Shown: positions 1 through 64,000 of the stretch, piece by piece
Position numbering within the stretch: position 1 is the first letter of the stretch
Layout: the number at the start of each line of letters is the position of its first letter
Source: an uncultured Gammaproteobacteria bacterium
Lineage (GTDB): Bacteria; Patescibacteriota; Patescibacteriia; CAYZDG01
Assembly: GCA_964536515.1 (NCBI GenBank)
Contig: CAZHXI010000002.1
Coordinates: forward strand, 60,908-124,907
Direction: 5' to 3'
DNA: 64,000 nucleotides
Program-made: the position numbers and the translations under genes
The notes under the pieces: generated by a model
The model's input: only the letters and a program-made list of their open reading frames with translations
What the model was told of the DNA's origin: nothing
The model's database searches: none

Positions 1-872
1 CGGTACAGACGCATGGCCCGCAGCGCACGGGAGTGATCTGGTCCACGATTATCGGCCACGTAGCGTACCAACGCTGCCTCCAGCGGCGGGTTGTACAGGG
101 CCATAAAGTTTATGAACCGTGCCCACCCCTCGTACCTGCAGCCAAAGCGCAGCGCGGAGTGGTCCAGCAGGTATATGTTGTGGCCGCTCACGCGCAGGTT
201 GTGCGGCACCAGGTCCCAGTGCGTGAGGAACCCCGAGTAACGATCTACCACGTCACGACTCTCCTCCAGGGCCCGGCAGGCAACGTCAATGCTGGCGGCA
301 ACCAGCTGGTCGCCCCCCAGGCCGGCTAGCTCGCGGCGCCTGCTGCCGAGGTCTGCAAGGTAGGTACCCGCCGACCACATTCCCAGCGTGCTACGGACGT
401 CACGGCGGTGGCCGTAGGTGGTGGCGTGCACGCCCTCCAGCCCCTCGAATGCCTTCAGCGCCAAGAAGAACTGCTCCTCCAGCGGCCGCGCCAGGAAGGT
501 GCTCCCCTGCTCTATGAACTCAGTCACCAGCAGCCGCAGGCTGCCGCGCCGCTCGTCCACCAGCACCGGCGGCGACAGGAAAACGTGGTACGAGAAGTTC
601 AGCTGCTCCAGAACCCTGCGGTATGCCAGCTCACGCTCGATCTCGGCAACGCCGTCGCGGTCGCTGCTCGCCTTAATAATTACCCGCCGCTGGTCAGCGG
701 AGCGTCGGCCGACGAGCACCAGCTTGCGGCCAGCCGTCAGGTAGCGCTCACCGCCCAGGTGCACCTGCTCTTCCTCCAGCTGGTAGCCGAGCTCGTCAAG
801 AACCGGCTGTAGCCGGACTAGCTCGGCGTTACGGTACTCGGCCCAGGCAGCAGCAGCTCCTACGTGCTTCAT
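1..872 (-). CDS. Phosphotransferase/kinase-like protein (APH/CotS/choline-kinase fold), partial: runs off window start
   Basis: Minus-strand frame is open from ATG at 872-870 (in an ATGA overlap with the stop of the upstream gene) down to position 1 with no stop. It is absent from the supplied ORF track, presumably because no in-window stop exists. My manual translation contains kinase catalytic-loop-like HWDLVPHNLRVSG and LLDHSALRFGCRYEGW motifs. Confidence 0.5.
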   Translation of the reverse strand, partial: MKHVGAAAAWAEYRNAELVRLQPVLDELGYQLEEEQVHLGGERYLTAGRKLVLVGRRSADQRRVIIKASSDRDGVAEIERELAYRRVLEQLNFSYHVFLSPPVLVDERRGSLRLLVTEFIEQGSTFLARPLEEQFFLALKAFEGLEGVHATTYGHRRDVRSTLGMWSAGTYLADLGSRRRELAGLGGDQLVAASIDVACRALEESRDVVDRYSGFLTHWDLVPHNLRVSGHNIYLLDHSALRFGCRYEGWARFINFMALYNPPLEAALVRYVADNRGPDHSRALRAMRLY

Positions 873-1753
873 GCCAGTAGCTTAACCAGCGTCGGAACGT
901 AGTCGCCCCAGCTCGGCGCAGGCAGGAAATCCGCACTTCCATCAGTAGCGGCGACGCTGCACCCAGCGGCCGCCCCGGCACGGGCAGCAGCCTCCCCCGC
1001 CTCGTCATCGAGGTCCACGACGCACGTTGCAGCCTGGCGCAGCAGGTACCACTCCTCGGCAGCAGACACACGGCCGAGGAATTCAACGCTCGGATTCTTG
1101 GCCGCTGCCCCATCGTCCGTGTACTCACCCATCACCCGTAGTCGCCGGCCATTTGCCAGATTGTCCATTGCGTAGCGGACGGCGGCGAACGACGAGTGCG
1201 GCGGCACCACGGTCAGCTTCGGATCACGCTGGGGCTGGAACGGCAGAACCTGGTCCGGCGACAGCGGCGGCGGACAGACGGCAATCTTTTCAGGCGCTAC
1301 CCCGTAGCGCTCACGGCAGACACGCTCCATAAACCGTGACGGCACCACTACACGTGCCGCCGCACGCAGTGTGGCAGACTGGCTGCGCAGCCTGGGGCCC
1401 GGTACGCCAGCCAGCTCGTCCGCAACGAAGTTAATCGTAACCGGAATCCGCCGCAGCCTGCCCACGAAGGTAGACGGCACGCCCGCCGCCAACGCCCGCT
1501 GGCTGTAGATCGCCGACGCACCGGAGCTGGCTAGCAGCAGCTTCCAGGCAAAGGCTACCAGGCGGAGCAGCAGGGGCATCCGCTTGCTCACCGTGACAAC
1601 CCGGACGCCGGGCGTAGGCTCGGCCTGGTTGGCGTACGCGACCACGGTTACGACGTGCCCGGCAGCTACCAGCTGCAGCGCCAGCTGGCGTATGTAGGTA
1701 GCCGGTTCGCCCTGCTCGGGCGGGTACAGCGGCGTAGCAATTACCACCTTCAT
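869..1753 (-). CDS. Glycosyltransferase, GT-B fold (GT4-like)
   Basis: N-terminus MKVVIATPLYPPEQGEP and C-terminal E..G-rich EAGEAAARAGAAAGCSVAATDGS resemble GT4 nucleotide-sugar binding. The track start at 1801 is over-extended: Met at 1753 lies just downstream of the hairpin at 1781-1814. Confidence 0.55.
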   Translation of the reverse strand: MKVVIATPLYPPEQGEPATYIRQLALQLVAAGHVVTVVAYANQAEPTPGVRVVTVSKRMPLLLRLVAFAWKLLLASSGASAIYSQRALAAGVPSTFVGRLRRIPVTINFVADELAGVPGPRLRSQSATLRAAARVVVPSRFMERVCRERYGVAPEKIAVCPPPLSPDQVLPFQPQRDPKLTVVPPHSSFAAVRYAMDNLANGRRLRVMGEYTDDGAAAKNPSVEFLGRVSAAEEWYLLRQAATCVVDLDDEAGEAAARAGAAAGCSVAATDGSADFLPAPSWGDYVPTLVKLLA

Positions 1754-1780
1754 AGGTGCTAACCGTGCCATTTTTCGCAC

Positions 1781-1814
1781 AAAAAAACAACCCCGTACCA
1801 CATTGGGTACGGGG
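1781..1814 (-). terminator. Intrinsic terminator for the NUDIX gene (hairpin ccccgtacc..ggtacgggg plus U-run on minus strand)
   Basis: GC stem 1791-1814 with A7 on the plus strand (U7 on minus) at 1781-1790, immediately downstream of the minus-strand stop at 1848. Confidence 0.55.
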
Positions 1815-1847
1815 CTTCATCGTTGCTCGTTGCCTAGCTACCATTGA

Positions 1848-2885
1848 TCACATAATTCTCTGATTCGGCCACTGGATGAAAACCTCACCCTTGGGCACGT
1901 TCAGCGAAACTGCCGTGGCGAAAATCTTTGCGTACATATCTCGGCAGTCCGGGGTGCGGACCCAGTCGAGGAACTCTGTCCACGGCATTGCCACGACCTC
2001 GGAGATGCCCTCGCCGGGGTTCGTGTAGCCCGCCACATGCTGCAGGCCGGTAACCACCAGCAGATTGATGGGATCGCTGCTCACTCCGTCATCGGTAAAG
2101 TGCTTGCCCAGGTCGTAAACCTGGCAGCCTGAATTCAGCTCGCTTCCCGTCTCGTCCTTCAGCTCGGCGGCCAGCACATCCAGCAGCGTCGGCAGGTCTT
2201 CTCCCCCGCTGGGGCACATCGGCAAGCTCTCTCCACGGCTGCGACGGTACTCATACACCAGAAGCACACTGGGCTCCACTCCGGGCCTTAGCTCGGTCAG
2301 CGCCAGGCACCGCATCACGTGCCGATGGGTGTAGAAGCGAAGGGTCTTCGTCGTCTGCGCAACGTGGGCCGAGGGTATGACGCCGTACCTAACGAACACG
2401 AATGATTTGCTCCACTCGACAGCCTTAATACCGTCGAACTGAACCTCGCCACGCTCTATGCTGCCAGTTTTTGCATCCAGTGGCCTAAGAATCTTATCTA
2501 CCAGATGAGGCGGAAGCTTCTCAGCCAGTTGGCTGACCGATGGGCTGTTCAACCGCTGGCGGCCATCGTAGAATCGCTCGTGATTTGTTTCCCTTTCCCC
2601 CATCCGGCAACGCGTGCTACTACCCATCCAAGACCTGCTGACGAGCAGGTACTTTCGACCGCCCACCTTGGTAAGGTACTCAAACTCTGCCAATTCCAAA
2701 GTAGGAGAGTGCAGAACTGCTACCGGCGCACCGAGTAGGTGCGACATTCGAGCTACCTCATGTCTCACGGCAGCGTTATCACCGAGCGATCTGCGTATGC
2801 GAATAACGTCATCGGGTGTCGGCTGCTCTATTCGCTGAACCAACTCCGAGATTTGCGTAACTCTTGCTGGATCCACAATTGCCAA
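1848..2885 (-). CDS. NUDIX-hydrolase domain protein with ~200-aa N-terminal domain of unknown function
   Basis: Nudix box GGEDLPTLLDVLAAELKDETGSE (GX5EX7REUXEEXGU pattern) in the C-terminal half. Confidence 0.5.
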   Translation of the reverse strand: MAIVDPARVTQISELVQRIEQPTPDDVIRIRRSLGDNAAVRHEVARMSHLLGAPVAVLHSPTLELAEFEYLTKVGGRKYLLVSRSWMGSSTRCRMGERETNHERFYDGRQRLNSPSVSQLAEKLPPHLVDKILRPLDAKTGSIERGEVQFDGIKAVEWSKSFVFVRYGVIPSAHVAQTTKTLRFYTHRHVMRCLALTELRPGVEPSVLLVYEYRRSRGESLPMCPSGGEDLPTLLDVLAAELKDETGSELNSGCQVYDLGKHFTDDGVSSDPINLLVVTGLQHVAGYTNPGEGISEVVAMPWTEFLDWVRTPDCRDMYAKIFATAVSLNVPKGEVFIQWPNQRIM

Positions 2886-2960
2886 CCTTCCTCCGTGTCT
2901 CCACGGTCTATTTGTATCTGAATTATCAACTTGCGGAATGAAAGAAAATTACATATATTT

Positions 2961-4145
2961 ATGCAAATGTCAAGCGATAAGCAACGAATCCTCTTCGTCA
3001 TTACCCAGGGCCACTGGGGCGGAGCCCAGCGCTACGTGTTCGATTTGGCACGGAACTTTACAGCCAATGGCCATCGGGTCGAAGTTGCCGTTGGAGATCA
3101 GCCCGGCCAACGTCTGCAGCAGCAGCTAGAAACGGCTGGCATTACGGTTCACCAGCTCAGGCACCTTGTTCGCCCGGTCAGCCCGGCGCAGGATTTTCTA
3201 GCGGTGCTCGAGCTGCGGAAGCTCATTGGCTCCGGTCGCTACGACGTAGTTCACCTGAACAGCTCCAAGGCGGGAGTGGTGGGATCAATCGCCGCTTCTA
3301 CGATCGGACGGAAATCTAGGCCCAAGATTGTGTACACGGCGCACGGCTGGGTCTTTGTGGAGCCGCTCTCCCCCGCCCGACGGTGGATGTACCGAACAAT
3401 GGAGGCTGCAACCGCCGCGGCTAAGGATGCCATTATCTGCGTCAGCCAGCAGAGCAAAGACGATGCGCTGACGGCCCACGTGGGCAAGCCGGAGCAGATG
3501 GAGGTCATCCCCATTGGCCTGGACCGTGCAGACCTTACGTTCATGCCCCGCGACGAGGCTCGAGCCGAGCTGTGCCGCCTCGCGGGAATCTCAGACAGCC
3601 CCGAAACTAGGCTCGCCGTTACGATCGCCAACTACTACGCCACCAAGGGCATAGACCTACTGCTGGCTGCCTGGCCGCGCGTGCTAGAGAAGCATCCAGA
3701 CGCCCACGCGATCGTCCTCGGCGACGGCCCACTAGCCGCAGACCTGCAACGGCAGCTAGCTAGCGCGGGCATTGCAGAACGGTTCCACCTGCCAGGCGCG
3801 GTGCCGGACGCCTACCGCCTGCTACTCGGCGCCGACCTCTTCGTCCTCCCGTCCCGCAAGGAAGGCCTGCCGTACGCCCTGCTGGAGGCGCAGGCGGCCG
3901 GGCTGCCGATAGTCGCCAGCGAAGTCGGCGGCGTCCCCGCTGCCCTAGCCAACGGCCGAGCTGGCCTACTGGTGCCGCCCGGCGCCCCCGGCGACATTGC
4001 CGCCGCCGTTGCCTCGCTGCTGGATGACCCCAGCCTGGGGCAGCGCCTGGCTACCGCGGCACGCAGCAGCCACACCCTGGCCAACATGGCCGAGGCAACC
4101 CTGGCCTGCTACGCCGGACGGCGGCAGGAGAACATTAGGCCGTAG
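2961..4145 (+). CDS. Glycosyltransferase family 4 (GT-B)
   Basis: EGLPYALLEAQAAGLPIVASEVGGVPAAL matches the GT4 EX7E motif region. N-terminus ILFVITQGHWGGAQRY is GT4-like. An AT-rich promoter region lies upstream (2880-2960). Start chosen at an internal Met. Confidence 0.7.
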   Translation: MQMSSDKQRILFVITQGHWGGAQRYVFDLARNFTANGHRVEVAVGDQPGQRLQQQLETAGITVHQLRHLVRPVSPAQDFLAVLELRKLIGSGRYDVVHLNSSKAGVVGSIAASTIGRKSRPKIVYTAHGWVFVEPLSPARRWMYRTMEAATAAAKDAIICVSQQSKDDALTAHVGKPEQMEVIPIGLDRADLTFMPRDEARAELCRLAGISDSPETRLAVTIANYYATKGIDLLLAAWPRVLEKHPDAHAIVLGDGPLAADLQRQLASAGIAERFHLPGAVPDAYRLLLGADLFVLPSRKEGLPYALLEAQAAGLPIVASEVGGVPAALANGRAGLLVPPGAPGDIAAAVASLLDDPSLGQRLATAARSSHTLANMAEATLACYAGRRQENIRP

Positions 4146-4759
4146 GCCACGCGCTGCGGCCCCACCAGCCTCGCCAGCCAGCGGAGGCGTGGCGACACAA
4201 TGAACTCGAACCGCACGTCGCCGAAGCGGTGCTGCAGCAGCGTGCGGAACTCCTCGAACGTGAAGTGGTTGATGTGGGTTGGATCCTCGAGGGGCGTGCC
4301 GCGCTTGCGGCCTACCAGCAGCCGCAGCCGGCTCTGCCAGCTGAACGCGTGCGGCACGGTGCCCGCCAGAATGCCGCCGGGCTTGAGGCTGTCGTGCAGC
4401 TTCTGCAGCACCGTGGCTGGGTAGTACAGGTGCTCCAGAACCTCGGCGGCTACGGCGGCGTCGAAGCTACCCGGCTCCACCCCCCAGTCCCCGTTCAGGT
4501 CTACCTGGCGCACGTCTATACCCAGCTGGCTGCGGGCAATCTCCAGCGCATCGGCGTCTATGTCGAGCCCCAGAACCCTGTTGCCGGGAACGAAGAATGA
4601 GGTGAGCGCGCCGTCGCGGCAGCCGATATCCAGAATCCGCTTGCCAGACCCCACGGCCTTGGCCAGGAACGCGCCGCGTACCTGGCCCAGCAGCACGAAT
4701 CCCCTGCCTCGGCGCTGGAGGTGGTGGCCGCTGTAGACCTGCTCCAAGCTGCCAGCCAT
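4109..4759 (-). CDS. Class I SAM-dependent methyltransferase
   Basis: Motif I ILDIGCRDGALTSF and motif II-like region: methyltransferase type 11/12 fold. Confidence 0.6.
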   Translation of the reverse strand: MAGSLEQVYSGHHLQRRGRGFVLLGQVRGAFLAKAVGSGKRILDIGCRDGALTSFFVPGNRVLGLDIDADALEIARSQLGIDVRQVDLNGDWGVEPGSFDAAVAAEVLEHLYYPATVLQKLHDSLKPGGILAGTVPHAFSWQSRLRLLVGRKRGTPLEDPTHINHFTFEEFRTLLQHRFGDVRFEFIVSPRLRWLARLVGPQRVAYGLMFSCRRPA

Positions 4760-4762
4760 GGC

Positions 4763-7081
4763 CTAGCGCCGCCTCCTTGCTGCCGCTGCCTGCTGCTGCT
4801 TGATCTCGGCGATCAGCGCGTCTGCCTCCTCGCGGTAGCGCGGCTCCAGACGTGCGGCTTCCTCGGCGGCGGCAATTGCCTGGTCGTACTCCTCCGTCTT
4901 CTGGTGGGCCAGCGCCAGCGAGCCCCACACCTCTGCCCTGCTCGGGCTAAGGGTAACGATTCGGCGGTAGGTATCCACCAGCTTGGGCCAGTCCTCTGCC
5001 TTGATGTACAGGTCTACCAGGCGCTGCAGGTTGTAGCCCTGCCCGTACACCTGCTCGGCGAACGCTGGATCCTCCATGGCGTGCTCCATCAGCTTGCGCC
5101 CCTCCTCCAGCTGGCCGGCGCGAACCAGCACGGTGCCCAGCGTCCACTCGGTGAACGGCACGCCCGGGGTTAGCTCCACCATCTTGCGGTACAGCGCCAC
5201 CGTATCCTCCGTGCGGCCCATGGCTCCCAGGTACAGCCCCTCGTCCAGCATCAGCTCTATGCGTTCCGGCGACTTGCCGCGCGCCTCCTGGATAATGGCC
5301 AACGCCTTCTGGTACGCGCCTGGGTCCTTGGCCATCTCGCCGCGGATAGCCACCACCTTGGCGTACTGCAGCGCCGTCTGCAGGTCGTACGGGTAGGCCT
5401 CGTACGCCTCACGAAGCTTGTCCTCGGCAAACTTCAGAGCCTCATCGCGTAGCGCATCGTTGCCATCGAAGTGGCCGGCCTGGACGTGCGCCATCATCGA
5501 GGCCGCAACCTGCCGGGGCACCTCCTGGCCGCCGGTTCCCAGGGGCGAGCTGTAGATGACGTCGCGGAACAGGGCGAGTTGGTCGGGAATCGCTGCCGCA
5601 TCGCGGTCGAAGTACTTGCTGGCGATAATGGCACGGCTAACCTGGTTGGTGCGGTAGTTAATGGGCAGGGCGTACAGCAGCATTGCCGCGGCGTACACCG
5701 CAGCCAGGGCGGCGAGCCACCCGTAGCGGCTGTCGGAGGGCTGCTCGGGAGACGCAGCCTCTCGCGGCTGGAAGCTAGCCAGCGCGCCGCCGAGCACCGC
5801 CAGCATCAGCCAGACCACCAGTACGTCGAACAGGAATAGGTTCTGCAGCACGTACGCCACCAGCACGCCGACGCCGACGAGTCCCAACGCCCTGGTTGCG
5901 GGCGTCCGCGCCGCACGCCAGGCCAGCAGCAGCAAGCCGACCACGAACACCAGCCAGGCAGCCAAGCCGACCGCACCCTGCGTGGTCCAAATGTCGAGGA
6001 CAATGTTGTGGGCGTGGTCGAACCAGGTCTCGCTGTTCGGGCCCTGGTAGTGCTTGGGGTTGAAGTGCTGGTTGAACGGCACCGGGAACTGCTCGGGGCC
6101 CCAGCCCAGCAGCGGCCGCTCCTGGATGCCCTGCCAGGCCGAGTTCCAGGTGTAGAAGCGGGTCTTAGCCGTGCTCGCCGTAGGGCTAATATCGGCGAAG
6201 CGCCGCAGCAGGCTGCTGGACTGCACCACCGCAGAGTCTTTGAATACAACCATCAGCAACGGCAGCGCCACGGCCAGGCCAGCCACTACGCCCACAATCC
6301 AGCGCAGCCTTTGGCTAGGCTGGGCCACACCCTCCGTAGGCTTACGGGTCAGCCACAGCCAGGCCACGGCAACGACCGGCAGGCTGGCGAACAGGCCGAG
6401 CATGGCGCCACGGGTGAGGGTGAGCACGAAGGTAACGAGCTGCAGGGCCAGAATGGGCATCCAGAGCCAGCGTCGCTTGTTGGCCCAGTCACGCACCAGC
6501 AGGTAGGCGGCGAACGCCATCTGGAACAGCAGCAGGGCGCCGACGTAGGCCGGGTTGCCGATGCGCGAGCTAATGCGGTCGCGGCCAGCCTCCACCGTCC
6601 AGGTGGCACCGGCCCGCTGCGCCAAGCCGTACAGGCTCAGCAGCACGCTCACACCCACAGCCCAGCGCAGGATCTTCACCCAGTCCTCCCGCCGGAACAG
6701 AGCCGGCAGCACCAGGAACACCGCCACGTAGTGGAAGGTGGTGAATACCCCCTCCATGCGCTCGAAGGTACCGAAGAAGCTGGTGTGCCAGTCCATGCCC
6801 ACGGCAGCGCTCAGGATAGCCGAGCCGAGGTACGCAATGACGCCCCAGGCAGCCAGGGTGAACTTGGGTCGGTACCGTGTGGGGTTTGCCGCCAGCAGGC
6901 CCAGGTACACCAGCACCAGCAGCTCTACCAGCACGCGGAACGTCACGTACTTTGGCACAATGAACGGGAAGAAGTAGCCGTTGCCCACGATTAGCGGGAT
7001 GCACAGCATGGCGTAGACCAGCCAACGGCTGGCCACCAGCAGGCCTCCCTCGTACTTACGAATGGTTTGGAGGATGGTCAT
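4763..7081 (-). CDS. Polytopic membrane protein with O-antigen-ligase (Wzy_C)-like domain and C-terminal TPR repeats
   Basis: About 10 hydrophobic helices in the N-terminal 430 aa. The C-terminal ~300 aa are TPR-like (AYEAYPYDLQTALQYAKV.., AIAAAEEAARLEP). Confidence 0.6.
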   Translation of the reverse strand: MTILQTIRKYEGGLLVASRWLVYAMLCIPLIVGNGYFFPFIVPKYVTFRVLVELLVLVYLGLLAANPTRYRPKFTLAAWGVIAYLGSAILSAAVGMDWHTSFFGTFERMEGVFTTFHYVAVFLVLPALFRREDWVKILRWAVGVSVLLSLYGLAQRAGATWTVEAGRDRISSRIGNPAYVGALLLFQMAFAAYLLVRDWANKRRWLWMPILALQLVTFVLTLTRGAMLGLFASLPVVAVAWLWLTRKPTEGVAQPSQRLRWIVGVVAGLAVALPLLMVVFKDSAVVQSSSLLRRFADISPTASTAKTRFYTWNSAWQGIQERPLLGWGPEQFPVPFNQHFNPKHYQGPNSETWFDHAHNIVLDIWTTQGAVGLAAWLVFVVGLLLLAWRAARTPATRALGLVGVGVLVAYVLQNLFLFDVLVVWLMLAVLGGALASFQPREAASPEQPSDSRYGWLAALAAVYAAAMLLYALPINYRTNQVSRAIIASKYFDRDAAAIPDQLALFRDVIYSSPLGTGGQEVPRQVAASMMAHVQAGHFDGNDALRDEALKFAEDKLREAYEAYPYDLQTALQYAKVVAIRGEMAKDPGAYQKALAIIQEARGKSPERIELMLDEGLYLGAMGRTEDTVALYRKMVELTPGVPFTEWTLGTVLVRAGQLEEGRKLMEHAMEDPAFAEQVYGQGYNLQRLVDLYIKAEDWPKLVDTYRRIVTLSPSRAEVWGSLALAHQKTEEYDQAIAAAEEAARLEPRYREEADALIAEIKQQQAAAARRRR

Positions 7082-7110
7082 AGGCCTAAAATACTACCCT
7101 ACTCCGCAGC

Positions 7111-7145
7111 GAAAAGACCACCCCCCGCCTTTCGGCGGGGGGTGG
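7111..7145 (-). terminator. Intrinsic terminator after the giant surface-protein gene
   Basis: 12-bp GC stem ccaccccccgcc/ggcggggggtgg with tttc loop. On the minus strand it is followed by UCUUUUC. Confidence 0.6.
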
Positions 7146-7193
7146 CTTTGGCTAACCTAGTTGGTCAGTCCAGATTCTACGTTCAGCCGAAGC

Positions 7194-10100
7194 TTACTGG
7201 TAGGTAACCTGGGCCGAGGTCACCGGGTAGCTGTCCGAAGCGTCCTGCTGGGCGCTGTAGAAGCCGCTGTAGCCAGCCGGGGTGAACTTGTACAGTACAC
7301 CGCCAGCGCTCCAGAGCCGAGTACCGCCGTTGCCGGTGGTGATCAGGGCGCTGTCGCTAGACGAGAAGCCCCTAGTACCGGTGGCCTGCACCTGGATGGA
7401 GCGGGTAGCCTGGCTGCTGCCGCTGTTGGCCGCTACGTTGGCGGTGTTAGCACGGATGCTGAACACGCGCGAGCCATAGGTGCCGCCGGTGGCCGCAGGA
7501 ACGACGGCATTCGACGCAGGCACCGTGAAGGTGGTGGTCGTAGCCGAGTTGGGACCGGCACCACAGGAAGCCAGGGTGGCGATGTTGGTACCGCCACACA
7601 GGGCTACCGCCGCAGCTGCCGAGGCCAGCTCGAGACCGTTGTCGTCGAACAGCTTGAAGGTGTGGACATAGTCCATAGCCGACGTGCTGGACGAGAAGCC
7701 ACCGGCATTGAAGCTGAAGCCTAGCTGGTTCAGCGTCATGCCGACCTGGCCGTAGTTGCGAACCTCGAAGCGGGCGATCTCATCGTTGATGCCACGGACG
7801 TGGTAGCTGCCTACCGGCAGGCTCACGATCACCGGGGCGGTGTCGATGTAGAGGTGCTTGTTAGTCTCCGCGGTAATGCCACCAGCCGACTGCAGAGTGG
7901 CCTGGATAGAGCTCGAGCTATTCGAGCGCAGATCGAGGTAAGTACTGCTATTGGACTTGATCTTAACCGAGAAAACAGTTGTAGAAGCACCGCTACCCGA
8001 GTTAGCGATGTTCGCCTTCACAGTCAGCACGCCTCCAAAGTCACGCAGGAAGGTAACCGGCGTGGCAAAGGTGAATAGTGCATCGCAGGTGGAAGAGGCT
8101 GCAGCGGTGCCGTAGGTCGAGCTGTCGAGGCCCGAGTCATACTGGTAGCAGTTGGTGCTGCCCAGCTGAGTGGTGCCATTGAACAGCTTGAAGCCCGTGA
8201 AGATACGAGTACCAGAGGCGTTCGGGGCAAGGCCCTCGTTAGCGCCAGTGGTAGAAGCGGTGATAGCCAGCTTGTGCAGGTGCACGTCCTCGTTCAAGAC
8301 CTCGAAGCGGAAGCTACCGACCTCAAAGTCCTGCGTGCCAGCCGTAGCGATCTTCGAGTTGTTGTTCGAGGTGCTCTCGAAGTAGGCGCGTACTGCGGCA
8401 GCAGCCATCGAGTTCATCTGGCCATTCACTGCGGTGGTCGGAGCCTCTACGGTGTTGTTAACCGCGGAACCAACAATGTGGTTGGCGGCCAGCTGGGCGT
8501 AGATGACCGTACCGTTCGCAATGGACGAATTGAAGTCCGCGCTAATACCCAGAATGCGGGTGCTGTTCTGGGGAATCGTCCACTGCATGGTGAACGAGTT
8601 CGATGTGGTAGCTACCGAGCTGCGAGTGCTACCGAGCTGCACCGGGGTGCCGCTGGTAATGTCCCACAGCTTCAGGTTAGTCAGCTGAGTCGGAACGTTC
8701 ACCGCGCCGGTACCAGCGAGGGTAACGTTGATGCTGTTAATCAGCACGTTGGCGCTACCGGCCGACTGGTTACCCAGTACGAAGGTTGCGAAAGTTGCAT
8801 TGTTCGTACCCGGAGCAACGCTATTCGGGTCAGAAGGCGTGGCGTGCTTGGTAACCGTGAGCGAAGTCGAGCCAATAGTCAGCTGACCGGCCTGCTGCCC
8901 CCCCGTGGCTACATTGGTGTAGTCCAGGCTGTTCAGCCGGCGCGCGTAGAAGTTACCCAGCTTGATCTGAATCGTATTGCCGCTGTGGGCATTATTCAGA
9001 AGACTACCCATCACCTTAATCGTCTTCATCTGGCCGGTAACCAGCGAGATGTAGTTACTGAACGAGGTCTGAGTCGTTAAGCCGGAGGTGTTGTAGGTAG
9101 TGGTCGCGTTCGCGGTACCAGTGTAGTACACCGTGCCGGTGTTCGCATCTACGATCGACAGGTTACCCGTGAAGTCGTAGAAATTGGCATTCTGCAAAGC
9201 GAACTTCTGAAGCTCCAGGTTCTCACCGTTAGCGGTGATGTCGAACCTGGCTAGCTCCACGTTATTCGCACCCAACGTCAAGTTACCCGACGGTGAAGCG
9301 GTGCTCTTGCTGATGGTCAGCTCGCCCTGCTTCATCTTGAAGTAACCGTTGGTCGAAATTTCTGAAGTCCAGGTACCCTCATCGCCATCCAGGGGAAGGA
9401 TGTTGGCACCGGTGGTCAGACCGCGCACCAGGACATCGTAGTCATTCTGGAGCTGCAGACGGAACCAGCGGTTGGCACCTCCCGTAGCATCCACCTTTAC
9501 GGTGAGGTTGCGGTTCTGGCCCTGCGGGATGGTGTAGGGGCTAGACATGGTTACCGTTACGTACCGGTTGGTGGCGCGGGCAGCGCTGCCCAGGGCTACG
9601 CCATCGGGGCCGTAGACGGTGAAGTTAGCGAGGTCGGTAGCCTCGTTGATGTCACCCTCTACGTAGAACGTAAGCTGGCGCACCTGTACATCCTCGCGAG
9701 AAGAAGTCTCAGAGAACTGGAACTTAGCAACCTCCATCTGGGTGTTGCCTACCTCCAGGTTACCATCAGCCGTCGAGGCGCTATTGCCAACGGTCGTCAG
9801 GCCGTCAACCTTCACGGCACCTACGCTGTTCGCGCCGTTAACCACGCTCATGGTGTTACCCATCAGCGGGAAGACGCCGTTAACAGACGGGGTATTTGTA
9901 AAGGTCAGATGGCTGGCGCCCGCTACCGAGAAATTCACGGTTGCGCTGTCAACCGAACCAGAAATATTGGCGGCAACCGTCACGCTGCGGGTCTGGCCAG
10001 CCGGAATGACGATCGGCTCGCCAGAGAAACCCACAGTTCCCATGCCGTCGCTGGTGAGCGCGGTAAGGATGCTGCCATGGCGGACACCGTTCTGGTCCCA

Positions 10101-11009
10101 TACGCTCACGCCGGAAACGCCAGTGTTGGCGATGAATCCGCCGCGGGTGATGGTCACCCCGGTCAGCTGCGCGTCACCGTCAGCCGAAGCCGTGACGTTG
10201 AACTTGAGCAACGGGTTGTAGATGGTGCCGTCGGGAATGGTCATCGCGGCGGGCGTATCCGAGGCCAGAGCCACGGTTACGTTGCTGCCGGTGGGGACCA
10301 CTACGCTGCCCGTGCCGCCCTGGGAAACGTCAGTCAGCGCTGCGTCAGCTCCGTTGATGGAGGTGCCGTTGCTGTAGCCGTTCAGGGTTGCGGCCGGAAC
10401 AGTGTGCACGTACATGCTCCAGAAGCGGTTGGCGTCCATGGCCGACTGGCCAGAGATGGGCCGCTTGGTGCTGCCGGAGATGTAGTACGTGGTGCTGCCG
10501 TCAGAGGCCAGGTAGCCGCTGGGCAGGGTGCCGGCAGCCAGAGCCGTGCCGATGTTGTAGTTCGGCGGGGCGAAGAAGGCGTCCGGCAGGTCATCTACCT
10601 GCTGGGCCCAGTTGCTGCCGTAAAGGGCAACGGCCGTCGCCTCATCGGGGATGTGGCGCAGGGTGCCGGTGGGCTCAACTGCGTACACGCGCGGGTCGGT
10701 GGTGATCTTCACCAGCCGGGTGCCGGCGCGGTACTTTACGTTTCCACCGATGTAGTAGCTGGCCAGCTCGGCGTCAGAGATCGTCTGGACGCCGGAGAAG
10801 TCCGAGTACCACGAGCGGTAGATCTTGTCGTTGGGGAAGGTGTAACGCTTCCCGTCAGCAGCCAGGTAGTACACAGCTGCGCCGCTCGCCTTGATCAGCG
10901 AACCGGCGGCAACCGCGTGGGCTACCGGGACCTGCATAGCACCGACGGCCCACATGAGAGTGGTAACCGAGAGGGCTACGACAGAAAGTCTCTTAGAAAA
11001 AATGTTCAT
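7194..11009 (-). CDS. Giant secreted cell-surface repeat protein (1271 aa)
   Basis: N-terminal signal peptide MNIFSKRLSVVALSVTTLMWAVGAMQVPVAHA. S/T/G/N-rich. Recurring ~150-aa modules begin E[VI][AG][RKS]F (EVAKFQFSE, VELARFDIT, LELQKFALQ, EVGSFRFEV, EIARFEVRN), suggesting tandem beta-sandwich domains. Confidence 0.6.
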   Translation of the reverse strand: MNIFSKRLSVVALSVTTLMWAVGAMQVPVAHAVAAGSLIKASGAAVYYLAADGKRYTFPNDKIYRSWYSDFSGVQTISDAELASYYIGGNVKYRAGTRLVKITTDPRVYAVEPTGTLRHIPDEATAVALYGSNWAQQVDDLPDAFFAPPNYNIGTALAAGTLPSGYLASDGSTTYYISGSTKRPISGQSAMDANRFWSMYVHTVPAATLNGYSNGTSINGADAALTDVSQGGTGSVVVPTGSNVTVALASDTPAAMTIPDGTIYNPLLKFNVTASADGDAQLTGVTITRGGFIANTGVSGVSVWDQNGVRHGSILTALTSDGMGTVGFSGEPIVIPAGQTRSVTVAANISGSVDSATVNFSVAGASHLTFTNTPSVNGVFPLMGNTMSVVNGANSVGAVKVDGLTTVGNSASTADGNLEVGNTQMEVAKFQFSETSSREDVQVRQLTFYVEGDINEATDLANFTVYGPDGVALGSAARATNRYVTVTMSSPYTIPQGQNRNLTVKVDATGGANRWFRLQLQNDYDVLVRGLTTGANILPLDGDEGTWTSEISTNGYFKMKQGELTISKSTASPSGNLTLGANNVELARFDITANGENLELQKFALQNANFYDFTGNLSIVDANTGTVYYTGTANATTTYNTSGLTTQTSFSNYISLVTGQMKTIKVMGSLLNNAHSGNTIQIKLGNFYARRLNSLDYTNVATGGQQAGQLTIGSTSLTVTKHATPSDPNSVAPGTNNATFATFVLGNQSAGSANVLINSINVTLAGTGAVNVPTQLTNLKLWDITSGTPVQLGSTRSSVATTSNSFTMQWTIPQNSTRILGISADFNSSIANGTVIYAQLAANHIVGSAVNNTVEAPTTAVNGQMNSMAAAAVRAYFESTSNNNSKIATAGTQDFEVGSFRFEVLNEDVHLHKLAITASTTGANEGLAPNASGTRIFTGFKLFNGTTQLGSTNCYQYDSGLDSSTYGTAAASSTCDALFTFATPVTFLRDFGGVLTVKANIANSGSGASTTVFSVKIKSNSSTYLDLRSNSSSSIQATLQSAGGITAETNKHLYIDTAPVIVSLPVGSYHVRGINDEIARFEVRNYGQVGMTLNQLGFSFNAGGFSSSTSAMDYVHTFKLFDDNGLELASAAAAVALCGGTNIATLASCGAGPNSATTTTFTVPASNAVVPAATGGTYGSRVFSIRANTANVAANSGSSQATRSIQVQATGTRGFSSSDSALITTGNGGTRLWSAGGVLYKFTPAGYSGFYSAQQDASDSYPVTSAQVTYQ

Positions 11010-11331
11010 GGTTATATATTTACCTCACTACGGTGGCTGCTACGCTGCCCGCCGAGGCCGTTGTATCCCCAGGTTCCGCTGGCATCCGCCCGTGGCGGAT
11101 CGACCTTTATCCTTCGGAACGTTGGGCGGCAATCGGCGACATTTCGTACGCCCTTCCGCAGTGACGTTTAACCTATAAGTCCTCGAGACAAGTAAGGGTC
11201 CGAGGGTTGGCTACCTCTCCGCTGCTCGGTGGGAGGGGTGGTCAGCTCTCGAACTCTACCCGTAACGGGTACCTACAGGTTGGCAATTAACTGAAAACTC
11301 TTAACGGAAACAATGAGCGACCTGCAAAAAT

Positions 11332-12546
11332 CTATTTCTTGGCCGGAGCAACCACCGGCTTGCTCTCCACTACCTCCAGCTGGCCCACCGGATCTTCGAT
11401 TACCGTAACGGCGGCGGTGGTAGTAGCAACGGGGGAGGTCGATGTGGGAGTGCTGGTCGCCGCTGGCTGCCACGTGGGCAGCAGCGCCTGGTTCACCAGC
11501 TGGCTCGCCTGGTTCAGCACGTCCTCAATGGTGTCTAGGCTCTCGCCGGCAGCCGTGTTCCACTGCACCGCCAGCTTGAAGTTGCCGAACTGCAGCGCCT
11601 GCTTCGCCTCGTCCAGCTGCTTGCTAACCTTGCCCAGGTCGGTGCGCAGGCCATCGAAGGTGGGCATATCGAACGGCGTGGGCGTGCGGTCGCTAGCCGC
11701 GCTGTACAGGCTCTGGCGAACCTTGGTACGAACATCCAGGCCACCGGAGAGCAGCACGGCCTTCTCGGTAACCTTAAGGCGCTGCTCGGTTGCCGTGATC
11801 GCCTCACCTACGAGCTTAGATAGCTCATCGTTGCTCACGTCGCCACCGGCGACGTTATCCAACAGAATCTCTAGGCTGTCCGCGGTTGCCAAATCGGCGC
11901 TGGTAATTGCCTCGGCGACCGCCTCAGTTGAGGTGCTGCCGCTCCCAGATGAGGTAAGGGCCGCCTTTACGTCTGAAGTGGCCTTCGTTAGACCCTTGGC
12001 GACGGCAACGACCGCGGTTGCCTTGGTATCTTTAGCTGCCATGCGCAGCGACTGACGGGCAGCGGTCAGGTCCCTATTGAGGGCGAGCACGGTATGGCTA
12101 ATGCGATCGGCCTTCTCCTGCTCGGGAATGTCCCGGTCGTTCAGCACCCGAATCTCATCCAGCCGCGTCGCAACGTGCCGGAGGTAGACCGAAGCCTCGT
12201 CCTGGGCCGTGGGCGCCAAGACTAGCTCTACCTTCTCGATAAGGTTGCGCTTAATGGGGTATAGGGTGTCGCCCGAGACGGCAGCCATGCTAGCCCGGGC
12301 AACCATGGTCCCGGTTCCAGATATAACGGTGATGATGAGCACGGCTGCAACCTGGCGAACGTGGGCAAAGCTGAAGTGCCAGGTCTGCCACATGCCGATC
12401 TGCATATTTCGGTAGACCGAGCTCCTGGCCTGTATGCTAGACAGGTAATGTGCCCTCTGCGTCAATAGGCGCCGAGTACCAGCAGCTGCCTCGGGGTTCA
12501 TAACCCTAGCATTCTTAAGTGTTTTTAGCTGCTGCTCGATGGTCAT
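11332..12546 (-). CDS. Anti-sigma-factor-like membrane protein (DUF5667-type architecture)
   Basis: Lies immediately downstream of the ECF sigma gene. Has a single TM segment (VAAVLIITVISGTGTMV) followed by a long helical A/K/T-rich extracytoplasmic region. Confidence 0.45.
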   Translation of the reverse strand: MTIEQQLKTLKNARVMNPEAAAGTRRLLTQRAHYLSSIQARSSVYRNMQIGMWQTWHFSFAHVRQVAAVLIITVISGTGTMVARASMAAVSGDTLYPIKRNLIEKVELVLAPTAQDEASVYLRHVATRLDEIRVLNDRDIPEQEKADRISHTVLALNRDLTAARQSLRMAAKDTKATAVVAVAKGLTKATSDVKAALTSSGSGSTSTEAVAEAITSADLATADSLEILLDNVAGGDVSNDELSKLVGEAITATEQRLKVTEKAVLLSGGLDVRTKVRQSLYSAASDRTPTPFDMPTFDGLRTDLGKVSKQLDEAKQALQFGNFKLAVQWNTAAGESLDTIEDVLNQASQLVNQALLPTWQPAATSTPTSTSPVATTTAAVTVIEDPVGQLEVVESKPVVAPAKK

Positions 12547-12656
12547 ATGGTCTCTGCTATATATGTCGGGAAAAGGGACAAAACGTTACAGGGAGCTCGT
12601 TAGTCGTAGGTCGAAAGTTCGAAGGGTGTAGTTCGTTCGACAAACGACAATCGAAC

Positions 12657-13208
12657 TTACGACAAACTGCCCCTTTCCCCCATCACCTCGCGCAGCCTAT
12701 CTAGGCCCCTGTGGACAAGCACCCGAACGGCACCGGCCGAACGACCCATAATCACGCCGGCCTCCCCCGCCGAGAGACCTTCCATATGCTTGAGGAGCAC
12801 AGCCTCACGCTGGTCCTCTGGCAGCTGCATCAATGCCCGTTGTAGCTCGCTATTCTCTACAGCTAGCTCTGCAGAAGCACTCGCCCCCGCCGGAACACCA
12901 TCTGCCTCTTCTAGAGGGCTAGAGGGCTGCCTATCTCGGTAGTGATCTGCAATGGCAGCACGGGCCATCTGGTAAAGGAATGGCCTTACGCTCTTAACCA
13001 TAGGGCGGTCTTCGTCCGCTGCGTACTCCAGGGCACGAACGAACACATCGCTCGTAATGTCCTCTGCCTGCTGCGCAGTTCCAACCTTGAACGAGACGTA
13101 GCGGTAGACCTCTTTATGGTAGCGATCGTAGATCTTTAGGAACGCCTCGGTACGCCCTGCACGTACATGCAGGAGGCTAATCTTTTCCTCAATACTATTG
13201 ATTATCAT
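12657..13208 (-). CDS. ECF-family RNA polymerase sigma-70 factor
   Basis: Region 2 (YRYVSFKVGTAQQAEDITSDVFVRALE) and region 4 HTH (LSAGEAGVIMGRSAGAVRVLVHRGLDRLRE). Confidence 0.75.
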   Translation of the reverse strand: MIINSIEEKISLLHVRAGRTEAFLKIYDRYHKEVYRYVSFKVGTAQQAEDITSDVFVRALEYAADEDRPMVKSVRPFLYQMARAAIADHYRDRQPSSPLEEADGVPAGASASAELAVENSELQRALMQLPEDQREAVLLKHMEGLSAGEAGVIMGRSAGAVRVLVHRGLDRLREVMGERGSLS

Positions 13209-13306
13209 TAATATTTAACAAACAAAATACGAACGTATGTATACTGTTCGTACTAAATTATTCCTGTGTTCCTGACCTGAAACACTATAATATTACTGAC
13301 TTTTCG

Positions 13307-14053
13307 TCAAATAGCCGCTATGACCAAAGCTACTATCAAAAGAAGGCCTATGACTAGGCTTGCTATGGTAGCCCATGGGGTAGATCTATTGAGGCTGGCC
13401 ATTCGCTGCCCCAGCCGCATGCGTAGGCCAAATATGGTAAGCAACATCACGATCGCAGACTGAACTGAGTAAGCAGTCGGCAGCAGCAGTATTCCCCAAA
13501 GTACCTGCCAGTAGATTACGAGCCAAGCTGCCTGCACCCACCAGGGATCGCGGGGCAAGCTGTAGACCCATTGAATGTGGTGCAGAAGGCCCAGTATGTA
13601 AACGCTACCGAGCGCCGCTGCAATTAGGGCGCTCTTGGCTACCAATAGGTTACCCAGGCTTAAACCGGTTGCCCCAAACCAGGCCAGTAGCGCCGTAACT
13701 ATAGCCATCCACAGCCTCACCTTAGCTCCCCGCTGGTAGGCACCCTGGAAGAGCACCTCACCGCTGAGCAGTACCAAGCCAACGGTTACGATGGGCAGCC
13801 ACTGCCGCAGGTCTGCCTGGTCCATGAGTAGCCAAAGCCACCCACCAGCCAGGTAGGGCAACGCGAGCACCAAGAAGCGATCCAGTCGCTCGCCCAGCCT
13901 TGCCGCCGGCAGAGCCGAAGCCACCCACCACAGGGCGAGCAGGCAGACGGGAGCGGCCATGTAGACGCTCTTGGGCGAGCTGGCCACCACCAGGAAACTA
14001 ACGGCGCAAGCAGCTGCAGCGAATGCCGGCCCAACCCGCTGGAAGATGATCAT
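13307..14053 (-). CDS. Polytopic membrane protein, function unknown
   Basis: Six or more hydrophobic helices; no recognisable catalytic motif. Confidence 0.4.
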   Translation of the reverse strand: MIIFQRVGPAFAAAACAVSFLVVASSPKSVYMAAPVCLLALWWVASALPAARLGERLDRFLVLALPYLAGGWLWLLMDQADLRQWLPIVTVGLVLLSGEVLFQGAYQRGAKVRLWMAIVTALLAWFGATGLSLGNLLVAKSALIAAALGSVYILGLLHHIQWVYSLPRDPWWVQAAWLVIYWQVLWGILLLPTAYSVQSAIVMLLTIFGLRMRLGQRMASLNRSTPWATIASLVIGLLLIVALVIAAI

Positions 14054-14128
14054 GGGGGTAGGATAGCAGGATTCGTTGGCCGATACACGAAGCCCCCGCC
14101 AAATTGGCGGGGGCTTGTTTAGACGCCG

Positions 14129-15010
14129 TTAGAGCGCCGGAAAGTTCATCTCGATCTCTCTGAAGATCAGTTCGGGACTCAGCCTACTCCTTGAGCCATC
14201 AGCATTCCTCGGGGCACCGCCGATGGTGCTACTACCGCCCCAACCAGGCTCAAATTGATCCAGGTGGTGAAGGATGGTACCAGGCTTATCCCCAGGGCCT
14301 ACCGGCCAGGTAACTAGCTCAGACTTCTTTGCGACCGTAACCGCCCAGCTGCCGTCTGCGAGTTGCGCAAGGGTAACAACCCTGGTGTGGCCAGCCTCGT
14401 ATAGCTGCCCGAGTAAATGGCCGGGGCCAATAGCCATTGCCCACCCACTGCCTTCTCTGAGCTCATATTCAGCCGCTACGGTTAGCAGCGCCCTCGGTGA
14501 GCCGAAGATAAGGTCCACCTGCGCCACGCTGCTCGCGAGCAGCTCCGCCAGGTCTGCTTTGGCGTACGCTTCCCTAGTCAGACCCATCAGCCCAGCCATC
14601 GCTCGTTTCCAGAGTTCTGCAGTCCGCTTATCTCGGATGGGGTAAGCCGAGCCGTGGGCATCAATGACGCCCGCGACTTCCACCAGGCGGGCGACATCAG
14701 ACGACTCGATCTTGTCTGGATTCTGCAGCAGCCAAACGCTGAGCACCGTATCTGGATCAACGTCGTTGACGTAGACATTGAATCCATTCGGGTCAAAGCC
14801 CAGCATGAGCATGTCGTAGACCTGCCGACACGTGGCCGACGTGAACAGCCTGACGCAGCTCTCATGGTGGTCGCAGCTGAAGCGTTGGTTCTCGATATCA
14901 ATCTCGGGACCCCTGCAGTACCCATCCAAGGCGATGCTCTTCGGCGGCAGCTGCCGCAGCGGAACCGCTGCTCCGCGCTCGATACAAATATTTATACTAC
15001 CCATTCTCAA
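14129..15010 (-). CDS. Hypothetical protein
   Basis: 293-aa ORF with coding-like composition and no confident family assignment. Confidence 0.35.
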   Translation of the reverse strand: MRMGSINICIERGAAVPLRQLPPKSIALDGYCRGPEIDIENQRFSCDHHESCVRLFTSATCRQVYDMLMLGFDPNGFNVYVNDVDPDTVLSVWLLQNPDKIESSDVARLVEVAGVIDAHGSAYPIRDKRTAELWKRAMAGLMGLTREAYAKADLAELLASSVAQVDLIFGSPRALLTVAAEYELREGSGWAMAIGPGHLLGQLYEAGHTRVVTLAQLADGSWAVTVAKKSELVTWPVGPGDKPGTILHHLDQFEPGWGGSSTIGGAPRNADGSRSRLSPELIFREIEMNFPAL

Positions 15011-15145
15011 CGTGCTCCTATTCCATTTTTATTTGGGAAAAAGAATGCATACCATTATTCTCTTGCTTGGTCAATATTAAAGGTTTCACGAATACCCACC
15101 AGCCCTCGCTCAGCGCCATTCTGCTGTCTGTCTTCCAAACCTCAC

Positions 15146-15841
15146 CTACTTCCCCATCCTACGTTCGCGGCGGGCGTACTCAGCCAGCGCCTCGTCGAAG
15201 TGAGCTGGGGTGAAGTCTGGCCACATGGTGGGGGTAAAGTACAGCTCGGCGTAGGCAGAGCGCCACAGCATGAAGCCAGAGAGCCTGGTCTCGCCCCCGG
15301 GGCGTATGAGTAGGTCTAGGTCTGGCACATCGGGAGCGTACAGGTGGGCGCGGATAGACTCTTCGGTCAGTGGCTCCCCCGCCGCTGCAGCTGCGGCCGC
15401 TGCATCTGCCATCTCGGCCTGACCCCCGTAGCCCAGGGCAATGTTAAGGCTGCCACGGGTGCTGCCGGCAGTCTCCTTCTCGGCCTTTGCAATTAAGTCT
15501 TGAATCTTCTGTGGGAACGCCGATATACGGCCCAGGAACCGCAGCCTGGCACCCAATTTGATAGCCTCCTGCAGCCACTCGGCCACGCCGCGCTCGAACA
15601 AGCCCATGAGGTAGCCTACCTCCTCGGCAGACCTATTCCAGTTCTCGGTAGAGAAGGCGAAGACGGTCAGGTGCTTAATGCCCCGCTCGAGCGCGTGGCG
15701 GGCAATGGTATTCAGCATGTCGTAGCCGGCCCTATGGCCGTCCATCTTGGGTAGGCCGCGGGCAGCAGCCCAACGCCTGTTCCCGTCCATTATTAAGCCG
15801 ACGTGTGTCGGCAGCATGCCGTTTTCTATAGGAATATTCAC
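15146..15841 (-). CDS. uppS: Isoprenyl transferase / undecaprenyl-diphosphate synthase
   Basis: HVGLIMDGNRRWA and FSTENWNR motifs of cis-prenyltransferases. Confidence 0.85.
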   Translation of the reverse strand: MNIPIENGMLPTHVGLIMDGNRRWAAARGLPKMDGHRAGYDMLNTIARHALERGIKHLTVFAFSTENWNRSAEEVGYLMGLFERGVAEWLQEAIKLGARLRFLGRISAFPQKIQDLIAKAEKETAGSTRGSLNIALGYGGQAEMADAAAAAAAAGEPLTEESIRAHLYAPDVPDLDLLIRPGGETRLSGFMLWRSAYAELYFTPTMWPDFTPAHFDEALAEYARRERRMGK

Positions 15842-15865
15842 TATGTGGTCGGGGTGCCGGGACTC

Positions 15866-15899
15866 GCCCGCCCGAGGCGGGTCCGCCTATGGCGGAAAC
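15866..15899. repeat. 34-nt tandem-hairpin repeat, copy 1 (ccgcccgaggcgg gtccgcctatggcgga aac)
   Basis: Near-identical copy at 16286-16319 (32/34 nt by eye). Each copy folds as two short GC hairpins. Confidence 0.6.
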
Positions 15900-15933
15900 C
15901 CGATAAGCTCGCGGAAGAAAAGGAGCAGAGAAC

Positions 15934-16009
15934 TGGTCGGGGTGGGGAGACTCGAACTCCCGACCTCGTGAACCCGAATCACGCGCGCTACCAACTGCGC
16001 TACACCCCG
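15934..16009 (-). tRNA. tRNA-Pro (anticodon CGG)
   Basis: Cloverleaf read on the minus strand: acceptor CGGGGTG/CACCCCG, anticodon loop TTCGGGT, T-arm GGGAGTTCGAGTCTCCC, 3' ACCA encoded. Confidence 0.8.
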
Positions 16010-16251
16010 ATAGAATTATCATCCAACCACTTCCTTCCCTGCCCTGATTTCAAAAACTTCTCCCTTCGCATGGCACACTGCTTATTAGCATAGCGCTCGC
16101 AGTACTTCAACTCGAACGGACCATTCTGCCGAGTCCAATCTGAAACCCCAATGTTATGCTCCCTTAGTCGATCAGCTACCGTCTTACCTGTAAAACCAAC
16201 ATACCTCTTCCCGTTCCTCAAACTGAGCAGTACGTAGACGGAGTAGATCAT
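16000..16251 (-). CDS. GIY-YIG nuclease-family small protein (UPF0213/YhbQ-like)
   Basis: SVYVLLS..GKRYVGFTGKTVADRLREHN...CAMRREKFLKSGQGRKWL matches the YhbQ-type GIY-YIG pattern. The stop overlaps the tRNA-Pro 5' end. Confidence 0.7.
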   Translation of the reverse strand: MIYSVYVLLSLRNGKRYVGFTGKTVADRLREHNIGVSDWTRQNGPFELKYCERYANKQCAMRREKFLKSGQGRKWLDDNSIGV

Positions 16252-16285
16252 GGGTCATAATTTACTTAATCTTGACCCCTACTAC

Positions 16286-16334
16286 CCCCGCCGTAGGCGG
16301 GTCCGCCTTTGGCGGAAACTGCGCTACACCCCGA
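16286..16334. repeat. Copy 2 of the 34-nt hairpin repeat fused to a 15-nt duplicate of the tRNA-Pro 5' end (tgcgctacaccccga)
   Basis: 16320-16334 is identical to 15996-16010 (tRNA-Pro nt 1-14 plus one flanking nt). 16286-16319 matches 15866-15899. Confidence 0.6.
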
Positions 16335-16395
16335 AGTAATGACCTGGGCGCAGTATACGCACCCAGGTCATTTCCGTCTATTCTAACAGACAGGA

Positions 16396-17178
16396 TTACC
16401 TTACCCGGTAGACCAGGGTAACGGTAACCGAAACCTCGTTCTGGCCAACCTCCACCGAGGGGGCCGGAACGGCGCTGCCGCCACCCATGCCCATGGCGGC
16501 ATCACGTGCGTACATAATGGGAGGCTGGACGCCCGTGCCATCCTCCAGAATATCTACGATCTTACCCAGGCGCATGCCGGTGCTCTGGCTCAGCTGCCGG
16601 GCCTTAACCTTGGCCTTGGCAATAGCCTCCTTGCGAGCCGCCAGCAGCGCCTCGTCCGGGTTATCTACCACGAACTGCACGTCGCCGACCTGGTTTGCGC
16701 CGGCGCCCGTAGCTGCGGCTAGCACCTCGCTGATCTTGTTAGACTCGGCAATGCCCAGCTTCACCCGCAGCTCCTGGTACAGCTCGTACCCTTCTAGCTG
16801 CTGCCCGCGATCGTTGGAGTAGGTGTAGCGGGGGTTTAGGTTGTAGCCGCTGGTCTGCATCTCCTCCGACTTAACGCCAGCCGCCTTCAGCGCCTCTACC
16901 ACCTTGGTCATCTGCTCGTTGCCCTGCTTAACGGCTTCCGCAGCCGTCTTCTGCGGCTGGGTTACCAGGCCGATTCGGAGCTGAGCCTTGTCTGGCTTTA
17001 CCAGTGTCTTGCCGCTGGCAGATACGCTGAATACCCGCTCCACCGGAGCCGGCGTAATCTGCTTAACAATCAGCAGGCCGGCCACAATTACCAGCGCAAC
17101 GAGCGCCAGCCGGGGCAGGCTCCCCCACCTATTAGAGCAGCTCGAGCACGAACCGCAGCTGCAATCCTTTTCATTCAT
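16396..17178 (-). CDS. SIMPL-domain (DUF541) protein with Cys-rich N-terminus and TM anchor
   Basis: N-terminus MNEKDCSCGSCSSCSN, then a TM helix, then a SIMPL-like body ending VSVTVTLVYRV. Confidence 0.65.
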   Translation of the reverse strand: MNEKDCSCGSCSSCSNRWGSLPRLALVALVIVAGLLIVKQITPAPVERVFSVSASGKTLVKPDKAQLRIGLVTQPQKTAAEAVKQGNEQMTKVVEALKAAGVKSEEMQTSGYNLNPRYTYSNDRGQQLEGYELYQELRVKLGIAESNKISEVLAAATGAGANQVGDVQFVVDNPDEALLAARKEAIAKAKVKARQLSQSTGMRLGKIVDILEDGTGVQPPIMYARDAAMGMGGGSAVPAPSVEVGQNEVSVTVTLVYRVR

Positions 17179-17228
17179 ACGTGCGACGTGGTTAATCGAT
17201 TAGTAGGAATGAGTATATCAGAAACTGA

Positions 17229-17303
17229 TGGTGGGACGTGAAGGACTCGAACCTTCAACCTTGGGCTTAAAAGGCCCCTGCTCTACCATTGAGCTAACGT
17301 CCC
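17229..17303 (-). tRNA. tRNA-Lys (anticodon UUU)
   Basis: Minus-strand cloverleaf GGGACGT..CTTTTAA..TTCGAGT..ACGTCCCACCA. Confidence 0.8.
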
Positions 17304-17390
17304 ATACTGCTTAGCGAACGCGGATCTACCATTGAGATATGCACCCGAGTTTATAACTGTACGGCACCGACCAATCAATAACAACGACAT

Positions 17391-17419
17391 TTGACAATAG
17401 TAGTCAATTGTGATACTAT
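17391..17419 (+). promoter_or_regulatory. Consensus sigma-70-type promoter (TTGACA-N17-TACTAT)
   Basis: Exact -35 TTGACA at 17391-17396 and -10 TACTAT at 17414-17419 in an AT-rich gap. A GGAGGG SD lies 4 nt before the ATG at 17468. Confidence 0.5.
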
Positions 17420-17467
17420 ATAAATAGATTAGAAAATTGACAACTCATCAATCCCCCGGAGGGTTCC

Positions 17468-17962
17468 ATGCTCGACATTAGGCCCGTACCGAAGAGCAGC
17501 AGAATTGGCGAAGAGAGAGCCGCTACCATTATCTACCTGCTCGGGGGAGCTCTGGGGAAAAAATTTCCCAAGCTTCCCGAACCCATACCGACCCTCTCCA
17601 CCATTCGTGAGTTCGTCGGTCGGCGTGACTACGACAACGTGGTCGCCAGGCTGAGGAGCGGAGAAGTACCGCTAAGGCTGTACCCAGTTCTGCCCGTCGA
17701 TGTACGGGAAGCGCTGGCACTGGAAGATACCGAAGCGCTGAGGGCAATGACCGACGCCGCTGAGGAGCCTTCCCGTATGGCGCTCAGCCCCCACGCGAAG
17801 CACGTGAAGACCGCTGCAGCTCACCACGGCAACCCGCATCCGACAGAGGGCTTCCAGTACTGCCCCTACTGCCACTCGGGCGAGGCTCTGGCGACCGGCG
17901 GTACCTGCTCGAACTGCAACGAGTACGTTGAGCCACACGAGTCAACCTTCCCGAAGCTTTAG
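17468..17962 (+). CDS. Hypothetical protein with C-terminal CxxC..CxxC zinc ribbon
   Basis: CPYCHSGEALATGGTCSNCNEY. Own promoter and terminator. Confidence 0.4.
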   Translation: MLDIRPVPKSSRIGEERAATIIYLLGGALGKKFPKLPEPIPTLSTIREFVGRRDYDNVVARLRSGEVPLRLYPVLPVDVREALALEDTEALRAMTDAAEEPSRMALSPHAKHVKTAAAHHGNPHPTEGFQYCPYCHSGEALATGGTCSNCNEYVEPHESTFPKL

Positions 17963-17977
17963 TAGCCAACGAAAACG

Positions 17978-18008
17978 AGCCGCCCTGGCTAACCCGGGCG
18001 GCTTTTTC
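17978..18008 (+). terminator. Intrinsic terminator (gccgccctgg..cccgggcggc plus T5)
   Basis: 9/10-bp GC stem followed by TTTTT at 18003-18007, 16 nt after the stop at 17962. Confidence 0.6.
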
Positions 18009-18090
18009 GTGCTTCCACAGGGTGAGGGTTGAAAGGCTGTGCAGGAGGAGCTTGGCCTGGCGGCTCCCCCGCCGTAAGATACGGCCACCT

Positions 18091-19515
18091 ATGGCTGACC
18101 TTCCATCCCGCGTACCGCCACATAACCTGGAAGCTGAACAGGGGGTCCTGGGCGCCCTGCTCATAGACCGAGATGCCATAACCAGGGTAGCCGACATCGT
18201 ACGTGCGGAGGATTTCTACCGCGACAGCAACGGCCAGATATTCGCCGCCATGCTGGAGCTGTACGAGCAGCACGAGCCAATTGACCTGGTATCCCTCACC
18301 GACAAGCTCACCAGCGCCGGTGTGCTGGAGCGCGTGGGCGGGCAGAGCGCACTGGCGGCCCTGACCGAAGCCGTACCGACGTCGGCGAACGTGGTCAGCT
18401 ACGCCCGCATCGTGCAGAACAAGGCTACGCTGCGACGGCTGCAGCAGGCTGCGGGCAAGATTGCCGAGCTGGGCGGGCAGGAGGACCAAGACCTGCAGCG
18501 GCTGCTGGACCAGGCCGAGCAGCAGCTATTCAACGTTTCGCAGAACTACCTCAAGCAGCAGTTCGTGCCCATCCGCAGCGTGCTCGCCGAAGCCTTCGAG
18601 CGCATAGACGAGCTGCACCGCGAGGGCGGCAAGATCCGTGGCCTGCCGACCGGCTACGCCGACCTAGACAACCTGCTGGCCGGCCTGCAGAAGTCAGACC
18701 TCATCATCCTGGCCGCCCGCCCATCGGTGGGCAAGACCAGCTTCGCGCTGGATATAACCCGCTACGCCGCGGTGCAGCTGAAGGCCCCCGTGGGCATCTT
18801 CAGCCTCGAGATGAGCAAGGAGCAGCTGGTGGACCGCCTGCTGTGCTCGCAGGCCGAGGTAGACCTGTGGAAGATGCGCACCGGCCGCCTGTCGGACCGC
18901 GCCGAGGACGACGACTTCCCGCGCATCGGCCACGCCATGGGCGTGCTGGCCGAAGCCCCGCTGTTCATAGACGACTCCGCCTCGGCCAGCGTGCTGGAGA
19001 TCCGCACCAAGGCACGGCGCCTGAAGGCCGAGCACGGCAGCCTGGGCCTGCTGGTGGTGGACTACCTGCAGCTGATCGAGAGCCGGTCCAGCAACAGCGA
19101 CAACCGCGTGCAGGAGGTAGCCGAAATCACCCGCGGCCTAAAGGCGCTCGCACGCGAGCTGCAGGTGCCGGTGCTGGCCCTATCGCAGCTGAGCCGTGCG
19201 GTGGAGATGACCAAGCCCGCCATCCCCAAGCTGGCCCACCTGCGCGAGTCCGGATCCATTGAGCAGGACGCCGACGTGGTCATGTTCATCTACCGCAAGT
19301 CCGCGGACCGCAACTACCGGCCGGAGGACATCAGCCCCGAGGAGCGGCACATCGCCGAGCTGCACATCGCCAAGCACCGCAACGGCCCCACCGGCATGGT
19401 CAAGCTATTCTTCGACGAGCAGCGGGTGAGCTTCAAGAACCTGCAGCGCGGCAATGTAACGCCGCCGCCGCCCAGCGGACGCCCGGCAATGCCCGAGCCG
19501 GCAGAGCTTGGGTAG
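18091..19515 (+). CDS. dnaB: Replicative DNA helicase DnaB
   Basis: N-terminus PHNLEAEQGVLGALL, Walker A ARPSVGKTSFAL, and H4-like QLSRAVE. The track ORF starts at 18022; the Met at 18091 (MADLPSRVPPHN) is the more plausible start. Confidence 0.9.
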   Translation: MADLPSRVPPHNLEAEQGVLGALLIDRDAITRVADIVRAEDFYRDSNGQIFAAMLELYEQHEPIDLVSLTDKLTSAGVLERVGGQSALAALTEAVPTSANVVSYARIVQNKATLRRLQQAAGKIAELGGQEDQDLQRLLDQAEQQLFNVSQNYLKQQFVPIRSVLAEAFERIDELHREGGKIRGLPTGYADLDNLLAGLQKSDLIILAARPSVGKTSFALDITRYAAVQLKAPVGIFSLEMSKEQLVDRLLCSQAEVDLWKMRTGRLSDRAEDDDFPRIGHAMGVLAEAPLFIDDSASASVLEIRTKARRLKAEHGSLGLLVVDYLQLIESRSSNSDNRVQEVAEITRGLKALARELQVPVLALSQLSRAVEMTKPAIPKLAHLRESGSIEQDADVVMFIYRKSADRNYRPEDISPEERHIAELHIAKHRNGPTGMVKLFFDEQRVSFKNLQRGNVTPPPPSGRPAMPEPAELG

Positions 19516-19609
19516 GACATAGGACTGAGGACGAAGGACTAAGGCGCCCCGCGTGCCACCCTCTCTGTCCTCAGTCCTATGTCCTCAGTCCTAATTCCTG
19601 TATCCTACC
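19511..19609. repeat. Long imperfect palindrome containing three gtcctcagtcct / aggactgaggac motifs
   Basis: Left arm ggtaggacataggactgaggac (19511-19532), right arm gtcctcagtcctatgtcctcagtcct..gtatcctacc (19567-19609). Fills the dnaB-ybaB gap. Confidence 0.55.
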
Positions 19610-19613
19610 CCAT

Positions 19614-19907
19614 ATGCCAAACATCTTCGGAAAATTGAAGCAGATCAAGGACCTCCGCGACCAGGCCAAGAAGCTGCAGGGCGCCATCGGCGGCGAGCTA
19701 TCTACGTCCGAGCACGACGGCGTATCTGTAACGGTCAACGGCTCGTTCGAGCTGACGGACGTGCAGATTACCCGAGACCTACCCCGCGACCAGCTGGGCA
19801 AGGCCGTGGCCAAAGCCGGCACCGCAGCCATTAAGGCGATGCAGAAGACGGTGGCCCAGAAGATCCAGGCCATGGGCGGCCTGGGCAAGCTCGGCGGCCA
19901 GGGCTAG
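19614..19907 (+). CDS. ybaB: Nucleoid-associated protein YbaB/EbfC family
   Basis: ~97-aa K/Q-rich coiled protein directly upstream of recR (the conserved ybaB-recR pair). C-terminus GGLGKLGGQG. Confidence 0.7.
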   Translation: MPNIFGKLKQIKDLRDQAKKLQGAIGGELSTSEHDGVSVTVNGSFELTDVQITRDLPRDQLGKAVAKAGTAAIKAMQKTVAQKIQAMGGLGKLGGQG

Positions 19908-19931
19908 ACCGCGCTCAGCGCGGCTGAATCC

Positions 19932-20531
19932 ATGGCCAGGCTCCCCCGCCTCATTACGCAGCTCGCACTGCAGCTAGAGCGGCTGCCCGGCATCGGCCCC
20001 AAGACGGCTGAGAAGCTGGCCTACCACCTGGCCCGCCAGCCCCGCGGCGTGCTGGATGACTTCGGATCGGCGCTGCAGGAGCTAGCCGAGGGCATTCGTA
20101 CCTGCCGCACCTGCGGCGACTTCAGCGAGGCTGAAATCTGCGGCATATGCGGCGACGCGGGACGAGACGGTAGCCTGCTGTGCGTGGTAGCAGACAGCGC
20201 CGAGCTGCACGCCATCGAGCGCCTGAACGAGTTCACCGGCCGCTACCACGTCCTCGGCGGAACGATCAGGCCCATCGAGGGCATAGAGCCCGGGCACCTT
20301 AGGATTGACGAGCTGGTGGCGCGACTGGAATCTGACGGCGTGGTGGAGGTCATCCTGGGCCTGAACCCAGACCTGGAGGGCGAGACAACGGCTATGTACC
20401 TGACCCGTCTGCTGAAGCAGCACGGCGTGAGCGTGACCAAGCTGGCGCGGGGCCTACCCACGGGCTCGGAGATTGAGTACGCCGACGACAGCACCCTATC
20501 CAGCGCCCTACGGAACCGGAGGCAGGCATAG
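19932..20531 (+). CDS. recR: Recombination protein RecR
   Basis: HhH LPGIGPKTAEKLAYHL, C4 zinc finger CRTCGDFSEAEICGICGD, and Toprim VVADSAELHAIE. Confidence 0.9.
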   Translation: MARLPRLITQLALQLERLPGIGPKTAEKLAYHLARQPRGVLDDFGSALQELAEGIRTCRTCGDFSEAEICGICGDAGRDGSLLCVVADSAELHAIERLNEFTGRYHVLGGTIRPIEGIEPGHLRIDELVARLESDGVVEVILGLNPDLEGETTAMYLTRLLKQHGVSVTKLARGLPTGSEIEYADDSTLSSALRNRRQA

Positions 20532-20591
20532 CTAATCCGGCTGAGCCGCCTCGTTCATTCGAGGGTCACTGATTGACATCTAGATATATTC

Positions 20592-21065
20592 GTGGTACAA
20601 GTCTATCCATTAGGAATAGCTAGCACCTTGAGCGGAGGACAGAACTTGGATCACGAAACTACAGGCAAAAGCGCTGAAGAATTTACCCCGCCGACCGCGG
20701 CTCACGTCTATACCATTTCGCAGGTCGGCGCGATGCTGGGCGATGTTCCAGTGGAGACTCTACGGCACTGGGAGAAGGACCTAGGCAACCTTCTGCAGCC
20801 AATGAGGCAGGCTGGCGGGGCTAGGCGATTCAGCGATGCAGACGTCCGCACCCTAAGAATGTTCGTTGACCTGAAGAGCCGTGGGTTCACGAACGAGGGT
20901 GCGAGACGAGAGCTCGTCCTAGGGATCGCCGACTGCCAGGATATCCAGACCGTGGAGCAGGCGCTGCTCACCATCGATCGAGCGACGAGGAGCATTGCCC
21001 AAGCCGCAGCTCGCCTGGATGACGCAAGGGAATTCCTGCAGCGGCATACGCGCAACAAAGAATGA
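20592..21065 (+). CDS. MerR-family transcriptional regulator
   Basis: HTH YTISQVGAMLGDVPVETLRHWEK..RRFSDADVRTLR. Confidence 0.55.
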   Translation: MVQVYPLGIASTLSGGQNLDHETTGKSAEEFTPPTAAHVYTISQVGAMLGDVPVETLRHWEKDLGNLLQPMRQAGGARRFSDADVRTLRMFVDLKSRGFTNEGARRELVLGIADCQDIQTVEQALLTIDRATRSIAQAAARLDDAREFLQRHTRNKE

Positions 21066-21072
21066 AATGAGC

Positions 21073-21097
21073 CGCCCCCGGGGCGGCTTTCTTTTAT
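21073..21097 (+). terminator. Intrinsic terminator (gccgcccccggggcggc plus TTTCTTTT), possibly bidirectional
   Basis: Sits between the convergent MerR-like gene (+, stop 21065) and the ccdA-like gene (-, stop 21103). Confidence 0.6.
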
Positions 21098-21102
21098 CCT
21101 CG

Positions 21103-21810
21103 CTACCGCATTACCTGCACGCACTGGTTGACCATGCCCCAGTTGGAGATGCGCCCCAGGTTCTGGGTGAAGACCATTACGCCGAAGGCGATGAGTATTA
21201 CGCCGAAGGCAATGTTCGCCCAACGCAGGTACGGCCCCATGCGCCGGATGACTGCTCCCGCCTGGGCGGTGAATGCACCCAGCAGCAGGAACGGCAGCCC
21301 CAGGCCCAAGCTGTAGGCCAGCAGCAGGCCAAACGCGGACGCAGGCTGGGCTGCGGCCAGGCCGAGGATCGCTCCGAGCACGGCGCCGACGCACGGGCTC
21401 CAGCCCAGGGCGAACGCTGCCCCGAACAGCAGGGATGTGAGGCAGCGTGACCGGTGCGCCGTCGGCGTTAGCCTATGCTCCCGTTCCAGGAACGGCACCC
21501 GGAATAGCCCGAGCAGGTAGATGCCGAACAGCACGATGATTGCCCCGCCGATGCGGCTGAGCCAGACGTGGGCACCGTACGAGACGTCCGCCAGCGCCGT
21601 GTGCAGCAGCAGGCCAATGACCGAGAACACCACCGAGAACCCGAGTACGAAGCACAGGCTATTCGCAAAAACCTGCCGGCGGTGGCTTGCGGATCCCGCC
21701 ACGCTGGTTCCGGCCAGGTACGCCAGGTAGCCCGGCATCAGCGGCAGCACGCACGGCGCCAGGAAGGAGACCAGGCCCGCGACGAATGCTACCCCGTATG
21801 AAACTTCCAT
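21103..21810 (-). CDS. ccdA: CcdA/DsbD-family thiol-disulfide transmembrane protein (cytochrome c biogenesis type)
   Basis: Six TM helices; conserved FLAPCVLPLMPGYLAY and second Cys motif GWSPCVG. Confidence 0.7.
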   Translation of the reverse strand: MEVSYGVAFVAGLVSFLAPCVLPLMPGYLAYLAGTSVAGSASHRRQVFANSLCFVLGFSVVFSVIGLLLHTALADVSYGAHVWLSRIGGAIIVLFGIYLLGLFRVPFLEREHRLTPTAHRSRCLTSLLFGAAFALGWSPCVGAVLGAILGLAAAQPASAFGLLLAYSLGLGLPFLLLGAFTAQAGAVIRRMGPYLRWANIAFGVILIAFGVMVFTQNLGRISNWGMVNQCVQVMR

Positions 21811-21812
21811 GG

Positions 21813-22958
21813 CTACAGTTTAGCAGCAAAGGCAGACGCCACCGCTGGAACCACGGCAGGATTGAAGATGGACGGGATAATCTCCTCGGCTGAGGGCGCC
21901 TGGACGACGGCGGCTAGATTCTGAGCGGCGGCGAGCAGCATGGCATCCGTTACCTGCACCACGCCGCTGTCTAGCAGCCCACGGAAGATGCCGGGAAAGG
22001 CCAGGGCATTATTGATCTGGTTGGGGTAGTCAGACCGGCCGGTGCCGACTATAGCAGCGCCCGCCGCACGGGCATCGTCCGGCATAATCTCTGGCACCGG
22101 GTTAGCCATGGCGAGGATTGCGGGGCCAGGGTTCATGCTACGCACCATCTCCTGTGTAACTAAGCCGCCGGCGCTGACGCCCACGAAGATGTCTGCGCCG
22201 ACCATGGCACCCGCCAGGCTGCCCTCAATCCCCCGCCGGTTGGTAGCTGCAGCCAGCGCAGCCTTATCCGAATTCATACCTGCACGGCCTTGGTACAGCG
22301 CGCCGTGGCTATCGCAGGCCACCAGGTTGGTGAATCCTCCCGCCAGCAGCAGCTCGGCCACGGCAGTACCCGCAGCTCCAGCGCCACTGATGACAACGGA
22401 TACTTCGCCAGGCTCCTGCCCGCGGACCTTGAGCACGTTGATGAGCGCCGCCAGCACGACCACGGCTGTGCCGTGCTGGTCGTCGTGGAACACGGGAATG
22501 TCCAGCAGCTCTCGCAGCTTCCGCTCGACCTGGAAGCACCTCGGTGCGCTAATGTCCTCCAGGTTAATGGCTCCGAACACCGGAGCAATGCGCTGCACCG
22601 TCGCCACAATCTCGTCCACGTCCTGCGTGTCTAGGCAGATGGGGAACGCATCCACATTGGCGAACTGCTTCATCAGCACCGCCTTGCCCTCCATCACGGG
22701 GATAGCCGCATGCGCGCCGAGGTTGCCCAGGCCGAGGATGGCCGAGCCGTCCGAGACAATGGCCACCGTGTTCCGCTTGATGGTGTACTCCCGCGCCAGC
22801 TTACTATCCTTGCCTATCTCCACGCTAACCTGCCCCACGCCGGGGGTGTAGGCCAAGCTCAAATCATCCCGCGTCTGCAGCGGAACCGTTGGGTGCAGCT
22901 CCATCTTGCCGCGGTGCTTGCGGTGCAGCTCCAGGGAACGGGACGCGAGGTCATCCAT
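21813..22958 (-). CDS. NAD(P)-dependent malic enzyme (short form)
   Basis: LSLAYTPGV, VSDGSAILGLGNLG, and Rossmann GAGAAGTAVAELL motifs. The track start is over-extended; the Met at MDDLASR is taken. Confidence 0.8.
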   Translation of the reverse strand: MDDLASRSLELHRKHRGKMELHPTVPLQTRDDLSLAYTPGVGQVSVEIGKDSKLAREYTIKRNTVAIVSDGSAILGLGNLGAHAAIPVMEGKAVLMKQFANVDAFPICLDTQDVDEIVATVQRIAPVFGAINLEDISAPRCFQVERKLRELLDIPVFHDDQHGTAVVVLAALINVLKVRGQEPGEVSVVISGAGAAGTAVAELLLAGGFTNLVACDSHGALYQGRAGMNSDKAALAAATNRRGIEGSLAGAMVGADIFVGVSAGGLVTQEMVRSMNPGPAILAMANPVPEIMPDDARAAGAAIVGTGRSDYPNQINNALAFPGIFRGLLDSGVVQVTDAMLLAAAQNLAAVVQAPSAEEIIPSIFNPAVVPAVASAFAAKL

Positions 22959-23045
22959 ACCGCAGAATGATACCCCAAATGGGGCTTCCCGAGACACCTC
23001 GACAGATTCGCCGGAAGCTTGTACGATGCTCCCTGCATTTCACAT

Positions 23046-23120
23046 GCCGCTATCGTCTAACGGTTAGGACACCAGGTTCTCATCCTGGTAATCGGGGTTC
23101 GATTCCCCGTGGCGGTACCA
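23046..23120 (+). tRNA. tRNA-Glu (anticodon CUC)
   Basis: GCCGCTA acceptor (with wobble pairs), anticodon loop TTCTCAT, T-arm CGGGGTTCGATTCCCCG, 3' ACCA encoded. Confidence 0.7.
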
Positions 23121-23126
23121 AACTTA

Positions 23127-24407
23127 CTATTCCTTCGCCAGCCAGTAGTCGGTCTGGCGGACCAGGAGCTCGGCGCTGCGGCTGGGGTAGGCAATGATCG
23201 CCTTGGTAACCCTCTCCATGCGGCTGCCCTGGGACCCCTTCACCAGCACGGCGTCGCCGTGCTGAATCGCACCTGCTAGGTACTCCCCCGCCTCGGCCGT
23301 GGTGGCGAACGAACGCACCTCCCCTACCTTCCCGGACGCTCGCGCCGCATCCGCGATGTGCCTCGCCAGCTCGCCAACGGTAACCAGAATATCGGCTTCG
23401 CAGGCCTGCCCCACCTCGGCGTGCAGCTGCGAGGCGGTCGGCCCCAGCTCCAGCATGTCGCCCAGCGCCGCCACGGTACGGGTGCACAGGCCCTCGGCCT
23501 TCAGCTCGGCCAGGGTTTCCAATGCTGCGGCGCAGGCGAGCGGCGACGAGTTGTAGGTATCGTCAACCAACAGCGAGCCGCGCAGGCCATCCAGCGCCCG
23601 CATGCGGCCGGGCGCGGGCAGGAAGTTCTCCAGCTGCGCGCCGACGTCCACCAGGTTCAGGTTGAGGGCCTGGGCTGTGGCAACGGCAGCCGCGCACACG
23701 TAGGCGTACTGCCGGCCGAGCGCGCCGGGCACAAAGATTGGCACGGTGCTGCCGCCGGTCTCCAGCTTCACCAGCGTGCCCAGCGTACCGTCGTGGCGCA
23801 CCGAACGACGGTCAACCACGCGCACGTCGGCACCCTCGCCGAAGCCGAACGTCTTGATGGAAGCCTTGGTCTTCTCGCGCAGGGCCAGCACCCGCTCGTC
23901 ATCGTAGTTGAGGATAGCCCAGCCACTGGTGCCCAGGGCTCGCACGGGCGTACCCTCCTCCTCGGCCACGCCGTCTAGGTTGCGCAGCTGCTCTAGGTGC
24001 GCGGCGCTGGCAGCGGTAACGACGCATACCGTCGGCTTGGCAATTGCGGTAAGCACCGCGGCGTCGCCCGGCGCATCTGAGCCGAACTCCAGCACCAGAA
24101 CCTGCGGGTACTCGCGGCGGATAGCCAGCAGCTCCAGCCCGCGGAAGATAACGGCGAGCCACGACAGGACCGAGCGGTGGCCGGCGCGGGCACGCAGGAT
24201 AGCCAGGGGCAGGCCTACATCGGTGTTGTAGTTGCCGGCTGGCTGGCCAACGTAGCCGTACGGCGCCAGCGCCACCGCCGTGGCGAGCCGAGTGCTGGTC
24301 TTGCCCACGCTGCCGCTGACCGAGACGACCAGCGGCCGGTACTTAGCCAGCACCAGCTTGGCGAGGAGCTGGATGGTCGAGACTACGATGCGGCGGACTA
24401 GCTTCAT
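23127..24407 (-). CDS. murF: Mur ligase family protein, probably UDP-MurNAc-tripeptide--D-Ala-D-Ala ligase
   Basis: P-loop VSGSVGKTSTRL and Mur ligase middle/C-terminal organisation. No DNPR motif (an argument against MurE). A 4-nt overlap with ftsI links it to the dcw cluster. Confidence 0.6.
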   Translation of the reverse strand: MKLVRRIVVSTIQLLAKLVLAKYRPLVVSVSGSVGKTSTRLATAVALAPYGYVGQPAGNYNTDVGLPLAILRARAGHRSVLSWLAVIFRGLELLAIRREYPQVLVLEFGSDAPGDAAVLTAIAKPTVCVVTAASAAHLEQLRNLDGVAEEEGTPVRALGTSGWAILNYDDERVLALREKTKASIKTFGFGEGADVRVVDRRSVRHDGTLGTLVKLETGGSTVPIFVPGALGRQYAYVCAAAVATAQALNLNLVDVGAQLENFLPAPGRMRALDGLRGSLLVDDTYNSSPLACAAALETLAELKAEGLCTRTVAALGDMLELGPTASQLHAEVGQACEADILVTVGELARHIADAARASGKVGEVRSFATTAEAGEYLAGAIQHGDAVLVKGSQGSRMERVTKAIIAYPSRSAELLVRQTDYWLAKE

Positions 24408-26140
24408 TTGGAATTTGGCTGGATGCGTAGGATTCTTAGGGCGGCGGCGGTTACGTCCCTGAACAGGGGTGCGGCCGAACCTTCAGCCCACGCTACCTTG
24501 GGCATCTCCAGCTTGGCAATGGTTACCACGGCGGGGTCCGTCGCCGGGGCAATTCCGGCAAAGGAGTGGTTGGCCTGGTCCACCAGGTAGCCGCCGCGCG
24601 GGTCGGGAATTTGAGCTGTTCCGGTCTTGCCGCCGATGGTGAAGCCGGGCACCTGGGCGTTCACGATGGGGGTGCCGTGGACCACCGAGACCAGCATCGC
24701 CCGCACGTTGGCAGCGGTGGCCGGCTGCAGCACCCGCCGTACAACCTTGGGCTGGGTAACGGTCCTGGTGCCATCCGGCGCCACCACCTCGGCCACCAGG
24801 TACGGCTGCATCAGCTCGCCGCCGTTGGCGATCGCCGCGTACGCGGCTGCCATCTGCATCGGCGTAGCGGTTATGCCCTGGCCGAACGAAGCCGTGGCGG
24901 TGTAGATCTCGCTGGGCTTGTCGAGGGACGACGTGTCGCCGGCACGGTCGCCGGTTATATCTATGCCCGTTGGCTGGCCGAAGCCGAACGCCGCGAAGTA
25001 CCGCCGCAGGCCATCGCCGGTCAGCCGCCGGGCGGCGAATATCATGCCGGTATTAATTGAGCGCTGCAGCACGCCGACCATGGTCTGCCTGCCCCAGCGT
25101 TTGTTCTGCGCATTCTTAATGGGGAAGCCGCCGATGCGCTCCTCGCCGGGGTCGTCGAACTCGGTCTGCGGCGTTACCGCTCCAGCGTCTATCGCCGAGG
25201 CCATCACGACGGGCTTCATGATCGAGCCAACCTCGTAGGGCACCAGCGCCCTGTTCTCGTACTGGGCAACGGAGCGGACGTCGCCGTAGCGGTTCGGGTC
25301 GAAGGATGGGCTGCTGCATAGGGCTAGGATGGCGCCGGTCTTTGGGTCCATTACCACCACCGCTCCCCCGGCTGCCTGCGTCTTCTCCACCGCCTGCTCT
25401 AGGCTACGGCAGGCTGCGAACTGCAGCGGACGGCTGATGGTCAGAACCAGGTCAGATCCGTCTACGGCAGGCCTGAAGACCTCTGTCGCGCCCGCGATGA
25501 GGCCGCCGCCCGCAGCCCGAATGCCGCTGACGAAGCCGCCGGACCCACCCAGCTGCTCCTCGTAGTACTGCTCGATGCCGTAGCGGCCGACGCGTGTCTC
25601 GCCGTCTGAGTCGAAGCCCAGGAACCCCAGCAGGTTGCCCGTTATCTTGCCCTCGGCGTACTGGCGCCAGGGCTCGGGCACCAGGTGCAGGCCGGGCATG
25701 TCCAGCTTCTGGATTGCCGCCCGCTGCTCCTCGGTCAGCCGGTGCTGCAGCGGCAGGTACGACCGACGGCTGCCGGCGATGCTCTCGGCCATCGCATCGG
25801 TTGCCGTTGCCGTCAGGCCGAGGATGGGCCCCACGGCATCGGCCACCGCCCGCGGGTCACGTATCGACCGCGGGTCGGCGAACAGCAGATCCTCGAAGCT
25901 GTTGTAGGCCAGCGGGAAGGTGCTGCCGTCGTCCTCGCGCACCAGAATCCTACCGCGGCTGGGGAAGAGCTTCTGCACCACCCGCTGCTGGTCGTTCGCC
26001 AGCACGGCGTAGGCCTGGCGCTGGATAACCTGCACCTGCAGGAGGCGAGCTGCCAGCAGGCCGAACGCGAAGACGATGGCGAGGCGCAGGACTCGCTCAC
26101 GCGGCCAGCGAGGCCCCCGTGGGGACGCCGACCGCACCAT
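24404..26140 (-). CDS. ftsI: Penicillin-binding protein 2 / FtsI-type transpeptidase
   Basis: N-terminal TM helix, then SXXK (GSIMKP), SXN-like and KTGT (GGKTGTA) motifs. Confidence 0.8.
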   Translation of the reverse strand: MVRSASPRGPRWPRERVLRLAIVFAFGLLAARLLQVQVIQRQAYAVLANDQQRVVQKLFPSRGRILVREDDGSTFPLAYNSFEDLLFADPRSIRDPRAVADAVGPILGLTATATDAMAESIAGSRRSYLPLQHRLTEEQRAAIQKLDMPGLHLVPEPWRQYAEGKITGNLLGFLGFDSDGETRVGRYGIEQYYEEQLGGSGGFVSGIRAAGGGLIAGATEVFRPAVDGSDLVLTISRPLQFAACRSLEQAVEKTQAAGGAVVVMDPKTGAILALCSSPSFDPNRYGDVRSVAQYENRALVPYEVGSIMKPVVMASAIDAGAVTPQTEFDDPGEERIGGFPIKNAQNKRWGRQTMVGVLQRSINTGMIFAARRLTGDGLRRYFAAFGFGQPTGIDITGDRAGDTSSLDKPSEIYTATASFGQGITATPMQMAAAYAAIANGGELMQPYLVAEVVAPDGTRTVTQPKVVRRVLQPATAANVRAMLVSVVHGTPIVNAQVPGFTIGGKTGTAQIPDPRGGYLVDQANHSFAGIAPATDPAVVTIAKLEMPKVAWAEGSAAPLFRDVTAAALRILRIQPNSK

Positions 26141-26145
26141 AGGCC

Positions 26146-26514
26146 CTAGCGGGCGACGGCGACGGCTCCGGCAGCTGCGCCGGCGAACTGCTGGCTGGGC
26201 AGGGCGACCAGGCCCATTTCAGACGTTGCGGCGGCCACCCGCTCCAGCGAGCGCAGCTGCACCGCCTGGCGCTCCAGCCGGGCGTGCTCCTCCTCCAGGG
26301 CTGCAGCCTGCCGCTGCAACGAACGTATCTCCACGTTCGCCGCAGCGGAGGCATTGGCCTGCCACACGTACGAGAGGCTGAGGAGGACGAGGCAGCTGAC
26401 CACCGCGCCGCGGCGCACGCCGGGGCGGAGCGAAGCTAGGCGCAGGCGCCCGAAGGCTGCTACCCAGGGGGCCATGGCTGCGACTGCTCGGTAGTTCGCT
26501 GCTGCGTTGATCAT
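26146..26514 (-). CDS. FtsL-like cell-division protein (single TM plus coiled coil)
   Basis: Position between rsmH and ftsI. TM helix VVSCLVLLSLSYVW and a heptad-like segment. Confidence 0.45.
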   Translation of the reverse strand: MINAAANYRAVAAMAPWVAAFGRLRLASLRPGVRRGAVVSCLVLLSLSYVWQANASAAANVEIRSLQRQAAALEEEHARLERQAVQLRSLERVAAATSEMGLVALPSQQFAGAAAGAVAVAR

Positions 26515-26543
26515 ACGTTTATGTTTTTTCTCAGGTAAGGATG

Positions 26544-27458
26544 TTATGAGTTCTCAGTTCTGGTTGCGGCGCGGAGCTTGGCGCTGCGAGCTCGTGGATT
26601 CTCGGCGACCTCGGCCTCGGATGGCACCAGCGGCCTCTTGGTCAACACCTGCCACCGCTCGCTGCCCTTTAGGAACCGCTTCACCAGCCCATCTTCCAGC
26701 GAGTGGTAGCTGATGGTTACCAGCGTCCCGCCCGGTTCCAACACCTCGGCGGCCTGCTCCAGGCCCGCGCGGAGCGCCTCCATCTCGTCGTTCACCACGA
26801 TGCGTAGGGCTTGGAAGGTACGGGTGGCGGGGTGGCGGCGGCTGCGGCCGAAGCGGCGGGCGTACAGCCGAACCACGATGTCCGCCAGCTGCCCGGTGCT
26901 AGCCACCGGCCGCTGCCGTACGATTGCGGCGGCAATCTGGCGTGCCATCGGCTCCTGGCCGTAGGTGCGGAGTGCGTCCGTCAGATCTTCCTCCGACCAC
27001 CGGTTCACCACCTGGGCTGCGGTCAGCTCGCCCTCGGGGTCGCCGTCGAACCGCATAATCAGGGGGGCGTCGGTCTGGAAGCTGAAGCCCCAGCTGGGGT
27101 CAGCCAGCTCGGCGCTGGCTAGGCCGAGGTCGAACAGGATGCCCCGCAGCGGAAGGCTGCAGCCGCTGGACCGCCACAGGTCTGCCAGCTGGCTGAAGTT
27201 GCCCTGCTGGATGACCACCCGGCTGCCCAGGGACGCGAAGCGGCGTCGGCCAGCCTCCACGGCACGTGGGTTCTGGTCTATGCCGACCACGACGCCGTCG
27301 GGGCCCGCTGCCTCCAGCAGCAGGGCGGCGTGTCCGCCTCCGCCGAAGGTGGCGTCGATGTAGGCGCTGCCCGGCTGCGGCAGCAGGTACGACAGTACCT
27401 CGGCGGTGAACACTGGCTTGTGCTGGTAATCAAGGAGCGACGCCGGGGAGTCGGCCAT
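26544..27458 (-). CDS. rsmH: 16S rRNA (cytosine1402-N4)-methyltransferase RsmH
   Basis: IDATFGGGGHA, GILFDLG and SYHSLEDGLVK motifs. Confidence 0.85.
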   Translation of the reverse strand: MADSPASLLDYQHKPVFTAEVLSYLLPQPGSAYIDATFGGGGHAALLLEAAGPDGVVVGIDQNPRAVEAGRRRFASLGSRVVIQQGNFSQLADLWRSSGCSLPLRGILFDLGLASAELADPSWGFSFQTDAPLIMRFDGDPEGELTAAQVVNRWSEEDLTDALRTYGQEPMARQIAAAIVRQRPVASTGQLADIVVRLYARRFGRSRRHPATRTFQALRIVVNDEMEALRAGLEQAAEVLEPGGTLVTISYHSLEDGLVKRFLKGSERWQVLTKRPLVPSEAEVAENPRARSAKLRAATRTENS

Positions 27459-27473
27459 AGGCGTCGTGCAGCC

Positions 27474-27905
27474 CTACACGCCGAGCGTGCCCAGGGCTTC
27501 CGCGATGTCTACGCTCGACCGCTCGGTGGAAGACTTGTACTTGGTCCAGGCCGCCTCATCCCACAGCTCCAGGCGGTTGTACAGGCCGGTTACTACGACC
27601 TGCTTCGAAAGGCCGGCGTACTTGCGCAGGTAGTCCGGCACCAGCACGCGGCCCTGGCTATCGATGTCTACCTCCATTGCTCCCGCGAGCATCAAGCGGC
27701 TGAACGCCCGGGTGTTGGCCTGGGCGATGGGGAGGGTAACCAGCTTGTCTGCGAGCTTCTTCCACTCCGCAGACGTATAGACGAACAGGCAGCCGTCCAG
27801 GCCCCTGGTAACGACCGCGCCCTTGCCCAGCGCCCCACGAAACTTAACCGGAACCGCCATGCGGCCCTTCTCGTCGATGCTGTGGGTGTATTCGCCGATA
27901 AACAT
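27474..27905 (-). CDS. mraZ: Transcriptional regulator MraZ
   Basis: MFIGEYTHSIDEKGRMAVP..DSQGRVLVP, the duplicated MraZ fold. Confidence 0.85.
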   Translation of the reverse strand: MFIGEYTHSIDEKGRMAVPVKFRGALGKGAVVTRGLDGCLFVYTSAEWKKLADKLVTLPIAQANTRAFSRLMLAGAMEVDIDSQGRVLVPDYLRKYAGLSKQVVVTGLYNRLELWDEAAWTKYKSSTERSSVDIAEALGTLGV

Positions 27906-28072
27906 GCTCGCCGCGTTTAGCAGTTTGGTTCGAGAGGTTATTTACCGTCGTTTTTGTTTTCCCCACTTTTATCCACTTCTTTTGTTTACCTCTCCATTCT
28001 ACACCACTCTGCTTTTCCGAACAACCACCGCGCTCCCCGCGGTCAAATGGACGGCAGCGGCTAAATAGACGT

Positions 28073-28095
28073 AAAAAATCCGCCCGGGTGGGCGG
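28073..28095 (-). terminator. Probable intrinsic terminator after tsaB-like gene
   Basis: 6-bp GC stem ccgccc/gggcgg followed on the minus strand by AUUUUUU. Confidence 0.4.
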
Positions 28096-28116
28096 CGAGC
28101 TGTTGATAACCCTCCC

Positions 28117-28563
28117 CTACTTCGGCTTGGTTATATTCGGGGCATGGATGTACCTAGGACGGAGCGTTCCAGCTGCCTGCCACCGCCCGAAGTGGACAAC
28201 CTTGAAGCCCTCCGCCAGCTCGTAGGCAGCGACCGGCAGATTCAAAGCCCACGCCAAGGCGTTGGCCACGGTTACAGACAGGCGGATGCCGCCGGGCGTT
28301 GAGGGGCCAACTACGGCAGCGATTCCCGTAACCTTGCTCGGGGCAAGGCCCAGTACGCGGTGGACGAGGCGCGAGAACCCCAACGCTCGGCTGCGTCCCG
28401 TGGGGGCCGGGGCTGTACGGCACGCCACGACCACGCCGTCCGGCCTGGCCAACCCAGACCACAGACGATCTCCGCTCGCATCCAGCAGCAGGATGGAGCC
28501 AGCACGTGGAGCGGCCTCTCGGCTCCGCTCGAGACTGGCGGCGGGGGTGCGGGGCGCTGCGGC
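28117..28563 (-). CDS. tsaB: TsaB/YeaZ-like protein (inactive Kae1 homolog)
   Basis: ILLLDASGDRLWSGLA..ALGFSRLVH..GIAAVVGPSTPGGIRLSVTVANALAWAL. The start is uncertain. Confidence 0.55.
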   Translation of the reverse strand, partial: AAAPRTPAASLERSREAAPRAGSILLLDASGDRLWSGLARPDGVVVACRTAPAPTGRSRALGFSRLVHRVLGLAPSKVTGIAAVVGPSTPGGIRLSVTVANALAWALNLPVAAYELAEGFKVVHFGRWQAAGTLRPRYIHAPNITKPK

Positions 28564-28611
28564 CATATATTCGGTATACTGTACTACTACCCCACCTCGC
28601 CCCGCCGCGCA

Positions 28612-30711
28612 ATGTACGCCACACAGGTAAACCACCTCCTCCGCCGCGGCACGCAGGCGGGCAGCGTCGCCAGCGTCTCGGTTGCCCGGCCCGGCGCCGA
28701 GGAACGTGAGGTGAAGGGCCAGCTCCTGCTGCTGCTGGAGGTACCGGGCTCTTCCGCCCGCCTGCAGGTAGCCGTAGACGAGTTCCTGCGGGCGGTGGAG
28801 GGCGCCTACTACAACGGCCCGGCCCAGGACCCAGAGGCGAGCCTGGAGCAGGCCCTACGCACCGCCAACGCCGGCCTGCCCGCCCTGTGCAGCCACGACA
28901 AGCGCTGGCCCGAGCGGACCAGCATGGCGGTGGTCGCATACCGCGGCGACCAGGTCTACTTCGCCACCGCTGGCTCTATCTGGGGCGTGCTGCTAACCCC
29001 CACGCGCGTCTCCACCGTAACCGAGAACGGCAGCCGAGCGGCGACGGTGAACCCGCTCAAGCCCTTCTCCTCCATCGCCAGCGGGCCGCTGCAGCCAGAT
29101 AGCACGGTGTGCTTCGCCACCCTTACCCTGCTGGACTACATAGCGCAGGAGAAGTTCCGCAAGCTGTGCGCCGACCTGCCGCCGCTGGGCGTGGTGCAGC
29201 AGCTGGAGGACCTGCTGGGCCAGGCATCGCCCCAGCTGAACATTGCGGCTATCATCATCAGGCGAACTCCCGCGGGGACAGAGGCGCACCAGCCCGCCGC
29301 CCACGCCGCTATCCCGGCCGCTGCCCCGACGTCGCAGCGATCGATGCGCCAGCTGGCCGGGCAGCGCCAGGCAACGGCGCAGCTCCTGAGCGCCCCCAGC
29401 CTGCGCCAGTCCCTGGGCAGCCGAGTATCGAACGGCGTTGCGGCGCTCCGAAGATCAGCCGCCGCGCTCGCCACCCCTCAGCTCTGGGCTGACCTGCGGC
29501 GGTCGGCGGAGCGTTCTGCCGCGGTAGCGCGCACAGCCGTTGCCACCAGCAGAACCAGGTTCTCTGCGGCGGCATCGTACCGCTGGCCGCCCTCGGCGTG
29601 GCTAACCGGGCTGGCGCTGGCGGCGAGCCGGCCGGTTCGCTGGGCCAGGGGCCTCCGCCCGGTGCAACGGATCATCGTCACGGTCATTGCGGCGGCAATC
29701 CTGGCATTGGCGGGCGGAACCCAGTGGCGGCTGACGCAGATCGCCAACCGTATCCCGCCGGTATCGGCCGACGTCATCTCGGGCATTGCCGCCAGCATCG
29801 ACAGCGCCACCAACGCCCTCATCTACGGCGACGAGGGCGCAGCTGCAGCGGCGATCGGCGAGGCGGATCGAGCCCTCGCCAGCGTGGATAGCCGCCAGGC
29901 TGACGACCCCAGCCTGCCGCCCCTGCGCCAGCAGCTGGCAGACCTGCAGCGCCGCCTCAGCCGAGCCGTTGCCCTGCCAAGCCTGGGCACGGTGGCTAGC
30001 TTCCCCGACCAGCAACCAGCTGGCCTAGCCATGGCGGGCGGCGACCTGTGGACGGTTACGGGCTCGGGGCTGGTCCGCGTTAGCCTAGACGGCGCAACCG
30101 AGGTATCGGCGAACGGCGTGGCGGCGGGATCTCCCCTGGCCGCCGAGGGCTCTACCGCCTACGCCGCGGGCGTTGACGTAACCGAGGCCAACGCGAATTC
30201 TTCCCGCGCCTACCCGTGGGAACGGCTAGCAGACCACGCCGACACCGTCGCCATTGCAGCCTACGGCAGCCGGCTGTACACCCTGGCCGACAACGGGCAG
30301 GTCTTCCGCTACCGCCGCTCCGGCGGAACGTTCTCGCAGGGCACTGCCTGGCTCAAGGGCCAGCCCAGCGGATCTGGCCGCAGCATTGCCGTAGACGGCG
30401 CCGTCTACGTCCTCACCGCGAACGGGGTCATACGCTACAGCCAGGGCAACCCGTCGCCGCTCAACCTGGGCAGCGCCTACCCCGCCCCCGCCGACCTACG
30501 AGCCTTCGCCGTGGGCAGCCGGGCCATCTACCTGCTGGAGCCCAGCCAGAGGCGCCTGCTGGCCTTCAACAAGCAGACCGGTCGCCTGGAGCAGCAGTTC
30601 ACCTCTGACGAGCTAGCCGCCGCCACGGCGGTAGCCGTGGCCGACGACGAACGTACGGCGTACGTCGTCGCGGGCGCGGCCGTGCGGTCTATCGATCTAA
30701 CGGCACGATAA
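28612..30711 (+). CDS. Membrane-anchored hypothetical protein (cytoplasmic N-domain, single TM, large extracytoplasmic C-domain)
   Basis: Start at the Met MYATQVN (the track start at 28360 would overlap tsaB). TM helix RIIVTVIAAAILALAGG. The N-domain is vaguely PP2C/SpoIIE-like. Confidence 0.4.
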   Translation: MYATQVNHLLRRGTQAGSVASVSVARPGAEEREVKGQLLLLLEVPGSSARLQVAVDEFLRAVEGAYYNGPAQDPEASLEQALRTANAGLPALCSHDKRWPERTSMAVVAYRGDQVYFATAGSIWGVLLTPTRVSTVTENGSRAATVNPLKPFSSIASGPLQPDSTVCFATLTLLDYIAQEKFRKLCADLPPLGVVQQLEDLLGQASPQLNIAAIIIRRTPAGTEAHQPAAHAAIPAAAPTSQRSMRQLAGQRQATAQLLSAPSLRQSLGSRVSNGVAALRRSAAALATPQLWADLRRSAERSAAVARTAVATSRTRFSAAASYRWPPSAWLTGLALAASRPVRWARGLRPVQRIIVTVIAAAILALAGGTQWRLTQIANRIPPVSADVISGIAASIDSATNALIYGDEGAAAAAIGEADRALASVDSRQADDPSLPPLRQQLADLQRRLSRAVALPSLGTVASFPDQQPAGLAMAGGDLWTVTGSGLVRVSLDGATEVSANGVAAGSPLAAEGSTAYAAGVDVTEANANSSRAYPWERLADHADTVAIAAYGSRLYTLADNGQVFRYRRSGGTFSQGTAWLKGQPSGSGRSIAVDGAVYVLTANGVIRYSQGNPSPLNLGSAYPAPADLRAFAVGSRAIYLLEPSQRRLLAFNKQTGRLEQQFTSDELAAATAVAVADDERTAYVVAGAAVRSIDLTAR

Positions 30712-30718
30712 AACGAAT

Positions 30719-30746
30719 GTAGGGACGAGGCGCGCCTCGTCCCTAC
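30719..30746. terminator. Bidirectional terminator hairpin between convergent genes
   Basis: Perfect 12/13-bp palindrome gtagggacgaggc gc gcctcgtccctac between the + stop (30711) and the rplL stop (30767). Confidence 0.55.
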
Positions 30747-30766
30747 ACGACAATCGAACCGGATCG

Positions 30767-31174
30767 TTACTTCAACGTAACGGTCGCGCCGGCGGCCTCC
30801 AGGGCTGCCTTGATCTTGTCGGCCTCCTCCTTCGAGGCACCCTCCTTCACCATCGCCGGGGCGGCGTCGGCCAGGTCCTTTGCCTCCTTCAGGCTGAGGG
30901 CCGTAACCTCGCGCAGCGCCTTGATGACGTTAATCTTCTGCTCACCGGCACCGGTCAGCTCCACGTTGAAGCTGGTCTTCTCCTCGGCATCGGCAGCGGC
31001 GGCGCCGCCGGCAGCGGGCGCCATCGCCATAGCCACCGGGGCCGCAGCCGTTACGCCGAACTTCTCCTCCAGAACCTTAACCAGCTCGGCCAGGTCTAGG
31101 ACGGACAGCTTCTCGATCTGCTCGACCAGGTCCTTGAACTTGGCCGGAACCTCTACCATCTTGTCGTCGGACAT
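30767..31174 (-). CDS. rplL: 50S ribosomal protein L7/L12
   Basis: [56 protein letters not shown]. Confidence 0.9.
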
Positions 31175-31232
31175 ATGAATCAGGTTAACGATTGATAAAC
31201 GTCCTCGTGTAAAGACGCATTGCAATACGTCT

Positions 31233-31757
31233 CTACGCGCGGGCTACGCGGACCGCATCAAGGGTCCGCACGAACTTAGAAAGGGTGCCGTGCAGCACGC
31301 CCACCATGCCCTGGATGGGGCTGTTCAGGCTACCCACCAGCTTGGCTAGCAGCTCCAGCCTGCTCGGCAGGCTCGCCAGCGTCTTGATGCCAGCCTGGTC
31401 CAGCACGTCGCCGTTCACGATGCCGCCCCGCAGGGTCAGCACCTCGGCGTTCTTCTTGATGAACTCAGCTAGAATCTTAGCCGACGTAACCTCGTCGCCG
31501 TACGAGAAGGCGATGATCAGGCTGCCGTCCAAATCGGACAGCGTCTGGGGCATCTCGCCGTTCTTGAGGGCCAGACCCAGCAGGGTCTTCTTTACCACCA
31601 GCAGTTCGCCGTTGCTCTCCTTCAACGTGCGACGCAGCTCTTCGGTGGCCTTTACGGTTAGCCCGGCGTAGGCCGCAACGGCCACGCCCTTGGCGCGCGC
31701 CAGCTTCTCGCTGACCGCGGCTAGCTCTGCTTCCTTTGTGCTCTTCAGCTTTGCCAT
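31233..31757 (-). CDS. rplJ: 50S ribosomal protein L10
   Basis: [31 protein letters not shown]. Immediately upstream of rplL. Confidence 0.9.
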
Positions 31758-32017
31758 AGATTGAGTGTTTCCATTGTTGGTTAGGGGTTTCCCCCTGGCT
31801 CGACCTTTAGCCAACTGCGAGCACTAAAAATGCGGCCCGTGGAGCCGCAGAAAGAGTGTCCTTTCCCCCGCCGGAGCGGGTTGAGGGTCTGTCTCGGTAG
31901 GATATTAAGCTATTTCACCCGCCTTTGCCCCTTTTGGGGGCTTCGGCGAGGCTAGCGCCTACGGTCTGCGACAGTTGGTAAAAGGATGATGCCCCAACGA
32001 CGGGATATCTGTCTATG

Positions 32018-32046
32018 TTGACAATATATTAATAATTTGATATTAT
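32018..32046 (+). promoter_or_regulatory. Consensus sigma-70-type promoter (TTGACA-N17-TATTAT)
   Basis: In the AT-rich divergent gap shared with the rplJL leader. AGAGG SD 9 nt before the ATG at 32090. Confidence 0.5.
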
Positions 32047-32089
32047 CTTACATATTAAGGTATTCGTACATTCACAGAGGAATGACCAA

Positions 32090-32563
32090 ATGTCAGACGA
32101 TAAGTATCAGCGGATCAATCTTCTGCTAACGCAACTTCTACCGTTGCTAGAGACCCGAGCTTTCATAGAGTGTGCCACGGCAAGCCTAACGGTACTCCGC
32201 TCTGCGGCCTACGTCAGAGAAGGCTACCTAAGCTTAGGTTGCGGAGAGCTAAGCAGGGCGAGGAACAACTTCGGATGGGCGGGGCTATACAAGAGAATCG
32301 CCAACTCAGAGGAGAGGGAGGCTGAAGCTACGTGGGATCGAGTGGAATCCATACGAGCATCGATCGCCGAGTACAAAGCAGGTAGCCACCCAGCTCTATT
32401 CGATACCGTCAATGAGGACGAGCTTCGCGGAGAGCTGGGTAAACTTGGCGCATTGCTGAATGTACTAGCCCTGAACCTTCGTGAGTGCGCAGGTGAGCTC
32501 CAAGATGATGCGCCGGGAGAACTCAACGCGCTACGTGAAGAGCGACGACGGCAGAAGCGGTAA
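32090..32563 (+). CDS. Hypothetical protein
   Basis: 157-aa helical protein with its own promoter; no family assignment. Confidence 0.35.
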   Translation: MSDDKYQRINLLLTQLLPLLETRAFIECATASLTVLRSAAYVREGYLSLGCGELSRARNNFGWAGLYKRIANSEEREAEATWDRVESIRASIAEYKAGSHPALFDTVNEDELRGELGKLGALLNVLALNLRECAGELQDDAPGELNALREERRRQKR

Positions 32564-32610
32564 CCAAACGAGAACCAACGGGACCCTACGGGGTCTCGTT
32601 TCGTTTACAG

Positions 32611-33429
32611 CTAACGCAGGTACCGGCGTTTTGCTGCGCTGTGCTCTTCACCCGTGCGGCTGAAGATGGTGGTGCCGTCCTCAGCAGAGAGGAAGTAGTA
32701 GTACGGGTTGGACGTGGGGTGCAGCACCGCCTGGATCGCCGAGATGCTGGGCATAGCAATGGGCCCGGGCGGCAGGCCGCGGTTGCGGTAGGTGTTGTAC
32801 AGGCTGGAAGCGGCTAGGTCGGCGGCGGTGGGCCGGGTAACGCTCTTGCCCGTGACGTAGTTCACCGTGGCGTCGCTCTGCAGCGGCATGCCGATCTCCA
32901 GCCGCTTTAGGAAGACGTCGGCGACGTTGCGGCGGTCTTGGTCCGTAGCCACCTCACGCTCCACGATTGATGCGAGCGTTAGAACTTCGTGCATGGTGAG
33001 GCTGTGCGGAACGGGCAGGGGCTCTGATAGCCGCTGCTGAACTGCCTCCGCCATCTCGGCCGTAGCCTTGGCCGTGAGCTGCGCCAGAGCCTGGTCCGTG
33101 AACACGCGGTAGGTGTCGGGGAACAGGTAGCCCTCCAAGCTGGCGGGCTGAGGCTTTACGCTGGCGATCCACTGGGCCGTGGCGGTAGAGACGACGCCGG
33201 ACCAGCCGCCGTCGCTAGCCCAGAAGGCCAGGATCTGGTCGCTGGATGATGCCACGCCCTGGTCCGCCAGGCGCACGGCGAGCTTGGCCAGCGAGTCACC
33301 CTCGCGGATGCGCAACGTAAGCTCGGGCCTAGGCGGGATGGCAGGGGTACGGGGCTGGCTGTACCAGGTGAATAGCCCAGCGCCGATGGCGAGGACGATG
33401 ACTGCGGCGATGGTGAGGAGGAGCTTCAT
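32611..33429 (-). CDS. mltG: Endolytic murein transglycosylase MltG (YceG-like)
   Basis: LEGYLFPDTY, ASIVEREVA, LQSDATVNYV and YNTYRNRGLPPGPI motifs. N-terminal TM anchor. Confidence 0.8.
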   Translation of the reverse strand: MKLLLTIAAVIVLAIGAGLFTWYSQPRTPAIPPRPELTLRIREGDSLAKLAVRLADQGVASSSDQILAFWASDGGWSGVVSTATAQWIASVKPQPASLEGYLFPDTYRVFTDQALAQLTAKATAEMAEAVQQRLSEPLPVPHSLTMHEVLTLASIVEREVATDQDRRNVADVFLKRLEIGMPLQSDATVNYVTGKSVTRPTAADLAASSLYNTYRNRGLPPGPIAMPSISAIQAVLHPTSNPYYYFLSAEDGTTIFSRTGEEHSAAKRRYLR

Positions 33430-33531
33430 GCGGTAGAAACTATAAGACTCGTAGACACTGAGACGGCGAGGATACAAGTCGACTGGGACATTTCATACAA
33501 GTCTCACTGTTTCCCTGTCTCCGTGTCTCAC

Positions 33532-34611
33532 CTACCGAAACTTCCTGTACCTCCCCTGCTCCAGCATCTTAACAATCTCACGCACGTTCTGCGCCTGGTC
33601 GCGGCTGCAGATCAGCAGCGCATCGGGCGTATCCACAATTGCTAGGTCGGCTAGGCCCACGGTGGCGATTAGGCGCTTGGTCCCCGAGTAGACCAAAACG
33701 TTACGGCTGCCGGAATCCAAATGCTGGCCAATAGATACCGTCTGCCCCGGCTTAACGGAGAGAACGTCGTGCACGCTACGCCAGTGGCCCACATCCACCC
33801 AGGTGAACCTAGCCGGCACCACGGCGCCGCCGTGCAGGTGCTCCATTACGGCGTAGTCTATGGATGTGGCCGTGCGAAGGCGGCGGTAGGCGGCAGCCAG
33901 GGCGGCGCCGAACCGCGGCGTGGGGTACGCCGCGGCAGCAGCCTCGGCTGCAGCAGCCACCGGGGCTGCGTGCCGGCGGATCTGGGCCAGCCACCGGTCT
34001 GACGTGGCGCTGAATATTCCTGGGTTCCAGTAGTGTCGGCCGGAGGCGACGTACCTAGCTGCGGTAGCTGCGTTCGGCTTCTCGCGGAAGCGCCTGAGCG
34101 GACGCCAGCCCCTGCCCGGCGCCTGGCGGCCGACCTCGATGTAGCCGTAGCCAGTCTCGGCGTAGGCCGGCGGCACGCCGATGAAGGCGAACTCACCCGC
34201 CGAGGCAGCCCTGGCCATGGTGCGGACGCAGGCTCGGAAGCGGGGTACGCTGCCGATGACCTGGTCGCTGTTGATGACGGTCAGCACGGCGCCGGGGTGG
34301 CGGCGCTGGGTTATCGCCGCAGCTACGGCAATGGCAGCTGCGGTGCCTCGCCCGCGTGGCTCGACGACTAGCTGGCTGGGCTTGAGCTTGGGCAGCTGGG
34401 CACGGACCTGCCGCACGTACGCGGCGGTGGTGATGATCAGCGGCGGCAACGTACCGACGCCGGCGGCACGATCCACCGCCTGCTGGAGCAGGGTCTGCCC
34501 GCCGGCTAGGCGCAGAAGCTGCTTGGGCTGCTGCCTACGCGAGAGCGGCCACAGCCGGGTGCCGCTGCCGCCGGCTAGGATAGCCAGCTGGTGCCGCACT
34601 CGCCTGCTCAT
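33532..34611 (-). CDS. Mannose-1-phosphate guanylyltransferase (NDP-sugar pyrophosphorylase)
   Basis: LAILAGGSGTRLWPLSRRQQPKQ matches the nucleotidyltransferase G-loop. Confidence 0.7.
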   Translation of the reverse strand: MSRRVRHQLAILAGGSGTRLWPLSRRQQPKQLLRLAGGQTLLQQAVDRAAGVGTLPPLIITTAAYVRQVRAQLPKLKPSQLVVEPRGRGTAAAIAVAAAITQRRHPGAVLTVINSDQVIGSVPRFRACVRTMARAASAGEFAFIGVPPAYAETGYGYIEVGRQAPGRGWRPLRRFREKPNAATAARYVASGRHYWNPGIFSATSDRWLAQIRRHAAPVAAAAEAAAAAYPTPRFGAALAAAYRRLRTATSIDYAVMEHLHGGAVVPARFTWVDVGHWRSVHDVLSVKPGQTVSIGQHLDSGSRNVLVYSGTKRLIATVGLADLAIVDTPDALLICSRDQAQNVREIVKMLEQGRYRKFR

Positions 34612-35261
34612 ACCTCGTTCTCGCCGACCAGCGGCACGAAGCTGAACCCAGGGTAGCGCTCCTCATCGAACTCCTGGTCCGACAGCCGCATCATCACCAC
34701 CACGTCCTGCGTCTCGTTGCCGATGGGCACCACCAGGCGGCCGCCCACGGCTAGCTGCGCCCGGAGGTCTTCCGGGAACTTGCTGGCAGCTGCGCCCACC
34801 ACCACGCGGTCGAACGGGGCGTGCTCGGGAATGCCGTGGGCACCGCTGCCCTCGATGCAGCTGACGTGCGGCAGCTTGCACGGCTCCATGTTGCTCCGCG
34901 TGAGCTCGGCCATGTTGGGCTGCACCTCCACCGCGAACACCTTGCCGTGCGGGTGGACCAGCTTGCCGAGCAGCGCCGTTTGGTAGCCGGACCCAGAGCC
35001 GACTTCCAGCACCGAATTATTCGGCCGAGGCTGCAGCAGCTCAAGCATGAAGGCCACCACGCTGGGCTGAGACATAGACGAGCCCGGCGCCAGCGGAATG
35101 CTGACGTCTTCGTAGGCGTGCTCGCGGTGCTCGGCCGGGGTAAACTTGGCGCGGTCAATGTCTATGAATGCCTGGATAATGGCAGGGGTGCGCAGCACGC
35201 CGCTGCCGCACAGGTGGCGGATGAGCTTGGCGTGGTCGGGGTGAACTCGGCTCAGGTCCAT
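34608..35261 (-). CDS. pcm: Protein-L-isoaspartate O-methyltransferase
   Basis: VLEVGSGSGYQTALL SAM motif; SMSQPSVVAFMLELL. The track ORF is over-extended by ~123 codons into uppP. Confidence 0.8.
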   Translation of the reverse strand: MDLSRVHPDHAKLIRHLCGSGVLRTPAIIQAFIDIDRAKFTPAEHREHAYEDVSIPLAPGSSMSQPSVVAFMLELLQPRPNNSVLEVGSGSGYQTALLGKLVHPHGKVFAVEVQPNMAELTRSNMEPCKLPHVSCIEGSGAHGIPEHAPFDRVVVGAAASKFPEDLRAQLAVGGRLVVPIGNETQDVVVMMRLSDQEFDEERYPGFSFVPLVGENEV

Positions 35262-36058
35262 ACAGAGGTACCGTACAGAACTATGGCCAGAATTGCCACG
35301 GCTACCCGGTACCAGGCGAACGGCGCCAGGCTGCGGCTGCGGACCCAGGCCAGCAGGCCGGCGACGGCTGCGTACCCGGCGACGGCCGAGGCAATGAATC
35401 CGGCTGCCAGCGCCACGGGGGCCACCCCGACCGCCGGGCTGACGATGTCGCCCCACTGGAACAGCACGGCCCCCAGCGTGGCGGGAACGGCGAGCAAAAA
35501 GGCGAAGCGGGCGGCATCTGGCCGGCGGAGGCCGAGCAGCAGAGCCACGGCGATGACGGCGCCGGAACGAGACAGGCCGGGCAGCAGCGCGAACGCCTGA
35601 GCTACGCCTAGGCCAATGGCTGCGCCCCACCCCAGCTGCGCCAGGGTGGATGACTGCTTGCCCCAGCGCTCACCGGAGAGAAGCAGCACGCTGCCGATCA
35701 CCAGCATGGCGGCGACCACGGCCAGGCTACGCGCGCCGGACTCAATGGCGTCGCCGCCTAGCAGGGCGACGATGACCACCGGCACCGTAGCCGCCGCTAC
35801 CTGCCAGGCCAGCCGGCCGTCGTCAGACTTCGGCGCGCTGAACGCTGCGTGAATAAGCCTGAGCAGGTCTCGCCAGAAGTAGGCCAGCAGCGCCAGCAGC
35901 GTGCCGGCGTGCAGCCAGACGTCGAACGCCAGGGTAGACCCCTCGGTGCCCGGCAGCAGCCGGTGCACGATGAGCAGGTGGCCCGAGCTAGAGATGGGCA
36001 GGAACTCGGTGAGGCCCTGCACCGCGCCGAGGGCAATCGCCTCGGCTACGCCACCCAT
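35252..36058 (-). CDS. uppP: Undecaprenyl-diphosphatase UppP/BacA
   Basis: GLTEFLPISSSGHLLI and PGLSRSGA motifs. Confidence 0.85.
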   Translation of the reverse strand: MGGVAEAIALGAVQGLTEFLPISSSGHLLIVHRLLPGTEGSTLAFDVWLHAGTLLALLAYFWRDLLRLIHAAFSAPKSDDGRLAWQVAAATVPVVIVALLGGDAIESGARSLAVVAAMLVIGSVLLLSGERWGKQSSTLAQLGWGAAIGLGVAQAFALLPGLSRSGAVIAVALLLGLRRPDAARFAFLLAVPATLGAVLFQWGDIVSPAVGVAPVALAAGFIASAVAGYAAVAGLLAWVRSRSLAPFAWYRVAVAILAIVLYGTSVWT

Positions 36059-36501
36059 AGCAGCATCGCCAGCGCCACGCCCAGGGCGCCGCCGGCTAGA
36101 ATCTCGGCGAAGGTATGGCCGACCCGGACGGCCAGGATCGGGAAGTCGTACTCGACGTCATCCGGCAGCGTCTCCACCAGCCGGTTGAGAACCCTGGCGT
36201 GGTCCCCCACCTGCCGCCGCAGCATCAGCGCATCGTTGAGGGTGAGGAGGGTGAACACCGACGCGACCGCCGCCGCCGGGCCGACGCCCTCGCCCAGGAA
36301 GAGGACCGTGCACAGCGAGACCGTAAAGGCGGCGTGCATTGAAGGCATGCCGCCGTAGGCCCACACCTGCCGCCAGCCGGCAGATCCACGGCTAGCAGCC
36401 AGGGCAATCTTCAGCAGCTGCGCCACCGACGCGGCGACGAGCGGAATAACGATGTACTGCCACATAGGACAAGGGTACCGCGGCCGCGCTACCCCTGGCA
36501 A
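36046..36501 (-). CDS. Divergent PAP2 (DUF212) membrane protein
   Basis: YGGMPSMHAA matches the GGMPSSHSA signature. Confidence 0.55.
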   Translation of the reverse strand: MPGVARPRYPCPMWQYIVIPLVAASVAQLLKIALAASRGSAGWRQVWAYGGMPSMHAAFTVSLCTVLFLGEGVGPAAAVASVFTLLTLNDALMLRRQVGDHARVLNRLVETLPDDVEYDFPILAVRVGHTFAEILAGGALGVALAMLLWVA

Positions 36502-37355
36502 TTGCCGCAGAACACCGTGCCGCGGCCGCCCACGACGGCTCGGGAGAGAGGCTTACCGCAGCGTACGCACGGCCTGCCGCCCCGGCCGTAGACCTTAAGG
36601 TACCTGCCGTACGTCCCACGGTTGCCGTGGCCGTCTAGGTAGTCGTTCATGGTGGTCCCCCGCTTGGCTACAGCCAGCTTGAGTATCGCCCTGATTGCGG
36701 CGACGAGCGCCTTAGCCTCTGCCGACGTGATGGTCTTCGCACGGCGTTTCGGATTAATCCGCGCCCGGAACAGCGACTCGTCGGCGTAGATGTTGCCGAC
36801 GCCAGCCAGTAGCGACTGGTCCATGATCATCTGCTTGATGGTCGCCTTTGGCCGGCGTGCCGCCCAGGCGAGGAGGATCGTCGGCGTAAATTCCTTCTGG
36901 AACGGATCAATGCCCCAGTCGCCGTCGTGCATCTTCTTCCAATCGGCTGCGGAATAGATGCGGATGTAGCCGAACTTCCGCGTATCGTTGAAGTACAGGC
37001 TGTCGCCAGATTTGAACCCAAGCTGCACCTGCGTGTACCTGTTCGGCAGGCCCAAGCCGCGCACGCCGAACGGGTGTCCCCCGCCTGCCAGCCGCCCAAC
37101 CTTGGATTTATATATAAACTGCCCGGTCATCTTCATATGCCCTATGAGAACTAAGCTTTTGTCCAAAGTGAATACAACCACCTTAGCCCGGCGGGTAACG
37201 GACAGGATCTTTCTGCCACGGAGAATCTTGATGAACTCCCTGGGCTCCGGGCTAACCTGCTTGGGCGAATTCACGACGACGGATACTATCGTCTGGCCCG
37301 CAATCTTTGCTTGCAGATCATCTGCAACGGTCTGGACTTCGGGAAGCTCGGGCAT
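36489..37355 (-). CDS. mutM: Formamidopyrimidine-DNA glycosylase
   Basis: N-terminal PELPEV catalytic Pro, H2TH, and C-terminal zinc finger CVRCGKPL..CGNCQ. The track ORF is over-extended by 104 codons. Confidence 0.85.
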   Translation of the reverse strand: MPELPEVQTVADDLQAKIAGQTIVSVVVNSPKQVSPEPREFIKILRGRKILSVTRRAKVVVFTLDKSLVLIGHMKMTGQFIYKSKVGRLAGGGHPFGVRGLGLPNRYTQVQLGFKSGDSLYFNDTRKFGYIRIYSAADWKKMHDGDWGIDPFQKEFTPTILLAWAARRPKATIKQMIMDQSLLAGVGNIYADESLFRARINPKRRAKTITSAEAKALVAAIRAILKLAVAKRGTTMNDYLDGHGNRGTYGRYLKVYGRGGRPCVRCGKPLSRAVVGGRGTVFCGNCQG

Positions 37356-37357
37356 CA

Positions 37358-38944
37358 CTAAATCAGGCTCCTCCCCGTCATTTCGTCCGGCTTGCGGAGC
37401 TGGAGGATCTTTAGGATGGTGGGGGCCACGTCGGCCAGCACGCCGGACGGGGGTATCTGGCTGAGGTCCTTGCCCACGATGCCGGGCGTGGCCAGCTTGC
37501 CCGCCCACTGCTTGCCGACGAGGACGCACGGCACGGGCACGCGGCTGTGCTCCTTGTCGATGTGCCCGGTGAAGGGGTCGAACAGCTGCTCGGCGTTGCC
37601 GTGGTCGGCGGTAATGACGCACACGCCGCCGTAGGCCAGGGCTGCCTCGGTAATCTGCCCCAGGCACTCATCTAGCACCTCCACCGCCTGGATGGACGCG
37701 GGCAGGTTGCCGGTGTGCGCCACCATGTCGGCGTTGGCGAAGTTTATGACGATGACGTCGAAGGCCTGGGCGCTCAGCTCTCGCAGCACGCGGTCGGCGA
37801 TCTCACGCGCGGCCATCTCGGGCTTGAGGTCGTAGGTTGCCACCTTGGGCGACGGAATGAGCACGTCCTGCTCTCCCGCCAGCGTGTCGCCCTGGCCGCC
37901 GTTGATGAAGTAGGTAACGTGGGCGTACTTCTCGGTCTCGGCGATGTGCAGCTGGGTGAGCCCGGCCTGCGACAGCACCGTTGCCATGGCGTTGGCCACG
38001 TGCTCGGGCGGGAAGGCGACGGCGACCGGCAGGTCGCGCACGTACTCGGCCATGGTTACGACGTTCAGGTTGTCTACGTGGCGGTGGGGCGAGAACTTGG
38101 CGAACCCGGGCAGCGCCAGGGCCGTTACGAGCTGCCGCATGCGGTCGGCGCGGAAGTTGAACATCACCACGCTGTCGCCGGGCTGCACCGTGGCCACGGG
38201 CTGGCCGCCTGCGGTAATGACGGTGGGCGGGAACTCCTCGTCGTTCACATCCTTGGCGTACGAGGCAGACAGCGCCGCCAGCGGATCTTCGGCCACGTTC
38301 TCGGACTGGCCGTCCACGATTGCCGCGTACGCTGCCTGGGTGCGCTCCCACCTGTTGTCGCGGTCCATGGCGTAGTAGCGTCCGCAGACGCTGGCGATGC
38401 GGCCGACGCCCAAGCTGGTGAGCTGGTCCTGCAGCTTGGCCACGAAGTCACGGCCGCTGCGGTACGGCGTGTCGCGCCCGTCTAGGATGACGTGGACGAA
38501 TACCTCGGCCACGCCCCGCTGCTTGGCCAGCTCCAGCACGGCCAGCCCGTGCTCGTGGAAGCTGTGCACGCCGCCGGACGAGAACATGCCGACCACGTGC
38601 AGCCGCTTGCCGCCCGCCTTAGCCGAGTCGCACGCCGCCACCAGCGTGGGGTTGCCGAAGAAGGTGCCGTCGGCAATGGCGCGGGAGATTCGCGGCAGGC
38701 TCTGGTATACGATGCGGCCGGTGCCAATGGCTAGGTGGCCAACTTCGGAGTTGCCCATCTCGCCCCAGGTTAGCCCCACGGCCTCGCCGGAAGCCTGCAG
38801 GCTCCACACCGGGTACGTGGTGGTGAGCTTGTCCCAGTTCGGGGTATTGGCCAGCGTGATCGCGTTCGCCCGGCTGGGCGGCGCAATGCCCCAGCCGTCG
38901 AGGACGATGAGGACGAGGGGCTTGGGGCGGACGGCGTCGGGCAT
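37358..38944 (-). CDS. gpmI: 2,3-bisphosphoglycerate-independent phosphoglycerate mutase, paralog 2
   Basis: LVLIVLDGWGIAP, Ser-phosphorylation loop GNSEVGHL, and DGRDTP. Confidence 0.85.
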   Translation of the reverse strand: MPDAVRPKPLVLIVLDGWGIAPPSRANAITLANTPNWDKLTTTYPVWSLQASGEAVGLTWGEMGNSEVGHLAIGTGRIVYQSLPRISRAIADGTFFGNPTLVAACDSAKAGGKRLHVVGMFSSGGVHSFHEHGLAVLELAKQRGVAEVFVHVILDGRDTPYRSGRDFVAKLQDQLTSLGVGRIASVCGRYYAMDRDNRWERTQAAYAAIVDGQSENVAEDPLAALSASYAKDVNDEEFPPTVITAGGQPVATVQPGDSVVMFNFRADRMRQLVTALALPGFAKFSPHRHVDNLNVVTMAEYVRDLPVAVAFPPEHVANAMATVLSQAGLTQLHIAETEKYAHVTYFINGGQGDTLAGEQDVLIPSPKVATYDLKPEMAAREIADRVLRELSAQAFDVIVINFANADMVAHTGNLPASIQAVEVLDECLGQITEAALAYGGVCVITADHGNAEQLFDPFTGHIDKEHSRVPVPCVLVGKQWAGKLATPGIVGKDLSQIPPSGVLADVAPTILKILQLRKPDEMTGRSLI

Positions 38945-38945
38945 A

Positions 38946-40544
38946 TCAGCAAGCCTTCTTCAGCAGACGCTTGGTGAGCAGGCTCTCGCCCGTCATCTCT
39001 TCCGGCTGGGGCAGGCCCAGCAGGGCGAGAATGGTGGGGGCCACGTCGGCCAGAATGCCGCCGGTGCGCAGCTTGGCCCCGATGTTCGAGCACGTCTCGT
39101 CGTTGGCGCTGGCCAGGATGAACGGCACGGGGCTGGCCGTGTGCTCGGTGTACATCTCGCCCGTATCTAGGTTCACCTTGCGCTCGGCGTTGCCGTGGTC
39201 TGCGGTAATGATCAACGTGCCGTGCGCCCGCTGCACCGCCGCCCATATCTCGCCCAGGCAGCCGTCGGTAATGTGCACCGCCTTGATGGTCGCCAGCAGG
39301 TTGCCGGTGTGGCCCACCATGTCGGGGTTGCTGAAGTTGAGGCAGATGAAGTCGGCAGACTTAGAGTCCAGCGCCTGCACCACGGCCTTGGTGATGCCGG
39401 GCGCACCCATCTCGGGCGTCTGGTCGTAGCTGACCACGTCGGGCGACGGAATGAGCTGCCGCTTCTCCCCCGCCACGGGGTTGGCGTAGCCGCCGTTGAA
39501 GAAGTAGGTAACGTGCGCAAACTTCTCGGCCTCGGCTACGTAGAACTGGCGTACGCCCGGCCCCAGCACGAACGGCAGGGTCTGCGGCACGTCGCGGCTG
39601 GGGAAGGCCGTGAGCACCTGGCCCAGGTCGGGGCCGAAGTCGGTCATGGCCACGAACCGCAGGTGCTCGGGCTGCACCTTGCGCACGAACGAGCCGGGGT
39701 TGAGCTGGTTGAAGTCGGGCTGGATGAAAGCCTTGGTCAGCTGGCGGGCACGGTCGGACCGCAGGTTGAACAGGATAATAGCGTCGCCCGTGCCAATGGT
39801 TCCCACCGGCTTGCCATCCTTGCCCACGACCACGGAAGGCTGCACGTACTCGTCGCTCTCGCCGCGGTTGTAGGCCTGGAGTATAGCCTCATCCGCGCTG
39901 TGGACGTGCCTGCCCTTGCCCTCGGTCATAGCCTCGTACGCAGCCTGGGTGCGGTCCCACTTCTTCTTCCGGTCCATGCCGTAGAAGCGGCCCATGACCG
40001 TGGCGATCTGCTCGCCGTTCTTGAAGCCGTCGCGCAGCATCTTGAGCAGCCCAATGGCGGCGAAGCGGGGCGTGTCGCGGCCGTCGGTGAACAGGTGGAG
40101 GTAGGTTCGCTTGAACCGATGCTTAGCCAGCATGTCGCACAGCGCCGCCAGGTGCTCGGGGTCGGCGTGGGGGCTCTGCAGGCCGGTGAGCATGCCCACC
40201 AGGTGTACCTTCCCCTTCTGGCGCTCGGCGTGGTGGATCGCCTCTAGGAACGCCGGGTTCTTGAAGAACTGGCCGTCGGCAATGGCCTCGGTGATGTAGA
40301 GCGAATCCTGCGCCACCACGCGGCCGGCGCCCAGGTTCATGTGGCCTGCCTCCGAGTTGCCGCGCTGGTCGTGCGGCAGGCCCACCGCCTTGCCCGAGGC
40401 ATCCAGCGTGGTGTTGGGGAACTTGGCCAGCAGCTGGTCCAGCGTGGGCGTCTCGGCTTGCTCCACGGCGTTGCCCGGGCTATCGGCTGCCACGCCGAAG
40501 CCGTCGAGTATGGCCAGCACCAGGGGGCTGCTCGGCAGCGCCAT
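38946..40544 (-). CDS. gpmI: 2,3-bisphosphoglycerate-independent phosphoglycerate mutase, paralog 1
   Basis: LVLAILDGFGVA, GNSEAGHMNLGAGR, DGRDTP. About 40% identity to the neighbouring copy by eye. Confidence 0.85.
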   Translation of the reverse strand: MALPSSPLVLAILDGFGVAADSPGNAVEQAETPTLDQLLAKFPNTTLDASGKAVGLPHDQRGNSEAGHMNLGAGRVVAQDSLYITEAIADGQFFKNPAFLEAIHHAERQKGKVHLVGMLTGLQSPHADPEHLAALCDMLAKHRFKRTYLHLFTDGRDTPRFAAIGLLKMLRDGFKNGEQIATVMGRFYGMDRKKKWDRTQAAYEAMTEGKGRHVHSADEAILQAYNRGESDEYVQPSVVVGKDGKPVGTIGTGDAIILFNLRSDRARQLTKAFIQPDFNQLNPGSFVRKVQPEHLRFVAMTDFGPDLGQVLTAFPSRDVPQTLPFVLGPGVRQFYVAEAEKFAHVTYFFNGGYANPVAGEKRQLIPSPDVVSYDQTPEMGAPGITKAVVQALDSKSADFICLNFSNPDMVGHTGNLLATIKAVHITDGCLGEIWAAVQRAHGTLIITADHGNAERKVNLDTGEMYTEHTASPVPFILASANDETCSNIGAKLRTGGILADVAPTILALLGLPQPEEMTGESLLTKRLLKKAC

Positions 40545-40552
40545 GGCCGTGG

Positions 40553-41812
40553 CTACGCTTCCCGCTCTGCCTGGCTAATCTGCAGCAGGCGGTTGTACTT
40601 AGCCACACGCTCGCCGCGCACAGGAGCGCCAATCTTGACGTAGGCTGCGCCGATCGCCACCGCCAGGTCCACGATCCAGTGGTCGTTGGTCTCGCCGCTG
40701 CGGTGCGACGCCACCACGGTGTAGTTGCTCTCCTTGGCCAGCCGCGCCGTCTCAATGGCCTCGGTAACGCTGCCCACCTGGTTGGGCTTGATGATGATGC
40801 CGTTGGCTGCCTGCCGGCTGATGCCCTCGCGCAGGCGCAGCAGGTTGGTGGTGAACAGGTCGTCGCCGATTACCGTTACGCCCATCAGCCCGGCGTGGGC
40901 TCGCAGCGCCTGCCAGCCGTCCCAGTCGTCCTCCTCCAGCGGATCTTCCAGCAGACGAATGGCGTAGCGCTGCACCAGGTTGGCGTAGAAGTCGCTCATC
41001 TCCTCGCGGGTCAGCGAGCGGTCCTCCACCGTCAGGTGGTAGCGGCTGCCGTCGTAGAAGGCGGAGGCGGCGGCGTCCACGCCCAGGACCACCTCCTCGC
41101 CGAGCGAGTATCCCGCCTCATCCACGGCCTCGGAAACCAGCTCGAAGGCCTGGTGCGTGGTCTGCACCCGTGGCGAGAAGCCACCCTCGTCGCCCACGTC
41201 GGTATCCAGCCCGCGGCGGGTAAGGATGCCCTTGAGCTTGGCGTTGACCTCGGCCGCCGCGCGCACCTGGTCAGCCGTGCCGTTTATGCCCCGCGGCACC
41301 ACCCAAATCTCCTGCAGGTCTAGGTTGGTGCTGGCGTGCTTGCCGCCGTTGAACAGGTTTGCCAGCGGCACGGGCAGGATGGGGCTGGCCGGCAGGTCGA
41401 AGGCGTGCTGCAGGTGGCGGTACAGCGGCTCGCCAGCGCTCGCCGCCGCCGCCCGCGCCACCGCAATGCTGACGCCCACAATGGCGTTCGCGCCCATCTT
41501 GGACTTGTTGTCGGTTCCGTCTGCGTCCAGCATGGCCTGGTCCACCGCGCGCTGGTTGGCGGCCTCCATGCCGCGCACCACGTCAGCCAGCCGGCCGGTG
41601 ACGTTCGCCACGGCGTTCAGCACGCCCTGGCCGTTGTACCGGTGCTGGTCGCCGTCCCGTAATTCCAGAGCCTCGTGCTTTCCCGTTGATGCGCCGGATG
41701 GTACCCCGGCGCTGGCCACCGTGCCGTCGTCCAGAACTGCCGTTACCTCCACCGTGGGGGTGCCACGTGAATCTAGAATCTCACGGGCGGTAATGGCTTT
41801 GATGGAGGACAT
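40553..41812 (-). CDS. eno: Enolase
   Basis: MSSIKAITAREILDSRGTPTVEV, SHRSGETNDHWIVDLAVA. Confidence 0.9.
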   Translation of the reverse strand: MSSIKAITAREILDSRGTPTVEVTAVLDDGTVASAGVPSGASTGKHEALELRDGDQHRYNGQGVLNAVANVTGRLADVVRGMEAANQRAVDQAMLDADGTDNKSKMGANAIVGVSIAVARAAAASAGEPLYRHLQHAFDLPASPILPVPLANLFNGGKHASTNLDLQEIWVVPRGINGTADQVRAAAEVNAKLKGILTRRGLDTDVGDEGGFSPRVQTTHQAFELVSEAVDEAGYSLGEEVVLGVDAAASAFYDGSRYHLTVEDRSLTREEMSDFYANLVQRYAIRLLEDPLEEDDWDGWQALRAHAGLMGVTVIGDDLFTTNLLRLREGISRQAANGIIIKPNQVGSVTEAIETARLAKESNYTVVASHRSGETNDHWIVDLAVAIGAAYVKIGAPVRGERVAKYNRLLQISQAEREA

Positions 41813-41846
41813 AGGTTGGGTAGGACTGAGGACGGAGGACTTAGAA
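41809..41846. repeat. Second copy of the acatagg..ggtaggactgaggacg.aggact motif (first copy 19511-19545)
   Basis: Shared ~30-nt pattern in two unrelated intergenic regions (eno 5' UTR and dnaB 3' flank). Confidence 0.5.
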
Positions 41847-41906
41847 AATGGAACGCAGGAGCTGGAAAGCAGAAGTCATGATACACGAAAAAGGCACCGT
41901 AAACCA

Positions 41907-42042
41907 CGTCATCCTGAGCGGAGGCCCGTAGCAACGGGACGAAGCCGAAGGATCTGGCAGGCCCATGCTTTGGCAACCCAGATCCCTCGACTCCCCCTCA
42001 ATTCGTCGCTCCGCTCCTCGCTCGGGTTCGCTCGGGATGACG
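41907..42042. repeat. Nested imperfect palindromic intergenic element (~136 bp)
   Basis: Outer arms cgtcatcctgagcgg / cgctcgggatgacg; inner arms gaaggatctggcagg / cccagatccctcg; tandem cgctcggg x2. Confidence 0.5.
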
Positions 42043-42116
42043 TTCCTCTTACTTTCTTACTTCTCGTAATATCCGAGCGCCGCCAGGCAGAGAAGATAGA
42101 CCACCCTAGACAATGC

Positions 42117-42145
42117 TTGACTTATTCACAAAAATATGATATTAA
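42117..42145 (+). promoter_or_regulatory. Probable sigma-70-type promoter (TTGACT-N17-TATTAA)
   Basis: AT-rich gap upstream of the 42211 gene. GGAAAGGAAG SD before the ATG. Confidence 0.4.
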
Positions 42146-42210
42146 ATCATGATCATCTTTGAAAACTCAAAAGTCCTAAACAATCCAGCAATTCGCTGGG
42201 AAAGGAAGAC

Positions 42211-44085
42211 ATGGAAATTATCTACGCTGCAATCGTTGCCCTGCTGGGCAGCGCGCCGTTTCTGCTGACGAAACGTATCATCGGATTCTTCGTTACCTTT
42301 GCTGTATCCGGAATTCTTTCGGCAGCCCTGTTCTACGGCATACTGCCGTCAACCGTCTGGCCGCTGTGGGGACTGATCGGAGCGTTCACGGCAGTCCTAT
42401 GGATCATCGTCGCCCTCGTTGATCTTACCCTAAAGAATGAGAATTCATACGGCGAAATCCAGCTCTCGATCTCCATCGCGCCCGCTATCGTCGGCGTTCT
42501 GCTGCTGGTAATCAGCGGCTGCAACGGCTGCGCCTATTTCCGCGACAGCGAATACGCCGGAATGATAGGCGAAGTCGAGCAGCGCGAGTGGACGCAGGAT
42601 GTTCAGCCGAAGGATCCTGGCAACGTTCGCCTGGTACCGGTCGAGCTGGCCTCGTACCTCGCGAACAAGCAGCTGGGAGAAGCTGGCGCCAACCTCGGCT
42701 CACAGTTCCACGTGGCCCTGGAGTACATGACGCTGCAGAGCCTGAACGGAGAGCTGTGGTACGTCGCGCCGCTGGACTACAACGGCTTCTGGGTTTGGCA
42801 ATCTGCTGAATACGCACCGGGCTACGTAAAGATTTCGGCCACAGACCCGTACCGCCAGCCGATCGTGGTGGCAGACCAGAAGTTCAAGTACACCCCGTAC
42901 GCCTTCATGGGCGATGACCTGGAACGGCTACTGTGGAACAACGGCTACTCCGATATCGGCCTTACGGACTACTCGCTGGAGCTGGATGATTCGGGCAAGC
43001 CCTGGTGGGTGGTGACCACGTTCGAGCCAACCATTAGCTGGTGGGGTGAGCGGGCCACCGGTGTGGCGATCGTTGACCCTACCGATGGTAGAATTACCTA
43101 CCACGCAGTCGGCGCTGTGCCGAACTGGGTAGACCGGGTCGTGCCGGGCAAATTCGTCGCAACTTACGTCAGTGACAATGGCCAGCTCCACCTCGGCTAC
43201 TGGAATACGTGGTTCGGCAAGCGCGACATGACGCAGCCGGACCGTTCCCCCACCATTAACTACGGATCGGACGGAGAGCCGTACTGGGTAACCACGGTGG
43301 TTAGCGCCAACCCCAACGGCGGCGGCACCGAAGGCGACGGGAACCAGAAGCATAACCAGAGCATGGTCGGGCTATTCTACACGAATACCCGTCCCGGGAA
43401 GAGCATCTACTACCACGCGGTCGGCGGAACCGAGACTGCTATCCTAACAGCCGTCAACAACAAGGTTTCGTACAAGAACTGGCGCGGCGCAGAGCCGGTG
43501 CTGTACAACGTCCACGGCTATATGGCCAGCTTCGTACCGCTGCTCGGCCAGCACGGCACCTACCAAGGCGTAGCGATCGTGCGGGTGGACAACCTAACGG
43601 TTGCTGAAGGAAGGGATGAGCTCTCGGCGCTCCGTGAATTCCAGCAGCTCATCGCCTCCACGGGGCACCAGGTGTCACCGGATAAGCTGTTCGACCTCGA
43701 GCGAATACTCGGACGTGTAGAGCGATTCGCCCACGAGGTAACCGACGGTTACACGGTCTACTACATCAAGCTGCAGAGCCATCCCGTGATCTACACCGGC
43801 GGCAGCGACCTCTCGCCCGAGCTACCCCTGGTAGCCGCTGGCGACAGCGTCTCGGTCTCGTTCGTCAACGGCGAGCAGGACGTGGTACCGATGATGGGCT
43901 TCGACGATCTTAACATCTTCCTGCAACGGAGCGCCGAGCAGGAGGACCTCTCCGCTGAGACGCAGGCGGGTCTGAACGAGGAGCGCCTCGGCCGAGAAAC
44001 GAAGACGGCGACAGAGACGCTGAAGAACCTCAGCCCCGAAGAGATGAGAAAGCTCGCGAAAGAGGCGCGAACGAAACGCAACTAA
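42211..44085 (+). CDS. Membrane protein: four N-terminal TM helices plus ~480-aa extracytoplasmic domain, function unknown
   Basis: Coding-like composition, own promoter, W/Y-rich beta-type ectodomain, charged C-terminal tail. Confidence 0.4.
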   Translation: MEIIYAAIVALLGSAPFLLTKRIIGFFVTFAVSGILSAALFYGILPSTVWPLWGLIGAFTAVLWIIVALVDLTLKNENSYGEIQLSISIAPAIVGVLLLVISGCNGCAYFRDSEYAGMIGEVEQREWTQDVQPKDPGNVRLVPVELASYLANKQLGEAGANLGSQFHVALEYMTLQSLNGELWYVAPLDYNGFWVWQSAEYAPGYVKISATDPYRQPIVVADQKFKYTPYAFMGDDLERLLWNNGYSDIGLTDYSLELDDSGKPWWVVTTFEPTISWWGERATGVAIVDPTDGRITYHAVGAVPNWVDRVVPGKFVATYVSDNGQLHLGYWNTWFGKRDMTQPDRSPTINYGSDGEPYWVTTVVSANPNGGGTEGDGNQKHNQSMVGLFYTNTRPGKSIYYHAVGGTETAILTAVNNKVSYKNWRGAEPVLYNVHGYMASFVPLLGQHGTYQGVAIVRVDNLTVAEGRDELSALREFQQLIASTGHQVSPDKLFDLERILGRVERFAHEVTDGYTVYYIKLQSHPVIYTGGSDLSPELPLVAAGDSVSVSFVNGEQDVVPMMGFDDLNIFLQRSAEQEDLSAETQAGLNEERLGRETKTATETLKNLSPEEMRKLAKEARTKRN

Positions 44086-44120
44086 CAATCGAGCGGCAGG
44101 CACACAGCCTGCCGCTCTTT

Positions 44121-45314
44121 CTATTTTCCATAGTACCCCAGTGCCGCCAGACCGGGTAGGCGCTCGCCAGCCAAAAAGGCCAGCATGGCTCCCCCGCCGG
44201 TGGAAACGAACGACAGGTGCCCGGTCAGCCCCAGCTGCTCCAGCGCCTGGACCGTCTCGCCGCCGCCGGCCACGGTGAAGGCCTTAGCCTTGGCAACGGC
44301 CGCCGCTACTGCTGACGTGCCGTGGCTGAACTCCTTCTGCTCGAACAGGCCCAGCGGCCCGTTCCACGCCACCGTCTTAGCCCAGGCAATACGCTCGGCG
44401 AACAGCTGCCGGGTGAGCGGACCAATGTCGTGGTTCAGGTCGCGGCGGCCGGTGCGCCCCACCTGAGCCACCTTGCACGCCTTTCCAGAGCAACTAGATA
44501 CAACGTCTATGGGAAGTATCAGCTTGTGGCGGTGGCCGTGCTGCTTAACCAAACGGCGCAAGCCGGGCAGCAGCTTCTTTTCTACCGGGGAGGCGCCCAC
44601 GGCGTGGCCCACCGCAGCCAGCAAGGTATTAGCCATTGCCCCGCCCACGAGCACGCGGTCGCAGTGCTCCAGCAGCTGGCGCAGCAGCGGCAGCTTGGTA
44701 CCCAGCTTTGCCCCGCCCACGACGGCGACCAGCGGGCGCTGGGGGTGGCGCGTTACCTTCTCCAGAGCGGCGACCTCTGCCTGCAGCAGCGGCCCAGCGG
44801 CAGACGGCAGCAGCTTAGCCAAGCGGACAACGGATGCGCCGCTGCGGTGGCACACCCCGAACGCATCGTTGACGTACGCATCTGCCAGGCAGGCCAGAGC
44901 CGACGCAAAGTTTACGTCGTTCGCTGCTTCACCGGAGTAGAACCGCAAATTCTCCAGGCAGCAGACATGGCCGCGGCCCAAGGCCTGGATGCGGTCGAAG
45001 TCCTTGGGCGTACGGAACGGGTCGAACAGCGGCACCGTCTTACCCAAGCGGCGACTGAACCACGCGGCGATTGGCTTTAGGCTCTCTGCCGATACACGCT
45101 TGCCATCCGGACGACCCAGGTGGCCGATGATGATGACGCAAACCTTCTTAGCCAGCAGCTGCTTTATAGCCGGCAGGCTACGCTTGAGACGGTAGTCATC
45201 TTGGATCTTGCCTCGGGCCACGGGAACGTTCACATCCAGGCGCAGCAGCACCCGCTGGCCTGGCTGCAGCTTTAGGCTGGATATTGTGGGTAACTTATCT
45301 TCTACCTTAAACAT
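44121..45314 (-). CDS. pgk: Phosphoglycerate kinase
   Basis: RVLLRLDVNVPV, IIGHLGRP, GGGA..GKxLPG hinge. Confidence 0.9.
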   Translation of the reverse strand: MFKVEDKLPTISSLKLQPGQRVLLRLDVNVPVARGKIQDDYRLKRSLPAIKQLLAKKVCVIIIGHLGRPDGKRVSAESLKPIAAWFSRRLGKTVPLFDPFRTPKDFDRIQALGRGHVCCLENLRFYSGEAANDVNFASALACLADAYVNDAFGVCHRSGASVVRLAKLLPSAAGPLLQAEVAALEKVTRHPQRPLVAVVGGAKLGTKLPLLRQLLEHCDRVLVGGAMANTLLAAVGHAVGASPVEKKLLPGLRRLVKQHGHRHKLILPIDVVSSCSGKACKVAQVGRTGRRDLNHDIGPLTRQLFAERIAWAKTVAWNGPLGLFEQKEFSHGTSAVAAAVAKAKAFTVAGGGETVQALEQLGLTGHLSFVSTGGGAMLAFLAGERLPGLAALGYYGK

Positions 45315-45617
45315 GTCTGTTTGATTTTTGTTTAGACGCAATATACTGCGTCTTTACGGATGTCATCCCATGCGACTCCTGCCCTCACTGCCCCTATTCT
45401 AGCACCTCCCGCCTTCGCCCAAGCTTCGGCGAGGCAAGCCGGGGGTGTGGATGGCCGCCCTTGCCCGCCCCGGGGCTGCCGGATACAATGGAGTCTCCAC
45501 TGAACTTTACGCCATCTGCCCATCTGGGCGATAAACGACGAGAGGAGGTGATCAATATCTGCCGAGTCAATTCGGCGCTCCGCTCAACGTTCAGACAGCG
45601 AAGACGAACCCCAACCC

Positions 45618-45647
45618 CCATCCGCACCACGCGGATGGTTCTTTTTG
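45618..45647 (+). terminator. Terminator-like hairpin plus T-tract immediately upstream of the L,D-transpeptidase gene (possible attenuator / 3' end of a leader RNA)
   Basis: ccatccgc accac gcggatgg followed by TTCTTTTT. A perfect TATAAT at 45653-45658 lies only 8 nt before the ATG at 45667. Confidence 0.45.
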
Positions 45648-45666
45648 GCTGCTATAATTTACCCAG

Positions 45667-46257
45667 ATGCGATTCCTCATTGTAGCCGCTGCCCTAGCCC
45701 TGGCGATAGCGCCAGTCTCCGTTCGCGCCGCTGAGGCGGACTCGGATGCGGATGGGCTCAACGATACGCTCGAGCAATCGTTCGCCAGCGACCCCACAAT
45801 TCCAGATACAGACGGCGACGGATTCAACGATGGGCTAGAGGTAACGTCGGGATACAGCCCGACGTCTGCCGAGCCGACCAAGCTAGCCAAGCGCATAGAA
45901 ATTTCGCTAGCCGAGCAGGAGCTAGCCTACTACCTGGGCGACGTGGAGCTCGGCCGCTTCCCGGTATCCACGGGCAAGAAGGGCTCTCCCACGCCCACCG
46001 GCGAGTTCAAGGTGTACAGCAAGCACCCCCGGGCGTGGTCCAACCGCGCCAAGCTGTGGATGCCCAACTGGATGGCCTTCTACCCCACGGGTCTGTACGG
46101 CATCCACGAGCTGCCCGAGTGGCCGGGCGGCAAGAAGGAGGGCGAGGATCACCTGGGTACCCCGGCATCCGGCGGCTGCGTACGGCTGGGCGTGGGCGCC
46201 GCCAAGACGCTGTACGACTGGGCTCCGGTGGGAACGAAGGTGGTGATTGAGAAGTAG
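45667..46257 (+). CDS. L,D-transpeptidase (YkuD domain) with N-terminal Asp-rich Ca-binding-like repeats
   Basis: Catalytic HGT..SxGCVRL-type segment (GIHELPEW..GTPASGGCVRLG). DSDADGLNDTLE / DTDGDGFNDGLE repeats. Signal peptide. Confidence 0.8.
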   Translation: MRFLIVAAALALAIAPVSVRAAEADSDADGLNDTLEQSFASDPTIPDTDGDGFNDGLEVTSGYSPTSAEPTKLAKRIEISLAEQELAYYLGDVELGRFPVSTGKKGSPTPTGEFKVYSKHPRAWSNRAKLWMPNWMAFYPTGLYGIHELPEWPGGKKEGEDHLGTPASGGCVRLGVGAAKTLYDWAPVGTKVVIEK

Positions 46258-46258
46258 G

Positions 46259-46819
46259 CTACTTCCCTCGGCGCTTCACCTGCGCCCGCCTCACCAGCTT
46301 AACGGCTAGCTTGGCCGCCATCTGCGGAGTTTCAGCTCTTGCAATGCGAACCCTACGACGCGAATCTAGATACTGCCCGGCCAGTTTATCTGCCCACCCC
46401 CCAAACCCAGCGAGGGCGATCATAGGTATACCAGACTGGTAGGCAATCGTTGCCTCACACAGGGTTCCTGACCCGCCTGACACCAGAATGACGACGTCGC
46501 ATGAGTTTACCAAGACGAACTCGCGTCCCCCGCCACGCTCTAGCCCCGTAGCGATAACCACCCCGGGTGCTTCGCTGCCAATACCGACATTCCTACCCTT
46601 CCCATACGTTACGCCAACGGTAAGCCCGCCGGCCGCCCTAGCGGCCATTGCTGCCTCGGTTGGCAGAGAGCTGTAATCTCGCTCAGCACCGTAGACGAGC
46701 GTACAGCCGTTGGCCGCGAGCTGGCGTCCGAGCTCCCGCGCTGCAGCCTTCGCCCGCCGTCCATACTTTAGGTCGGCAGCGGAACCCATAACGCCTACCT
46801 GTATAGTTCGATTGATCAT
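46259..46819 (-). CDS. LOG-family / TIGR00725-type Rossmann-fold nucleotide-binding protein
   Basis: GVMGSA..; VSGGSGTLCE resembles the PGGxGTxxE motif. Confidence 0.55.
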   Translation of the reverse strand: MINRTIQVGVMGSAADLKYGRRAKAAARELGRQLAANGCTLVYGAERDYSSLPTEAAMAARAAGGLTVGVTYGKGRNVGIGSEAPGVVIATGLERGGGREFVLVNSCDVVILVSGGSGTLCEATIAYQSGIPMIALAGFGGWADKLAGQYLDSRRRVRIARAETPQMAAKLAVKLVRRAQVKRRGK

Positions 46820-46856
46820 AGTTACTGTATATTAGCCTGCAATTAAATGTTCGGTA

Positions 46857-46885
46857 GCGGAGGCTGGCGATTTGCCAGCCTCCGC
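46857..46885 (-). terminator. Intercistronic hairpin (12-bp perfect stem gcggaggctggc/gccagcctccgc)
   Basis: 10 nt downstream of the stop of the 46895-47971 gene; weak U-tract. Confidence 0.4.
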
Positions 46886-46894
46886 TCTCCGTTC

Positions 46895-47971
46895 CTACAG
46901 CCTGCAGCTTGAACCGAACGTTCGCTGCAGGAATGCATCGAGGGCAGTGGAGAATGGCCAATCGGCTTCCCAGTGCTCCAACGTGTTTGGATCGAAGCAG
47001 ATGCCTGCCGGCAGCTGCGCTAGCTCGCCGCAGCGAATCGACCCACGTCCTGATAGCTCAGCCGAACGAACGTAGACTCGATTGGTCAATCTCGCACATG
47101 CCCGGGTGAAAACCTCGGCAGCTGAGTCTGGTATAGATGCCCAGCTCAAGCTCCCAGATCCGAACCAGTACGGCGCCGACAGCGGCTGCCCATTCTCCTG
47201 CAGTGCGACGGCATCACCTGGCGCAGAAATTACCGCCCGGCCGGACTGCGGCACCCCGGCGAAGAAGTCTCGCTGGCAGACCCAGTCTATAACCTCTGGC
47301 CCAGTGCTCGGGTATGCGTGAACCGCATCAATAGCTAGCCGTGCGCCGTCCTCTTCACTCTGCTCGATGAATCGCTCCAATGAGATGCCGCCCAGAACGG
47401 AACCGAGAACGTCCCCGGGCACGCCGCACCTGAGTAGCTCGCGAAAGAATCTCCTAGCAGACGCGCCCTCGAATACCCCGTCGTCGGCAACCAGAACCCT
47501 CATGCTCTCGTTGCAGGCTGACCGCCAGAATCTAGCCACGGCTTCGGCCTGGAGTGCCAACGGCGGCGTACCAGCTTTGGCGACCTGGTAGCTCTGCCCC
47601 TGCCAGCCACCGCCCTGCCATAGAACCGCCCGCGTTGGGCTGTACCGCAGCCCGGTATCCGTCGGGAAGTAAACTCTATCGAACAGAACGGTTACGAAGC
47701 CGTGGTCTCGGTACCACCTCAAACGATTCGCCAGCGCCGTACGCATGCCGCGGTAGCCAAGAACCTGAACGTTCGCCTGAATACCGCTACTATATAGTGC
47801 CGCCTGAATCTCACCCGCCAGCTCTTCTAGAATAAGCCGCAGGAACTCTGGCTCCGGAGCCACCAGCAGACGCTGCCCAGCCCAATGGGCAATCAGTTGA
47901 GGAACGTCTTCGGTAACAATGTAAACCGGAGCCCCAACGCCGTAATCAATCGTAGCCATGCTAACCTCCAC
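46895..47971 (-). CDS. Hypothetical protein (possible PRTase-like central segment)
   Basis: MRVLVADDGVFEGASARRFF resembles a PRPP-binding loop only loosely. GTG start at 47971 or ATG at 47959. Confidence 0.35.
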   Translation of the reverse strand: MEVSMATIDYGVGAPVYIVTEDVPQLIAHWAGQRLLVAPEPEFLRLILEELAGEIQAALYSSGIQANVQVLGYRGMRTALANRLRWYRDHGFVTVLFDRVYFPTDTGLRYSPTRAVLWQGGGWQGQSYQVAKAGTPPLALQAEAVARFWRSACNESMRVLVADDGVFEGASARRFFRELLRCGVPGDVLGSVLGGISLERFIEQSEEDGARLAIDAVHAYPSTGPEVIDWVCQRDFFAGVPQSGRAVISAPGDAVALQENGQPLSAPYWFGSGSLSWASIPDSAAEVFTRACARLTNRVYVRSAELSGRGSIRCGELAQLPAGICFDPNTLEHWEADWPFSTALDAFLQRTFGSSCRL

Positions 47972-47985
47972 CCTCTGTTGTTAAG

Positions 47986-48013
47986 GAACAAATAACCCTC
48001 CGCTCGGGAGGGG
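47986..48013 (-). terminator. Probable intrinsic terminator after the TrpR-like gene
   Basis: Hairpin ccctcc gctcg ggaggg followed on the minus strand by UUAUUUGUU. Confidence 0.45.
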
Positions 48014-48035
48014 TCTAGGTTCACCGCAGCGACGA

Positions 48036-48347
48036 TCAACGCAGGCCTCTCCCGATGGGAGCGGTAGCGTGGGGATGGAGCTTGGCTATTGCGGCGCGGT
48101 AGCCACCCATGGATCCTCGTAGCCAACGGCTGACACGGGCGACGGTGGCCGAGCTTAGCCCGGTACGCGCTGAGATGGTGCGGTAGGGAACGTCGCTGCT
48201 GAGGAGCTGAGCAGCCTCCCAGCGGGCCGCGAACTCCCGTAGCTCCGCCTCGGTCAGCAGGTCACGCAGGAAGCGACGAGCCTCCCCCGCCGATTGCAGC
48301 GACACGAAGGCGTCAATCAATCCGTTAATTTTCTTGGTCCAAATCAT
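48036..48347 (-). CDS. TrpR-like (YerC/YecD family) DNA-binding protein
   Basis: About 100 aa. LLTEAELREFAARWEAAQLL..YRTISARTGLSSATVARVSRWL is a TrpR-type HTH. Confidence 0.6.
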   Translation of the reverse strand: MIWTKKINGLIDAFVSLQSAGEARRFLRDLLTEAELREFAARWEAAQLLSSDVPYRTISARTGLSSATVARVSRWLRGSMGGYRAAIAKLHPHATAPIGRGLR

Positions 48348-48414
48348 AGTGCTTTACTATGATAAAGCACTCTACCTACCCCGTCAAGCCACGGCTTTGT
48401 AGACTTCCTCTTAC

Positions 48415-51237
48415 CTACTTCCCCACGGGCTTGGACCCCGTGTCCGTCGGCATTGTGCTCAACCCCGCGTCGGCGTCCTTGGGCGGCTTGGTGGGCAGGG
48501 TGAAGTAGAACGTGGTCCCCTTCCCCGGCCCGGGGGACGTTACCCAAATCTTGCCGGCGTGCGCCTCGATAATCTTCTTGGCGATGAACAGGCCCAGGCC
48601 GCTGCCCTGCGACTCCTTAATCTTCACCCGCTCGCCGCGCGAGAACTTGGCGAACAGCGCCTTTATCTCGTCTGCGCTCAGGCCCATGCCGGTGTCGGAG
48701 ACGGCCACCTCTACCTCGGCCGGGTGCGCCGCCACGCGGACGGTAACGGACCCGTGCTCGGTGTACTTAATGGCGTTGTCTGCAAGGTTAACCAGCACGT
48801 CACGGATCTTGTCGCTATCTGCCGGAACCGTGGCCACGTGCTCGGGCGCCTGCAGCTCCAGCGTCAGCCCGCGGGCCTTGGCTGCCGGGCGCAGCTCGGT
48901 TACCACCACCTTGGCCAGCTGGGCTAGGTCGATGTCCGACCGGGCCAGCTGCAGCCGGCCGCTTTCGATGCGCGACACGTTGAGGAACACGTTCACCAGA
49001 CGGATGAGCCGATTGGTGCTGTCGTACACCGTCTGCAGCACCTCGCGCTGCTCCTTGGTAACCTGCCCGTAGTCCCCCTCCAGCATCATGGACAGGAACC
49101 CCTTGATGCCCGTGGTGGGCGTACGCAGCTGGTGGCTGGCGATGGAGAGGAACTCGCTCTTGGCCTTGTCGAGCTGCTGCAGGTAGTGGTTAGCCTCGTT
49201 CAGCCGGCCGTTCAGCTTCTCTAGCTCGTCGTACACGCGGGTGCGCTCCAGGGCGATGCCCACCTGGTCTGCCACGGCCTGCAGCAGCAGATAGTCTTCG
49301 TCCGTCAGCGGCGGGCGCTTCATTCCGAAGACGAAGATGAGGATGCCGGTAACCTGCCCGCGCACGGTGAGCGGCACGGCCACGGCCTCGCGCATTGCCC
49401 CGGCCACGTTCTGCAGCGCCCACACCAGCGGCTTGGCAATGCCCGGCCGCAGGAAGTCGTACAGGTCGGCGGTCTTCTGCATCTTCTTCTCGCTCACCAC
49501 CTTGGTCAGCAGGTTGTCGCGGTTCGACAGCGGCACGCGGTACTTGGTCAGATCCGTACCCAGCAGCCGGATGATCTGCCGCGCAATGGCGTAAGGCTGC
49601 GAGATGCTACGGCCGTACAGCTCGCGCTTCTGCTCGTCCACCATCACCAGCACGGCCATGTCGCAGCCCGGAATTTCGCCCGGGATATAGTCGATGATGC
49701 GCTGGCTCATCTCCTCCAGCCGGTAGCTCTGCAGAATGACGTTGGCGAACTTCTGCAGGGTGTTCAGCCGGTCATTACGCGTAGCCAGCAGGCCGTTCAC
49801 CTCCTGCAGCCGGGCGGTGGCAGACTCCACCTTCTTCTGCAGGTTGGCCGAGTAGTCTTGCACCTCACTGTACAGCTGGGACTTCTGCAGGGCGGCGGAC
49901 AGCTGCGGGGCGAGGACTTGGAAGAGGTTGAGATCGTCCACGGTGAACGAACCTCCACTCAAGCGTTCACCAACAAAAATTATGGCCCGAAGCTCACGCT
50001 CATTATAGACGGGCACGATCATTCCAGCCTTCATTGCGGCCATCTGTTCTGACACCGGCACTAAGTCGGAGACAGAGGCTGGATCCTCGGCGTCAGAGAT
50101 TCGCCTGCGTAGCTCTTCAGCGGCAAGAATTGCTTCGTGCTTAGCCAATTCGACAATCACCGGTGTATTGCTAGGTATGACCGTGCTACCAACCAAGCTA
50201 ACAAATCCGCTGCCACCCCTAAGCAGCAGTATATCGACGGAGCTCAGTTTAAGAAGCTTTGCGGCTGACTTCGTTACGTCTGTTACCAAACGCCTCGTAT
50301 CAAGCTCAACCGAGAGGATATTGCTCATCGTCCGCAGTGCGTCAGCGTAATCAATTCTCGCTTGATAGAATATTTTATCGGTTGCCTTACCGAGCATTGC
50401 CTTAAGCGGTTCCAAGCCCAGAACGATGATGAATGAGACTACCAAGTTCACAATCAACGAATCTGATTTCGTGAGATCCTTGAAAAGCGCGCCTGTAATC
50501 GATGTAACGAATGTAAAGGCGAGAATAATTGTTGCGACCAATAGGGCGTAGACCAAGCTACGAGAAATGAGCTGCCGAATGTCCATCAAGCGGAACCTGC
50601 TCATGCTGTAGAAGGTGAACAGCACGAATATGAACGCCCCGACCACATCGAACTGGCTGAACTGACGTATTCCGAATAGTGGCAACACAAAGCTGACGAG
50701 CGTCGCTATAACATTGAACGTCGCCGCACCGAATGCCACGTAGCGCATCTGTTGCTGCAATAACCCGCGTGAGACAATCGCCGCTCTGATCAAAACGATG
50801 CTGAGCCACATCAACGCGGCAGTAATAATTACCGTATACACCGAGAAGAGTGGCCCGAACTCCCCCTCGAACCAGCCGAAGTGAACGACATCAACGCGCT
50901 TGATAATCCAAGGCGTAAACAGCGATATCGAAAATAGTACCGCCCCCGTAATGTAGATAACCCTCGCCCGAATGGCTCTATGGCGGCGCTTGAGGAGTAA
51001 GTCGAACCAAATTAGACCATTGGTTAGAAGCAACGCTCCGGCTGCGTACTGCATTCTGACCCAAATAGGTGCGTGGGTGACACCGGTCATGAAATTCGCC
51101 AAAGCCCAGAAAGCATTGCTCAGGGCGAACGGGAGGAAGAACCTATTCAGTTGAGCCTTGGGGCTTTGGTAGTAGGCCGCGGCAGCAAGCAGCAAGCTCA
51201 CTACGCCTGTCGCCGCAACGATGAGGAAGCTGAGCAT
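48415..51237 (-). CDS. Sensor histidine kinase (multi-TM sensor, GAF-like region, HisKA, HATPase_c)
   Basis: H-box LSIASHQLRTPTTGIKGF. N/G1/G2 boxes (DNAIKYT.., DTGMGL, GSGLGL). Six to eight N-terminal TM helices. Confidence 0.8.
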   Translation of the reverse strand: MLSFLIVAATGVVSLLLAAAAYYQSPKAQLNRFFLPFALSNAFWALANFMTGVTHAPIWVRMQYAAGALLLTNGLIWFDLLLKRRHRAIRARVIYITGAVLFSISLFTPWIIKRVDVVHFGWFEGEFGPLFSVYTVIITAALMWLSIVLIRAAIVSRGLLQQQMRYVAFGAATFNVIATLVSFVLPLFGIRQFSQFDVVGAFIFVLFTFYSMSRFRLMDIRQLISRSLVYALLVATIILAFTFVTSITGALFKDLTKSDSLIVNLVVSFIIVLGLEPLKAMLGKATDKIFYQARIDYADALRTMSNILSVELDTRRLVTDVTKSAAKLLKLSSVDILLLRGGSGFVSLVGSTVIPSNTPVIVELAKHEAILAAEELRRRISDAEDPASVSDLVPVSEQMAAMKAGMIVPVYNERELRAIIFVGERLSGGSFTVDDLNLFQVLAPQLSAALQKSQLYSEVQDYSANLQKKVESATARLQEVNGLLATRNDRLNTLQKFANVILQSYRLEEMSQRIIDYIPGEIPGCDMAVLVMVDEQKRELYGRSISQPYAIARQIIRLLGTDLTKYRVPLSNRDNLLTKVVSEKKMQKTADLYDFLRPGIAKPLVWALQNVAGAMREAVAVPLTVRGQVTGILIFVFGMKRPPLTDEDYLLLQAVADQVGIALERTRVYDELEKLNGRLNEANHYLQQLDKAKSEFLSIASHQLRTPTTGIKGFLSMMLEGDYGQVTKEQREVLQTVYDSTNRLIRLVNVFLNVSRIESGRLQLARSDIDLAQLAKVVVTELRPAAKARGLTLELQAPEHVATVPADSDKIRDVLVNLADNAIKYTEHGSVTVRVAAHPAEVEVAVSDTGMGLSADEIKALFAKFSRGERVKIKESQGSGLGLFIAKKIIEAHAGKIWVTSPGPGKGTTFYFTLPTKPPKDADAGLSTMPTDTGSKPVGK

Positions 51238-51243
51238 AGCGCC

Positions 51244-52437
51244 TTACGCGATGCGCTTGAGCGTCGCTACCAGGCCATCAATGCTCTCTCGAGAGTGGCT
51301 ACTCATGATCGAGAATCTGATCCGGGCCATTTTCCTAGGTACGGCCGGCCAACGCACGGCGGGCGCATAGTATCCAGCCTCAAACAATTTATGGGCTAGG
51401 TCCATAGCTCGGTGCTCGTCTCCTACCAATACTGGGACTACCTGGGTTGTGCTACGGAGCGTATCGAAACCTTGCTCGTGCAGTTTCTCACGGAAGTACC
51501 GCGCATTCTCTTGTGCCTGTTGCTGCAACTCGGGCTCGCGCTCAAGAATATCGAGCGTGGCAATTATCCCAGCGGCTGCTGCAGGCAGCATGGAGTCTGA
51601 AAAGACGTAGGTCCTACATCCAATTCGGAGGTAATCAATCAACTCCTTTGAGCCGCTGACGAATCCGCCAGCAACACCGATCCCCTTGCTGAATGTCCCC
51701 ATATTGATATCTACCATTCCCCGGCGCCCGAGGTGATCTGCGCTGCCAGCCCCGTTCTTACCGAATACGCCGAATGCATGAGCGTCGTCCACCATGGTCC
51801 AGGCATCGTACTTCTTTGCAAGGTCAACAATTTCGGCAACGGGAGCAAAGTCACCATCCATACTGAAAACGCCATCGAATATGACGAGCTTGCGGTACCG
51901 CTTAGCGGAGTACTTCTTTAGTAGCTTCTCGAGCCTCTTAATATCATTGTGAGGAAAAACCTCGACCTTCTTTACCTTCGCCAGACGGCAGCCATCTACG
52001 ATGCTCGCGTGGTTGTACTCATCGCTGAAAATTATGGTCGGCATCGCCTTGAAGTAGTCGGCGAAGCCCAGCATATTAATTACAGCAGGTATGACGCCTG
52101 CATTTGTTCCGAACCCCGTGGGGATGGTCAAACAATCCTCGTGCCCGGTCAGAGCCGCTACTCGGCGCTCTAACTCACGGTGGATATCCATTGTCCCCGT
52201 CAAAAGCCTAACCCCGCCGCTGCCGGCACCGTACTTATCGATGGCTACTTTCATCGCATCCTTTACCTCCTGTCGGCCAGCTAGGCCCAAGTAGTTATAG
52301 GAACCGAACATCTTTATCTGACGGCCACCCACGGTCACCTCTGGCCCCGTACCGGACTCCAGAATATGTGTCTCTGGGTACCCCAATTCCGTGTGGGCGT
52401 AGTCCAGCAGCTTCTTGATCGGATCGAAGAATGACAT
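51244..52437 (-). CDS. PLP-dependent alpha-oxoamine synthase family enzyme (BioF/Kbl/serine-palmitoyltransferase-like)
   Basis: PLP-Lys motif GTFSKGIGVAGGFV, DDAHAFG, SNYLGL-type N-terminus (GSYNYLGLAG). Confidence 0.75.
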   Translation of the reverse strand: MSFFDPIKKLLDYAHTELGYPETHILESGTGPEVTVGGRQIKMFGSYNYLGLAGRQEVKDAMKVAIDKYGAGSGGVRLLTGTMDIHRELERRVAALTGHEDCLTIPTGFGTNAGVIPAVINMLGFADYFKAMPTIIFSDEYNHASIVDGCRLAKVKKVEVFPHNDIKRLEKLLKKYSAKRYRKLVIFDGVFSMDGDFAPVAEIVDLAKKYDAWTMVDDAHAFGVFGKNGAGSADHLGRRGMVDINMGTFSKGIGVAGGFVSGSKELIDYLRIGCRTYVFSDSMLPAAAAGIIATLDILEREPELQQQAQENARYFREKLHEQGFDTLRSTTQVVPVLVGDEHRAMDLAHKLFEAGYYAPAVRWPAVPRKMARIRFSIMSSHSRESIDGLVATLKRIA

Positions 52438-52515
52438 AGGTAATATTCTACCCTACCCCGCCACATCGGGGCTACCATGGACGCTGCACGACCTTACAAG
52501 CCTCAATCGGAATCC

Positions 52516-53100
52516 CTAGATTGCCCTCTTCCTATACGACGGCGGGAGGCGGAGAACAAAACCCCTGGGGTAAAACTTACGTATGGTCTGGGCGTAACTG
52601 GCCAGCGGCTCTAGACCGCACGCCCCCCTTAAGACGTCTACGGAAGCGGGGGCAGCTATAGGGCTGGGGCCAAATCCGCTGCTGCCAATCTTACGGAATT
52701 GCGTACCGAAGCGCTGCTTGCTGCCACGCGCCACAGCCACCCTATCGGTGAGGTACGCCAGCAACCTTGGGCTAGCCTGATTCTCGTCAACTGCACGAGC
52801 CATAAGAGCGAGGCAACGTCGCTGGAGCCCTGGCCTGGTATCCGCGTGCTGAACGAGTAGCCAAAAGGCGTCTCCCGCACGCTTGCCGACCATACTGTAA
52901 GCTGGCCAGCCGTGGTCACGTACGATCTCAACTACCACCTGGCCATTTTGGAGATCTAGGCGTCTAACAGCCTCACCCGCGCGGCGCGCGGCTACGCCAC
53001 CCCTCTTCTGCGCTGCTATCGCCTTCCTCCGGGCACCCTGATCAGCCTCAGCCAAGCGTAGGATTCGATTTCGAAGGCGTACGTTGACCTTTTTTTCCAT
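52516..53100 (-). CDS. Hypothetical protein (194 aa) between ATP-grasp and PLP enzyme
   Basis: Co-directional and tightly spaced; no family recognised. Confidence 0.35.
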   Translation of the reverse strand: MEKKVNVRLRNRILRLAEADQGARRKAIAAQKRGGVAARRAGEAVRRLDLQNGQVVVEIVRDHGWPAYSMVGKRAGDAFWLLVQHADTRPGLQRRCLALMARAVDENQASPRLLAYLTDRVAVARGSKQRFGTQFRKIGSSGFGPSPIAAPASVDVLRGACGLEPLASYAQTIRKFYPRGFVLRLPPSYRKRAI

Positions 53101-53155
53101 GGATAGATACTACAGCTAAATATACAGACCCCGCCACTACTGTGGCGGGGCTAGG

Positions 53156-54103
53156 TTAACTTTTACCTGCGAGCAGATTCGCAATCGCAACACTTATTGG
53201 TAATCCAGTGGCATGCTCAATGAAGTACCACTGACCATTGGGGTTGATTTCAAGAAAAACGTGCTCACCTGTCGGGGTTACGACTACATCTATGCAGCCG
53301 TATCTCAAACCGAGTTTCTCGACGAGCTGACGACTCATCCCTTGAATCGCTGGATCGATTTTGTGGCGCTCAAACTTCAAATCTGGATTGCGGCGCCGCC
53401 AGTCGATCAAATTGACCTCGTATCTCTGGCTATCGACCCGAGCGCAGAATACCTCGGATCCGACGACCGTAATACGTAGCTCGTAATCCTTTGCGATTCG
53501 CTTCTGTAAGATAACCGGAGCGAAACGAAGGCGATCCAGATCTTTTAGCTTCGCCTCGGGAAAGGAAGAGGTGAATATTACGGTATCCTCCAGCGGGCTA
53601 GTGGCGAGCTGCTTAATGACAACGTCACCTTGGTGCCATTCCCAAAAGTTTCTGGCTCGATCCGGCTCACTCGTAACCAACGTGTCAGGCAGGGTCCAGC
53701 CGATCTCCCGAGCGACCATCAATTGCCGAATCTTGCTCTCGGCCGCCATCACATTCGCGTGCGGACTAATCCATCTCCGATCAGCTAACAGATAGATAAC
53801 CGAATGCCAGAGAGCCCTGAACTGATCTCGCATAAAGGCGCGGTAGTCTGGTGGGTCAGCTATCCGCAGCTCCTTCGGCAGGTGCGGCTTTAGATACCAA
53901 ACTGCCTCCACGCTTTCTAAATTGAGACTGTCATCACCCTGCCGAATGTATAGCTGGTGCCCCTCGCTATTTTGTTCGAAGCCAACAACGTGATCCTCCA
54001 GGCACCTATCGGCCATAAAATGGACGAGGTCCATGCCGCGAGATCTAAGGTGGTCAGCAACGGGATCAACGGTATCGAGCGAACAGCCAAATGCCAAAAC
54101 CAT
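53156..54103 (-). CDS. ATP-grasp ribosomal-peptide maturase (MvdC/MvdD/MdnC-like graspetide ligase)
   Basis: C-terminal LGLRYGCIDVVVTPTGEHVFLEINPNGQWYFIEHATGLPI closely matches the microviridin-type ATP-grasp signature. GGAGG SD 6 nt upstream. Confidence 0.7.
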   Translation of the reverse strand: MVLAFGCSLDTVDPVADHLRSRGMDLVHFMADRCLEDHVVGFEQNSEGHQLYIRQGDDSLNLESVEAVWYLKPHLPKELRIADPPDYRAFMRDQFRALWHSVIYLLADRRWISPHANVMAAESKIRQLMVAREIGWTLPDTLVTSEPDRARNFWEWHQGDVVIKQLATSPLEDTVIFTSSFPEAKLKDLDRLRFAPVILQKRIAKDYELRITVVGSEVFCARVDSQRYEVNLIDWRRRNPDLKFERHKIDPAIQGMSRQLVEKLGLRYGCIDVVVTPTGEHVFLEINPNGQWYFIEHATGLPISVAIANLLAGKS

Positions 54104-54132
54104 TATTTTCCTCCCTGTGAATATTTAGGTTC

Positions 54133-54156
54133 GGGAGCCCGGTTGCCCGGGCTCCC
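54133..54156 (-). promoter_or_regulatory. Intercistronic GC hairpin between precursor ORF and ATP-grasp gene
   Basis: 10-bp perfect stem gggagcccgg/ccgggctccc with a 4-nt loop and no U-tract; followed by a GGAGG SD and the ligase ATG. Confidence 0.5.
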
Positions 54157-54174
54157 GTGGTTCAGTCGACTCGA

Positions 54175-54375
54175 CTAATCATAGTCTGATCCGTCGCAGT
54201 CATTGTACGTTCCGGAGGTAGTTCCTCCGGAGCACCCCTCGACATGCTCAGCGAAATCGAGGATAAGCGGGACAACGCCGCACATATCCTTTCCCTTTCT
54301 GCCGGGCGTCCCCGGCGGTTGAGAGCGCTCCTGGCCAAAATTAATCAACGATCCCGGGCCAGTACGGGTCGCCAT
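54175..54375 (-). CDS. Candidate graspetide (omega-ester/lactam peptide) precursor
   Basis: 66-aa ORF, or 36 aa from the internal Met at 54285 with an AAGGGAAAGGA SD. Leader-like PLILDFAEHVEG; core CSGGTTSGTYNDCDGSDYD rich in Thr/Ser and Asp. Immediately 5' of the ATP-grasp gene. Confidence 0.5.
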   Translation of the reverse strand: MATRTGPGSLINFGQERSQPPGTPGRKGKDMCGVVPLILDFAEHVEGCSGGTTSGTYNDCDGSDYD

Positions 54376-54507
54376 TTGTTAACGTACAAGTTACGGCATG
54401 GGTACCAGGGATACCGAAGATGGTCAACCCCGCCACATCGGGGCTACTCTGGGCGTAATTCTGGGGCGTGCAGTGGCGACCCAACCGAACGGTGGTATAT
54501 TCCTACT

Positions 54508-54924
54508 GTGGATAGGAACGTAGCGATAACCCTGGCTATTCTCCGCGACGAAATTCGCGGAGACGTTGAGGCAGCGCTGAAGAAAATGGACCCAGACTAC
54601 TCCATGACCTGGGTCTACCAGGGGTACGACGGCAAGCTGTTCCCCCGGGTGGGGGCGAAGGCCATCAAGAAGTCGCTGAAGGAGGTCTACGTAATAAAGG
54701 GGCGGCGGTACGACATTAAGCACATTGCCACCGGCGGCAACGTGGTGATGGTTGAGATGGTGGAGAGCTACCCAGACCCGAAAACAAAGAAAGTATACCG
54801 AACGCCCCAGGTCATTGTCCTCGAATTCAGGCGGGGCAAGATCCGCCGCGGACGGCACTACTGCGATCCCAGGCTGTCGTACATGTACCTAACGGAGAAG
54901 CAGCTGAAGAAGGCATACCAGTAA
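54508..54924 (+). CDS. NTF2-like / SnoaL-like (ketosteroid-isomerase fold) protein
   Basis: ILRDEIRGDVEAALKKMDPDYSMTWVYQG fits the SnoaL_2 N-terminal pattern. Start uncertain (GTG at 54508 or ATG at 54586). The track start at 54244 would overlap the precursor antisense. Confidence 0.45.
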   Translation: MDRNVAITLAILRDEIRGDVEAALKKMDPDYSMTWVYQGYDGKLFPRVGAKAIKKSLKEVYVIKGRRYDIKHIATGGNVVMVEMVESYPDPKTKKVYRTPQVIVLEFRRGKIRRGRHYCDPRLSYMYLTEKQLKKAYQ

Positions 54925-54928
54925 ACAC

Positions 54929-54954
54929 AGAGCCGGCCCTGGTGGGCCGGCTCT
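54929..54954. terminator. Bidirectional hairpin between convergent genes
   Basis: agagccggccc tggt gggccggctct. Confidence 0.45.
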
Positions 54955-54973
54955 ATTTCAACTCAGAGAATAA

Positions 54974-55768
54974 CTACCTGGTCTCCTTTGGATTCGGCTT
55001 CCAATGACCAACCGGGAGACCGCTTAGCCAGGAGTTACTCACCGCTGCGATCCCATTCACCACGCAATCACCGGTAATGGTTGCCGGATCAGCTACCACA
55101 TCGAAAGTCCCGGCATGAGACTCCACAAGCATCCAATGGAAACTGTCACCAACGGGATTCACCCTGACCTCGTGCTCACGAATGTATCCGTAGATTTGAG
55201 CGTTAGGTGACGGCTCAAATGTATTCTGATCTGTTCCTGGGGGATAGAAAAATCCTGTAGGTACGTACAGTTGCTCAGACATCTTACCCATTCCATCTGC
55301 CTCCCTAAACTCCTCGACCGTCTTATAGCAGCGAACATCTTTTGCAAAAGCTGCAACCTGCAAGAGTACGTTATCGCCAGCTTCAGCGGGGGGATCGAAA
55401 TTGAAGATGCGATCGCTGACCATTATCGGCGAGAACATCTGCATCTCCCCACCGCCCATATCCGTATATATATCACCGATGAGGTAGCCAGACATTGTAT
55501 CGTGAGCTGCGCTGGTCTTAGCCACCCGATGTATGAGCATATTGACCCTGCCCTTGCCATCAAAGTGCGGAAAGAAATCTGCGAGCTCGTTCTTATCGGT
55601 CATGTGGAGCCAGAGCTGCGCTCCCCCGCCTGGCTCGTAGAGGCAATAGTTGCCGCCCTTAACCGGTATAACCCTACACTCACGTAGGGCCACCTTTAGG
55701 ATTGCCTGGAACTCCTCGTAGTTATCTGGATCGAACTTGAAGCCAACGTTGCTGTAGGGTATTGGCAT
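54974..55768 (-). CDS. Hypothetical protein (264 aa), low-GC island
   Basis: Co-directional array with the genes below; no family recognised. Confidence 0.35.
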   Translation of the reverse strand: MPIPYSNVGFKFDPDNYEEFQAILKVALRECRVIPVKGGNYCLYEPGGGAQLWLHMTDKNELADFFPHFDGKGRVNMLIHRVAKTSAAHDTMSGYLIGDIYTDMGGGEMQMFSPIMVSDRIFNFDPPAEAGDNVLLQVAAFAKDVRCYKTVEEFREADGMGKMSEQLYVPTGFFYPPGTDQNTFEPSPNAQIYGYIREHEVRVNPVGDSFHWMLVESHAGTFDVVADPATITGDCVVNGIAAVSNSWLSGLPVGHWKPNPKETR

Positions 55769-55773
55769 AGGTA

Positions 55774-64000: not shown

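Follow-up and report, generated by a model that had tools for sequence, protein, structure and literature searches.

The minus strand of a 64-kb window (the whole stretch of DNA analysed here) carries a small ORF, a hairpin, an ATP-grasp ORF, a 194-aa ORF and a gene for a PLP enzyme, which raises two questions: whether these elements form a cluster for the biosynthesis of a graspetide, and which of them belong to it. Graspetides are a well-established RiPP class, and the characterised ones are for the most part protease inhibitors. The initial annotation of the locus as a graspetide-type RiPP cluster was borne out by the family of the ligase and by the conservation of the precursor. Judging from sequence comparisons, we consider it very probable that the locus encodes a genuine graspetide precursor–ligase–DUF6624 module of a group-42-like family. 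The conserved gene set, as delimited by these comparisons, is a 36-aa precursor, a single ATP-grasp ligase of the MvdC/MvdD family and a DUF6624 protein; no second copy of the precursor, the ligase or the DUF6624 protein was found in the 64-kb window. The features are as follows:

54287..54295, minus strand: ribosome-binding site GGGAAAGGA of the precursor gene, with the counterpart GGAGAAGG before the ATG in L001, a locus 79% identical to that of the window
54175..54285, minus strand: precursor gene, 36 aa (MCGVVPLILDFAEHVEGCSGGTTSGTYNDCDGSDYD) plus stop codon, delimited by homologues, synonymous changes and indels 5' of the ATG
Precursor residues 6-13: leader motif PLILDFAE, with the linker HVEGCSG
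Precursor C-terminal 15 residues: predicted core TTSGTYNDCDGSDYD
54132..54157, minus strand: stem-loop after the stop of the precursor gene and ahead of the ligase ribosome-binding site, with an 11-bp GC-rich stem, CGGGAGCCCGG-GCAA-CCGGGCUCCCG
54110-54115: ribosome-binding site GGGAGG of the ligase gene
53156..54103, minus strand: ATP-grasp graspetide synthetase (macrocyclase), 315 aa, assigned by the MvdC, MvdD and SAV_5884 models, PF21068 and solved homologues
53128..53151, minus strand: terminator-like hairpin separating the stop of the ligase gene from the start of the DUF6624 gene, with a 10-bp stem (8 GC pairs) and the tail CTGTATATTT
52516..53100, minus strand: DUF6624 protein, with 194 aa if read from the ATG and 179 aa if read from the alternative start chosen by other gene callers
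51244..52437, minus strand: PLP enzyme of the alpha-oxoamine-synthase (AOS) family (BioF/Kbl/SPT-like), 397 aa, outside the interval 52516-54375 of the initial annotation
48415..51237, minus strand: sensor histidine kinase, 940 aa, with HisKA_7TM-GAF-HisKA-HATPase_c domains

Profile searches placed the ATP-grasp protein among peptide maturases. Over its full length it matched the NCBIfam models MvdC (3.6e-64), SAV_5884 (6e-61) and MvdD (4.9e-59) (TIGR04185, TIGR04187 and TIGR04184), and the MvdD pre-ATP-grasp domain PF21068 was detected above its gathering score (2.4e-8, 34.5 bits vs 27). The scores of 216.9, 206 and 200.1 bits for MvdC, SAV_5884 and MvdD lie below the curated equivalog cut-offs (425, 350 and 475, respectively), so the ligase belongs to a divergent subfamily. 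The RimK family model was matched with an E-value of 6.7e-9, and a ligase of the RimK or glutathione-synthetase type was rejected, both PF08443 (18.8 bits, gathering score 21) and TIGR00768 (35.5 bits, cut-off 143) scoring below their thresholds. The assignment of the enzyme to the MvdC/MdnC type rather than to RimK thus withstood the HMM search proposed to check it, with about 200 bits for the maturase models against 19-35 for RimK, and the C-terminal signature on which it had been founded is present in the 315-aa ORF. The closest solved homologue is AMdnB (7m4s, 6.2e-48), followed by MdnB and MdnC (5ig8 and 5ig9, down to 2.5e-39), CdnC (7mgv, 3e-33 at the weakest) and PsnB (7drm, 4.7e-8). 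Among 31 homologues, residues K124, K164, R210, E285 and N287 and the ExNPNGQW block are invariant. In a tree of 147 non-redundant ligases, those accompanied by a precursor of the family described below form one monophyletic clade with 35 members.

The small ORF had been read as a 66-aa precursor (54175-54375, with the C-terminal end ...LILDFAEHVEGCSGGTTSGTYNDCDGSDYD). Alignment with L001 revealed frame-breaking indels 5' of an internal ATG at 54285, and GGGAAAGGA stands directly before this ATG; we therefore assign the gene to 54175-54285, encoding 36 aa, and reject the longer form as over-extended. The ORF lies 71 nt 5' of the ligase gene. Eight of the 12 codons that differ between the window and L001 are changed synonymously, including all seven within residues 6-34. 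Its proposed role as the precursor was open to refutation by a lack of conservation next to homologous ligases, and a search of metagenomes for homologous cores had been suggested; the search, run on genomes and metagenomes, yielded homologous peptides adjoining homologous ligases in 36 loci, corresponding to 33 unique peptides that are mostly from Patescibacteria, and the window ORF matches the HMM of this family with an E-value of 1.5e-21. Neither the 36-aa nor the 66-aa product occurs in a collection of 15 billion proteins, from which it follows that the precursor has never been called by any gene caller. Mining that takes small ORFs into account would enlarge the precursor family.

The 33 unique peptides share the leader P(F/L)IL.(F/L).E and the C-terminal core TT.GT(W/Y).D.D..D. 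The core always comprises the C-terminal 15-16 residues, at a fixed distance from the stop codon. Within it T1, G4 and D10 are invariant, and near-invariance extends to T/S2 and T5, to an acidic residue at position 7 or 8, and to D13 or D15; the window core reads T1-T2-S-G4-T5-Y-N-D8-C-D10-G-S-D13-Y-D15 in this numbering. The locus thus combines an MvdC/MvdD-type ligase that includes the pre-ATP-grasp domain with a linked precursor bearing a leader recognition motif and a core of conserved hydroxyl donors and carboxylate acceptors. At 32-36 aa, with the leader motif beginning at residue 2 in some members, the precursors are among the shortest of the graspetides covered by this analysis and would offer a minimal, easily handled system in which to study how the leader is recognised and the rings are formed.

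Comparison with microviridins (group 1) showed both kinship and divergence. The ATP-grasp fold and the catalytic residues are homologous, AMdnB, MdnB and MdnC being the best solved matches, and microviridin-like chemistry between Thr/Ser and Asp/Glu side chains is expected in the window system. The leader had been thought to be unlike that of microviridins, which proved incorrect: PLILDFAE and the consensus of the family, PFILxFLE, both represent variants of the Phhx(1,2)h motif (PMC8939145), the type to which microviridin PFFARFLE belongs. The claim that the core departs from the microviridin TxKYPSD pattern stood; TTSGTYNDCDGSDYD contains no Lys, and the family core TT.GT(W/Y).D.D..D is unrelated to TxKYPSDx(D/E)(D/E). 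Since no Lys is conserved in the core, no lactam is expected in the product. Microviridin clusters combine MdnA with two ligases, MdnC/MvdD for esters and MdnB/MvdC for amides, whereas the window has a single ligase, which scores below the MvdC and MvdD cut-offs; the GNAT acetyltransferase and the ABC transporter of microviridin clusters are also missing from the window, where a DUF6624 partner is found instead.

Plesiocin (group 2) and thuringinin (group 3) are made by a single ATP-grasp ligase, which forms several esters between clustered Thr residues on the N-terminal side and acids on the C-terminal side. With its three hydroxyls ahead of three acids, the window core fits the nested hairpin logic of these peptides, but it is a single 15-residue core with other spacing rather than a set of repeats, and the plesiocin ligase PsnB is a distant relative of the window enzyme (7drm, 4.7e-8).

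The closest counterpart of the locus is graspetide group 42, which was defined bioinformatically (Carter, Ramesh, Saad, Mubarik & Mitchell, ACS Chem Biol 2026; PMC13097080) and comprises 22 BGCs of candidate-phyla bacteria, with the representative precursor MKKNSTPKPLILDRLRQPIEDIYKGGEKAMEGFTTHGTPNDPDSGGTD from Ca. Komeilibacteria (PMC13097080). Earlier, branches of CPR graspetides that have Phhx(1,2)h leaders and are associated with an uncharacterised 'cluster 23' protein carrying conserved His and Arg residues were described (Makarova et al., Biol Direct 2022; PMC8939145); group 42 probably overlaps the CPR ATP-grasp 'branch 1/2' associated with that protein. Group 42 and the window share a host from the candidate phyla (Patescibacteria), a single graspetide synthetase accompanied by DUF6624, and precursors that agree in a (K)P(L/F)IL(D) leader and a G-x-TT-x-GT-x-x-D-x-D core; the group 42 representative aligns within the seed alignment of our family. 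The two precursors differ in the linker, which in the window spans six residues between leader and core, with D at core position 13, as against about 16 in the representative. In the ligase tree, the clade of the window is sister to the loci with long-linker precursors like that of the representative. Short-linker precursors had no match among the rows listed of the 2026 supplementary table (PMC13097080). We therefore speak of a group-42-like locus, an assignment that is based on the similarity of the precursor and of DUF6624 between a long-linker representative and a short-linker window peptide. Because CPR graspetide loci and their association with DUF6624 were flagged by two mining studies (2022 and 2026), the window locus is a further member of a graspetide group predicted earlier by genome mining, not a new concept. 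Graspetides of this group are so far known from genome predictions, not from products that have been made or solved, so the window cluster is of value as a target for experiments and does not represent a new type of system.

The 194-aa protein encoded downstream of the ligase is a DUF6624 protein (PF20329, 3.6e-16). DUF6624 accompanies 34 of the 35 members of the ligase clade, and in 23 of the 29 loci where this could be tested its gene lies directly 3' of the ligase gene on the same strand. It is also a high-frequency graspetide companion, present in 82% of the group 42 BGCs (PMC13097080). Given both frequencies, DUF6624 is a standard partner in group 42-like loci. The downstream genes had been taken as non-standard companions of a graspetide ligase; this view failed for the 194-aa protein. 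The PLP enzyme is not a conserved member of the cluster. No signal peptide was detected in the DUF6624 proteins of the clade, indicating a cytoplasmic location. The predicted structure is all-alpha (pLDDT 95.9), and residues Q21, W65, P66, W80, L81, Q84, H85, A115, L117, D119, R120, Q134 and R158 are invariant. In a Foldseek search of the PDB with this model the top hits, 14-3-3 and designed repeat proteins, had E-values no better than 0.56 (TM about 0.33), and a profile search of PDB sequences matched only a designed repeat protein (1e-3). With its near-perfect linkage to the clade, a confidently predicted fold that has no solved relatives and an invariant polar site, DUF6624 is a candidate for a new RiPP-associated activity.

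The substrate or partner of DUF6624 would be the peptide or the ligase. We tentatively rank first, though with low confidence, a role as a processing hydrolase, e.g. a leader peptidase, given that the module has no linked protease or peptidase-transporter and that the polar residues Q21, H85, D119, R120, Q134 and R158 are invariant. Second, and only slightly less probable, is a role as an obligate partner or chaperone of the ligase, by analogy with the rosaritide system MirB-MirC, in which the partner MirC is needed for the stability and activity of the ligase (PMC13097080). Both systems have a strictly co-occurring non-ligase protein beside the synthetase, although MirC is a PpiC-type PPIase/chaperone-domain protein and DUF6624 has an unrelated all-alpha fold. 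Further tailoring or self-protection ranks last.

For the biosynthetic reaction, we infer ester formation and the number and connectivity of the rings by analogy with characterised graspetide ligases. The leader helix PLILDFAE, a variant of PFFARFL/Phhx(1,2)h, would dock on the ligase and activate it, as extrapolated from MdnC, MdnB, CdnC and PsnB. Following the characterised enzymes, the ligase would then activate Asp side-chain carboxylates of the 15-residue core by ATP-dependent phosphorylation, and the hydroxyls of the conserved Thr residues would attack them, giving two or three side-chain macrolactones at a loss of 18 Da each. The pattern of conserved residues allows a guess at nested, hairpin-like rings T5-D8, T2-D10 and T1-D13, similar to those of plesiocin and thuringinin. 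The ring topology, like the role of DUF6624, is held with much lower confidence than the existence of the module.

Besides DUF6624, the window ligase has as neighbours the AOS-type PLP enzyme, the histidine kinase and a SnoaL-like protein. Genes for a protease, a transporter or immunity are not conserved with the module, and a PADLOC search for anti-phage defence returned no match for the ligase, DUF6624, the PLP enzyme and two neighbouring proteins. Homologous kinases recur beside the module without being universal: the window, L001, L006, L016 and L100 each encode a HisKA_7TM(-GAF)-HisKA-HATPase_c kinase within 5 kb of it, and the multi-pass kinase encoded in L061 is related to these. GAF domains are present in the kinases of L016, L006 and the window, and absent from that of L100; in L016, the kinase gene immediately precedes that of the precursor and has the same orientation. 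From these neighbourhoods one might suppose that the graspetide is a secreted signal or a regulated output of the 7TM-GAF kinase, loosely like the Agr system, in which a multi-pass kinase senses a cyclic peptide, or that the AOS enzyme and the kinase act as a CqsA/CqsS-like pair controlling its production. The pairing of a PLP enzyme with a kinase does resemble CqsA-CqsS and LqsA-LqsS, and the NCBIfam model of alpha-hydroxyketone autoinducer synthases matched with 4e-52, but the enzyme scores about 375 bits with BioF/Kbl/SPT against 177 bits with CqsA. Moreover, most loci of the family have no kinase in the available sequence, the co-occurrence is inflated by the shared ancestry of the genomes, there is neither an adjacent response regulator nor an exporter linked to the module, and the inhibition of proteases that prevails among characterised graspetides points away from signalling. 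We regard a signalling role of this kind as quite unlikely. The joint reading, in which DUF6624 represents a new class of RiPP-processing or partner enzyme on which this graspetide clade depends and the module is wired to the 7TM-GAF kinase, is also unlikely; if true, the peptide would belong to a circuit of cell-cell or symbiont-host signalling or conflict instead of being a stand-alone protease inhibitor, the AOS enzyme ahead of the kinase would constitute a CqsA/CqsS-like arrangement, and DUF6624 could be, e.g., the missing leader peptidase or the catalyst of a second tailoring step.

The preferred reading of a three-gene module leaves the PLP enzyme to be accounted for. It matches BioF (5e-114), Kbl (4e-112) and SPT (5e-108), each below the curated cut-off, and its closest solved relative is AONS/KBL 7poa (7.6e-81). 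A gap of 6 nt separates its stop codon from the start codon of the kinase gene. Apart from the window, such an enzyme is encoded in a single locus, L061, which is more distant; it is missing from all other loci of the precursor family, including L001, which keeps the precursor, the hairpin, the ligase and DUF6624. In both loci that possess it, the kinase gene is directly 3' of the PLP gene, with a gap of 6-7 nt. We consider it very unlikely that the enzyme tailors the peptide, e.g. by joining an acyl-CoA to a peptide residue in a new hybrid graspetide. Its gene does lie on the same strand, 78 nt downstream of DUF6624, an AOS-type enzyme is found about 1.6 kb from the DUF6624 gene in L061, and scores below the BioF, Kbl and SPT cut-offs leave the substrate undefined. 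However, loci that retain the rest of the module dispense with the gene, the PLP–kinase pair of L061 is on the opposite strand and convergent on the module, and in the window the region ahead of the PLP gene contains a hairpin and a -10-like TAGAAT box. To our knowledge, every characterised enzyme of the AOS family uses a free amino acid and acyl-CoA, never a peptide. The PLP enzyme and the histidine kinase are a separate adjacent unit, and gene content across the family indicates that the former is probably outside the conserved module.

That the small ORF is no gene, the region being a regulatory RNA or leader and the ATP-grasp enzyme having another substrate (RimK-like glutamylation or small-molecule ligation), is extremely unlikely: the absence of both predicted products from the protein collection and the strong RNA structure adjoining the ORF would agree with it, but amino acids are conserved across loci of about 23% to 55% GC while the nucleotides have diverged, the distance from core to stop is fixed, substitutions in residues 6-34 relative to L001 are purely synonymous, a ribosome-binding site is present, an Rfam search of the precursor and its 5' UTR gave nothing better than rne-II, whose 14.4 bits fall short of the threshold of 50, and the RimK models score far below those of the peptide maturases. 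A known RNA element around the precursor was discarded on the same Rfam result. A riboswitch-like 5' UTR was also dropped; two nucleotide blocks of the 5' region are conserved between the window and L001, but the 118-nt region upstream folded no better than shuffled sequences (z = -0.41). A scan for sigma-70 promoters near the precursor returned nothing above expectation.

The strong RNA structure is that of the hairpin between precursor and ligase, which had been noted at the outset and proved to be a family-wide feature. The 81-nt intergenic stretch has a minimum free energy of -34.3 kcal/mol (z = -5.3), and none of 200 shuffled sequences folded as well. The ten central pairs of the 54132-54157 hairpin, GGGAGCCCGG/CCGGGCUCCC, and its loop are identical in L001, and a strong hairpin follows the precursor stop in 23 of 25 non-redundant family loci, in several of them with T-runs. 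The window hairpin has no T-run after the stem, so that termination at this site is not assured. It is most likely an attenuator or a transcript-stabilising element. By attenuating read-through or by stabilising a short transcript, it would allow the precursor to outnumber the enzymes.

As the host is an uncultured member of the Patescibacteria with a reduced genome, a secondary metabolite may bear on the biology of symbiont and host. The DnaB protein of the host is 70-73% identical to proteins of Ca. Komeilibacteria, Kerfeldbacteria and Uhrbacteria, and the host genome is unusually GC-rich.

All substantial genes between 48.4 and 54.4 kb of the window lie on the minus strand. The initial annotation had seen a graspetide cluster in them, and this assignment proved correct: the ligase groups with peptide maturases and the small ORF is conserved beside homologous ligases, two of the points on which that proposal had been left to stand or fall. 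Every peptide and protein sequence quoted there was found in the window, where the precursor, ligase and DUF6624 genes are each present in a single copy. The gene row comprises the following features:

54175-54375, minus strand: small ORF (precursor reading frame), first in transcription order
Between the small ORF and the ATP-grasp gene, minus strand: GC-rich hairpin, second in transcription order
53156-54103, minus strand: ATP-grasp protein (ligase), 315 aa
53128-53151, minus strand: second hairpin, between the ligase and DUF6624 genes, terminator-like with a weak T tail
52516-53100, minus strand: 194-aa protein (DUF6624)
51244-52437, minus strand: PLP enzyme, 397 aa
48415-51237, minus strand: histidine kinase, 940 aa
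48036-48347, minus strand: Trp-repressor-family (PF01371) DNA-binding protein, 103 aa, directly after the histidine kinase

A 226-aa plus-strand ORF overlapping the small ORF was rejected as an over-extension, its SnoaL-like domain match being limited to residues 105-202. This gene is called at 138 aa on an identical public contig, corresponding to approximately 54508-54924 in the window, clear of the precursor.

In the Pfam search of the ligase, the MvdD pre-ATP-grasp domain scored above threshold and RimK below its threshold. Among the NCBIfam models, MvdC (3.6e-64), the SAV_5884 subfamily of graspetide maturases (6e-61) and MvdD (4.9e-59) each matched over the full length, compared with 6.7e-9 for the RimK family. 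The best solved relative is AMdnB (7m4s, 6.2e-48), followed by MdnB and MdnC (5ig8, 5ig9) and CdnC (7mgv), with PsnB (7drm) distant; all of these are graspetide macrocyclases, and the alignment spans residues ~10-311. The enzyme is thus of the peptide-maturase type, as had been proposed, and not a RimK or glutathione synthetase. Its scores fall below the curated equivalog cut-offs of all the NCBIfam maturase models, and it therefore represents a divergent subfamily rather than a microviridin enzyme; the locus is not a microviridin. An ExNPNGQW block, K124, K164 and R210 are invariant in 31 homologues, and nearly all close homologues come from Patescibacteria.

Read from 54375, the small ORF would encode 66 aa. 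This was not borne out by comparison with L001, an orthologous locus on an ENA metagenome contig, in which MGGFIPLILDFAEHVEGCSGGTTSGTYNDCDGSDHD is encoded directly 5' of a ligase (P0002) 79% identical to that of the window. In the nucleotide alignment of the two loci, a 2-nt and a 1-nt indel 5' of an internal ATG break the 66-aa frame, and from this ATG onward there are no indels. A purine-rich ribosome-binding site immediately precedes the internal ATG in both loci. Twelve codons differ between the two precursors, eight of them synonymously; the seven that fall between P6 and D34 are all synonymous. Based on the indels, the ribosome-binding site and the codon pattern, we placed the precursor gene at 54175-54285, encoding 36 aa. 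The non-coding region 5' of its start (54286-54400, minus strand) shares two nucleotide blocks, GACCCG.ACTGGCCCGGGATCG and GCCGGGGACGCCCGGCAGAAA, with L001 (4720-4819); the second folds as a 6-bp hairpin just 5' of the ribosome-binding site. The region had no Rfam match and its overall fold was no better than that of shuffles. The blocks could serve as promoter, operator or RNA element.

The ligase alignment was scanned against one genome per GTDB species and the JGI metagenomes, and a peptide HMM was then run against all small ORFs. Precursors of the same family were found at 36 loci (33 unique peptides), almost always next to the ligase on its 5' side, in support of the 36-aa reading. They share a P(F/L)IL.(F/L).E leader, a linker of either 6 residues, as in the window, or about 16 residues ('V..VYDE..Q.CF'), and a core that in every case comprises exactly the C-terminal 15-16 residues. 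The core pattern is T1-(T/S)2-x-G4-T5-(W/Y/H)-x-(D/E)-x-D10-x-x-(D/G)13-x-x, counted from the first core residue, with T1, G4 and D10 invariant. The shortest members have 32 aa and start with MPFIL. At one locus (L069, 3788-3935) leader and core lie in separate frames, owing to a frameshift or an assembly error. The window precursor, whether as 36 or 66 aa, is absent from a collection of 15 billion proteins in which its neighbours (ligase, DUF6624 and PLP enzyme) are present, and therefore was not called by any pipeline represented there; precursors of this family (32-50 aa) are systematically missed by gene callers.

When 147 non-redundant ligases of the fetched loci were placed on a neighbour-joining tree, those accompanied by this precursor all fell within one clade of 35, in which the window and L001 cluster with two further short-linker loci, sister to a long-linker subclade. 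The DUF6624 profile matches 34 of the 35 members. Downstream sequence of 700 nt or more was available for 29 loci with the precursor, and in 23 of these the DUF6624 gene is the immediate 3' neighbour of the ligase, in the same orientation. The gene order is occasionally different, as in L096 (5083-5244), where it is ligase-DUF6624-precursor. In L061, a locus from a neighbouring clade, a different T/S/D-rich 36-aa ORF, MKVETFAFLCAIESNPDQAASVSWTTGSDTGSDADD, lies between the ligase and DUF6624 genes (4960-5070), possibly a precursor of a distinct type.

In CPR bacteria, Makarova et al. 2022 (PMC8939145) described two branches of ATP-grasp enzymes of the graspetide type. They reported a leader motif, 'Phhx(1,2)h', cores rich in T and D, and an accompanying uncharacterised protein, 'cluster 23', in which His and Arg are conserved; this protein is probably DUF6624. 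Using an updated RODEO module, Carter et al. 2026 (PMC13097080) divided graspetides into 43 groups. One of these, group 42, contains 22 BGCs, of which many come from candidate phyla and 81.8% encode DUF6624. The precursor that represents this group, from Ca. Komeilibacteria, shares its leader and core with the family described here and is of the long-linker form. Because of these shared features, the window probably adds a new member, of the short-linker type, to a group that is predicted and experimentally untouched. In the literature searched, DUF6624 was mentioned only by Carter et al., and no paper combined graspetides and Patescibacteria by name. Judged from sequence, the locus would work like a graspetide cluster, showing every class-defining feature testable in silico. 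It comes as no surprise to a specialist, yet as a target it is clean, minimal and unexplored.

The 194-aa protein matches PF20329 (3.6e-16). Homologues are numerous and broadly distributed (Patescibacteria, Myxococcota, Planctomycetes); some are extended at the N-terminus by hydrophobic or signal-like segments or carry additional domains, and the CPR versions, including that of the window, have none. Across 45 diverse sequences, 13 positions do not vary (Q21, W65, P66, W80, L81, Q84, H85, A115, L117, D119, R120, Q134 and R158), which suggests a defined binding or catalytic site. The AlphaFold2 model is all-alpha with two short strands (pLDDT 95.9, pTM 0.89), and comparison with solved structures gave no informatively similar relative. 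A processing hydrolase is our first candidate for its role, an obligate ligase partner the second, and another tailoring or self-protection function the last. This ranking follows from the cytoplasmic nature of the protein in this clade, from the finding of no protease or peptidase-transporter linked to the graspetide module, and from the precedent of partner-dependent graspetide synthetases (PMC13097080). The function of DUF6624 is a directly testable question.

The hairpin between the precursor and ligase genes has an 11-bp stem and a GCAA loop in the window and folds much more stably than shuffled controls (z = -5.3); its 10 central pairs and loop are the same in L001. Of 25 non-redundant loci of the family, 23 have a strong 10-16 bp stem-loop (z -2 to -7.5) in the 90 nt that follow the precursor stop; in AT-rich genomes a T-run often comes after it, as in intrinsic terminators. 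The feature and its position are conserved between loci, and the sequences differ. The most economical reading is that the hairpin attenuates transcription or stabilises the 3' end, which would supply precursor in excess over enzyme, a common arrangement in RiPP operons. Both downstream gaps (53101-53155 and 52438-52515, minus strand) also contain a GC-rich hairpin; that preceding the PLP gene, GCCCCG-atgtgg-CGGGGT, is followed by a TAGAAT box. The separate hairpins and this box hint that the gene row is not one simple operon.

The PLP enzyme is a typical member of the alpha-oxoamine synthase family (about 360-380 bits with the BioF, Kbl and SPT models, all below cut-offs; best solved relative the bifunctional AONS/KBL 7poa). 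It is missing from L001 and from all other loci that carry this precursor; its single recurrence is in L061, a Patescibacteria locus with a ligase of 32% identity. In both places the PLP gene lies 6-7 nt 5' of a multi-pass sensor histidine kinase gene (window 48415-52437, minus; L061 5646-8526, minus) and the pair adjoins the ligase-DUF6624 module, in L061 on the opposite strand, converging on DUF6624. Given its absence elsewhere, the kinase pairing and the preceding hairpin and TAGAAT box, we assign the PLP enzyme to the kinase and not to the graspetide genes. The initial annotation had regarded both downstream partners as non-standard, which holds for the PLP enzyme, a bystander, but not for DUF6624, an expected partner; the exotic look of the locus is thereby explained. 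The pair is reminiscent of CqsA-CqsS and LqsA-LqsS, each an autoinducer synthase with its sensor, although in sequence BioF, Kbl and SPT are nearer to the PLP enzyme than CqsA is. No response regulator adjoins the kinase in the window. HisKA_7TM kinases, usually with GAF followed by HisKA and HATPase_c, recur near the module in the window and four comparison loci, where they lie within 5 kb (L016 233-3596, L100 576-4642, L006 1452-3647, L001 9115-10948; GAF in L016 and L006). The enzyme gene before the kinase varies, being methyltransferase-like in L016 and a hexapeptide acyltransferase plus NAD_binding_4 reductase in L100. This adjacency may reflect regulation, signalling or shared synteny, a regulatory or signalling link being possible.

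The window DnaB is 70-73% identical to proteins of Ca. Komeilibacteria, Kerfeldbacteria, Uhrbacteria and 'Patescibacteria group'. The GC content averages ~62%, unusually high for Patescibacteria; it is mostly 0.60-0.69 and falls to 0.50-0.55 at 50001-58000, where the module sits. The low-GC stretch with the module and a toxin island suggests a variable or acquired region. The module borders this RHS conflict-type island, which holds a 1380-aa protein with RHS repeats and, after it, a 425-aa ORF (57860-63997, minus strand). The latter is a typical orphan toxin cassette, a near-exact copy of the last ~190 RHS core residues joined to a different C-terminal domain. Downstream of it (54974-57873, minus strand) are five small proteins of unknown function without a Pfam match, possibly encoded by immunity genes.
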